From assembly GCF_902713615.1 (NCBI RefSeq), contig NC_052168.1:186001-250000 (forward strand): DNA of 64,000 nt. The letters run 5' to 3'. The stretch comes from Scyliorhinus canicula. Its lineage: Eukaryota. How positions within the stretch are numbered: the first letter of the stretch is position 1; each line of letters starts with the position of its first letter. The notes below the pieces were generated by a model. It did no database searches, was not told the DNA's origin, and saw only the letters and a program-made list of their open reading frames with translations. A program made the translations under genes and the position numbers. Positions 1 to 64,000 of this stretch are shown here, piece after piece.

Positions 1-357
1 TGCCTCCCCCACTAGAGTATAAATCTCCCTCTATCCAGCCTCACCACTCCATGCCTCCCCCACTACAGTATAAATCTCCCTCTATCCAGCCTCACCACTC
101 CATGCCTCCCCCACTAGAGTATAAATCTCCCTCTATCCAGCCTCACCACTCCATGCCTCCCCCACTACAGTATAAATCTCCCTCTATCCAGCCTCACCAC
201 TCCATGCCTCCCCCACTAGAGTATAAATCTCCCTCTATCCAGCCTCACCACTCCATGCCTCCCCCACTAGAGTATAAATCTCCCTCTATCCAGCCTCACC
301 ACTCCATGCCTCCCCCACTACAGTATAAATCTCCCTCTATCCAGCCTCACCACTCCA
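1..357. repeat. 51-bp tandem minisatellite, ~7 copies (runs off window start)
   Basis: Unit atgcctcccccacta(c/g)agtataaatctccctctatccagcctcaccactcc repeated almost perfectly; explains ORF 51..452. Confidence 0.95.
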
Positions 358-799
358 TCCAGATTCAAAACGTCAGCCCCCTTCTCTCTCTCCAGACGCT
401 GTCAGACCTGCTGATTGTCCACTATTTTGTTTTTATTACTTCCTATCTGTAATGAGGTGACCAGAACTGTGCACAGTACTCAAGTTGTTACTTAACTAAT
501 GATTTATAAGTTCCAGCATGACCTCCCTGCTCTTATATTCAATACCCCGGATAAAGAAAAACATCGTGAGGGACAGAATTAATTTCCACTTGGAGGGGCA
601 AGGATTCATCAAGGACAGTCAGGAGGGGAATCATAGAGCCATAGAGTTGTATAGATGTACAGTGAAGAAAGGGCCCTTTGGCCCATCAGATCTGCACCAG
701 ATCTACCCCTAATCTCGCGCTAATCCCACTTCCCAACACTTGTCCCATATCCTTCAATGTGAACGTGTTTATCCAATAGCTTTTTATTCTGCTTTTTTA

Positions 800-1001
800 A
801 AACATAAATTTAGAGTACCCAATTCATTTTTCCCAATTAAGGGGCAATTTAGCCTGGTCAATCCACCCACCCTGCACATCTTTGGGTTGTGGGGGTGAAA
901 GACATGTAATGTGCAAACTCCACAGTGACCCAGAGCCGGGATCGAACCTGGGACCTCAGCACCGTGAGGCAGCTGGGCTACCCCACTGCCACCATGATGC
1001 C
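800..1001 (-). mobile_element. V-SINE (HE1-like) copy, degenerate
   Basis: Reverse complement of the tRNA-like head (ggttcgatcccggc) and V-domain (ccaaagatgtgcagg..ggtggattg..gctaaattgccc) seen in the other copies. Confidence 0.8.
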
Positions 1002-1052
1002 TTTAAGGAAGTGAGTACTGAGGAAGTGGCCTCGAAATAGTAGATCCATTTA

Positions 1053-1416
1053 GTGCCATGGTTTTAAAAATCGAGAGTTTACGGCCGTTTTTACGAACGG
1101 CCAGACCAGGTGTGTTTGCCGTTCGTAAAAACAGCCGTAAAGGGCTGGGAACTCGGCCCATCGAACAGCTGAGAATCGCTGCCGGCCGTAAAAAAACGCC
1201 CTCCCGCTATTCTCCCCCCCCCCCCCCCCCCCCCCCCCCACGCCCGACTCCCGATACGAATCGCTGCCGCCGTTTTTTTACGGCCGGCAGCGATTCTCAG
1301 CTGATAGATGGGCCGAGTTCCCAGCCCTTTACGGCTGTTTTTACGAACGGCAAACACACCTGGTCTGGCCGTTCGTAAAAACGGCCGTAAACTCTCGATT
1401 TTTAAAACCATGGCAC
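1053..1416. repeat. Long inverted repeat made of two MITE-derived 146-bp arms (1053-1198, 1271-1416)
   Basis: Arms are reverse complements with ~2 mismatches; sequence matches the 3' half of the MITEs at 24790-25510 and 33378-34067. Confidence 0.9.
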
Positions 1417-1433
1417 CGATTGGCACGGGCAAT

Positions 1434-2652
1434 CCAGTGCCGGGCATGCCCAGAACATATGGGCATGATTCGCTGGACTCCCCGAACACCTGGTGCACCT
1501 GTCCTCACCCCCAAAGAAACTACTCATCCTAGTCCCGGACATGTGGGCCTGGTGCAGCACCTTAAATTGGATGAGGCTAAGCCTCGCACATGAGGAGGAA
1601 GAGTTGACTCTCTCCAAGGCATCCGCCCAAGTCCCATCCTCTATCTGCTCCCCTAGTTCCCCCTCCCATTTAGCCTTCAGCTCCTCCACTGACGACTCCT
1701 CCACCTCCTGCATTACCTTACAAATGTCAGACACCTTCCCCTCTCCGACCCACACCCCCGAAAGCACTCTGTCCATCGCCCCCCGCAAGGGCAGCAAAGG
1801 GAACTCCTCTACCTGTCGCCTAGCAAACGCCTTTACCTGCAAGTATCTGAACATGTTCCCTTGGGGGAGCCCAAATTTATCTTCCAGTTCCCCCAGGCCC
1901 GCAAACCTCCCGCCAATAAACAGGTCCCTCAATTTACTGATGCCCACCCTTTGCCACCCCCTAAATCCCCCATCCCTGTTCCCTGGGATGAACCGATGAT
2001 TGCCACCCAGTGGAGCCTCCATCGAGCCCCCTGTTTCCCCCCTATGCCGTCTCCACTGTCCCCAGATTCTTAGGGTCGCCGCCACCACCAGGCTTGTGGT
2101 ATACCTCTTAGGAGAGAGCGGCAACGGTGCCGTTACCAAGGCACCCAGGCTCGTACCTCGACAAGACGCCATCTCCATTCTTTTCCACGCCCCCCCCCCC
2201 CCCTCCATCACCCATTTACGCACCATTGACACATTGGCTGCCCAATAGTACCCCAATAGGTTGGGCAGCGCCAGCCCACCTCTATCCCTCCCTCGCTCCA
2301 GGAAAACCCTCTTCACTCTCGGAGTCCCATGTGCCCACACAAAGCTCAAAATACTGCTAGTCGCCCTCCTAAAGAAGGCCCTGGGGATGAAGATGGGCAC
2401 GCACTGAAAGAGGAACAAGAACCTCGGAAGCACCGTCATTTTGACGGACTGCACCCTCCCCGCCAACGACAATGGCAGCATGTCCCACCTCTTGAACTCC
2501 TCCTCCATCTGATCCACAAGCCGAGTGAAGTTATGCTTGTGAAGAGTCCCCCAGTCCCTGGCCACCTGCACCCCCAGGTACCTAAAGCTCTCCCCTGCCC
2601 TCCTAAGCAGGAGCCTGCCAATTCCTTCCTCCTGGTCCCCAGGGTGCACCAC
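1434..2652 (-). mobile_element. L1/Tx1-clade LINE ORF2 C-terminal fragment
   Basis: FRYLGV, LSLAGRVQSVKMTVLPRFLFLFQ, GGLALPN and C-terminal CxxC..H..WAC zinc knuckle in ORF 1402..2652. Confidence 0.9.
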
Positions 2653-3012
2653 AGTTACCCTCTATCTTAACAGATTGATAAAGTGCTGCTGGATTCTCCC
2701 TGATTGGGCTTCCTGCTATTGTTTTAAACCCCCTCTTTGCTTTCCGAATTTTCTTTTTGATTTCACCCTCCCCCCCCCCCCCCAACCTCGCTTTGTCTAT
2801 TTTACCCTGTAACTTATTGACATCCAGGGGTCTCCAGACTACACCCCTGCCCCTATTTCTACTATATGTTGAATAGTGAATCATTTCTTTTGTATATATT
2901 TTTTACGTTAGTATTGTTGAAGTTATCAACCTCAATATCTCATGGATTAAGCTTGATGTGAGTTAGTTTCACAGTTTTATGTGAGTCAGTTTCACAGCTG
3001 TCAGTGTCATAC

Positions 3013-3194
3013 CTTGCAGCCTTTCGAGTTCATTGAATCAATGGTCCGTTTGATAGCTGCATTCTGTGGCTCGACCAGCTCTACCTGTGATCTCACGTTA
3101 TGCTCAAAATAGGGCCCCATCATCACGTAATTCTCGCCCCATTCGTCAATTGTTATCTTTGCCTTGGTTTGAATCACAGTGTAGATACCTCCAA
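3013..3194 (-). CDS. GYS1: Glycogen synthase coding exon 2 (182 bp)
   Basis: Acceptor ttctttcaatag, donor gtatga; translates [61 protein letters not shown]. Family is certain. GYS1 versus GYS2 is inferred only from linkage with PTH2. Further exons lie left of the window. Confidence 0.93.
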
Positions 3195-3288
3195 CTATTG
3201 AAAGAAAATATCCAGAGACAGTAAAACTGTCTGTGAGACTGCCAGAGCAGTGAGACTGTTTCTGACACACAGCTGGACATTTCCTTAC

Positions 3289-3394
3289 CTTTGTTGGTCA
3301 CTTCCCAGGCCACCTCAATCAGGATGATATCGTTACGGGGCACTGTCACTGAGTCATCCAGCTGACCGCTGGGCCTTCTCCCAGGACTGGACAT
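3289..3394 (-). CDS. GYS1: Glycogen synthase first coding exon ([35 protein letters not shown])
   Basis: Conserved EVAWEVxNK motif; phase-1 donor AAAG|gtaagg joins exon 2 in frame across a 94-bp intron. ATG at 3394 follows an acceptor (tttttccag, exon start 3404); an alternative in-frame ATG is at 3418. Confidence 0.88.
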
Positions 3395-4150
3395 CACCGG
3401 ACCACTGGAAAAAGTCATCAAAATGCATCAGAATTACAATGGGATAGAATTGAAGAGGATCTGAGTCAAATTTCATTAAGAGGGGTCGCACCTACACAGT
3501 GTGATGTCAGGCCTAAGGCAAGATTATACCCCAGGAGAGGTGCCAGGTCCTGGACAGTGTTACACAGTACCCCTGGATGGTGTTACACTGTAACCCGGGA
3601 TAATGTTACACTGTAACCCTGGACAATGTTTCACTGTAACGTGGCACAATGTTGTATTGTAACCCTGGCCACTGTTACACTGTCACTCAGGATAGACACC
3701 AAGTCCTGGACAATGTTACACAGTACCCCTGGATGGTGTTACACTGTAACCCGGGACAATGTTATACTGTAACCTGGGTCACAGGCAAGGTACTGGGCAA
3801 TAGTGCTGTTGGAACCAACAATTCTACGGACACGTGCTTGTAGGATTAGAATAGCAGTTTTAATATACTCACAACAGAGCCAGCCTATTAGCCATTGAAC
3901 TTTCGGTGAACTGGCCGGCTGACCATGTGGCACTGATCTTTATACAGCAGCTTCCGGGGGAGGAGTCCTGGGCAGAGCCAAGGGAGAAGCCTACAACTCG
4001 AGCATTCCCAGAGCTACTCCCCCTGGAGGACAGGTAGTGCAACTGCACTTACAATATAGACACATGTATATAGAGATTAGAATCCGGTGTGAATCACATT
4101 CACCACATTCACCCCCTGTGAAAAAAATCGAGTCCAGCGGGGGTGGTGGC

Positions 4151-5557
4151 TCACAGAGTTAGTCTGTCCGCTGGATGAATTGTTCTTTTCGATCTGCGGA
4201 GCACCGGGGTTGCAGCCTCTTGCGGTGGCTGTGTGGGTGTTGAGAGCTGGGGTACGATGGCAGACTCCGGGGCGGGTCTCGTCCGAACTTTATACACCTC
4301 TGGCTCGACCGGAGACTGGGGGCGCTGGGGGCGGGCTGGTTCTGGCGCGTGGAACCGGTGGGGTGAGCTTGCGGAATCGGGGGCACGAGGGGGCGGCAGC
4401 ACAGGGAACGGGGTAAGGGGTTCCTCAGCAGGGGTAGGGGGGGGGCTGGATCCAGCAGGTGCCAGGTCCCGAAGGGATACTGTGTCCTGGCGACCGTCCG
4501 GGAACTCCACGAATGCGTACTGGGGGTTGGGATGGAGGAGGTGCACCTTTTCAACAAGCGGGTCGGTTTTGTGCCCCCTGACGTGCTTCCTCAGGAGGAC
4601 CGGGCCTGGTGTCCTCAGCCACGCCGGAAGTGAGACTCCCGTGGTAGTGCCCCTAGAAAAAATGAAGAGTCGCTCGTGAGGGGTTTGATTTGTAGCTGTA
4701 CAGAGGAGGGATCTGATTGCGTGGAGCGCGTCTGGGAGGACTTCTTGCCATTGGGAGACTTGGAGATTCCTGGACCGGAGGGTCAGTAGGACGGTCTTCC
4801 AGACCGTCGCGTTCTCCCTCTCCACCTGCCCGTTCCCCCTGGGGTTGTAGCTGGTAGTCCTGCTCGAGGCGATGCCCTTGTCGGGCAGGTACTGATGCAG
4901 CTCGTCACTCATAAAGGACGAACCCCGGTCGCTGTGCACGTAGCTGGGGAAACTAAACAGGGTGAAGACACTATGCAGGGCCCTAATGACTGTGTGGGAG
5001 GTCATATCAGGGCATGGAATGGCAAAAGGGAATCGGGAGAGCTCATCGATGATGTTGAGGAAATAAATGTTCTTGTTAGTGGAGGGGAGTGGCCCTTTGA
5101 AATCGATCGCAAAGCATTCAAAGGGCCTAGAAGCCTTGTCCAGGTGGGCCCTGTCTGGTCTATAGAGGTGCGGTTTGCACTCTGCACAGATCGGGCAGTC
5201 CCTGGTGACCACTTTTACCTCCTCGTTGGAGAAAGGCAGGTTTCGGGCTCTGATGTAGTGGGCGAGCCGGGTGACCCCCGGGTGGCAGAGCTCATCGTGG
5301 ATGGCTTTCAGATGGCTGATCTGCGCGCTGGTGCATGTCCCGCGGGATAGGGCATCCGAGGGCTCGTTGAGCTTCCCCGGTCGATATTTAATATCGTAAC
5401 TATAGGTGGAGAGTTCGATCCTCCACCGAAGGATTTTATCATTTTTTATTTTGCCCCTTTGCGAGTTGTCAAACATAAAGGCAACCGATCGTTGGTCGGT
5501 GATGAGGGTGAACCTCCTACCTGCGAGGTAGTGCCTCCAGTGACGAACAGCCTCCAC
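4151..5557 (-). pseudogene. Gypsy RNase H-integrase ORF remnant
   Basis: TDQR RNase H motif, HHCC zinc finger, DDE core motifs. Confidence 0.9.
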
Positions 5558-6873
5558 GATGGCTTGTGCTTCCTTCTCGACTGAGGAGTGTCGGAGTTCT
5601 GAAGCGGATAGGGTACGGGGAGAAGAACCCCAAGCACCGTTTGAGGGCCTTGGGGCAATGAGGGAGGGGGAGTTCGGTGCGGTCCGGGTCTGGGCCCAGG
5701 ACTCCGTTCTCCACGACGTAGCCGAGGATGGCCAGTCTGTTTGTGCGGAAAACGCATTTCTCCTTGTTGTAGGTGAGATTTAATTTCTGTGCCATCTGGA
5801 GAAAACGGTGGAGGTTGGCGTCGTGGTCCTGCTGGTCATAGCCGCAGATGGCAACATTGTTCAGATACGGAAACGTGGCCCGCAGCCCGTACTGGTCTAC
5901 CATTCGGTCCATTGCTCATTGGAACACCGAAACCCCGTTAGTGACGCCGAAAGGGACCTGGAGGAAATGGAAGAGGTGGCCATCGGCCTCGAATGCCGTG
6001 TAGTGGCGGTCCTCCGGGCGGATTGGGAGCTGGTGGTATGCAGACTTCAGATCCACTGTGGAAAATAGCCGATATTGGGCGATCTGATTAACCATGTCTG
6101 CAATTCTGGGGAGGTGACACGCGTCTAGGAGCGTAAAGCTATTTATGGTCTGGCTATAGTCGACGACCGTGCAAAATCTTTCCCCGGTCTTGACGACCAC
6201 CACCTGAGCTCTCCAGGGACTATTACTGGCCCCTATGATCCCCTCACTGAGCAGCCGTCGGACCTCCGATCAGATAAAGACCCTATCCTGTAGGCTGTAC
6301 CGCCTGCTGCGAGTAGCTACTGGCTTGCAATCTGGAGGGAGATTGGCGAAGAGAGGAGGGGGGGAGATGCGCAGCGTGGTTAGGCTGCAGATAGTGAATG
6401 GGGGCAGGGGCCTGCCGAAGCTGAGGGTGAGGCTCTTGAGGTTGCACTGGAAATCCAGGCCTAATAAGAGTGGCGCGCAGAGGTCGGGCAGGACATAAAG
6501 TTTAAATTTAGAATAACTAGCGCCTCGAATTGTGAGCGTAGCGACGGTGCGTCCTTGGATTTGGACTGAGTGGGAGCCCGAAGCGAGGGCGATAGTTTGG
6601 CGCACCGGAAAAATAGAAAGCGAACAGCGTCTTACCAGCTCTGGATGTATAAAGCTCTCGGTGCTCCCGGAGTCAAAGAGGCATGGCGTGCTGTACCCGT
6701 TGATCTGGACCTCTGCCATCGAACTTCGTAGGTGCTTGGGGCGGGATTGATCCAGGGTGACTGCGCTGAGTTGCAGGTAGTCGGCGGCTCGATCAGCTGT
6801 GCTGGAGTGGCCCCGTGATGACTGCCCTCTGAGTACGTAGTCGTCGAGGTGAGTTTCAGAGTTTAAAGGGGAT

Positions 6874-7071
6874 GAATCCCAAGATGGCCGCCCCCATGAG
6901 TCGCACATGGCCGGCCGCATGGAGGAGGATTGCCAAGATGGCCGCCCCCATGAGTCGCACATGGCCGGCCGCATGGAGGAGGATTGCCAAGATGGCCGCC
7001 CCCATGAGTCGCACATGGCCGGCCACATGGAGGAGGATTGCCAAGATGGCCGCCCCCATGAGTCGCACATG
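6874..7071. repeat. 57-bp tandem repeat (~3.5 copies) inside the Gypsy gag-protease junction, next to a GC-rich expansion at ~7180-7400
   Basis: Unit ccaagatggccgcccccatgagtcgcacatggccggccgcatggaggaggattg..; in frame (MCDSWGRPSWQSSSMRPA). Confidence 0.85.
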
Positions 7072-8732
7072 TCGGGTGGGGACGGAGTCGGCATACAGGC
7101 TGCAGCTTTTCGGGGCCTGCGGCAGCGCCGGCCCTAGGGTTGCTGGCGCCCCGGGCAAGCTGAACTTCGGCGCCCTGGGCCCGAGGGGGCGGGGCCGAGG
7201 GGGGGCCAAGGGGGGGGGGGCGGGGCGGAGCCGAGGGGGCGGGGGCGGGGAGGGGCGGACCCGAGGGGGGGCGGGGAGGGGCGGACCCGAGGGGGGGCGG
7301 GGGGGCGGACCCGAGGGGGGGCAGGGGGCGGACCCGAGGGGGGGCGGGGGGTCTGAGGGGGGCGGACCGAGCGGGGGGGCGGACCGGGGGGGGGCGCCCT
7401 GGGGGAGGGCGGCCACCGCGCATGCGCTGGTTGGCGCCGGCCCAACTGCGCATGCGCGGGACCCGAGTCTGGCGCCCCCTAGCACATGGCGCCCCGGGCA
7501 AGCTCCCTATGTTCAGCCGCGGTAACGGCTTGATAATTACAGTCATTGGAAAGATTGTTCAATTCCCTTACAAACTCGGTTAGCGTTTCTGTAGGCTGCT
7601 GACAGCGAGTCGTAAACACGTGGCGTGCATAAACCTCGTTAATGGGCCTAACGTACATTTTGTCCAATATCGCCAGGGCTGCGGTGTAAGAACCGGCCGG
7701 ATTCAGCTGTGTGGAGATTCTGTGGCTTACCCTCGCATGCAGTAGGCTGAGTTTTTGTTCCTCCGTTGTTCCGGCGGTGCTGGCTTCTGCCAGGTAGGCT
7801 TTAAAACATCTCAGCCAGTGGGAAAAAATGTCCTTAGCCTCTGCATCCTGTGGGTCGAGTTCTAGGCGTCCGGGCTTGAGGGCTGCTTCCATGATTTCTT
7901 CGACTGTTTCCTGAGTATATTAAATTGTTGGAACCAACATTTCTACGGACACGTGTTTGTAGGATTAGAATTGCAGTTTTAATATACTCACAACAGAGCC
8001 AGCCTATTAGCCATTGAACTTTCGGTGAACTGGCCGGCTGACCATGTGGCACTGATCTTTATACAGCAGCTTCCGGGGGAGGAGTCCTGGGCAGAGCCAA
8101 GGGAGAAGCCCCGTACAACTCGATCATTCCCAGAGCTACTGCCCCTGGAGGATAGGTAGTGCAACTGCACTTACAATATAGACATGTATATACAGATTAT
8201 AATCCGGTGTGAATCACATTCACCACAAGTGCACTGTACCCCGGGACAGTGTTACACAGTAACCCAGGTCACAGGCAAGATCCTGGGCAATGTTACACTG
8301 TAACCCGAGACAATGTTACACTATAACCCTGGATAATGTTGCACAGTCACCCAGGACAATGTTACATTGTAACCGGGACAATGTTACATTGTAACCTGGG
8401 ACACTGTTACACTGTAACCCGGGACAATGCTACACTGAAACCTGGGGCACTGTTCCACTGTCACTCGAGACAGAGACCAGGTCCAGGACAATGTTACACT
8501 GTACCCCGGGACAGTGTTATTCTGTAACCCTGGGCAATGTTACATTATAAACCGGGACAATGTTACCCTGTAACCCGGGATACTGTTACTCTGTAACCTG
8601 GGATACTGTTACACTGTAACCCGAATAGTGTTACACTGTAACTGGGTCAGAGGCTGGTCCTGGACAATGTTACACTAGAGCCCGGGACATTGTTACACTG
8701 CAACCCTCAACGATATTACACTGTAACCCGGG

Positions 8733-10823
8733 ACATAAGAACATAAGAACTAGGAGCAGGAGTAGGCCATATGGCCCCTCGAGCCTGCTCCGCCATTCAA
8801 TGAGATCATGGCTGATCTTTTGTGGACTCAGCTCCACTTTCCGGCCCGAACAACATAACCCTTAATCCCTTTATTCTTCAAAAAACTATCTATCTTTACC
8901 TTAAAAACATTTAATGAAGGAGCCTCAACTGCTTCACTGGGCAAGGAATTCCATAGATTCACAACCCTTTGGGTGAAGAAGTTCCTCCAAAACTCACCTC
9001 CCCTTATTTTGAGGCTATGCCCCCTAGTTCTGCTTTCACCCGCCAGTGGAAACAACCTGCCCGCATCTATCCTATCTATTCCCTTCATAATTTTATCTGT
9101 TTCTATAAGATCACCCCTCATCCTTCTAAATTCCAACGAGTACAGTCCCAGTCTACTCAACCTCTCCTCATAATCCAACCCCTTCAACTCTGGTATTAAC
9201 CTAGTGAATCTCCTCTGCACACCCTCCAGTGCCAGTACGTCCTTTCTCAAGTAAGGAGACCAAAACTGAACACAATACTCCAGGTGTGGCCTCACTAACA
9301 CCTTATACAATTGCAGCATAACCTCCCTAGTCTTAAACTCCGTCCCTCTAGCAATGAAGGACAACATTTCATTTGCCTTCTTAATCACCTGTTGCACCTG
9401 TAAACCAACTTTCTGTGACTCATGCACTAACACACCCAGGTCTCTCTGCACAGCAGCATGTTTAAATATTTTATCATTTAAATAATAATCCCTTTTGCTG
9501 ATATTCCTACCAAAATAGATAACCTCACATTTGTCAAAATTGTATTCCATCTGCCAGACCCTACCCCATTCACTTAACCTATCCAAATCCCTCTGCAGAC
9601 TTCCGGTATCCTCTGCACTTTTCGCTTTACCACTCATCTTAGTGTCATCTGCAAACATGGACACATTGCCCTTGGTCCCCAACTCCAAATCATCTATGTA
9701 AATTGTGAACAATTATGGGCCCAACGCTGATCCCTGAGGGACACCACGAGCTACAGATTGCCAACCAAAGAAATACCCATTAATCCCCACTCTTTGCTTT
9801 TGATGAGCCATCAATTGCACGAGAGACGAGTTGCTTTACAAAAGTTAGGCTTTAATAAGCTAGAACTTAGCCCTGCGGTTGTCTACAATAAAATGGATGA
9901 CCGCCGGGCGCTTCGACTATTTATACTTCGGTAAGGAGGCGCGGTTAACTCAGCCTCTCAACCAATCGGAGAGCAGTCACATGACTGGTCTCAACCAATC
10001 GGTCGGGAGGCACATGACCGACCAGGGCCAATGGTAAGCCGGTGTTTTGCACCAATGGCAGACAGCTATGCAAATCATATCACCACAGCTTTCTATTAAT
10101 TAACCAATCCTCTATCCATGCTACTACTTTACCCTTAATGCCATGCATCATTATCTTACGCAGCAACCTTTTGTGTGGCACCTTGTCAAAGGCTTTCTGG
10201 AAATCCAGATATACCACATCCATTGGCTCCCCGCTATCTACTGCACTGGTAATGTCCTCAAAAAATTCCACTAAATTAGTTAGGCATGACCTGCCTTTTA
10301 CGAACCCATGCCGCATCTGCCCAATGGGACAAATTCCATCCACATGCCTCGCTATTTCTTCCTTGATGATAGATTCCAGCATCTTATCTACTACCGAAGT
10401 TAAGCTCACTGGCCTATAATTACCCGCTTTCTGCCTACCTCCTTTTTAAAATAGTGGTGTCACATTTGCTAATTTCCAATCCGCCGGGACCACCCCAGAG
10501 TCTAGTGAATTTTGGTAAATTATCACTAGTGCATTTGCAATTTCCCTGGCCATCTCTTTTAGCACTCTGGGATGCATTCCATCAGGGCCAGGAGACCTGT
10601 CTACCTTTAGCCCCATTAGCTTGCCCATCACTACCTCCTTAGTGATAACAATCCTCTCAAGGTCCTCACCTGTCATAGCCTCATTTCTATCAGTCACTGG
10701 CATGTTATTTGTGTCTTCCACTGTGAAGACCGGCCCAAAAAAACCTGTTCAGTTCCTCAGCCATTTCCTCATCTTCCATTATTAAATCTCCCTTCTCATC
10801 CTCCAAAGGACCAATATTTACCT
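8733..10823 (-). mobile_element. 5'-truncated CR1 LINE (RT region and 3' UTR), split by a solo LTR
   Basis: SPGPDG, LDFQKAFD, FADD and LVRPHLEYCVQFWSPY motifs; (ttcttatg)n 3' tail at 8733-8750. Confidence 0.95.
9801..10087 (-). mobile_element. Solo LTR inserted in CR1
   Basis: TG...CA ends, 5-bp TSD GCTTT (9796-9800, 10088-10092); same terminal caccaca as the Gypsy LTRs; minus-strand TATA and ATTAAA. Confidence 0.88.
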
Positions 10824-12490
10824 GACCTACAATGTTACACTGCCACCCGGTCACAGGCAAGGTCATGGACAATGTTACACTGTAACCCTGGACAGTGTTA
10901 CACTGTAACCCGGGACAATATTATTCAGTAACACTGGACAGTGTTACACTGTAACCCGGGATAGTGTTACACTGTAACCCGGGATAGTGTTACACTGTAA
11001 CCCTGGACAGTGTTACACTGTAACCCGGGACAATATTATTCAGTAACACTGGACAGTGTTACACTGTAACCCGGGATAGTGTTACACTGTAACCCGGGAT
11101 AGTGTTACACTGTAACCCTGGACAGTGTTACACTGTAACCCGGGACAATATTATTCAGTAACTCTGGACAGTGTTACACTGTAACCCGGGACAATATTAT
11201 TCAGTAACTCTGGACAGTGTTACACTGTAACCCGGGATAGTTTTACACTTTAACCCTGGACAGTGTTACACTGTAACCCGGGACAATATTATTCAGTAAC
11301 TCTGGACAGTGTTACACTGTAACCCGGGATAGTGTTACACTGTAACCCGGGATAGTGTTACACTGTAACCCTGGACAGTGTTACACTGTAACCCGGGACA
11401 ATATTATTCAGTAACTCTGGACAGTGTTACACTGTAACCCGGGATAGTTTTACACTTTAACTCGGGACAGAGACCAGGTTGTGGACAATGTTACACTGTA
11501 ACCCAGGACAATGTTATTTAGTAACCCTGGACAGTGTTATACTGTAACCCGGGACAGTGTTACTCTGTACCCTGGGACAGTGTTACACTGTAACCTTGGA
11601 TAATGTTACACTGTAACCCTGGACAATGTTACTGTGTACACTAGCCAATGTTACTCTGTAACCCGGGATAATGTTATTCTGTAACTCTGGACAGTGTTAC
11701 ACTGTAACCCGGGACAATGTTATTTAGTAACTCTGGACAGTGTTACACTGTAACCCGGGACAATGTTATTCTGTAACTCTGGACAGTGTTACACTGTAAC
11801 CCGGGACAATGTTATTTAGTAACTCTGGACAGTGTTACACTGTAACCCGGGACAATGTTATTTAGTAACTCTGGACAGTGTTACACTGTAACCCGGGACA
11901 ATGTTATACTGTAACCCTGGACAATGTTACTACTATATGTACACTAGCCAATGTTACTCTGTAACCCGGGATAATGTTATTCTGTAACCATGGACAGTGT
12001 TACACTGTAGCAAGGGACTGTGTAATCTGTAATCCGGGACAATGTTCCTCTGTAACCCTGTACAATGTTACACTGTAACCCTGGACATTGTTACTCTGCA
12101 TCCTGGGATAGTTTTACTCTGTAACTCTGGGCATGCGCAGTCTGTAATCCTGGACACTGTAACGCTGGACGATGTTACTCTGTACCCTGGGACAGTGTTA
12201 CACTGTAACCCTGGATAATGTTACACTGTAACTCGGGATAATGTTACACTGTAACCCTGGATAATGTTACACTGTAACTCGGGATAATGTTACACTGTAA
12301 CCCTGGATAATGTTACACTGTAACTCGGGATAATGTTACACTGTAACCCTGGATAATGTTACTCTGTACCCTGGGACAGTGTTACACTGTAACCCTGGCC
12401 AATGTTACTCTGTAAATCGGGACAGTGTTACACTGTAACCCGGGACAGTGTTATGGTGTAATCCGGGACAGTGTAACTCTAACCCGGTAT

Positions 12491-12815
12491 GGGCCTCACG
12501 GTAGCATGGTGGTTAGCATCAATGCTTCACAGCTCCAGGGTCCCAGGTTCGAGTCCCGGCTGGGTCACTGTCTGTGTGGAGTCTGCACGTCCTCCCCGTG
12601 TGTGCGTGGGTTTCCTCCGGGTGCTCCGGTTTCCTCCCACAGTCCAAAGATGTGCGGGTTAGGTGGATTGGCCATGCTAAATTGCCCGTAGTGTAAGGTT
12701 AATGGGTTAAGGGTATACGGGTTATGTGGGTTTAAGTAGGGTGATCATTGTTCGGCACAACATCGAGGGCTGAAGGGCCTGTTCTGTGCTGTACTGTTCT
12801 ATGTTCTATGTTCTA
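12491..12815 (+). mobile_element. Full-length V-SINE (HE1-like) with CR1-type tail
   Basis: tRNA-like A/B boxes (tagcatggtgg, ggttcgagtcc), V-domain gcgtgggtttcctccgggtgctccggtttcctccc, tail (tgttcta)n. Confidence 0.92.
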
Positions 12816-12863
12816 AGTTACACTGTAACCCGGGACAATGTCGTAACCTGGTACAGTGTATCC

Positions 12864-15830
12864 CGGGCTGGGGCGGGTCCGGGTTGGGCTGGGGTGGGGT
12901 CGGGTCGGGCTGGAGGCCGGGTGGGTTTGGGTTGGGCTGGGGTCCGGGTCAGAGGCCAGGTCTGGGTGGGTGGGGTCGGGGCTGGACTGGGGTCGGGGGT
13001 GGGCTGGAGGCCGGGTCGGGGCTGGGGTCCGGGTGGAGGCCGGGTTTGGGTCGGGGTCCGGGTGGGTTTGGGTCGGGGTCGGGGTCCGGGTAGGTTTGGG
13101 TCGGGGTCGGGGTCCGGGTGGGTTTGGGTCGGGGTCCGGGTCAAGGCCGGGTCCGGGTGGGTTGGGGTCGGGGTGGGTTGGGGTCGGGGTCCGGGTGGGG
13201 GCGAGGCCGGGTCCGGGTGGGTTAGGGTCGGGGGTCGGGGTCCGGGTCCGGGTGGATTGGGGTTGGGGGTCTGGGTCCGGGTGGATTGGGGTTGGGGGTC
13301 TGGGTCCGGGTGGAGGCCGGGTCGGGGTCTGGGTGGGTGGGTCCGGGTGGGTCTGGGTCGGGGTCCGGGTCGAGGCCGGGTGGGTTTGGGTCGGGGTCCG
13401 GGTGGGTTTGGGTCGGGTCCGGGTGGGTTTGGGCCGGGGTCCGTGTGGGTTTGGGTCGGGGTCCGTGTGGGTTTGGGTCGGGGTCCGGGTGGGTTTGGGT
13501 CGGGGTCCGGGTGGGTTTGGGTCGGGGTCCGGGTGGGTTTGGGTCGGGGTCCGGGTGGGTTTGGGTCGGGGTCCGGGTGGGTTTGGGTCGGGGTCCGTGT
13601 GGGTTTGGGTCGGGGTCCGGGTGGGTGTGGGTTTGGGTCGGGGTCCGGGTGGGTTTGGGTCGGGTCCGGGTGGGTTTGGGTGGAGACCGGGTCGGGGTCC
13701 GGGTGGGTTTGGGTGGAGACCGGGTCGGGGTCCGGGTGGATTAGGGTCGGGGTCCGGGTGGGTTTGGGTCCGGGTGGGTCTGGGTCGGGGTCCGGGTGGG
13801 TCTGGGTCGGGTCCGGGTGGGTTTGGGTGGAGGCCGGGTCGGGGTTTGGGTGGAGGCCGGGTCGGGGTCCGGGTGGGTTTGGGTGGAGGCCGGGTCGGGG
13901 TCCGGGTGGATTAGGGTTGGGGGTCGGGGTCCGGGTCTGGGTCCGGGTGGATTGGGGTTGGGGGTCTGGGTCCGGGTGGATTGGGGTTGGGGGTCGGGGT
14001 CCGGGTCTGGGTCCGGGTGGATTGGGGTTGGGGGTCTGGGTCCGGGTGGAGGCCGTGTCGGGGTCTGGGTGGGTGGGTCCGGGTGGGTTTGGGTCGGGTG
14101 GATTGGGGTTGGGGGTCTGGGTCCGGGTGGAGGCCGGGTCGGGGTCGGGGTGGGTTTGGGTCGGGGTCGGGGTCGGGGTGGGTTTGGGTCGGGGTCGGGG
14201 TCGGGGTCGATTAGGGTCGGGGTCCGGGTGGATTAGGGTCGGGGTCGGGGTGGATTAGGGTCGGGGTCGGGGTGGGTTTGGGTCGGGGTCCGGGTGGGGG
14301 GTGAGGGCGAGGCCGGGTCCGGGTGGGTTTGGGTCGGGGTCCGGGTGGATTAGGGTCGGGGTCGGGGTGGGTTTGGGTCGGGGTCCGGGTGGATTAGGGT
14401 CGGGGTCCGGGTGGATTAGGGTCGGGGTCCGGGTGGATTAGGGTCGGGGTCCGGGTGGATTAGGGTCGGGGTCCGGGTGGATTAGGGTCGGGGTCCGGGT
14501 GGATTAGGGTCGGGGTCCGGGTGGATTAGGGTCGGGGTCCGGGTGGATTAGGGTCGGGGTCCGGGTGGATTAGGGTCGGGGTCCGGGTGGATTAGGGTCG
14601 GGGTCCGGGTGGATTAGGGTCGGGGTCCGGGTGGATTAGGGTCGGGGTCCGGGTGGATTAGGGTCGGGGTCCGGGTGGATTAGGGTCGGGGTCCGGGTGG
14701 ATTAGGGTCGGGGTCCGGGTGGATTAGGGTCGGGGTCCGGGTGGATTAGGGTCGGGGTCGGGGTCCGGGTGGGGGGTGAGGGCGAGGCCGGGTCCGGGTG
14801 GGTTTGGGTCGGGGTCCGGGTCTGGGTGGGTCGAGGCCGGGTCGGGGTCCGGGTGGAGGCCGGGTTTGGGTGGGGGCTCGGGGTGGGGGGTGGAGGCCGG
14901 GTCCGGGTGGGTTTGGGTCGGGGTCCGGGTCTGGGTGGGTCGAGGCCGGGTCGGGGTCCGGGTGGAGGCCGGGTTTGGGTGGGGGCTCGGGGTGGGGGGT
15001 GGAGGCCGGGTCCCGGTGGGTGGGGGCGAGGCCGGGTCCCGGTGGGTGGGGGCGAGGCCGGGTCCCGGTGGGTGGGGGCGAGGCCGGGTCCCGGTGGGTG
15101 GGGGCGAGGCCGGGTCCCGGTGGGTGGGGGCGAGGCCGGGTCCCGGTGGGTGGGGGCGAGGCCGGGTCCCGGTGGGTGGGGGCGAGGCCGGGTCCCGGTG
15201 GGTGGGGGCGAGGCCGGGTCCGGGTTGGTTGGGGGTCGGGGGTCGGGGTGGAGGCCGGGTCGGGGTCCCGGTGGGTTTGGGTCGGGTTTGGGTCGGGGTG
15301 GGGGGTTGGGGGTCGGGGTCCGGGTGGAGGCCGGGTTTGGGTGGGGGCTCGGGGTGGGGGGTCGGGGCGAAGCCGGGTCGGGGTGGGTTGGGGTCGGGGT
15401 GGAGGCCGGGTCCGGGTTGGTTGGGGGTCGGGGGTCGGGGTGGAGGCCGGGTCGGGGTCCCGGTGGGTTTGGGTCGGGGTGGGGGGTTGGGGGTCGGGGT
15501 CCGGGTGGAGGCCGGGTTTGGGTGGGGGCTCGGGGTGGGGGGTCGGGGCGAAGCCGGGTCCGGGTGGGTTGGAGTCGGGGGTCGGGGTGGAGGCCGGGTC
15601 CGGGTTGGTTGGGGGTCGGGGTCCGGGTGGGGGCTCGGGGTGGGGGGTCGGGGCGAAGCCGGGTCCGGGTGGGTTGGAGTCGGGGGTCGGGGTGGAGGCC
15701 GGGTCCGGGTTGGTTGGGGGTCGGGGTCCGGGTGGGGGCTCGGGGTGGGGGGTTGGGGGTCGGGGGTCGGGGTGGAGGCCGGGTCCGGGTGGGTTGGGGT
15801 CGGGGTTTGGGGGTCGGGGTCCGGGTGGAT
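12864..15830. repeat. 3-kb G-rich compound minisatellite including a homogeneous 22-bp unit ggattagggtcggggtccgggt (~14381-14752)
   Basis: Almost pure G/T/C strand with G3-4 runs; explains all ORFs in 12786-15896. Confidence 0.95.
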
Positions 15831-15839
15831 TTTCCTCCC

Positions 15840-16152
15840 GGTGAAGCCGCCACAATCAGCCTGACAATGGGGGGCGGGGCTGATTATTATGAGTGACAGA
15901 ACCCGCCGCCAATCACCAGCGCGGCTCAGAATGTCTAACCAATCAGATCCCGGGGGACGGACTTACTTCAAGCGGCTCCGCCCTCTTGTGACCCTCGCGT
16001 CAAATCAGAGAAAACCTCATAAATGTGGGCGGGGCTCACCTCTTAAAGGCGGATTTTCAGTTGTGCAACGATATTAGCGGAGATGCGGCAATAATCTTGT
16101 CAGCTGCTGATGCGGGAATGAGTTTGCGGCTGGACTGTTCCCGAGGGTCAGT
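15840..16152. promoter_or_regulatory. CpG-rich housekeeping-type promoter, possibly bidirectional; candidate glycogen synthase promoter
   Basis: CCAATCA boxes (~15909, ~15939), GC boxes GGGCGGGGC (~15872, ~16027); candidate minus-strand donors at 15961-15966 (gtaagt) and 16034-16039 (gtgagc); plus-strand donor-like gtcagt at ~16147. Confidence 0.6.
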
Positions 16153-16285
16153 AACCTGAGGCCCGGCCCCACCGGTCCCATCAACCCCCCTAAACTAACC
16201 CCGCTGCCAGAAAACAAGCCAAACTTTCATTATTCACAGTGACCATCCCCAATTACCCCGCAGTCCCTGCGGTGTAGGAACAACC

Positions 16286-16850
16286 ACTGTGCTGTTAGGG
16301 AGGTAGGTACACCCGCTGTGTAGTTAGGGAGGTAGGTGCACCCACTGTGTAGTTAGGGAGGTAGGTGCACCCACTGTGTAGTTAGGGAGGTAGGTGCACC
16401 CACTGTGTAGTTAGGGAGGTAGGTGCACCCGCTGTGCAGTTAGGGAGGTAGGTACACCCGCTGTGCAGTTAGGGATGTAGGTACACCCACTGTGTAGTTA
16501 GGGAGGTAGGTGCACCCACTGTGTAGTTAGGGAGGTAGGTGCACCCGCTGTGCTGTTCGGGTAGATACACCTGCTGTGCTGTTAGGGAGGTAGGTGCACC
16601 CGCTGTGCTGTTAGGGAGGTAGGTGCACCCGCTGTGTAGTTAGGGAGGTAGGTGCACCCACTGTGTAGTTAGGGAGGTAGGTGCACCCGCTGTGCTGTTC
16701 GGGTAGATACACCTGCTGTGCTGTTAAGGAGGTAGGTACTCCCGCTGTGCTGTTAGGGATGTAGGTACACCCACTGTGCTGATTGGAAGGTCGGGAGGTA
16801 GATGCATCCACTGTGCTGATTGGAAGGGAGGTACCCCCACCGTACTGTTC
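16286..16850. repeat. 29-bp minisatellite gttagggaggtaggtgcacccactgtgta
   Basis: Directly visible tandem units, degenerating rightwards. Confidence 0.92.
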
Positions 16851-17123
16851 GGAATGGAATTTCAGGACTTTTCCACAGGAAACGAGTGGCCGGTGAGCCT
16901 CACGTCAGTAGTGGGTAAATTATTGGAGAGAATGCTCAGGGACAGGATTTATACACATTTGGAAACAAACGGACTCATTAGTCAGACAAAGTGGCGAGCA
17001 TTAGTGGGAAGCCAGACAATTGGGAATCCTTTAAAAACGAGCAGAGGACAACTAAAAAAGCAGTAAGAGGAGAAAAGATAAAATGAGTACAAGCTGGCTA
17101 GTAACAGAAATCAAGATAGGAAG

Positions 17124-17310
17124 AGCAATTTAGCATGGCCAATCCACCTAACCTGCACATCTTTGGACTGTGGGAGGAAACCGGAGCACCTGGAGGAAAC
17201 CCACATAGACACAGGGAGAACGTGCAGACTCCGCATCGATAGTGACCCAAGCCGGGAATCGAACCTGGGACCATGGCGCTGTGAAGCAACAGTGCTAACC
17301 ACTGTGCAAC
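17124..17310 (-). mobile_element. V-SINE copy
   Basis: Reverse complement of head and V-domain. Confidence 0.88.
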
Positions 17311-17659
17311 CTCATGGCTGTTCCAGTTCAGTTTCTGGCCAATGATAATCTGCAGAATGTTGATGGGGAGAAATGCAGTGATGGAAATGCCTTTGAATGT
17401 CAAGGGATGATGGTTGGATTCTCTCTTGTTGGACATAGTCATTACCTGGCATTTGTGAGGTGTACTGTAACTTGCCCCTTATCAGCCCAAACCCAGTGAT
17501 TGTCCCGTTCTCGCTGCACTGTCATGGACTGCTTCACCAGTCATCAGCAAGCAAGCCCACTTGCACCTTATAACGGAGGGAAGGTCATTGCTAAGCAGCT
17601 GAAGATGGTTAAACCGAGGACTAGCTGAGGAGTTCCAGCAGTGAAGTCCTGGGACATGG

Positions 17660-18695
17660 AAGGACAAATATGAATGCGGAATACAGGGTTAACAGTAGGG
17701 TTCTTGGCAATGTAGAGGAGCAGAGAGATCTTGGGGTCTATGTTCATAGATCTTTGAAAGTTGCCACTCAAGTGGATAGAGCTGGGAAGAAGGCCTATGG
17801 TGTGCGAGCGTTCATTAGCAGAGGGATTGAATTTAAGAGCCGTGAGGTGATGATGCAGCTGTACAAAACCTTGGTAAGGCCACATTTGGAGTAGTGTGCG
17901 CAGTTCTGGTCACCTCATTTTAGGAAGGATGTGGAAGCTTTGGCAAAGGAGATTTACCAGGATATTGCCTGGAATGGAGAGTAGGTCTTACGAGGAAAGG
18001 TTGAGGGTGCTAGGCCTTTTCTCATTAGAACAGAGAAGAATGAGGGGCGACTTGATAGAGGTTTATAAGATGATCAGGGGAATAGATAGAGTAGACAGTC
18101 AGAGACTTTTTCCCCGGGTGGAACAAACCATTACAAGGGGACATAAATTTAAGGTAAATGGTGGAAGATATAGGGGGGACGTCAGAGGTAGGTTCTTTAC
18201 CCAGAGAGTAGTGGGGGCATGGAATGCACTGCCTGTGGAAGTAGTTGAGTCGGAAACGTTAGGGACCTTCAAGCGGCTATTGGATAGGTACATGGATTAC
18301 GGTAGAATAATGGAGTGTAGATTAATTTGTTCTTAAGGGCAGCACGGTAGCATTGTGGATAGCACAATTGCTTCACAGCTCCAGGGTCACGGGTTCGATT
18401 CCGGCTTGGGTCACTGTCTGTGTGGAGTCTGCACATCCTCCCCGTGTGTGCGTGGGTTTCCTCCGGGTACTCCAGGGATGTGCAGGTTGGGTGGATTGCC
18501 CTTAGTGTCCAAAATTGCCCTGGTTGGGTGGGGTTACTGGGATAGGGTGGAGGTGTTGACCTCGGGTGGAGTGCTCTTTCCGGGAGCCGGTGCGGACTCG
18601 ATGGGCCGAGTGGCCTCCTTCTGCACTGTAAACTAAGGTTTGGCACAACACCGTGGGCCGAAGGGCCTGTTCTGTGCTGTATTTTCTATGTTCTA
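17660..18695 (+). mobile_element. CR1 3' fragment with a V-SINE (~18337-18635) inserted in its 3' UTR
   Basis: EQRDLGV, LVRPHLE, RRMRGDLIEVYK, FFTQRVVGAWNALP motifs; tail ttctatgttcta. Confidence 0.9.
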
Positions 18696-19764
18696 AATTA
18701 GGTGCATGGACAAGCCACTCAGCCCCTCAAGTCAGTCCCACTGTTCAATAAGATCATGGCTGGTCTGATTGGAACTTCAACCACAAATTCCTGCTCACAG
18801 TTTGCCCCCTTGCCAGCTCAAAATTAAAAATATTCAAAGACTCTGCTTCCCCTGCATTGTGAGGAAGTGACTTTTCCCCCATTCCCATTGGTTTTGCTCC
18901 TTGCTGCTTCCTCTGGCCAAACCAATTTCAAACGCAGTGACGCACCCAATTCAGTTCAACCTTACTTGGAAAAATACCGAAATGAGGCCGGGGGCGGTGT
19001 GGTTGTGACAGAACCCAAACGGACTGTTGGTGGCGAGCAGGTATTTCTGCTCGGTAGCAGTGTCTATGACCCCTTCCAGTATGTTGGTCTAGAGGAGACT
19101 GATGGAGCAGGAATTGGCCAAAGTAATGCTTGGCTAAGGAAGCAACTACTTGCAGAGCACAAGTCTTCAGTGCTATTGATGGAATGTTGTCCAAACCTCT
19201 CGGCTTTGGAGTATCCAAGTGCCTTCAGTGATTCTGAATGTTGTGCGGAGTGAAGCAGATGCTGGGCACCTCCAGAGGAGGGACGGGTGGATTATTCACT
19301 CAGACCTTCTGGCTGAAGAATGTGGCAAATGCTTCAGTAGGTTAACACCGTACCCAGCCTGCCTTCTGCTTCTCTCCGCCTCCACCCCCCAGTAGTAGAT
19401 GTACCAGGTCATGGGGGTTATAAATTGTGGTTGTCCAGATATGATCAACTTGGTTTGGCTTTGAGCCTGCTACATCGGAGCATATTTGGGGAACCACCCA
19501 CAGTGACTGTAGCAGAGTATTTGTCCCCAGCTATACCACAGGAACAATTTCCTACACTATCGTGGCGAGTGCAAGAAGTGTAAATAGGAAAGTAGAATTT
19601 AATTTCCTTACAAGATCAGCAATTGTTGCACCTCAATGCCAGGACGGTCATGTGTTAACAATGAGAATTCATATCAACCCAGAAGTCACAAAAACTCTTC
19701 ACTTTCACAGAAACATATCAACTCACAAATTGTTTTATATCACCATTCATTGAATCCCAACATT

Positions 19765-19985
19765 TGGGCCATTCTGCACTGACCCTCTGAAAGAGCTCCC
19801 TACTTTGACCACTCCCCTAGCCCCATAATGTTACCCAACCTACACACCTTTGGACTGTGGGAGGAATCTGGAGCACCTGGTAGACACCCATTTCAACAGC
19901 TGGAGAACATGCAAATTCCACATTCACCCAAGGGCAGAATTGAATCTGGCTCCCTGGCACAGTGAGGCAGCAATGCTAACAGCTT
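19765..19985 (-). mobile_element. Old V-SINE copy
   Basis: ctttggactgtgggaggaa..ggagcacc core. Confidence 0.7.
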
Positions 19986-20149
19986 TGTGATCAGTTGGAG
20001 CTAGTGAGAACCATCTGAGCAAGATATGGAGAAGGGTTTGAAGATATGAACTTCTGGTCCTTGTTATAAGATGTAGGAGAATTAAAGTAAATAATTTATG
20101 TAAGTTAGCAACAGCTGCCTAGTATAACCAAATGTTAGACAAATACTGT

Positions 20150-20420
20150 GGGCAGCACTGTTACTTCACAGCTCCAGGGACCCACATTCAATTCCCGGGT
20201 TGGCTCACTGTGAAATCTGCATGTTCTCCCCATGTCTGCGTGGGTTTCCTCCGGGTGCTCCGGTTTCCTCCCACAAGTCCCGAAAGATGTGCTGTTAGGT
20301 GAATTGGCCATTCTGAATTCTCCCTCTGTGTACCCGAACAGGAATGTGGCGACTAGGGGCTTTTCACAGTAACTTCATTGCACTGTTAATGTAAGCCTAC
20401 TTGTGACACTAATAAAGATC
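20150..20420 (+). mobile_element. V-SINE variant with alternative 3' tail
   Basis: V-domain followed by cccgaacaggaatgtggcgactaggggcttttcacagtaacttc..gcctacttgtgac tail. Confidence 0.85.
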
Positions 20421-20812
20421 TATAAATTGAGCATCTCATTAATAATAATATTAATAAAAAAGTGTGGAATGAGTAATGGTCAGTACTTGACTCAGTTTGT
20501 GACAATACTCAGTATCTAGGTTCACCACCCCCACAATGAAACAACTAAAATCTGGAGCAACCATGGCTGGACTATGAAACTCCATTTCATTAGAAAGTAC
20601 ATTTTTCACAGTCTGGAGAGAAATGGCGATTTGGGATGATTCCAACCTTGAATTACAGCCCGAATTGTGCATCCATTAACTTAGTAACAGGCAGAGGGGC
20701 AAAATAAATGAAGCTAAAAGCAAAAAACACATGAGCTTCCAGTCAAGCCGTGTGGCATCGAGTCAGGTTAATAGGCACAATATCAACAACTGATCTAGTC
20801 CAATAAAAGTAT

Positions 20813-20955
20813 TTATTTCCATCTGACAGTCATAGTGATAGCAAAGCCAAACAGGAGAGAAAGTGTCACTACCAGGAGCACAGTGATCACAACCATATTG
20901 CCAGATCGCATTCCAGCATCCCAAACATGGATAGAAAGATAGCTTGGAGGGTCAT
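20813..20955 (-). CDS. Uroplakin-2/3-family gene, exon 5 (TM helix and stop)
   Basis: Acceptor ttctctttctgcag; DPPSYLSIHVWDAGMRSGNMVVITVLLVVTLSLLFGFAITMTVRWK*, matching the uroplakin juxtamembrane motif R(S/T)GxM(I/V)VIT. Confidence 0.9.
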
Positions 20956-21168
20956 CTGCAGAAAGAGAACACAAAGGTTTAGTTGGTGCTCAGGATGCAT
21001 AGAACAAAAGAGACCAGAATTTGGGCAAAGGTTTCCTTCAGCCACTTTCACAATACAAAAATCAAATTTTGGCAGGTCAAAGTGAAAACCTTTTCCCATC
21101 TTTAGTGACAGAATATTCTTTGGGATCAACTTTATTCGGGAACACAAAATTTGGAGCTGCCAACTTGC

Positions 21169-21245
21169 CTCTAGTTGTTATGGATTCAGACCATCGAGTC
21201 ATCACCAGGGGGTTTGCAGAAGAGTCTAAAACAACGTAACGCACC
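21169..21245 (-). CDS. Uroplakin-2/3-family gene, exon 4 (77 bp, GC donor)
   Basis: Acceptor gtcttttcag; RVRYVVLDSSANPLVMTRWSESITTR (UPK3-type YRVK..TxWSxPI); donor AG|gcaagt gives the required phase 1. Confidence 0.87.
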
Positions 21246-22101
21246 CTGAAAAGACAGTGGAATTTAGTGAAGACAAAGCTTTACTGCACTCATTGAAATA
21301 AATCAAATGAAATCCAAGAATAACCAAAATCATGAACTCCTTTAAATTTTGTAGTAAAAGACCACATCATCACTAGTGAGTTGGAAAGTTTCTTACTGGC
21401 CGTTTAAAGAATTGTTCAATAAGAGAGGAGGGGTTTGGCTTGTGGAGAGAGAGATTCAGTTTAGGCCAATAGTTCAGAGGAGGAGATCTAATTGAGGGAT
21501 CCAAGCTGAGGAAAGATATTGACAAGTAGACAGAGCAGACACTGCCTCTGGTGGGGAAATCTAGATGAGATCATCGGATAAGTGGGAAAACAAGAGATAA
21601 GAAATTCCTTTTCCCCAAACAGTCAGGAATCTGTGGAATTCACCACCCAAGTGCAGTAGGTGCATTTGAGGAGACCGATTTTTAATTAGTGAATTGAAGG
21701 GCTTATCAGGTGTGATCATATTGTATGGCACAGCAGAGTTGGTGACTCCTTCTTAAAAGGGCCATTTGATCCTAATTCTACTCTGGGGAGACAGGGTGGG
21801 GCCCACCAGCCCCATTTCTCACTGATGGTGGCTTTCTCCAGCACAAACAGACCATTCAACCCATCGATCCAGGCTGTTCTTTATCCTCCAGTCTCAATTC
21901 TCACCACGGTTAAAATTAGAGGTATTTGCCATTTAATTTCTTGGTGACCGTCTTGCATTGATGATCTTTAGTTATGGTCTTCCTCACAAAAAGGAAGATC
22001 TGTATCCACCATCAAAACCTTCCAACTTGGCAGCAAACTTTGCATCTGTCAGATGTGTGAAGAGGGTTCACAGCAGGTTTTTCAGCTTTGGAGATACCTA
22101 C

Positions 22102-22255
22102 CTGAAGCTCTGCCCTGGCAACACATGTTCAATGCAGCTTCCATTCTTGCACGCAATGCTAGGTCCCATCCGATAGGCCAATTCTGTTGGCTCGGGAGAG
22201 AAGTCGGTGCAAGGGGGTACAGAGTACTTCTGGGTCAAAACAAAAGTGCCATTAT
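22102..22255 (-). CDS. Uroplakin-2/3-family gene, exon 3 (154 bp)
   Basis: Acceptor tttctttcgcag, donor gtaggt; DNGTFVLTQKYSVPPCTDFSPEPTELAYRMGPSIACKNGSCIEHVLPGQSFR. Confidence 0.87.
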
Positions 22256-22743
22256 CTGCGAAAGAAAGTGGAATCGGTTAATTTTGTTAATATGGCACCT
22301 CAGGTAAGGTGAAGTGATTGAACCTCATCTTAATGTTTAGTTTTGACCGCAATGTTAAGAGGGAAAAGTGAGCCACGGGTTAATAACACATCAATCCAGG
22401 ACCAAGTTAAATAATATCAGCTGTACAAAGGACCAGATCTCACATTAATAGGGCATCTGTTCCAAGCTCACCTTAGCATAAAAGCAAGTAGTTTTTGGTG
22501 CCAATTTACTCAATCCTTTACAAGCACCAGGAATACACATTCTTCAAAGAATCCAACAGTAAAGAAACTCCCACCTTCTCTACTCTGGATCTTATTATAT
22601 TGCTTACAAGAACACATCAGTTTTGTTATTTAATCCGATAGTTTGGGATTGAGAGAATGAATTGAGCACAAGAATATCTGGGTATAGGTGACGTCATTCA
22701 GATTTGAGGTATTAAATGTTTCAGAAGCTTAAAGCAACCTCAC

Positions 22744-22905
22744 CTCCTCTTAAAATCTCCACAGTAATGGATGCAGAGGCTGGGGGAGTGGCTATTTGGT
22801 CAGCTCTCCGTACAGCCCACATTTCAAACAGACAGTGGGCAGGTTGCAGCCAAACCAGTGTAGCAAGTCGTGACAAATCACCATTGCAAAGCACAATATT
22901 GTAAT
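22744..22905 (-). CDS. Uroplakin-2/3-family gene, exon 2 (162 bp)
   Basis: Acceptor ttttatttcag, donor gtgagg; DYNIVLCNGDLSRLATLVWLQPAHCLFEMWAVRRADQIATPPASASITVEILRG. Confidence 0.85.
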
Positions 22906-24557
22906 CTGAAATAAAATGGTAGAATATCCAAGTGAAAGCAGAGATACTACTCAGGGTCTAACAAGACGGATATATTTAGGCAAGGTGCAAACGCTGCTAA
23001 ACAAGTACATGGACCACTAAATGGGAGACACCCAAATACTTAACATTTACAGGATTAACCAAGACACTAAACTTCTGCCAATGTAGAAAGTGCAGTGTTA
23101 CAATCCTTGCAGAGATTAACATTTAAGAGAAATTATGAAGCTACAAGGTTCCAATACATTAATTTTACAATTCTAATATCAAGTAAAATGAACACCACCA
23201 AGTAATTACTTCTATTCTACATCAATGAAACAATTTATATTTTGCAAACTTCTCAACTGAACCTTGTAGAAACACACTATTCCCCACTCAATAAATTATT
23301 TTCTGTTCCTCGCTGGATTCAGGGCCCAACACCTACACCCACCAATTTAGCTTTTGTTCGAAAACTTCAAGCTTCCCCTTACTAAAACTGCTCAACCAGA
23401 GAACATTAAAAAAAGCCACAAAAGAACAGTTCCTGAAAATTACCACCGTGATAATGTGGCCAACCCATCATATTCCAAACAGACATTTAAATTATCTTTA
23501 ACCTTCAAACACCCCCTTTGATTGTGACCCATGTAAATAATTGCTCCATTGGCATTAACAGCCTGTTTTCCAAGATTATTAGTCCCACTAAGCAACTCCC
23601 TTGTTTACAACACAACTTAACAATTTTTCATCCGAGAATAGTTTAACTCTGGGACAAGTGACGATCTCCTGGATCAACAAAAAGTTCAGAGATGATCTAG
23701 TTATTGTTGAAGTTCATTCCTTTCCAATTCTGGCCAATAACAAATGCAGGGCACCCTTTGAACTGCCACTACTTGAAATTCAGCAGTTCCTGAAGTCCAG
23801 CATTTTAATTACCTAACCCATTCACATTTAATTTTGCCAAAACTAAATAGAACCTTGAACAGAATATAAATCATGAAATATTTGACAGCAATAAATTTGC
23901 ACTTTTGACAGATCCACAAATAGAAGAGATGATCATTTATTCCATTTTGATGTTGGCCGAGGGACAACAATTAACTAGGATGTTAATCACATACCCCCAT
24001 TCTTCAAATAGTGAGATGGGTTCCTTTACAAATCACTTCAAGGACTAGGAACAGCCTCATTTAACATCTAATCCAATCAGTGCAGAGGAGCCAGCCTAGA
24101 TTATGCACTGCAGTCTCTCAAACAGGGGTCGAGTTCATGATCATGAACTCATGAGGTCTTTGTCCTCAGATATTAAATATGTTTCGTCAGTCAAGGGCCA
24201 AAAATAAATAAATAGGATTCTCAGGTGGGAGTTATTTTCTGAGGTGTCTTTCTGATTTTTAGGGTTTTCCCTCCAGAATTTCAATTTAGGTCAGATGATA
24301 TCACTAGGTGATTCATAACTAAGAATAATTCAGTGGAAAGTTCTTGCTAAGAACTCCCAGGCCAAGGTTACAGAGGGGTGAATGATCATAGTCAGGACCT
24401 ATAAATCCTTCCCACACTCAGCCCTTCTCATACAAAATACTTCATGACTAAAGAAGCAAAATATGATAATTGAAATGTAAATTTTAGATCAAACATCTGT
24501 CAGCAGCTTCACAAGTTCAGTCTATGGCTTTGTACCCCGTTGTCAAATGCTTCTTAC

Positions 24558-24633
24558 CTACAAGAAGTTGTGAATGACAAGAATAGAAAAGCATTATCAA
24601 TCCAGTCAGCCTCCTGGAAGATTCCATCATCAT
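24558..24633 (-). CDS. Uroplakin-2/3-family gene, exon 1 (signal peptide)
   Basis: MMMESSRRLTGLIMLFYSCHSQLLV, phase-1 donor G|gtaaga; all five exons join to 612 nt = 203 aa + stop. Confidence 0.78.
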
Positions 24634-24789
24634 TACTGACTCAAAAACAAATACCATTGACACTCCTCAATTTATCCAGATCCAGTTTGTGATTAAACAG
24701 ATTCAGCTGGCGAATAACAGCAAGCCCACATGAGGAGTAATCAATTGTTTCAGTGGGGAAACTGCAGAGTTTGATCCTCCAGACACCCG

Positions 24790-25510
24790 GGGCGAGATTC
24801 TCCCAAAACGGGAGAAATCGTAAAGCTGCCGTAAAACCCGGGCGGGTTTTACGGCAGCGCGCCCCTTCCCGACGGGGGACCTATTCTGGTCCCCGGTCGG
24901 GGCTAGCAGCCCGACGCCGTAGGCTCCGGCAAGACGGGCTTAACGAAAATCGTTAAGCCCGCTTGCCGGAGTTAGCGCCGGCTGACGCGTCATATGACGT
25001 CAGCCGCGCATGCGCAGTTTGGAAGACTCAAACCCGCGCATGCGTGGGTGACGTCATCGCGTTTTTGCGCGAAACCCGCGCATGCGCGGGCCGGGTTGCC
25101 CCTCAGCCGCCCCACGAATGGATACTGCGGGGCGGCGGAAGGACAAGTAGTGCGCGGGCATCGGGCCCGCTGCCCGCGATCGGTGGGCACCGATCGCGGG
25201 CCCATGGCACCCTTGGCACGGCCATGGTACGGCCGTGCCAATCGGTGCCATGGTTATTAATAGCGAGTTTGTGACGCCGGTTTTACGAACGGCAAGACCA
25301 GGTGTGTTTGCCGTTCGTAAAAACGGCGGAAAGGGCTGGGACTTCGGCCCATCTAACAGCTGAGAATCGCTGCCGGCCGTAAAAAAACAGCGGCAGCGAT
25401 TCGGGTCGGGACTTCGGCGGGGGGTGGAGAATAGCGGGAGGGCGGCAAAAATGTCGGGAAGGCCCTCCCGCTATTCTCCCACCCGTCGTGGGGGGCGGAG
25501 AATTTCGCCC
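24790..25510. mobile_element. GC-rich non-autonomous DNA transposon (MITE), Harbinger-like
   Basis: TIRs gggcgagattctcc / ggagaatttcgccc, 3-bp TSD CCG, internal palindromes. Confidence 0.88.
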
Positions 25511-25717
25511 CCGAGGTCTCATGGCTCAGAACCCTTTGTATTTTGAGTTAGAAGCTCTTGGTTCAAACCCCCAGTCCAGGGCCTGTTGGCTGTGGAAGGA
25601 GAGTTTATAATTTGGTTAACAGCTTACTAATTCCCACCTGTGAAACAAGCAAACCTGTAACCAAATGTTTATTTGAAGGAGATTTCACTTTATTTGATTG
25701 TTTAATTTGCCAATTTA

Positions 25718-26022
25718 CATAGAACATAGAACATACAGTGCAGAAGGAGGCCATTCGACCCATCTAGTCTGCACCGACCCACTTAAACCCTCACTTCCAC
25801 CCTATCCCTGTAACCCACTAACCCATCTAACTTTTTTTGGTCACTAAGGGCACTTTAGCATGGACAAACCAACTAACCTGCACATCTTTGGACTGTGGGG
25901 GGAAACCCACGCAGACACGGGGAGAACGAGCAGACTCCGCACAGAGACCCAGCGGGGAATCAAACCTGGGACCCTGGTGCTGTGAAGCCACAGTGATAAT
26001 CACTTGTGCTACCGTGCTGCCC
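25718..26022 (-). mobile_element. V-SINE with CR1-type tail
   Basis: catagaacatagaac tail and reverse-complement head. Confidence 0.88.
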
Positions 26023-26084
26023 AATTTGTTACCGTTAAATCTGTTAAAGAAATGCAAAAATCAATTGAGGAATATTGGCCTCAT

Positions 26085-26335
26085 CCACTGTCTACCCACT
26101 GCCAGCCCACTGCCCATTCACTGCCCATCCACTGCCCATCCACTGCCCACCCACTGTCCATCAACTGCCCACCCACTGTCCATCCACTGCCCGCCCACTG
26201 TCCATCCACTGCCCATCCACTGCCCATCCACTGCCCGCCCACTGTCCATCCACTGCCCATCCACTGCCCATCCACTGTCCGCCCACTGTCCATCCACTGC
26301 CCATCCACTGCCCATCCACTGTCCGCCCACTGCCT
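26085..26335. repeat. 11-bp minisatellite ccatccactg(c/t), followed by a degenerate MITE-like segment to ~26790
   Basis: Directly visible. Confidence 0.85.
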
Positions 26336-27219
26336 GAACAGCACCTCTCCCCCCCCCCCCCCACACACCCATGGTGGCCCATCCCTGCGGAGGGTCGCCC
26401 CCCCACCCCCCTTCCGAGCACTGGGGTGGCAACCCCAGCGACCCGGGGCTCCTTGCCTGTGAGCAAAGATGGCTGCTCACCTCCTCAGCTCTCCCCAGAA
26501 GCCCTTCCACGAGGTTCACGTTTTCCAAAAGGAGTACTAACGGCAACAGTGTGACCACTCGCTGGGGAGGTGGTTGAATGACGGAACACGGCTGGATATG
26601 GGGTGGCTCCCGTTAATTGTTTGGAAATGGGGCTTAAATGGTGATAATTGATTTCTTGTCATGCTTCAGCGAGATCCCGATTTCGCCGAGGGGATTGGCG
26701 CCTGACGCGGTTCTTGTTTTTAGCCTCTGCCGCTATTCACCGGCCTCGTTCTGCTCGAGTGAGATTGCAGCGAGGCCGGAGTTTCGGGCTTCAATCGTTC
26801 TGAAACATTTTTCAAATGGATTAGTAATTCTGAAAACCCATCTAAAATGTAATCTAAATTGTAAAACTCAATATTAAAGTGCTGCATATATAAGAATACT
26901 TTAAGAATAATTTTATTGAAATAAATATTTAGTTACAGGTATCAGTTACTGTTTCGAACTGTAGACTCTACCTGTCAATAAAAGTAAATTACTGCGGAGG
27001 CTGGAATCTGAAACAAAAGCAGAAAACACTGGCCAATCTCAGCAGGTCAGACTGTCTCTGTGTAGAGAGATGGGAACAAACGGTTCAAGTCTTTACGCAG
27101 ACTCTCCCTGTTCTTTGGTCTGATGTTTGCAGTGATTCTTGTTAATTATTCTGGGTAAAAGTCCATTTGATGGAATTACAGAATGTAGTCCCCAAAAATC
27201 TTTTAAAGATCCCACATAA

Positions 27220-32790
<5,571 letters not shown>

Positions 32791-33039
32791 TCACTCTTAA
32801 CACTTTTCATACCATTCCAAATATTGCAGTGGTGAGTGGCCCTGGGTGACGATATGGTGGTTAGCTGAGTCACAAACCATAACCATAGTGACCGGACGGT
32901 CACCCAAAAGGCCCACCAGTAATCCTGGGCCTCAGTCAGCGCATTCACCGTATTTCATCCCCCCCCCCCCCTCCCCTGCTGTAATGATTGAAACGCTTGC
33001 TTTGCAGTACTGCAGTCTAGGGACAACAGATTACTTATT

Positions 33040-33362
33040 CGTTCAGGGGATGTGGGCGACGCTGGGTCAGCATTTACTGCCCATCCCCGAGGGTATTTAA
33101 CCACATCGCTGTGGGTCTGGAGTCACGTGTAGGCCAGACCGGGTAAGGACGGTAGATGTCCTTCCCTAAAGAACATTAGTGAATGTTTTACAACAATCAG
33201 CAATGGTTTCATGGTCATCATTAGACTTTTAATTACAGATTTTTCTTGAATTCAAATTTCACCATCTGTCCTGGTGGGATTTGAACCCAGGACCCCAGAG
33301 CATTACCCTGGGTCTCTGGATTACTAGTCCAGTAACAATTACCACTACGCTACTGCCTCCCC
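33040..33362 (-). mobile_element. tRNA-derived SINE of a second family (DeuSINE/SacSINE1-like)
   Basis: Minus-strand head gggaggcagtagcgtagtggt..gggttcaaatccc; subfamily name from memory only. Confidence 0.65.
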
Positions 33363-33377
33363 TTTTAAAAAGCTTAT

Positions 33378-34067
33378 GGGCGAAATTCTCCCAAAATGGG
33401 AGAAATCGTCAAACTGCCGTAAAACCCGGGCGGGTTTTACAGCATCGCGCCCCTTCCCGACGGGGGACCGATTCTGGTCCCCCGTCGGGGCTAGCAGCCC
33501 GACGTCGGAGGCTCCGACAAGTCGGGCTTAACGAAAATCGTTAAGCCCGCTTGTCGGACTTAGCGCCGGCTGACGCGTCATATGACGTCAGCCGCGCATG
33601 CGCAGGTGGGAAGACTCCACCCGCGCATGCGCGGGTGACGTCACCGCGTTTTTGCGCGAAACCCACGCATGCGCGGTCCGGGTTGCCCCTCAGCCGCCCC
33701 GCGTATTGATACTGCGGGGCGGCGGAAGGACAAATAGTGCGCGGGCATCGGGCCCATGGCACCCTTGGCACGGCCGTGGTACGGCCGTGCCAATCGGTGC
33801 CATGGTTATTTTTTTCCAGGTGGTCACGACGTTTTTACGAACGGCAGGACCAGGTGTGTTTGCCGTTCGTAAAAAGGTCGTAAAGGGCTGGGACTTCGGC
33901 CCTTCTAACAGCTGTGAATCGCTGCCGGCCGTAAAAAAAACGGCGGCAGCGATTCGTGTCGGGATTTCGGCGGGGGGGTGGGAGAATAGCGGGAGGGCGC
34001 CAAAAAAGTCGGGAAGGCCCTCCCCCTATTCTCCCAGCCGTCGTGGGGGGGGGGGAGAATTTCGCCC
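33378..34067. mobile_element. Second complete copy of the GC-rich MITE
   Basis: TIRs gggcgaaattctcc / ggagaatttcgccc, 3-bp TSD TAT; collinear with 24790-25510. Confidence 0.9.
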
Positions 34068-34399
34068 TATATCTTTTGATCTCAAATAGTTGGAGCCTTA
34101 ATTTTGGAATTTCATTTCTCTGTTGGTAACATTTTATTTCCTGTTGCTTTCTGCAGGATTTTTCAGAAATGGTGATATGGCAGGAATGGGTGTAGATCAT
34201 GTCGCTGTTACTCATGGTGGTCCATACAGCACTGGCCCATGTGGCAGAGGAAGGCAGGTAGGGGCAGAGATCATCCAGCTGGAACTAGTTAAAGACTACA
34301 CATAAAGACTGGCCCAAACAGGGCCCGCCCTTGTTGGTTGTCCCAATAGGAACTGGATTGGGAGAGTTATTGCTGTGAGCTGTACATATATATATAAAC

Positions 34400-35960
34400 C
34401 AAACATAGTCGAGAACATGCGGGAATAATAAGTAAGTTTGCAGATGACACCATGATTGGTTGGATGGTTAACAGTGACAAAGAGAGTTGTATATTATAGG
34501 AAGATATAGATGAGTTGGTCAGATGGGCAGAGCAGTGGCAGATGGAGTTTAACCCTGATAAATGCAGGAAATGCACTTTGGAACAAGAAACAGAACAGGA
34601 GAGTTTGTAATGAGGCATATGGGACACGTGCCTTTATCAGTCATGGCATAGATTATAAGAGCAGGGAGGTTGTGGTGGAGCTGTATAAAATGCTGATTAG
34701 GCCACATCTGGAGGACTGTGTGCAGTTCTGGTCACCTCACTATAGGAAGGATGTGATTGCTCTGCAGGGAGTGCAGAGGAGATTCACCAGGATGTTGCCT
34801 GGGATGGAACATCTGAGCTATAAGGAGGGACTGGATAGACTTGGATTGTTTTCTTTGGAGCAGAGAGGCTGAGGGAGATAATCCTGCCTGTCTTTGGAGC
34901 AGAGGCTGAAGTGGTTGCAACTCTCAACTTTATGGATTCCTCGCCAGTGACGGCTACTCAGGTTCGAGCATGGGCGCAGCAGGATCCAAGATTGTCCAAA
35001 CTCTGCCACCTGCTTTTGAGCGGCGGAATGCAGGGAGCCCCTCCTGTAGCCCAACAGCCTTTTGCCCAGAGGTTCTCGGAGCTGAGCTTGAGAACAGTGT
35101 CATATTGTGGGGAGCTCAAGTAGCCCCCCCCCCGCACAGGGCCAGGTTCCTGCTGAAGGACCTACACAGGGGGCACCCAGGTACCACCACGAAGGAGACA
35201 TTGGCCTACAGTTATGTCTGACGGCCCGGTATCAATGGGGACATTGAGAGAGTCTTATGTAGCTCTCTCATAAGAGCTACCACCCAGCGCCGCATTTGAC
35301 AATGGGAACGACTCTTGTGGAGCTGCTGATGGACCGATGGCTTCGAACATATTGGCAATATTCAGGGCTGGGTAAGGAAGAAAAGGGAGGCTTTTTGCAG
35401 ATAGATAGTGGGAAAATCAGCGGAGCCTTGGTGGAGTCTAGGAAGTGCAGGGGCAACAAGAAAGCTGTCAGGAGGGCAAATAGAGGGTGTGAGAAAGCAC
35501 TGGCGGGTAGGATTACGGAGAAGTCCAAAATATTCTAGAAGTATATTAAGAGGAAGAGAATAACCAGGGAAAGAGTAGGACCCATTACAAACCAAGGGAG
35601 CGATCTCTATGTGGATTTAAAGGACATTGATAGGGTGTTAAACGAGCATTTCGCATCTGTCTTCACTTGGCCGATGGAAGATGTCGGTACAGAATTCGGG
35701 GAGAGGGACTGGAATATATTTTTAAAATGCTGTCGATGTCCTTGGACTTTCAAAAGGCACTTGGCACAGTTTCATGAGAATAGTTATAGATCACGGAATA
35801 AAAGGGACATTTACAATATGGATACAAAATGAATAATAGGAAACGAAGAGTAAGGTCAATGGTTAATTTTCAGACTGGAGGAAGGTTTGTATGTGTTCCG
35901 CAGGGTTCAATATTGGGATATTTGCTTTTCCTGATATATATTAACAATCTAGATCTTGTT
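34400..35960 (+). mobile_element. Mosaic of degenerate CR1 fragments with an embedded Gypsy pol fragment (~34870-35345)
   Basis: LIRPHLEDCVQFWSPHY (CR1); QQDPRLS..LHRGHPG..LAYSYV (integrase zinc-finger region). Confidence 0.78.
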
Positions 35961-36507
35961 TTTCAGGGGGGAAATTAGGGGAAGGAAAAAAAAATCTCAA
36001 CTGTCTTCGGCATCAAACTTCTCTGTCCTGCTTTAAGCCCTGAAGTCTCTCTGACTGCCCAGTCAGCTTAACCTGCAGTCACGTATTCGCATTCCCCAAT
36101 GTTAAAGACTATATGTGTAAATTATTAGGGTTGTGTTGTTAACGCTAACAATATTTTGTACAGCTTGTGTTTCTTTTATCAAATGATTGTATATTTTATT
36201 CAGTGAGGTAATTCTGGATAACCCCCTGGTCCTGACCTTCTACCCTTTGTAATTTATAATTTAATAGCTTTCTCCATCCGCGTAAGGCTCTTGTAGATGT
36301 ATTAACGCGTGATAACATGGACATATATACATAGGATGTATACAATACACTGAACTACTCTGCAGTTCAACTGGGCAATAATCAGCTTGGTTTGTGTATC
36401 TGATGAGTTTAATTGATATTGACTGAAATCTGGGCAATAATTACACTAAGTGCTGCAGAACAACTTAAGAATGGATTTGTTTTGGTTTCTACTCTTCCCC
36501 CTCCCCC

Positions 36508-36697
36508 TGGGGCTTGTTTAGCACAATGCTAAATCGCTGGCTTTTAAAGCAGTCCAAGAGAGGCCAGCAGCACGGTTCAATTCCCGTACCAGCCTCCCCG
36601 AACAGGCGCCGGAATGTGGCGACTAGGGGCTTTTCATAGTAACTTAATTTGAAGCCTACTCGTGACAATAAGCGATTTTCATTTCATTTCATTTCAT
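36508..36697 (+). mobile_element. Short tRNA-derived SINE with (CATTT)n tail
   Basis: B box ggttcaattcc; 3' half shared with the V-SINE variants at 20330-20420 and 54785-54860. Confidence 0.8.
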
Positions 36698-36729
36698 GAT
36701 ACAAAACTTGTAAGCATTATAAACTTTGT

Positions 36730-37530
36730 AGAACATAGACAAGTCAGTGGAGTGGACAGAGAGGTGGCAGATGAAGTTTAGTTTGGAGAAATGTGAGGTG
36801 TTGCATTTTGACAGGAAGAACATGGAGAGACAATTAAAATAAGGCATAACATTCTTAACTAAGAGATCTGGGTGAATTTGTGGATCAATCATTGAGATGG
36901 CAAAGCAGGTGGAGAGCAGTTAATAAAGCAGATAGCATCCTGGGCTTTACTAATGGAGCACAGAGTATAAGAGCAAGGAGATGATGCTGAACTTATAGAA
37001 GACATTAGTTAGCCCTCAGCTGAAGTATTGTGTACAGTTCTGGGCACCACACTATAGCAGGGATGTGAATGTACTGGAGAGAGAGCAGAGCTTTACAAGA
37101 ATGGTTCCCGAGATCAGAAACTTTGTTATGAGGATAGATTGGAGAGGTTGGGGCTATTCTTCTTGGAGAGAAGAAAGTTGAGAGGAAATTTGATAGAGAT
37201 GTTCAAAATCATGCAGGGGATGGACAGAGTAGACAACGAGAAATGTGAAAGGATGAGAAAGAGAGGGCACAAATTTGAAGTGATTTGCAAAAGAAGCAAA
37301 TGTGATGTGAGAAATTCACACAATGAGCGGTTTGGGTCTAGAACGTGTTGCTTGGCAGTGTGGAGGAGGCAGGTTCAAACGAAGCATTTAAGAGGCCACT
37401 AGATGATTATTTGAATAGAAACAATTTGCAGGGGTTTAGGGAAAAGGCAGAGGAATAGCACTAAGTCATAATCTTCATTTGGTGACTGCTGCAGTTACAA
37501 TGGGTTGAGTGGTCTCTTTCTGTGCTGTCA
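36730..37530 (+). mobile_element. Degenerate CR1 3' fragment
   Basis: ERLGLFFLERRKLRGNLIEMFKIM motif. Confidence 0.85.
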
Positions 37531-38649
37531 TAATTCTGTGATATTGTGATTCTGCAATCTGTTCGCTCATTGTACTATAACACTCAGTCACATCGTACTG
37601 CAGCTGGTGAACTGTAGGAAGGGGACAAATGGGCTCTAATGAGAAGAGTGGTGACTTTGGAAGTTACGACGAGTTGAATGTTGGTGGCTTTGGGTTCGAA
37701 CCCAGGTAGCATCACTCATTGTCTTGTGTCACGTGGAGCTGGGAGGGTGTATATTGTCAGGCAGTGTCTCTGACTCCCAGCTTCCTCCTCCTTCAATAAG
37801 CTTTGGTTAAGGGATGTTTCCAATAAACTCCTTTGCTGATGATTAGAGTGGATGACGGGCAGGAATGGGAGATCCAACAGAGGAGAAGCAGCAACTGTTG
37901 AAGCATTTTCTAATCATGAAGAAAATGACAATCCCCTTGTTAACTAAAGATTTCTACATCATTCAGTCCCCTCGATATTTCTGAGCTCCAAGCAGTGATA
38001 TTATCCTTAATAAGACCATTAACCATGTTCAGATAATATGAGGCAGTAACAATCACAAACTATCACCATCCCTGTTTACCCCATTCTGCAACATTATTGC
38101 CAATGAGAGAAATACTGGTTCAGTTGAAGATAAGATTGAGCTGAACTGTGAACAGTTAAGCCGTCTTCTGACCTTATCGTTACCTGATTTCCCCTTCTCA
38201 GTCAGGGTACTCCACAGGAGCTACTCTCCAGTCCCAGGACATAAAAGTGAGGGAAAAGTGTGGTGTGAAACTCCACCATCTCCTCCCTTACTTCTTTTAA
38301 CAGCACCCTATCAGGACAATTACCTTGTCTACAATTACCTTGAACAATTATTCCAGATTCTCCGCTTCTTCAGCTCTATCCTCACTTCTACAAACATTTC
38401 TAAAACCTGATGCAAAATATTTATTTAAAATCTCCCCATATCTATCCTCTCTTTAGCTTATTTCTTTATTTTAATATGTTTCTATATGTCCAAATTGAAA
38501 AACAATACATTTGAAAAATGAAAACTAAATTTGAAGAAATTTGAAGAATTAAATGTTGAAGATGTAGAGTTTTGTGTTCAGTCATCGTATAAAGCAACAG
38601 CCTCATTCACAATTCTCTCAACCCAAATAGATACATTTTTCAACCATCG

Positions 38650-38686
<37 letters not shown>

Positions 38687-39069
38687 CCTCAGTTTAACAA
38701 TTCCCAGAGACAGGTGAGAAGGAAGGGGTGGGTCGATATTAGAATGCAGTCTGAAAGTGGTGACAGGAGAATTAATGGAACAGTCAGTTACAGTTAGTTC
38801 AGACCTACCTGATACCTAACCTGTGCGACAGAGACGTGAACATTGTCTTACTGTCATCACTGATTGAACATCAGGACCTCACTTTCCATCATTCAGCCAC
38901 TTTCCTTCCAACAATTTCACTTTCTCATCTTTTTCCTGTTGGTATTGTTCGAACGAGAGGAAGACGCTATTCCGCTATATCACCAGGAAAATACCGTAAG
39001 GTTTAACTTGCTTTTCTATTTTAGAAAATAAATTGTATTGTTTTGCAGGACTTGTTGTCTCAGCCGAGG

Positions 39070-39580
39070 CTAGTGGTAGTTAAACACTGGTAGTTAACCA
39101 GCAGACAGTTAACTAATGGGCACTTAATTAACTGATAAATAATGAATAGCAGCTCATTAACAGGTAGTTAACCAGCACACGGTTAATTAGCAGGCACTGA
39201 ACAAGCAGCAGCTAACCAGTGAATAGTTAATTAGTGATGAGGTAACCAGCAGTTTGCCACCACCTTTATGTCAATTGGGGTGAGCACTAACTACCGATCT
39301 TGTCAGTGACATCCCATGAACAAATTTTAAAAAGCAAGTAGTTCACAAATAGGCAGTTAGCCACTGGCAACTGAATTAGTGGGCAGTAAATTAGCGGTTA
39401 ATTAATGGACAGTTAATTAGAAGCCAGTTAACCAACTGCGGTTAATTAATGGACAGTTAACCAGCAACAATTACCCAAAACACAGTTAACCAACAGCAGG
39501 TAACCAGCAGGAAGTTAATTAGTAAGCTGTTAATTAAAGGTGATGAGCTAGTGATCAGCTAATTAGTCAGCAGTTAAGCA
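39070..39580. repeat. Degenerate ~15-bp repeat rich in GTTAAC/TTAATTA
   Basis: Recurrent cagttaaccagc / gttaattag units. Confidence 0.7.
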
Positions 39581-40885
39581 GTGTCTCTGGATCCAGCTGT
39601 GGGACATCGGCTCCAGATGTTGAGGCAGCAGCAGCATTTTGATTGTTTGATTCGACAGAGCAGGTCCTGATTCTACTGCTGATTGTCTCTGTTCCAGATC
39701 AACACAGATATTATGTTTAATTACTAATTTATAGCAAATCACAAATAATGTGCAGGGTTACAGTCTAAAGGACTAGTTTCCAAATTAAATTCTGTTCAAG
39801 ATATGCTCCTACTTTTTCAAACTCTTGTAAATATGAATTTAAAAGGTTTAAATTGTGGATGCAGATAAGGTCAGTGAAAGAGTAACAGACACAAAGTTCG
39901 AGCCTCTGTAATGTTATAACCCTTTTGTACAGTCACAGTGTGTAACCCACCCCACTGAACTAAAATAATAAATCACAGAATAATCTAGAACGAGAAATCC
40001 ATTTGATCCATTGTGCTTGTACAGGCTTTATGATAAAGATACTAAATTAATCCTACTCCCCTACCTTATCTATATATTCCTGTAATCAGAATTGCTGCCT
40101 ACACCAGGACTTCAGCCCTGCCAGCCACAGATACTGGGCTGTGCCGATCTCACTTTTTTCAGGGATCAACTACCTACCCACTAACTACCAACACCAGTCA
40201 GTCATTGTCAGCAGTCATTCTGAACAGTTTATTAATTGCTCAGTTTCACACTGGTGACAATTGCTGGTTGAAGTGGGGGTGGGGTGGGGAGAGAGAGTGT
40301 TACTGACTGCCTTGCGCCTCTTTGAGATTAATAACGTGTTGTGCTGAATCTATGACCGTACTGAATGTTCAGTCCTGAGAAGGCAGACTCGGGATTGCTC
40401 TGCATGGCTAAATGGTTCAGAGAGACCATTGCTAAACACAGGTCACTGTTTGTATCACTGGAAAGCTGTGTCCAGTGGGACATCACAGGGCTAAGCACCT
40501 CAACGTTTGCTATTCATGGCTTCATGAAAGATTGACTTAGGTGTAGAGGCCAACACCGTCCTTAGGTAGGTCTGTGTCTCCTGTGGGACAGACCAGCCAG
40601 AGCGAGTGGCATTATTGTATATGCTCAAGATAAAGGCCTGGCTCGGGCAAGTAAACCACCTGCTGAATTAAACATGCCACCCATCAATTGATGGCCTAGC
40701 AAGACGTGGAAGAAACATTGAGGGCAGCAAGAACACAGACCAAACCCTGATGGGATGGGCTTGGTGACCTGAAATGTAGAAGCTAATAGGTAGTAACAAA
40801 GCTCCCACTGTGTTGTTACAACCAAGCCAGCAAGAGTGAGCTCACTCCTCTCCATGGGTTGGTTATAGCAGAGTTTGCATTTTTC

Positions 40886-41640
40886 TTTTGAGAGGGCTAG
40901 AATACAAGAGCAGGGATGTATTTCTGAGGCTGTATAAGGCTCTGGTCAGACCCCATTTGGAGTATTGTGAGCAGTTTTGGGCCCCGTTTCTAAGGAAGGA
41001 TGTGCTGGGCCTTGGAAAGGGCCCAGAGGAGGTTCACAAGAATGATCCCTGGAATGAAGAACTTGAGGAATGGTTGAGGACTCTGGGTCTGTGCTCGTTG
41101 GAGTTTAGAAGGATGAGGGGGATCTTATTGAATCTTACAGAATACTGAGAGGCCTGGATAGAGTGGACGTGGAGAGGATGTTTCCACTTGTAGGAAAAGA
41201 TAGAACCTGAGGCTACAGCCTCAGACTGAAGGGACGATCCTTTAAAACAGAGATGAGGAGGAATTTCTTCAGCCAGAGGGTGGTGAATCTGTGGAATTCT
41301 ATGTCACAGAAGGCTGTGGAGGCCAAATCACTGAGTTTAAGACAGAGATGTTCCTGTGTTTGCGTGGGTTTCGCCCCCACAACCCAAAGATGTGCAGGTT
41401 AGGTAAATTGGCCACGCTAAATTGCCCCTTAATTGGAAAAAAATGTATTGGGTATTCTAAATTTATTTTAAAACATTTTTTTTTTAAAAGACAGAGATAG
41501 ATAGGCTCTTGATTAATAAGGGGATCAGGGGTTATGGGGAGAAGGCAGGAGAATGGGGATGTGGAATAGATCAGCCATGAATGAATGGTGGAGCAGACTT
41601 GATGGGCCAAATGGCCTAATTCTGCTCCTATATCTTATGG
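40886..41640 (+). mobile_element. CR1 3' fragment containing a 5'-truncated V-SINE (41350-41487)
   Basis: LYKALVRPHLEYCEQFWAP; SINE flanked by TSD aagacagagat (41339-41349, 41488-41498). Confidence 0.88.
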
Positions 41641-41744
41641 AGTAATGACCTACTATATTTTTTTATATTATATTGTCAATTCAACTGTGCATAGTTTGGT
41701 TTAAAAATTAAGCCAGCCAGATTCCTTGATTTACACGCACATAT

Positions 41745-41745
<1 letters not shown>

Positions 41746-41776
<31 letters not shown>
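41746..41776. repeat. (CA)n microsatellite
   Basis: Directly visible. Confidence 0.95.
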
Positions 41777-41779
<3 letters not shown>

Positions 41780-42596
41780 CGCAAGCGCACACACCTGCCC
41801 CAGACGTGTGCAAAAATGAATAAAACTTTAGAGTTTCAAATGTTAAAATTTAGCTAAGTAAAATAAAGATAAAGTTATTTTTAAAACCTTCAGCGATTGT
41901 CTGAAACTCGTTCCACCCAGAGATCACTTTCCCTGGTGGCTAACTATTGGCTGAATCTCTTTTCACTTGAACACAGTTGGAATCCTCCTTTAAGAACTCT
42001 GTGCAGCAATGAATTCCTCTGGTGGTTTCAAACCACAAACAGGGCTCAGTTTTGTTGAGAGAAGTTTTGGGCGAGGGGAATGGGGGGGGGGGGGGGGGGG
42101 TCAATCAGGTTGTTATCCGCACTGTCTTTGTGGCAGTTTCTGTCTGTTTATATTTTACAAGAGCCGGGTCACGTGGCCTTTCTCTGGCTTCAGTCTGGGA
42201 TTTATTTTAACCACTGTCTCTGAGAGCCCCATTGACCCCGGACACGATCTGACAGCCGCGCTGTACCCGTTGTGGATCCGAGTTAGATCAAGGAGTGGGT
42301 GAAAGCAGGATCGGCATCGAGCAGCGATTAGCTTCCTGTGTAACCGGCCCGCTCCTGTTGGCGAGATCCGGATGCCAGTACCAATAATCTCCGATTAAAG
42401 CCAATCTCATATTGTTAACGGGAAGGCCCCCCTCTCTAATGGCCTCGCGTGTTCTAACCGTATCCCCAGCGAGAGGTCACGTGGACACCCTTTAACACCC
42501 CTACTTAAAAATGTGAAGCTAGTGAAATGGCTGCTGTGGGGTTTGGAGGAGGTGAGTAATCAGCTTCGAACCCAGACATCAGCACTGGGGCTGCTG

Positions 42597-44350
42597 GGGG
42601 GGTAATGGGCCCGGTGTGGGGAGGGGGGGGGGGTAACAGGCCCGGTGTGGGGAGGGGGGGGAAACAGGCCCGGTGTGGGGAGGGGGGTAACAGGCCCGGT
42701 GTGGGGAGGGGGGGGTAACAGGCCTGGTGTGGGGAGGGGGGGTAACGGGCCCGGTGTGGGGAGGGGGGGGTAACGGGCCCGGTGTGGGGAGGGGGGGGTA
42801 ACAGGCCCGGTGTGGGGAGGGGGGGTAACGGGCCCGGTGAGGGGAGGGGGGGGTAACAGGCCCGGTGTGGGGAGGGGGGGTAACGGGCCCGGTGAGGGGA
42901 GGGGGGGGGTAACAGGCCCGGTGTGGGGAGGGGGGGTAACGGGCCCGGTGAGGGGAGGGGGGGGTAACAGGCCCGGTGTGGGGAGGGGGGGTAACGGGCC
43001 CGGTGTGGGGAGGGGGGGGTAACAGGCCCGGTGTGGGGAGGGGGTGGTCTCTGCTGGGCTGGGGGTTAATGGGCCCGGTGTGGGGAGGGGAGGGGTCTCT
43101 GCTGGGCTGGGGGGTAACAGCCCCAGTGTGGGGAGGGGGAGGTCGCTGTTGGGCCGGGGGGGTAATGGGCCCGGTGTGGGGAGGGGGGGTAACAGGCCCG
43201 GTGTGGGGAGGGGGGTAACAGGCCCGGTGTGGGGAGGGGGGGTAACAGGCCCGGTGTGGGGAGGGGGTGGTCGCTGCTGGGCCGGGGGGTAATGGGCCCG
43301 GTGTGGGGAGGGGGGGTAACAGGCCCGGTGTGGGGAGGGGGGGGTAACAGGCCCGGTGTGGGGAGGGGGGGGTAACAGGCCCGGTGTAGGGAGGGGGTGG
43401 TCGCTGCTGGTCTGGGGGGGTAATGGGCCCGGTGTGGGGAGGGGGAGGTTGCTGTTGGGCTGCGGGGTAATGGGCCCGGTGTGGGGAGGGGGGGGTAACA
43501 GGCCCGGTGTGGGGATGGGGGGGTAACAGGCCCGGTGTAGGGAGGGGGTGGTCGCTGCTGGTCTGGGGGGGTAATGGGCCCGGTGTGGGGAGGGGGAGGT
43601 CACTGCTGGGCTGGGGGGGTAACAGGCCCGGTGTAGGGAGGGGGGGTAATGGGCCCGGTGTGGGGAGGGGGGGGTCACTGCTGGGCTGGGGGGGTAACAG
43701 GCCCGGTGTAGGGAGGGGGGGTAATGGGCCCGGTGTGGGGAGGGGGGGGTCACTGCTGGGCTGGGGGGGTAACAGGCCCGGTGTGGGGAGGGGGGGGTAA
43801 CAGGCCCGGTGTGGGGAGGGGGTGGTCGCTGCTGGTCTGGGGGGGTAATGGGCCCGGTGTGGGGAGGGGGTGGTCGCTGCTGGGCTGGGGGGTAACAGCC
43901 CCGGTGTGGGGGGGGGGTGGTCTCTGCTGGGCTGGGGGGTAATGGGCCCGGTGTGGGGAGGGGGGGGGGGGGTAATGGGCCCGGTGTGGGGAGGGGGGGT
44001 GGTCTCTGCTGGGCTGGGGGGTAATGGGCCCGGTGTGGGGAGGGGGGGGTAACAGGCCCGGTGTGGGGAGGGGGAGGTCGCTGTTGGGCTGGGGGGTAAC
44101 AGCCCCGGTGTGGGGAGGGGGTGGTCGCTGTTGGGCTGGGGGGTAACAGCCCCGGTGTGGGGAGGGGGAGGTCGCTGCTGGGCTGGGGGGTAACGGGCCC
44201 GGTGTGGGGAGGGGGGGGTAACAGGCCCGGTGTGGGGAGGGGGAGGTCGCTGCTGGTCTGGGGGGGTAATGGGCCCCGTGTGGGGAGGGGGAGGTCGCTG
44301 TTGGGCCAGGGGGTAATGGGCCCGGTGTGGAGAGGGGGTTATGGGCTGGG
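42597..44350. repeat. G-rich ~28-bp minisatellite taacaggcccggtgtggggag(g)n with a longer variant unit
   Basis: Directly visible. Confidence 0.93.
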
Positions 44351-45054
44351 GGAGTGATGGGGTCAGCGCCCGTGAGCCCCCTGGATAGTCTATACCTGTA
44401 CCAGGGGCAACTTCAGCTGCTGCCTGTCCGTCCCACCAAATCTAACCATCCCAGGACACAGACCAGTCCATGGCCAGTTGGTTCAGTCACTTGAGCTCCC
44501 ACTGACTGTGGCAGCCTTTGGTTCTGCAGCTGAAGGCTGTCGCTAACAGAGAATTGGCAGCGGCACCACAGCTCTCCAGTGGAACCCCGGAGCAGGACGA
44601 GCCACGTCACAGGTAAGTGTTGCTGCTCAGCCGTCCCAATCAGACTGAGGCCTGGATACTGGAGGCAGGAACCCCACAGAGGCAGCAGCCAACAATCCAA
44701 CACCAGGAGCTGGGCTTCAGCACTGGGGCCATCCCCACGGGGGGGGGGGGGGGGAGGGGGGGGGCCTCGCCCGGATGCAGTAGTATTCCCAGCAGGGGTC
44801 CAGGGTCTGGGGTCCGGTGCCCAGGGGGCTCAGCTGTGGCTGGGGGTGCGTGTGGAGGGCGGAGCCGCCAAGCACAAGGGGCTTGGATGGTACCCTGAGA
44901 GACAGCGGGAAATGTAGGGGTGAAGGGGGGCTTGAGGATCCCGGTGTGGAGGCACAAACTCAGCTTCAGACCAGGAAGGCTCGCTGAGGGCTGAGTGTTG
45001 TGGATCTAGAATGAGAATCAGGAGGGTTCTTTCAGGCTCCTCACAACCTCATTC

Positions 45055-45248
45055 CCCCCACAACCTGCCCCCCCACCTGACCACCTTTCCCCCCACCTGA
45101 CCACCTTCCCCCCCACCTGACCACCTTCCCCCCCACCTGACCACCTGCCCCCCCACCTGACCACCTTCCCCCCCACCTGACCACCTTCCCCCCCACCTGA
45201 CCACCTGCCCCCCCACCTGACCACCTGCCCCCCCCACCTGACCACCTG
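45055..45248. repeat. 21-bp minisatellite cccccacctgaccacct(t/g)ccc
   Basis: ~9 copies. Confidence 0.92.
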
Positions 45249-46189
45249 GTGCCACGACTTGGCAGGTGAGTGAAAATGCTCATGGTGCCAGGCACTGGGG
45301 GGTTTTCTGCCCATGTCCAGCCCCACTTAAATTTCCAGCTTTTGTCAGCACATTCAGATCATGGCCTTTGAATCAAAACCTGCCGCAGCACAAACCCAAC
45401 ATCTGCTCAGGTATTTTCCCACATTGACCTTGGCTGCCATTTGTCACCTGTAGCTGAGGATATTGAGGTTGATTATGAGACTGCAGTCTAGTGGGCTGAG
45501 GGACTTTCAGTGAGGTCTTGTTTCAATGATCTTTCAGAGTCACTTACACAAAGTTAAACATTTAAATCCTGCTCTCACAGCATGAATTTTTCAGAATGAA
45601 ACTTAAGCTTCTAACTGATCAACTGTGCAACCTTTCTGCTGAAAATATGTTCATCTCATCTCCACTTCATTATAAACCGAATATCATTCTGAAGAAACAT
45701 GAATTAATGAACAGGGTAAATATAATAATGTCGAGAACCTGAACTAACTCCAGACCGAGTGTCTCTTCCTCTCGTTAATGGCAATGAATCATCTTTTCTT
45801 CACATATCCAAACTCGAAAGACAGCTCTCAATTCTGACAAAATACAGGCGTGCAAAACAATTTTTAATGAGATATAATAAGATCTTTCACCATCACTGAC
45901 TCCAAGTCTTGGGACAACCACTCCATGTTTTTATCAAAGATTTCAACAAAATTGTTCCTGCAACTATTTCAAGCACCGGTTAGGATCTGAAATATTGCAA
46001 ACTCATTAAAATAACGGTAAAAATTGTCCAAGGTCAGGGAAGTTTATAATAAATGACCCTGACTCTCCTCCCACAGGAAGTCCCACAGTTGCCCCATCAT
46101 CTTGTTGCGTCTCAGTGGCCTTTTGAAATTTGTTTCCTTAAGCTGTAAAGCATGACATTGTTAGCAAATTATTTCCCTTATGAAGACAT

Positions 46190-46317
46190 TGATGTCATTA
46201 CCCTGGAGTCTTATATATAAAGCGAGTACAGCAGAGACAGTCAGGTCTGATCGCGCAAACAACGACCAACATCACTTGTACCGAAACACGAAACAAAACG
46301 TGATTTCTGCGGTGAGT
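46190..46317 (+). promoter_or_regulatory. PTH2: PTH2 core promoter and non-coding exon 1 (~46242-46311)
   Basis: CRE-like TGATGTCA 46190-46197, TATATATAAA 46212-46221, ATG-free exon, consensus donor G|GTGAGT at 46312; the next coding exon starts with an acceptor 3 nt before the ATG, so an upstream exon is required. Confidence 0.72.
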
Positions 46318-47749
46318 AAAATTATTTTCTTCACTCGACTTAAACAATATGGGTGGGAGTAAAAATCAATAAGAAGTGAATGAGATATATCGCAGGAGGC
46401 TCCAATCGGGAGGCTCACCAGAAATGGAGCTTTAGCCGTCTGCTCAATATCCAACTTCCCAAACACTAACCCATTTATCCCCAACTCCTTCAAACAAACC
46501 CAATAACAACTCTCATTATTCAATATTGTGAAGATGTCTCTGCCGAGAATGGATTGGATTGATATTCCAGAGTTACTTTGTCCTGAGTTACCTGTGTTCT
46601 CCAGGGGCAGTTTGAAGGATATTGTTGGGAAGTTCCATTCTGTTGGGTGTTGGGGGGTTGGGTGCGGTGAATAAAAATGAGGCAGGGCTTTGGTTCCCAA
46701 CAAGTGACTCCTCTTAGAAATTACTGGTGGATACCCTGAGAAGATAGATTGTGTTTGTGAAATTTATCATAGTTTAGTCGTTTTTCTGTTGGCTGTTAGT
46801 GTCCCGCACATTAAAAGTTCTGCTATGTTTTAAAATGTACAATTAACACAAAGGCAAACAGAAAATCCTGACAACACCTAAACTCAGAGACATGCCCATG
46901 TGATCTGGTTCCATGGAGAAAGAAACTCCAAGCCATTGACATGTGACAGCCTTTGACTCGGAAGCAGTAAATGTAAGGAAAACATTTGATTACTTTAAAA
47001 TGTTTTGCGAATCCATGATTATTTTCAAAAATGTATAAAAAAAGATCTTTAAAGAATTTGTATCAATTATAAAGGCTTCAATTATAATTTATGGATAATA
47101 TGAAATACTGATCACCTTTGACGTGCAAGCTGTATTCACAAGTTGGAAATTAAAGAATGGAGGCTGTGTGGCACAATACACAAACAATGGGAGGGGAGAG
47201 TTGGATAAAGGTATTCTGGTCACTGCTACCAAAACTGATGGAAGCTGAGAAGATTCTGTCAAGAAGTGTACAGCATAAGAAAGATTGCACAAGTAGAATC
47301 CTGTTTGTATGAAAGCTGGTGCCTCCAGAGAATTGGCTAAGTCCTTGAAGGAAAGGAAGTAGAACCCCTGCTGTAAGAACTTTGGCGGTGAAAATGTTGG
47401 CCATGCAGGTGGAATGGGCCGCCTCAAAATTCCATGAAACATAGAGCGTGATTCTCCGGCCTAGTCTGCCCAGTCACAGGAAATGCCCATCCAAGGTCAA
47501 TGGATCTTTGCATGGTCCACACCCCACACATGGCAGGGTGGAAGAATCCAACCCATGGTCTTTATTGGATCTGCTATTCTGTTGTTTAATTTATATTGTG
47601 TACTGGCCATGTTACCATTACTTCATATTTAATTTGCAATGCTTTGATTCATATTGAGGTAAAGTTACAAAACGTGGAATCTTCTCTGGCAATTCCTTCA
47701 TGCATGGGTCACTCAGTAAATTTGGTTATTTTGCCTGATGGATCCCCAA

Positions 47750-49885
47750 GGGGATCATAAGAGGTTGATGAGAGCAGCCTAAATACAGTGATTCACTGCA
47801 GTCCACTGTGGATAGAGGAATGGTGACATAGTTCCAGGTCAGGATGGTGCGTGACTTGGAGAAGAACTTACAGATGGTGGTGTTACCAAGAACGTGCTGC
47901 CCTTGTTCTGTAAGGTGTTACAGGCCATCGGTTTGGAAGGTACTATAAGAGGTGTCTTGGTGAGTTGCTACAATGCACTCTGTGCTGTACCTGCTGCTGA
48001 CACTGCATCAGTGATAAAAAGAATATATTTCTCAGGTGGTGAAAGGTTGTCCGTCAAGCGGGCTGCTTTCTCTTGAATGGTATTGAATCTCATGAGTATT
48101 GTTGGAGCTGCACCCATTCAGACAAGTGGAGAGTATTCCATCACACTGGTAACATGTGCCTTGGAGATAATGGACAGGCTTTGGGGAGTCAGGAGGTGAG
48201 ATACTAATTCCCAGCCTCTGACCTCCTCATGTATCCTCAGTATTTGTATGGCTGGTCCAGTTAAGATTTGAATCATTACTAACTCCCAGAATGTTGATGG
48301 TGAGGTTTATCATAATACAAAGAAAAGAACAAAGAACAATACAGCACAGGAACATAGTTATGCTGTTGAATGTCAAGCAGAGATAGTTACATCCTCTCGT
48401 GTTGATACTCAGTGCTGGCACTTATATTGTGTAAATGTAACTTGCCCCTTGTCAGCCCCAAGCCTGGATATTGTCCAGGTCTTGCTGCATTTGGACAGGG
48501 GCTGCTTCATTATCTGAGGAGTCGCGAATGGTGCTGAACATTGTACAACCATCCACAAACATCCCCACTTCTGACCTGATAATGGATTGGAGGTCATTGA
48601 TGAAACAGCTGAAGATGGTTGGGGCCGAGGACCCTACCCTGAGGAACTCCTGCAGTGACACCCTGGAGCTGAGATGATTGACCTCCAACCACCTCAACCA
48701 TCTTCCTTTGTGCCGGGTATGACTCCAGCAGCAGAGAGTTTTCCCCTGATTCCCATTAGCTCCAGTTTTGCCAGGACTCCTTGATGCCAAACTTGGTCAA
48801 ATGCCAGTGTTGTTGTATTGGATCAACTTGGCTCAGGGTGCCAAAAGTTCTGGGGCACGTTTCTTCAGTATTATAGCTGGAACAATGTCAGGGCCCATAG
48901 CCTTTGCTGTCTCCAGTGCCATCAACCAGCCTGAGGACTGGAATCTATGATGCTGGAATCTCAAGAGGAGGCTGAGATGGATCATCCCCTCATTGTTTCT
49001 GGGTGAGGATAATTGCCAATGCTTCTGTCTTACATTTTTCACTGATGTGCTGGGCAACCCATTGTTGAGAATGACAATATCTGCGGAGTCTCCTAACCCA
49101 GTTAGTTGTTTAATTATCCATGGATATTCCTGCCTGGATGCGGCAGGACTGTAGACGTTTAAGGTGGACCATTTGTTGTGGGACAGTTTAGCTCTGTCTG
49201 CAGCTTGTGCTGTTTAGTGTGTCTGTCATCCTGTGCTGTAACTTCACCAGATTGACACCTCATTATGTCTGGCGCTTCTCTCAGCATGTTCTCTTTCACT
49301 AAGGTAAAAGCAGAATACTGGAGATGCTGGAAATCCGAAATAAAACCAGAAAATGCTGGAAATCTTTGTACATCTGGCAGTATCTGTGGAGAAAGAAACT
49401 AAGACGGTGATTTTTTGGCTCCTACACGTTGCGTTTTACCGCGGCAGATGTGACAAGCCAACCAAATTTCCGTTGAATTTGACGGGAGAGAAATCCCGCC
49501 AATGGGCGGGGCCAAAAATCACGGCCAGAGTTAATGTTTTGAGTTCAATGTAACTTTTCATCGGAAGTGGCTGCTCCTGGTGGCCCAGTGTTGAGTTGTT
49601 CGATCTGTTCTGGACCTATCCTGTTTTGCTACACACCATTCAGAACATCCTCAATGCGAATCTGGAACTTTGTTTTCACAAGGACTGTGTGGAGCGCATG
49701 CCTACAATAAATTGTCACAGATAACTTCATCAACGACAGGTAGACTTGTGAAGACAAGGTCAAGTGTTGGTTCTCTCACGACTTACCATAGTGAGGCCCA
49801 AGCAGACTTGAGAAGATGCGATGATAATGAGCCACTCATTGGTGGTAGACAGCCAGATTACATCCTGTGGCCTTGCTGCACTCAT
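47750..49885 (-). mobile_element. Old, heavily decayed CR1 (different subfamily; RT to endonuclease)
   Basis: KAMGPDIVPAIILKKRAPELLAP and PTIFSCFINDL..SEVGMFVDG remnants. Confidence 0.8.
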
Positions 49886-50190
49886 CAGCTGAGGGAGAGC
49901 CGGAGGCGATAATCAGCCGAGGGAGGGCCGGAGGCGATAATCAGCCGAGGGAGGGCCGGAGGCGATAATCAGCCGAGGGAGGGTCGGAGGCGATAATCAG
50001 CCGAGGGAGGGCCGGAGGCGATAATCAGGCGAGGGAGGGCCGGAGGCGATAATCAGCCGAGGGAGAGCCGGAGGCGATAATCAGCCGAGGGAGGGCCGGA
50101 GGCGATAATCAGCCGAGGGAGGGCCGGAGGCGATAATCAAGCGAGGGAGGACTGGAGGCGATAATCAGCTGAGGGGGGAGGCGGGGGGGT

Positions 50191-50221
<31 letters not shown>

Positions 50222-50826
50222 GGCGGGCGGAGGCGATAATCAGCAGGATTATTTTGGCCTGGTGGAATGATTTATGTGTTCATTCATCAGGCCAAACATA
50301 ATCCTACTAATTATCGCCTCCGGCCTTCCCTCGGCTGATTATCGCCTCCGGCCCTCCCTCGCCTGATTATCGCCTCCAGCCCTCGGCTGATTATCGCCTC
50401 CGGCCCTCCCTCGGCTGATTATCGCCTCCGGCCCTCCCTCGGCTGATTATCGCCTCCGGCCCTTGGCTGATTATCGCCTCCGGCCTTCCCTCGGCTGATT
50501 ATCGCCTCCGGCCCTCCCTCAGCTGATTATGGCCTCCGGCCCTCCCTCGGCTGATTATTGCCTCTGGCCCTCCCTCGGCTGATTATGGCCTCTGGCCCTC
50601 CCTCAGCTGATTATGGCCTCCAGCCCTCCCTCGGCTGATTATCACCTCCGGCCCTCGGCTGATTATCGCCTCCGGCCCTCCCTCGGCTGATTATGGCCTC
50701 TGACCCTCCCTCAGCTGATTATTGCCTTTGGCCCTCCCTCAGCTGATTATCCCCTCCGGCCCTCCCTCAGCTGATTATGGCCTCCGGCCCTCCCTCGGCT
50801 GATTATTGCCTCTGGCCCTCCCTCAG
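49885..50826. repeat. Fold-back 28-bp minisatellite: forward array 49885-50244, hairpin spacer, inverted array ~50310-50826
   Basis: Unit cggaggcgataatcagccgagggagggc and its reverse complement. Confidence 0.92.
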
Positions 50827-51559
50827 CCCTCTCAATTTGGGAACCGATCCCCACACTTTAGTGAGGAGTCTGTACAGGGTTGGCTGAGCAGAACGTGGCT
50901 GGGTTGATGTCAGCCGGTCCATCTGGTTTTATTCCGATTTGATTTTTTGCGGTGATTTGATGTAATGGAGTTGCTGACGAGGATCTCTCAGAGATATGTT
51001 GAGAGCGTTTTATATTTGTGGTACTTGATTCACATGGAGATCAGACTGGACAAGGAATGCAGATTTTATTCCCTAAAGGACATTAGTGAGGAGCTGGATT
51101 TTTACAGCAATCCAGTATTTCATGGGTTTCAAGGGAAAATTTGCAAATCTATTGGGATGGGGCACAAGGAAAATTGTTCCTTCAGAGGGTGAACAGAGAC
51201 ACTCTATTGAGTTAGCCTGCCTCTTTGGGTATCAAAGAACAAAGCTCAATACAGCACAGGAACAGGCCCTTCGGCCCTCCAAGCCTGTACTGGTCATGAT
51301 ATTAATCTTTGCCAAAACCCTCAGCCCTTCCTTATGCTGTATCCCGCTACACCCTCTATACCCGTCCTATCCATGTGTTTGTCAAGATGCCTTATGAACA
51401 CCGTTAATGTCTGGGGTTATTTGGTTATTTGTCTACACAATGTGTGGGTGTTTTGTAAAATTCTTTCACAGTATATGACAGTCAGTGGCTGGGTTAGCAT
51501 TTGATGTCCATCGCTAATTGCCCTTGAAAAGGTGGTGTGTGTGATGTGAGCACCAGATG

Positions 51560-52066
51560 TCGGGGTGTGTGTCTGGGTGTGTGTCTGGGTGAGTCTCTGG
51601 GTGTGTGTCTGGGTGTGTGTCTGGGTGTGTGTCTGGGAGAGTGGGGTGTGTCTGAATGTGTATTGTAATGTATGTCAGGATGTTTGGGTTTAGGTCAGGG
51701 TGTGTGTCTGGGTGTGTGTCTGGGTGTGTGTCTGGGTGTGTGTCTGGGTGTGTGTCTGGGTGTGTGTCTGGGTGTGTGTCTCGAAGAGTATCTTGGTGTG
51801 AGTCTGTGTGTGTGTCGTGTTGTGTGTGGGGTAGGTCTGGGTGTGTGTCTGGGTGTGTGTCTGGGAGTGTATCTGGGAGTGTATCTGGGTGTGAGTCTGT
51901 GTGTGTGTCATGTTGTGTGTGGGGTAGGTCTGGGTGTGAGTCTGTGTGTGTGTCGTGTTGTGTGTGGGGTAGGTCTGGGTGTGTGTCTGGGAGTGTATCT
52001 GGGAGTGTATCTGGGTGTGAGTCTGTGTGTGTGTCGTGTTGTGTGTGGGGTAGGTCTGGGTGTGTG
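51560..52066. repeat. GT-rich 12-bp repeat gggtgtgtgtct with higher-order variants
   Basis: Directly visible. Confidence 0.9.
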
Positions 52067-52231
52067 TTTACACCCTTGCTTAAATATCAGCCCCATTTCA
52101 GACACCATCTGGTTTTAACTCAATTGTTTTCACAGAATGCACATCTTCCAAATGTCTCAGCTTTTCTAAGAAAATGAGGATCTAAATAATATTCGGGTGG
52201 ATTTTAACTTTATGTCTTTTCTCCTCAGGAT

Positions 52232-52332
52232 ATGGAACCTGTGCCCACTGGCCGTGTATTACTGGTGGGACTGATCCTGAGCCATGTGCTGGCTCCTTCC
52301 CCCGGAGCTGCCACACCCATGCCATCTCAACG
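52232..52332 (+). CDS. PTH2: PTH2 (TIP39) precursor, first coding exon (signal peptide)
   Basis: Acceptor tctttttctcctcag-like tract ending 52228, ATG 52232, MEPVPTGRVLLVGLILSHVLAPSPGAATPMPSQ(R), phase-2 donor CG|gtaaaa matching the phase of the next exon. Confidence 0.82.
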
Positions 52333-52439
52333 GTAAAACACACTGTCAGAACATTGGATCATTCAATATAAATTGTCTCCTTTATCTCAAAATATTTGGT
52401 GAAGTTTGAGGTTTCTTTGGTCTGAAATTTTTTCTGAGA

Positions 52440-54560
52440 TAAGACCATAAGGCATAGCAGCAGAATCAGGCCACTCGGCCCATCGAGTCTGTTCCGCCAT
52501 TCAATCATGGCTGATATTTTCTCATTCCCATTCTCCTGCCTTCTCTCCATAATCCCTGATCCCCTTATTAATCAGGAACCTATCTATCTCTGTCTTAAAG
52601 ACACTCAGTGATTTGGCCTCCACAGCCTTCTGCGGCAAAGAGTTACACAGATTCACCACCTTCTGGCTCAAGAAATTCCTCCTCATCCCTGTTTTAAAGG
52701 ATCGTCCCTTTAGTCCGAGATTGTGTCCTCTGCTTCTAGTTTTTCCTACAAGTGGAAACATTCTCTCAATGTCCACTCTATCCAGGCCTCGCAGTATCCT
52801 GTAAGTTTCAATAAGATCTCCCCTCATCCTTCTAAATTCCAACGAGTACAGACCCAGAGTCCTCAACCGTTCCTCATACAACAAGCTCTTCATTCCAGGG
52901 ATCATTCTTGTGAACCTCCTCTGGACTCTTTCCAAGGCCGGCATATCCTTCCTTAGATACGGGGCCCAATACTGTGCACCATACTCCAAATGGGATCTGC
53001 CCAGAGCCTTATATAGCCTCAGAAATAAATCCCTGCTCTTGTATTCTAGCCCTCTCGACATAAAAACATACAAACTAAGAACATAAGAACTAGGAGCAGG
53101 AGTCGGCCATCTGGCCCCTCGAGCCTGCTCCGCCATTCAATGAGATCATGGCTGATCTTTTGTGGACGCAGCTCCACTTTCCGGCCTAAACACCATAACC
53201 CTTAATCCCTTTATTCTTCAAAAAGCGATCTATCTTTATCTTAAAAACAATGCTTTATCTTGACATGAATGCTGACATTGCATTTGCCTTCTTAGCTGCC
53301 GATTGAACCTTCACGAACCGGGGTGAGATTCTCCGACCCCCCGCCGGGTCCGAGAATCGCCAGGGGCCGGCGTGAATCCCGCTCCCCCTGTCTCCCGAAG
53401 TCTCCGGCACCAGAGATTCAGCGGGGGCGGGAACCGCGCCGCGCCTGTCGCCCCCCCCCCCCCCCCCCCCCCCCCCCCGGCGATTCTCCAGCCCGCAATG
53501 GGCCAAAAGTCCCACCACTGTCGTGCCAGTCCCACCGGTGTGAATCAAACCGCGATTATGCCTTCATACCTCCCTCCTAAGTGCATAACCTCACACTTTT
53601 CCACATTGTATTTCATTTTCACTTCATTGCCCACTCTCCTAGCTTGTCCAAGTCTTTCTGCAGCCCCCTTGCTTCCTCAATGCTACCTGTCCCTCTACAG
53701 ATCTTCGTATCATCTGCAAATTCAGCAACAGTTCCTTCAGTTTCTTCTTCCAGATCATTAATGTTCGTTGTGAAAAGTTGTGGTCCCAGCACAGACCCCT
53801 GAGGCACACCACTAGTCACCGGCTGCCATCCTGAAAAAGACCCCTTTATCCCCACTCTCTGCCTTCTGCCAGTCAGCTAATCCTCTATCCATGCCAGGAT
53901 CTTACCCTGAACACCATGGGCTCCTCCTGTGAGGGAATGTGAGGGAAAATCATGCTTGACAAATCTACTGGAATTCTTCGAGAATGTAACTAAGCCAGTG
54001 GATGTGGTTTATTTGGACTTTCAGAAGGCTTTGGACAAAGTTTCACATAATAGATAGCGGGTAAAATTTAAGCGCACGGGATTAGGGGTAGTATATTGAG
54101 ATGGACAGAAAACTGGAAACAAAGAGTAAAAATTGACAGGTCTTTTTCCAAATAGGCAGGCAGTGGGGTCCCGTAGGGATCGGTGCTGGGACCCCAGCTA
54201 TTCACAATATATATTAAGGATTTGGACAAGTTAAGTGAGTGGGCAAATGAATGGCAGATGCAGTATAATTTGGAGAAATGGGAGGTTATCCACTTTGGTA
54301 GCAAAACCAAGAAGGCAGATCATTATCTGAATGGCCATAAATTAGGAGAGGGGAATGTACAGCGGGACCTGGGTGTCCTTGTGCACCAGTCACTGAAGGT
54401 AAGCATGCAGGTACAGCAGGCGGTAAAGAAGGCAAATGGTATGTTGGCCTTCATAGCGAGAGGATTCGAGTACAGGAGCAGGGATGTCTTGCTGCAATTA
54501 TACAGGGCCTTGGTTAGGCCACATCTGGAATATTGTGTGCAATTTTGGTCAACTTATCTG
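52440..54560. mobile_element. Cluster of CR1 fragments in PTH2 intron 2 (52440-53925 minus with nested CR1 3' end at 53076-53250 and MITE fragment at 53321-53556; 53930-54560 plus)
   Basis: SGVPQGSVLGP, FADD and RPHLEYCVQFW motifs. Confidence 0.88.
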
Positions 54561-54564
54561 AAGA

Positions 54565-54862
54565 GGTTTCTCTGCAGTTCTCCCCATGTCTGCGTGGGTT
54601 TCCTACGGGTGCTCCGGTTTCCTCCCACAAGTATGGAAGATTTTAGTTCAGACGGGCAGCATGGTCGGCACAGGCTTGGAGGACCGAAGGGCCTGTTCCT
54701 GTGCTGTACTTTTCTTTGTTCTTTGTTCTTTGTCCCAAAAGATGTGCTGTTAGGTGAATTGGACATTCTGAATTCTCCGTCTGTACCCGAACAGGCGCCG
54801 GAATGTGGCGACTAGGGGATTGTCATTGTAACTGCCTACTTGTGACAAAAAAGATTATTTAT
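54565..54862 (+). mobile_element. V-SINE variant interrupted by a short CR1/SINE tail piece (~54632-54730)
   Basis: V-domain ..cccacaagt resumes at tgtcccaaaagatgtg after the insert. Confidence 0.75.
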
Positions 54863-55151
54863 AAATGCCTTCAGGATTTTGAACACCTAATTAATATTTT
54901 TTAACCATTCCTGTTCTAAGTGTAACAATTCCAGATCCTCCAATCTGTTTCATTCATCAATTACAGGCCCATGCAGGTGTCCTGGGGGGTGGGAGCGGGG
55001 AGGGGAGTCTACTGAGAAGTGGAGAAGCCTGTGTGACCTTGGCAACCATTACTTAACATAATATTTAGAATAATGAAACATGGGACTAAGAGCCTAGAAT
55101 CTAATTGAGAGTTTGGATATATTGATGGTAAATGATTTTGTATTATTGTAG

Positions 55152-55617
55152 TTCCCTACCTAGATCCTGGAAAACTGGAAATTTGCTGGGACTGGCAGGA
55201 GGTAAACAAATGGAGAACAGTTTACAGCTGGTCCCAGGTTGGGACCCATCTGGCTCCTTGCATGATTGGATCATTGAGATGATGTCATCATTTCCCATAC
55301 TCAGAGAACTCCCAGACTCCTGGTGGATTCCCGCTTTAAGAAGACGAGGTTGGTTTGCAAAATTCCCAATAGATTCCAGAAATCATGATGGTCAATCACA
55401 CACAGCACTTATGGATGGTGCAGGTCTGACCAGGGTTACCCTGGGCAAAAGCTGGTCATCTGATTGGCTGGAACCAAGCACCAATGAAGAAGTCAAGAGA
55501 AGCATTGTTGTGGCTGATGATGTCGCTTTTCGAGAAAAGAGCAAGTTCCTGACTGCGATGCAGAGGCAGAAATGGCTGAACTCTGTGATGAGAAAACTTG
55601 TGATTAACAAAAAGTAG
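55152..55617 (+). CDS. PTH2: PTH2 (TIP39) precursor, last coding exon; mature 38-aa peptide at 55501-55614
   Basis: KR|SIVVADDVAFREKSKFLTAMQRQKWLNSVMRKLVINKK* matches the TIP39 signature ADDxAFRE..WLNSxM; acceptor tattgtag at 55151. Confidence 0.96.
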
Positions 55618-55690
55618 ATGTAGCACAATTTATGGATCATTGGTGTTTGTGGTGTTTCAAGTGCAGAAATGTAATTCACTATTTAACTGC

Positions 55691-55696
55691 AATAAA
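55691..55696 (+). terminator. Polyadenylation signal of PTH2
   Basis: AATAAA 74 nt after the stop, followed by a T-rich tract. Confidence 0.7.
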
Positions 55697-57356
55697 CTTC
55701 CCTGAAAAGACACCATAAACTTGTAAGTTTTATATTTTCAACAGTCATCTTATGGAAACACCAAATTGCACATGACGGTTTGATTGAAATTGAGGACTTG
55801 ATCAATTGGGTGTAGAATAGGGTAAATGTGAATTGTATTCATTGAAAGTGGCGATCAAAAGGACAAATTAATTGGACAATTTGGAGGGATATAGGGAAAG
55901 ATCAGGTGAGTGGGATGAATTGGATAGCTAACATAGACACAATGGGCGGAATGATTCTATTATCTGAACAAAACCAATGTGAGTTAACACAGGATCACTC
56001 ATCTTTTGATCTCATTGCAGCCTTTGTCTAAAACTGGACAAAAGAGTTTAATTCAAGAGGTGAAGTGAGAGTGACTGCCCTTCGCAACAAGACAACATTT
56101 GACCGGGTTGTCATCAAGGTTCCCACCAACCAAGCTCTGCTGTTTGGAGTTAAACATATCACAAATAAAGGTGGTAATGGTTGTTGGAGGCCAATCATCT
56201 CCATCCCAGAATATTCCTGTAGGTCCCAACCAGCCGACTCATCAATCACTTTCCCTCATCATAAGGACAGAAGTGGAGATGATTACTGATGATCGTTGTG
56301 TTCCGTCCCATTTGTGACTGACATGCAGTGTGTATAAAACACACCTTGGCTCCTTCTGCAGCACCTACCAAACTCTCCACCTCTGCCTGTTGGAAGGACA
56401 ATAGCAGCAGATCCATGGGACACCACTTTGCAGATTCCCCCCCCCCCCCCATGGCCAGGGTAATCTATCCCCCCCCCCCCCCCCCCCCCCCCCACCCCCA
56501 TACACTCACCACCGACTGTAATTTCCTTCACTGTTGCTGGGTAAACATCCTACAGCTTCCTCCCAAACAGCAACGTCAATGCAACAGTTCAAGAAGGCAG
56601 CTCATCACCACCTTTCCACGGGTAACTTGGAATGGGCAGTGAATTGTTATCTCACCAACAATGCTCTCACCTTGTGTAAGAATTTTTTTTAATTGCTAGA
56701 CAAAAACTGAAATCCATCCAACTCACCTTTGACCATCCTGATAGTCACATGATGCAACATTACTGACAAATTGTCAACTAATCAATTTCTACAAATCAGT
56801 CTAAAACAGGCCCAGGTACGTTCTGGTAGAAAACTTTAGGAACTAAATATTCAGCTCTGTAATGCCAGCTTCAGCCAGGTGGGGGCAGAATTTCCCGCCA
56901 CTTCTGATGCAGCCTGGGTGGTACCCCAAGTTTAAAAGGATGACAGTGAGATGTCATCCATTCATTCACTGGAAAGGGGGCAGATGTGATGTAAAAAAGC
57001 CGCCAGGCTGATTTGACACATGTTTGATTATTTGAACCAAGTCAGGACAGTTAATGACCCCATTAATCACTCACAGCTGTGTGATATACAGCTATGCCAG
57101 ACCCCTGGCCCACTCTGCGTTAAGGTTGTTTTGACCGCTCAGGCCCTGGGAAGAATGTCAGTGAGTGTGTTTGCCATGGATTAAAGTTGGAGGTCAGTGG
57201 AGGCCGTGAGAGGTGGGTCGGAAGCTGGTATCATTAATCAGTGCAGGAAGGTGAGATGGAAGATCTGAATCTTAGGCCAGCTGCTGGGGTTCTGCTGGTG
57301 AGTGATTTGAGTGCAGCACAGCAAACATTGTGAGGGGCTGCACTGAGCTCATCCCA

Positions 57357-58988
57357 CTGGGGGGGGGGATAGATTACCCTGGCCATGGGCGGGGGGGGGG
57401 ATAGATTACCCTGGCCATGGGGGGGGGATAGATTACCCTGGCCATGGGGGGGGGGGGATAGATTACCCTGGCCATGGGGAGGGGGGGGGATAGATTACCC
57501 TGGCCATGGGGGGGGGGGGATAGATTACCCTGGCCATGGGGGGGGGGGATAGATTACCCTGGCCATGGGGAGGGGGGGGGATAGATTTCCCTGGCCATGG
57601 GGGGGGGGGGGGAATAGATTACCCTGGCCATGGGGGGGGGGGGGGGATAGATTACCCTGGCCATGGGCGGGGGGGGGATAGATTACCCTGGCCATGGGGA
57701 GGGGGGGGGGGATAGATTTCCCTGGCCATGGGGGGGGGGGGGGGGGGAATAGATTACCCTGGCCATGGGGGGGGGGGGGGGATAGATTACCCTGGCCATG
57801 GGGGGGGGGGTAGATTACCCTGGCCATTGTGGGGGGGGGATAGATTACCCTGGCCATGGGGGGGGGGGGGATAGATTACCCTGGCCATGGGGGGGGGGTG
57901 GGGGGGATCGATTACCCTGGCCATGGGGGGGGGGATAGATTACCCTGGCCATGGGGGGGGGGGGGGGGGGGGGGATCGATTACCCTGGCCATGGGGGGGG
58001 GATAGATTACCCTGGCCATGGGGGGGGGGGGGGGGAGATAGATTACCCTGGTCATGGGGGGGAGATAGATTACCCTGGCCATGGGGGGGAGATAGATTAC
58101 CCTGGCCATGGGAGGGGGGGGGGGGGGATAGATTACCCTGGCCATGGGGGGGGGAGAGATTACCCTGGCCATGGGGGGGGGGGGGGGTAGATTACCCTGG
58201 CCATGGGGGGGAGATAGATTACCCTGGCCATGGGGGGGGGGGGGGGATAGATTACCCTGGCCATGGGCGGGGGGGTGGGATAGATTACCCTGGCCATGGG
58301 GGGGGGGGGGGATAGATTACCCTGGCCATGGGGAGGGGGGGGGGGGATAGATTTCCCTGGCCATGGGGGGGGGGGGGGGGAATAGATTACCCTGGCCATG
58401 GGGGGGGGGGGGGGATAGATTACCCTGGCCATGGGGGGGGGGGGGTAGATTACCCTGGCCATTGCGGGGGGGGGATAGATTACCCTGGCCATGGGGGGGG
58501 GGGGGGGGGGATAGATTACCCTGGCCATGGGGGGGGGGGGGGGGGGATCGATTACCCTGGCCATGGGGGGGGGATAGATTACCCTGGCCATGGGGGGGGG
58601 GGGTGGGGGGGATCGATTACCCTGGCCATGGGGGGGGGATAGATTACCCTGGCCATGGGGGGGGGGGGGGGAGATAGATTACCCTGGTCATGGGGGGGAG
58701 ATAGATTACCCTGGCCATGGGGGGGAGATAGATTACCCTGGCCATGGGAGGGGGGGGGGGGGATAGATTACCCTGGCCATGGGGGGAGATAGATTACCCT
58801 GGCCATGGGGGGGGGGGGGGGATAGATTACCCTGGCCATGGGGGGGAGATAGATTACCCTGGCCATGGGGGGTGGGGGTAGATAGATTACCCTGGCCATG
58901 GGGGGGGGGGGATAGATTACCCTGGCCATGGGGGGGGGGGGGGGGGGGATAGATTACCCCGGCCATGGGCGGGGGGGGGGGGGATAGA
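57357..58988. repeat. Minisatellite with constant core atagattaccctggccat and variable poly-G linkers (roughly 55 units)
   Basis: Directly visible; a single inverted unit lies at ~56436-56492. Confidence 0.93.
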
Positions 58989-59104
58989 CTTTAGGGTGAA
59001 CCTCAGTTATGCACTAACCCTCCCAACCCACCCTGGCAGTCCATGCTTTGCACGAAAGCCTAACCAGTCAATTTCCCGCTGTGGGGGTTGATACATAACA
59101 GTGA

Positions 59105-59299
59105 ACATAAGAACATAAGAACTAGGACCAGGAGTCGGCCATCTGGCCCCTCGAGCCTGCTCCGCCATTCAATGAGATCATGGCTGATCTTTTGTGGACT
59201 CAGCTCCACTTTCCGGCCCGAACACCATAACCCTTAATCCCTTTATTCTTCAAAAAACTATCTATCTTTACCTTAAAAACATTTAATGAAGGAGCCTCA
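59105..59299 (-). mobile_element. Young 5'-truncated CR1 3' end
   Basis: Nearly identical to 8733-8927 and 53076-53250. Confidence 0.9.
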
Positions 59300-59565
59300 T
59301 TAGACTCATTCGGGGTGAATTAAACTTCCAGCCTGTTAATCAAATTGAAATGGATGCACGGGGCAGGGAGCACACTAATCCCGACAGGGGGTCGGAGCAT
59401 CAGAACTGTATCGTAACCATTCTTCGTGCAATCAGGAATTCTGATCAGGAATTCCTGTCAGTGACAAGCAGGAGAATCCAGCCCACAATAAGAATATTAC
59501 ACCATAAGACATAGGATCAGAATGAGGCCACTTGGCCCATCGAGTCTGCTCCACCATTCAATCAT

Positions 59566-59775
59566 GGCAGCAGGGTAGCATGGTGGTTAGCATAAATGCT
59601 TCACAGCTCCAGGGTCCCAGGTTGGATTCCCCGCTGGGTGACTGTCTGTGCGGAGTCTGCATGTTCTCCCTGTGTCTGCGTGGGTTTCCTCCGGGTGCTC
59701 CGGTTCCCTCCCAGAGTCCAAAGACGTGCAGGTCAGGTGGATTGGCCAGGCTAAATTGCCCTTAGTGTCCAAAAA
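59566..59775 (+). mobile_element. V-SINE copy
   Basis: Head and V-domain. Confidence 0.88.
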
Positions 59776-60026
59776 GGTTTGCCAGTGTTTCCTGGCAAAT
59801 AACACACACCTGAACTTTGAACCCTGATTTTCAGAGGCACAATTAATAAACCCACAGCTCAAGTGATCATCTTTATGCTGTTTTGTTCCTGTTTTTAGCT
59901 TCTTTCATGGGTTGTTCACCAGAAACCCTGGAGCTCACACCAGCACTGCTGGCAACAACAAAGTGGAGGAATCTCTCTTGCGCCCAGAACGTGTGACATC
60001 AGTATACAGGGCATGTGACCCGCTCT

Positions 60027-60057
<31 letters not shown>

Positions 60058-61129
60058 ACCCCCGCTTCCAATGGGAATGTTCCATTGTTTGCTTCAAAAA
60101 AACTGGCCCAGGAAAGTGCGGGATGGTCGGCATCACGGCCGTTGGGCATCCCTCCCGTGATCGGGAATGTCGTGACCGAGTGCTGCGACCCTCCCAAAAC
60201 CTGTCCGTGACCCACCCGCGGGACGCGACCCTAAGTTTGAAATTCCCTGCACTAATTTCCCTTAGGGAAGGAAGTGTGCCATCTTTACCCAGTGTGGCCG
60301 ACAGAGAATGTGGTTGATTCTGAAATGGCCAAGCTGTGTTCAAGGGCAATTAGGAATGGGCAATAAGTGCTGGTTTTTGCCAGGGATCGTCAATCACATG
60401 AAAGAAACATTTAAAAAATACATTTCCTGACAAATTATTGTTTATTTGGATGATCATCAGTAAAAATTGTTGCAAAAGTGTTTCTTGCAAAATGAAATTG
60501 TTCTGTTCTATCACATTGCCTCAAACATTACCCTTTTCAACAACAGGCAGGGACCAAACACATCAAATACATCAAAGACAAATGGATTTTGAAATTGCAT
60601 TGGGGGTGGGAAGGTTAAACATTGCCCTTTATAAAGGTCCCATACTGATCATGGAACTGTCTGTCTTAGACAGACAGCCTCACTCTCTCCTCACAATGTC
60701 CTTTCCCCAAATCTTTATTTTCATTCTCCCGTCTCCTGAGTTTGCTTCTGTCCAGCGCTAAATATAAGAGAACAAAAACACAAAATGTGGATTTTATTAT
60801 TAGATATAAAAGTGGCAATTACACATGAGAAAAAATAAATCTGAAATCAGACAAGACAAGATTCTGCTAACTTATTAAAAATAATGACAGTTTAAAAAAT
60901 CTTGGTGGATTTGAGGAACTGATATAGAATCAAAGGGGCTTTAACGATTTAAAACAAATTAAGAATAAAACATTGAGAAAGAAAAGACAAAATGCAAAAG
61001 GAGAGTTTGGGAAAACGAAGCAGATGCTCTGAGGTCAGTGGTTAATTTAGTTTATTACATAGAGGGTGGGATCGTCCCCTTTGCTGGCTGTGGAGGCGCC
61101 CACAACATTGGCTGGCTGCCGAGATGGAG

Positions 61130-62040
61130 GTCGGGATTCTCCGAAAATGGGGCTATGTCCCCACACCTGCCGGAGCGCAAATCACTCCAGACTTTTTTCA
61201 AAAAGTCCGGAGTGATTCTCCAGTTTCAAGAGGGATAGCAGGGCCCCGGCATGGCCCTGTAGTTCCTGCCGCTGATAGGGGGCCCTGCTCATCCGGTCAC
61301 GGGTGTGCGCGGCGGCCGATTTCGCGCCGGCCCCTGTGCAACATGGTGGAGCCACACAGCGGGCCAGTGCGGAAGCCCCCGATCGCGGGCCTGGCCATCA
61401 TGGATGCCCACCCCCCAGAGTTCAAGCTCCCGCCAGGTGGATCCAGGTTGGAACCCCGCCGCAGAAGTCGGCAGGAACTCGGCCGGTCGATCGCGGAGAA
61501 TCGCCGCGGAGGCCTCTTTCAGCGGCCCCCGACCGGCGGTGCATCGACCATACGCACGCGGCTGGTGGTGATCCTCTGGTCCGCGGAGAATCCCGTCCCG
61601 GAGTCAGAACCAATCGCAGGTTTGAGACCCCATTCTCCACCCCGCACCCTGAGTGCGATGTCGGTGCAGAGAGTCGGACAATCCCAGCCGGAGAATCCCA
61701 CTGCCAGTGGGGGCGAGCCGTGCTGGAATACGGGAGCAGCGGGCCGGAGAATCCCACTGCCAGTGGGAGCGAGCCGTGCCGGAATACGGGAGCAGCGGGC
61801 CGGAGAATCCCACTGCCAGTGGGAGCGAGCCGTGCTGGAATACGGGAGCAGCGGGCCGGAGAATCCCACTGCCAGTGGGAGCGAGCCGTGCCGGAATACG
61901 GGAGCAGCGGGCCGGAGAATCCCACTGCCAGTGGGAGCGAGCCGTGCCGGAATACGGGAGCAGCGGGCCGGAGAATCCCACTGCCAGTGGGGGCGAGCCG
62001 TGCCGGAATACGGGAGCAGCGGGCCGGAGAATCCAGCCCG
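61130..62040. mobile_element. GC-rich MITE-family sequence followed by a 56-bp tandem repeat (61686-62038, ~6 copies)
   Basis: gggattctcc..ggagaatccc termini; each repeat unit carries ggagaatccc. Confidence 0.72.
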
Positions 62041-62142
62041 CAATCTTTTGTTCGATTTCACCTTATATCCAAGTGATGTTAATCATGTTTGTCTATGAAA
62101 TTCTCACCGTGACTCATTGCCCCACTGTCTCCAGATAGTCCA

Positions 62143-62782
62143 GGGGCGGGATTCTCCGAGCTCGCGCCGGGCCGGAGAATCTCCCTGGGGGGGCCGCACG
62201 AATCCCGCCATGTCGCTCCGGGACCTGATTCTCCGGAGAGCGAAGAATCGCGCCATTGCGACGGCACGGTTGGCATGGCGGCGGTCGGGGGCCACTGTAT
62301 GCGTCCCCCCGGCGATTCTCGGCCCGGGACGTACAAAAAAACCCGAGTCCCACCAGCGCCGTTCTAACCTGGTCTTACCCGGTGGGACCTCAGCGTGGAC
62401 GGATCCGGGGGCGGCCTGGAGGGGGGGAGGGGGGGGTTCCGACCCCAGGGGGAGCCTCCACTATGGCCTAGTCCGCAATCGGGGCCAACTGATCGATGGG
62501 CCAGCCTCTCAGGGCTGGGGGCCTCCTTTATTCCGCAGAAGCCCCTGTAGCCCTGCGCCATGTTGCATCAGGGCCGACGCGGAGTAGGAAGACACCGCGC
62601 CTGCCCACATCGCCGCCGTCCCACTACGCATGCGCAGACCCGCCACGCCCATCTGACGTCAGGATCGGCAGCTGGAGCGGTGTGGGTCACTCCAGTACCG
62701 TGCTGACTCCCTGTTGGGGCCAGAATTGCTGCTCCTGAGGCCATGTTGACGGCACCGGGAAACACGATGACATTTACGACAG
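62143..62782. mobile_element. GC-rich MITE-family element, interrupted on the right by the Gypsy LTR
   Basis: Left TIR gggcgggattctcc. Confidence 0.7.
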
Positions 62783-64000
62783 TGTAGTAATCCACGGGAG
62801 GCAGGAGTTCCGTCACCACACCAATATTTATTTACAATAACGATATTACAGGAGCAGCTACAAACAGTGCTGCTAGCAGTCCAGTCAACTTAAGGCTGGC
62901 TCACAAAGCCTACACAGGTGCTTATATGGCCCCCCTCAATGAGCTATCATTGAGGGAGCTCATACTCCAATTGGCCAACCAATAAAGCCAATTGGAGTTC
63001 ATTCCTCTGAGCTTCTTCCTGCTCCTCATGTCTGGGTCTGTCACCTCTGTGTCGTCCGCCGGGTCGTTCTCCGAAGTGGGCGGGGAGTACCTTAAGGGTG
63101 CCCGTCTTTTCCTTGACGACCTCTTTGGAAGTTGTTCTTCCTCCTCCTCGGGGAGAGGTGTCGCGGCGGCCTCGTCGAACGTGTCCATCTCCGACTCTGA
63201 TGACTGGATGACGGGGTCTGGAGAAATTGCTCGGGGCTGGGGTGTGGGTATCCTTTCCGTCCGGGATATCCCAGCTTGAGGCGGTCTTGCTTCGCCTCCC
63301 TCCAGGTGTGGTTCCGCTGCCCTTATTTGGTCTAGGTGTTTCTTGGGACCTGTTTGGGGCTCTACCGTGCCTTTGACCCACGTTGGTCCATTCCCATAAT
63401 TCTTGACCCAAATCGGTGCCCCCACCTGGAAATGTCTCTGCTGCCGACTATTATCATGCCCCCTGCGTTGAGCCTCCTGATGTTTCTCCACTTTCCCCGT
63501 TAAATTTGGGAAAAGGAGACTCAGCCTCGTTCACAGCTGCCTTCCCATTAAGAGTTCAGCTGGCGGTATGCCCGTTGTGGAATGCGGTCCTGTAATCAAA
63601 CAGCCAGCGGGAGAGCTTTGTGTCTATTGACGCTGTCGGCTGCTTCTTGAGTCCCGCTTTAAGTGTCTGGACCGCTCTCTCTGCCAGGCCGTTGGTCGCT
63701 GGATGGTAAGGGGCTGTTTTGATGTGACGGACTCCGTTTTCCTTCAGGAATTTTCCAAATTCCCCACTTGTGAATGCCGTTCCGTTGTCCGACACCAATA
63801 CCTCCGGAAGTCCATGTGTTGCAAACGAGGCCCTGAGCTTTTCAATTGTCGAAGCTGTGCTTGCCGTGTTTACCCGGTGGACGTCCAACCATTTGGAGTG
63901 GGCGCCTACTATCACCAAAAACATTGAGCCCATGAAAGGGCCGGCGTGGTCAATATGCAGGCGGGTCCACGGTCTGCCTGGCCATTCCCACGGGTGCAAT
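62783..64000 (-). mobile_element. Second Gypsy element: integrase core, C-terminal tail and partial 3' LTR (~62783-63003); runs off window end
   Basis: PWTRLHIDHAGP, SDNG, YHPATNGLAERAVQT; LTR end ..ctaca and minus-strand AATAAA at ~62827. Confidence 0.9.

What the first reader, a model, noticed from the sequence alone, without database searches (positions are those of the whole stretch)
20813..24633. Hidden 5-exon uroplakin with a UPK3-like ectodomain and a UPK2-like tail-less membrane anchor
Seen: five exons with consistent phases join to 203 aa (signal peptide; DYNI..LQPAHCLF; VPPC; YRMGPSIAC-KNGSC; RVRYVV..TRWSESI; RSGNMVVITVLL TM; RWK stop). None appears in the ORF track. Known: UPK2 has VPPC followed by a furin site (RGRR), MVVITVLL and no cytoplasmic tail; UPK3 proteins have the extra Cys loop, the WSxPI motif and a tail. 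This protein has the UPK3 loop and WS motif, the UPK2 anchor, no tail and no furin site. Inference: it is an intermediate paralog (possibly the poorly studied UPK2b-type). In a urea-retaining fish without a mammalian-type urothelium it is a candidate component of a urea/water barrier in gill, skin or nephron.
Basis: partly seen in the sequence, partly recalled or inferred. Interest (0 to 1): 0.8.

Follow-up and report, generated by a model that had tools for sequence, protein, structure and literature searches.

The report
Catshark tail-less uroplakin (published "shark UPK2b")
The five exons are real, spliced and expressed, but they encode a catshark gene that RefSeq already holds unnamed and that is the counterpart of the "shark UPK2b" uroplakin described in 2014, so the finding is correct but largely known.

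Summary
Observation confirmed. On the minus strand, five exons with intron phases 1,1,2,1 join to 203 aa. Transcript contigs confirm all four junctions, including a GC-AG intron 4.

The protein is 100% identical to RefSeq XP_038639830.1, "uncharacterized protein LOC119956582" of Scyliorhinus canicula. It is therefore hidden only from a prokaryote-style ORF track.

It belongs to the UPK2/3 family by profile, fold, cysteine pattern and intron phases. It is 59% identical to the Callorhinchus sequence published as "UPK2b.Shark" (DeSalle 2014). That paper and Chicote 2017 already describe UPK2b as tail-less, with four cysteines in reptile and bird members.

So the "intermediate paralog" is a described kind.

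One twist is worth follow-up. The tetrapod relatives I found (caecilians, frogs, lizard, crocodile, turtles) sit next to PTH2 and GFY, in what I recall as the human 19q13.33 gene set. They lack the motifs that I read in the six tetrapod "UPK2b" sequences of that paper, and Xenopus laevis has both kinds. The shark gene may therefore belong to an unrecognised orthogroup.

The urea-barrier idea is untested. Orthologs also occur in animals that do not retain urea.

The parts
24558..24633 (-). Exon 1, coding part: start codon at 24633 and the signal peptide. It ends in phase 1 with donor GTAAGA.
   Evidence: The joint 22905|24558 is seen in the X2 contig with 28 nt on the short side.
22744..22905 (-). 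Exon 2 (162 nt): DYNIVLCNG...LQPAHC (cysteine C1 = C50)...ILRG. Ends in phase 1.
   Evidence: The joint 22255|22744 is seen in X1, X2 and X4.
22809..22809 (-). R58Q polymorphism. The reference reads CGG (R); all three transcript data sets read CAG (Q), which is the residue in other cartilaginous fishes.
22102..22255 (-). Exon 3 (154 nt): N81 glycosylation sequon, VPPC (C2 = C95) with no furin motif after it, and the C115-KNGS-C120 loop (C3-C4, with sequon N117). Ends in phase 2.
   Evidence: The joint 21244|22101 is seen in X1 and X2.
21169..21245 (-). Exon 4 (77 nt): RVRYVV...TRWSESITTR. Ends in phase 1 and is followed by a GC donor (bases 21168-21167).
   Evidence: The joint 20955|21169 has ends CT..GC on the + strand in X1 and X2. 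Exon 4 is 77 nt in all five orthologs mapped.
20813..20955 (-). Exon 5, coding part: juxtamembrane stretch, RSGNMVVITVLL transmembrane helix, then RWK and the stop. There is no cytoplasmic-tail exon.
   Evidence: The hydropathy peak is at residues 177-200. The AlphaFold2 model has a helix at 167-202.
20400..20812 (-). 3' UTR, at least this long; the contigs run on past 20400.
   Evidence: Records 1 and 6 lie continuously from 20400 and 20472 respectively up to 20955.
55468..55605 (+). PTH2 (TIP39) peptide exon, head-to-head with the uroplakin gene. It serves as a synteny anchor.
   Evidence: tblastx with the turtle TIP39 gene gives 67% identity. A TIP39 gene lies just upstream on the opposite strand in Emydura and Rhinatrema.

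Best explanation
This is the small-spotted catshark ortholog of the gene published as shark UPK2b. It encodes a single-pass type I membrane glycoprotein of the tetraspanin-associated UPK2/3 family. The parts are a signal peptide, one long FN3-like ectodomain with two cysteine pairs (C50/C95 and C115/C120) and two N-glycosylation sequons, a conserved RSG-MVVITVLL transmembrane helix, and only three cytoplasmic residues.

Shown here: the gene is intact, spliced, transcribed in only a few of the listed transcriptome-like data sets, under purifying selection, and conserved at one locus (PTH2 - UPK - GYS/GFY) from chimaera to reptiles.

Inferred from the family: like UPK2 and UPK3, it probably pairs in the ER with a UPK1 tetraspanin through its ectodomain and transmembrane helix, and reaches an apical membrane as a heterodimer. 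It has no R-x-K/R-R site after C2, so it should not undergo the furin prosequence cleavage that matures UPK2a. It has no tail, so it cannot signal as UPK3a does.
For: Gene model and splicing.

Identity to XP_038639830.1 of S. canicula.

Family membership:
- The profile of 14 orthologs hits the porcine uroplakin complex chains, UPK2 8jj5_B at E 5e-12 and UPK3A 8jj5_C at E 1.5e-10.
- The 13 best Swiss-Prot AlphaFold matches of the model (pLDDT 81) are all uroplakins.
- The two best PDB fold matches are 8jj5_C and 8jj5_B.
- Intron phases 1,1,2,1 equal the family pattern stated in PMC5242461.

Orthology to the published shark UPK2b:
- P0002 reads as the same sequence as the one printed in the supplement of PMC3922775, apart from a few letters.
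- P0002 is 59% identical to the catshark protein.
- A glycogen synthase gene follows on the same strand in Scyliorhinus, Callorhinchus and Pristis.

Constraint: dN/dS is 0.14-0.31. The same five-exon structure, with a 77-nt exon 4, is found in five other species.

Expression: k-mer depth is 357 in X1. The 3' exon is held well in only 3 of the 20 contig-indexed runs listed for this species.
Against: - Pfam Uroplakin_II scores the catshark protein below its gathering threshold (17.2 against 20.4 bits).
- No partner tetraspanin was examined.
- The expressing tissue is unknown.
- The runs are only guessed to be RNA, although contigs that lack the introns argue for it.
- The start codon and 5' end rest on one contig with 28 nt of overlap.
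- The X1 contig instead continues from exon 2 into a dispersed repeat.
Confidence: 0.85

Rival explanations
1. The shark gene and its PTH2-linked tetrapod relatives form a separate, unnamed UPK2/3 orthogroup. In that case the 2014 grouping of the shark sequence with the tetrapod UPK2b sequences would be a mis-assignment. This refines the best explanation rather than excluding it.
For: - A whole-library phmmer search with catshark exon 3 alone found, outside cartilaginous fishes, only caecilian 'uroplakin-2-like' proteins and one unnamed fragment. No UPK2a, UPK3 or paper-type UPK2b appeared.
- Profile searches then brought in frogs, a lizard, a crocodile and turtles at E 1e-90 to 1e-31.
- None of the 18 members carries GYQVG, CNQ or VNF. 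I read these motifs in the six tetrapod UPK2b sequences printed in the paper.
- Members with C3 and C4 have them spaced C-x4-C. By my reading the paper's lizard sequence has C-x7-C.
- No member has a basic motif after C2.
- X. laevis P0017 clearly differs from the paper's UPK2b.Xlaevis.
- PTH2 lies head-to-head with the gene in catshark, turtle and caecilian.
Against: - I compared the paper's sequences only by eye and by short motifs. They could not be loaded as references, so there is no joint tree.
- The two tetrapod genes could be duplicates that are both co-orthologous to the shark gene.
- The word-indexed searches can miss distant relatives.
Confidence: 0.55
2. One reading: this is a previously uncharacterised intermediate paralog that adapts a urea-retaining fish, acting as a urea/water barrier component in gill, skin or nephron.
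For: - The feature mosaic is real.
- Expression appears restricted to few samples.
- No paper mentions LOC119956582.
Against: - The paralog type and its features are published.
- Orthologs occur in frogs, caecilians, turtles, a crocodile and a lizard.
- No tissue or permeability data could be obtained.
Confidence: 0.1
3. The locus is a decaying or non-functional copy: a transcribed pseudogene.
For: - Intron 4 has a non-canonical GC donor.
- Pfam scores the protein below threshold.
- There is an extra unpaired cysteine, C32, found only in the catshark.
Against: - The reading frame is intact.
- The GC donor is used in two independent data sets.
- dN/dS is 0.14-0.31.
- Exon sizes and phases are conserved.
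- Transcript depth is high.
Confidence: 0.03

Closest known systems
UPK2b as defined by DeSalle et al. 2014 (PMC3922775) and Chicote et al. 2017 (PMC5242461)
   Same: It has no cytoplasmic-tail exon, four conserved ectodomain cysteines and intron phases 1,1,2,1. The group is reported from shark, amphibians and reptiles but not from mammals. The paper's shark member is the direct ortholog (59% identity, with the same glycogen synthase neighbour).
   Different: The paper's six tetrapod members, as I read them, carry GYQVG, a C-x7-C loop ending in CNQ, RVNFF and a basic R-x-x-R after C2. The catshark protein and its tetrapod orthologs have none of these motifs, and those that keep C3-C4 have C-x4-C instead.
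UPK2 / UPK2a (mammalian uroplakin II; PDB 8jj5 chain B)
   Same: It has a signal peptide, a D-[FY]-N-I start to the mature chain, VPPC, the GxMVVITVLL anchor and no tail. This is the best profile hit (48.6 bits).
   Different: UPK2a has a furin site directly after C2 (RFKR in lungfish P0032; RGRR in the 8jj5_B alignment) and lacks C3-C4. The catshark protein has no furin site and keeps C3-C4. Pfam Uroplakin_II gives 87.7 bits to lungfish UPK2a but only 17.2 bits here.
UPK3a / UPK3b (PDB 8jj5 chain C)
   Same: It has the C3-C4 loop, YR[FV][KR]YV strand, the WS-x-x-I motif and an RSG-M-[IV]VIT anchor. Language-model features place it nearest the uroplakin-3b, uroplakin-3a and UPK3L clusters. Phmmer with the single sequence prefers UPK3A.
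   Different: UPK3 proteins have a sixth exon that encodes a cytoplasmic tail and are 250-290 aa long. This protein stops three residues after the transmembrane helix and its C3-C4 loop is much shorter.

Membership tests
UPK2/3 tetraspanin-associated uroplakin family | Type I topology: a signal peptide, one ectodomain, and a single transmembrane helix near the C-terminus | tested here: met
   There is a hydrophobic N-terminus, the hydropathy peak is at residues 177-200, and the AlphaFold2 model has helices at 6-17 and 167-202.
UPK2/3 tetraspanin-associated uroplakin family | Conserved intron positions with phases 1,1,2,1 (PMC5242461) | tested here: met
   Phases were worked out and the junctions are seen in transcripts. 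Five orthologs have the same phases.
UPK2/3 tetraspanin-associated uroplakin family | Significant sequence similarity to established uroplakins | tested here: met
   The ortholog profile hits 8jj5_B at E 5e-12 and 8jj5_C at E 1.5e-10. The single sequence reaches only E 1.5e-4 and 0.042, and Pfam scores it below threshold.
UPK2/3 tetraspanin-associated uroplakin family | FN3-like ectodomain fold shared with UPK2 and UPK3 | tested here: met
   The top 13 Swiss-Prot AlphaFold hits are all uroplakins and FN3 domains follow them. 8jj5_C and 8jj5_B are the top PDB hits.
UPK2/3 tetraspanin-associated uroplakin family | Heterodimer with a UPK1a or UPK1b tetraspanin, needed for ER exit | not tested
UPK2a | Furin cleavage motif directly after C2, with C3-C4 absent | tested here: not met
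   None of the 18 orthologs has R-x-[KR]-R, and the catshark protein has C115 and C120.
UPK3 (a-d) | Cytoplasmic tail encoded by an extra exon after a phase-2 intron | tested here: not met
   The stop comes three codons after the transmembrane helix within exon 5, and the transcript continues unspliced into the 3' UTR.
UPK2b (2014 definition) | Tail-less with C1-C4, and orthologous to the published shark member | tested here: met
   
UPK2b (2014 definition) | Shares the sequence signature of the published tetrapod members (GYQVG, CNQ, VNFF, basic site after C2) | tested here: not met
   A motif scan found 0 of 18 members with these motifs. The paper's sequences were read. No joint tree could be built.

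The most novel reading that the evidence does not exclude
Jawed vertebrates may have a seventh, unnamed UPK2/3 orthogroup. Its members are tail-less and furin-less and lie between PTH2 and GFY/GYS1, a gene set that I recall as human 19q13.33. It is present in chimaera, sharks, a sawfish, amphibians and non-avian reptiles. No mammal, bird or teleost member turned up in my searches. The published 'shark UPK2b' would belong to this group rather than to tetrapod UPK2b.
Probability: 0.5. Interest if true: 0.45.

Novelty: new member of a known kind. Interest (0 to 1): 0.3.

Why it matters
The catshark gene itself adds little. It gives a name to an unnamed RefSeq locus and confirms its model with transcripts, including a working GC-AG intron.

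The useful by-product concerns uroplakin evolution. The PTH2-linked locus ties the shark gene to a set of amphibian and reptile genes that databases name inconsistently: uroplakin-2, uroplakin-2-like, Uroplakin 3B, uncharacterized, and even GFY through read-through models. By my reading of the printed sequences, these genes are not the tetrapod UPK2b of the literature. If that holds, the accepted six-group scheme of UPK2/3 proteins, and the inferred order of tail loss, furin-site gain and cysteine-pair loss, would need revision.

Tried and rejected
- Exon-by-exon Pfam and PDB searches gave almost nothing. Only exon 5 touched Uroplakin_II, at E 0.0095.
- I did not type the joined protein. Its identical database twin P0010 was used as the reference instead.
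- An alternative model for exons 4 and 5 (GT donor after 21090 with an acceptor before 20942) was considered. It was rejected because the transcripts use 21169|20955.
- All three word-indexed homolog searches failed to return mammalian UPK2a, any UPK3 or the paper-type UPK2b. Only lungfish UPK2a (P0032) came in, so no family-wide tree could be built.
- The tree of the orthogroup rooted on that one very long outgroup branch is not reliably rooted.
- A tblastn search for GFY in the window with the caecilian GFY part found nothing significant.
- Raw-read run X6 showed no reads on the gene. This is not evidence of silence.
- Searches for the locus name, for catshark uroplakin papers and for supplements of the catshark genome paper returned nothing.
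- No earlier scan note mentions uroplakins.
Full report
**Observation.**
The reverse strand of 20813-24633 carries five open segments with good splice signals. The exons are 24633-24558, 22905-22744, 22255-22102, 21245-21169 and 20955-20813. Joined, they give 612 nt, which is 203 codons plus the stop. The intron phases are 1,1,2,1.

Introns 1-3 are GT-AG. Intron 4 begins with GC inside an AG|GCAAGT context. No NGT codon lies in exon 4's reading frame before its in-frame stop, so no GT donor gives the needed phase (my reading).

**Transcripts.**
Four runs of this species held about 8-13% of the sampled words of the 4-kb stretch, which is roughly the exonic share. I laid these runs on the window.
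- Contigs of X1 (k-mer depth 357) and X2 (depth 59), from two studies, skip exactly 20956-21168, 21245-22100 and 22256-22743.
- X2 also skips 22906-24557.
- X4, from a third study, shows the 22255|22744 joint.

The GC-AG intron is therefore used. The contigs continue unspliced from the stop to beyond 20400, so the 3' UTR is longer than 420 nt and there is no sixth (tail) exon.

A search with the last exon and UTR alone found it well held in only 3 of the 20 contig-indexed runs listed for this species, from 2 samples. This suggests tissue-restricted expression. Run metadata were coded, so the tissue is unknown.

All three data sets read Q (CAG) at codon 58 where the reference has R (CGG). Q is also the residue in other cartilaginous fishes.

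**Identity.**
A whole-library phmmer search with exon 3 and a follow-up search led to P0010. P0010 is 203/203 identical to the joined protein. It is XP_038639830.1, "uncharacterized protein LOC119956582" of Scyliorhinus canicula, and the gene spans exactly 3821 bases on assembly GCA_902713615.2. The gene is therefore annotated, although unnamed.

**Family.**
- The catshark sequence alone is a weak match: Pfam Uroplakin_II 17.2 bits against a cut-off of 20.4, and PDB UPK3A at E 1.5e-4 and UPK2 at E 0.042.
- A profile of 14 orthologs hits the porcine uroplakin complex clearly: UPK2 chain 8jj5_B at E 5e-12 and UPK3A chain 8jj5_C at E 1.5e-10.
- An AlphaFold2 model (pLDDT 81) has uroplakins as its 13 best Swiss-Prot matches, with UPK2 and UPK3b tied and generic FN3 domains after them. 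Its two best PDB matches are 8jj5_C and 8jj5_B.
- Language-model features put it next to UPK3b, UPK3a and UPK3L clusters.
- The intron phases equal the family signature 1,1,2,1(2) given by Chicote et al. 2017.

**Comparison with what is published.**
DeSalle et al. [quoted passage not shown] Chicote et al. 2017 state that UPK2a and UPK2b lack the cytoplasmic tail, and that UPK2b of reptiles and birds keeps all four cysteines.

The supplement prints "UPK2b.Shark" from Callorhinchus WGS and ESTs. That sequence reads as P0002 apart from a few letters, and P0002 is 59% identical to the catshark protein.

In Scyliorhinus, Callorhinchus and Pristis the gene is followed on the same strand by a glycogen synthase gene.

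**A discrepancy worth noting.**
The non-chondrichthyan relatives recovered are caecilians, nine frogs, Pogona, Crocodylus and two turtles.
- They share DY-I-LY...SRLSTLLWLRPAYC, VP-C without a basic site, and VLPG-SYRVRYVLYN.
- Reptile and cartilaginous-fish members have a C-x4-C loop. Amphibians have lost it.
- None of the 18 members has the GYQVG, CNQ or VNF motifs. I read these motifs in the six tetrapod UPK2b sequences of the 2014 supplement.
- Xenopus laevis P0017 is plainly a different gene from the paper's UPK2b.Xlaevis.

Microsynteny ties the shark gene to this tetrapod set.
- PTH2 (TIP39) lies head-to-head upstream in catshark (55468-55605 on the + strand), in Emydura and in Rhinatrema.
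- GFY lies downstream in Xenopus as a Mucin15-like neighbour, and is fused to the gene in Geotrypetes read-through models.
- Crocodylus shows an adaptin, FLT3LG-like and Ras-type neighbours.
- By my recollection these genes correspond to the human 19q13.33 gene set (PTH2, GFY, GYS1, AP2A1, FLT3LG).

All orthologs mapped have five exons, phases 1,1,2,1 and a 77-nt exon 4. Only the catshark uses a GC donor. dN/dS is 0.14-0.31. In the orthogroup tree the cartilaginous fishes form a 100/100 clade, but the root is unreliable.

I could not load the paper's sequences as references. The claim that this is a separate orthogroup therefore rests on motifs, on reading the printed sequences, and on synteny, not on a joint tree.

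**Mechanism.**
Shown: an intact, spliced, constrained gene for a signal-anchored FN3-like glycoprotein without a tail or a furin site.

Inferred from the family: it pairs with a UPK1 tetraspanin in the ER and is delivered to an apical membrane, without the furin prosequence cleavage that matures UPK2a, and without UPK3-type tail signalling.

The urea-barrier proposal is untested. It is not favoured, because orthologs are present in animals that do not retain urea.

**Verdict.**
Interest is low to moderate. The possible extra orthogroup is the only part worth follow-up.

Noticed in passing
window 22809: The reference has R58 (CGG). All three transcript data sets read Q58 (CAG), which matches other cartilaginous fishes. 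The reference animal probably carries a derived allele.
   Followed up: partly
window 12632-12654 (-), 17156-17178 (+), 19843-19865 (+), 25881-25903 (+): These are copies of a dispersed repeat. The X1 transcript contig leaves exon 2 at 22908 and runs into this repeat. That is either a chimeric contig end or a repeat-derived alternative 5' exon, and the 23 loose letters seen add no start codon in the gene's reading frame.
   Followed up: partly
window 24790-24900: This stretch, just upstream of the start codon, is covered in every run laid, including raw reads on both strands. It looks like an expressed repeat rather than the gene's 5' UTR.
   Followed up: no
window 55468-55605 (+): This is the PTH2/TIP39 mature-peptide exon (KRSIVVADDVAFREKSKFLTAMQRQKWLNS...). 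It is divergent from the uroplakin gene, an arrangement shared with a turtle and a caecilian.
   Followed up: partly
window 1 to about 12519 (-): A glycogen synthase gene lies downstream on the same strand, as it does in Callorhinchus and Pristis.
   Followed up: partly
window 27326-32781; 12989-15826; 10866-12487; 42596-44247; 57359-58981: These are large tandem arrays: a 5.4-kb (AGTGCC)n array, a G-rich GGGGTC-type array, and 23-mer and 27-mer satellites. They account for the GC and skew spikes in the composition profile.
   Followed up: no
P0007, P0012, P0015 (Geotrypetes seraphini): RefSeq 'Golgi-associated olfactory signaling regulator' isoforms start with uroplakin exons 1-4 and continue into GFY. 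They are read-through gene models that hide the uroplakin gene.
   Followed up: partly
window 21167-21168: The GC donor of intron 4 is specific to the catshark. Callorhinchus, Pristis, Emydura, Crocodylus and X. laevis all have GT at the same site.
   Followed up: yes
P0010 residue 32: The catshark has an extra ectodomain cysteine (C32, in VLCNG) where orthologs have Y or F. This leaves an odd number of cysteines in the mature chain.
   Followed up: no
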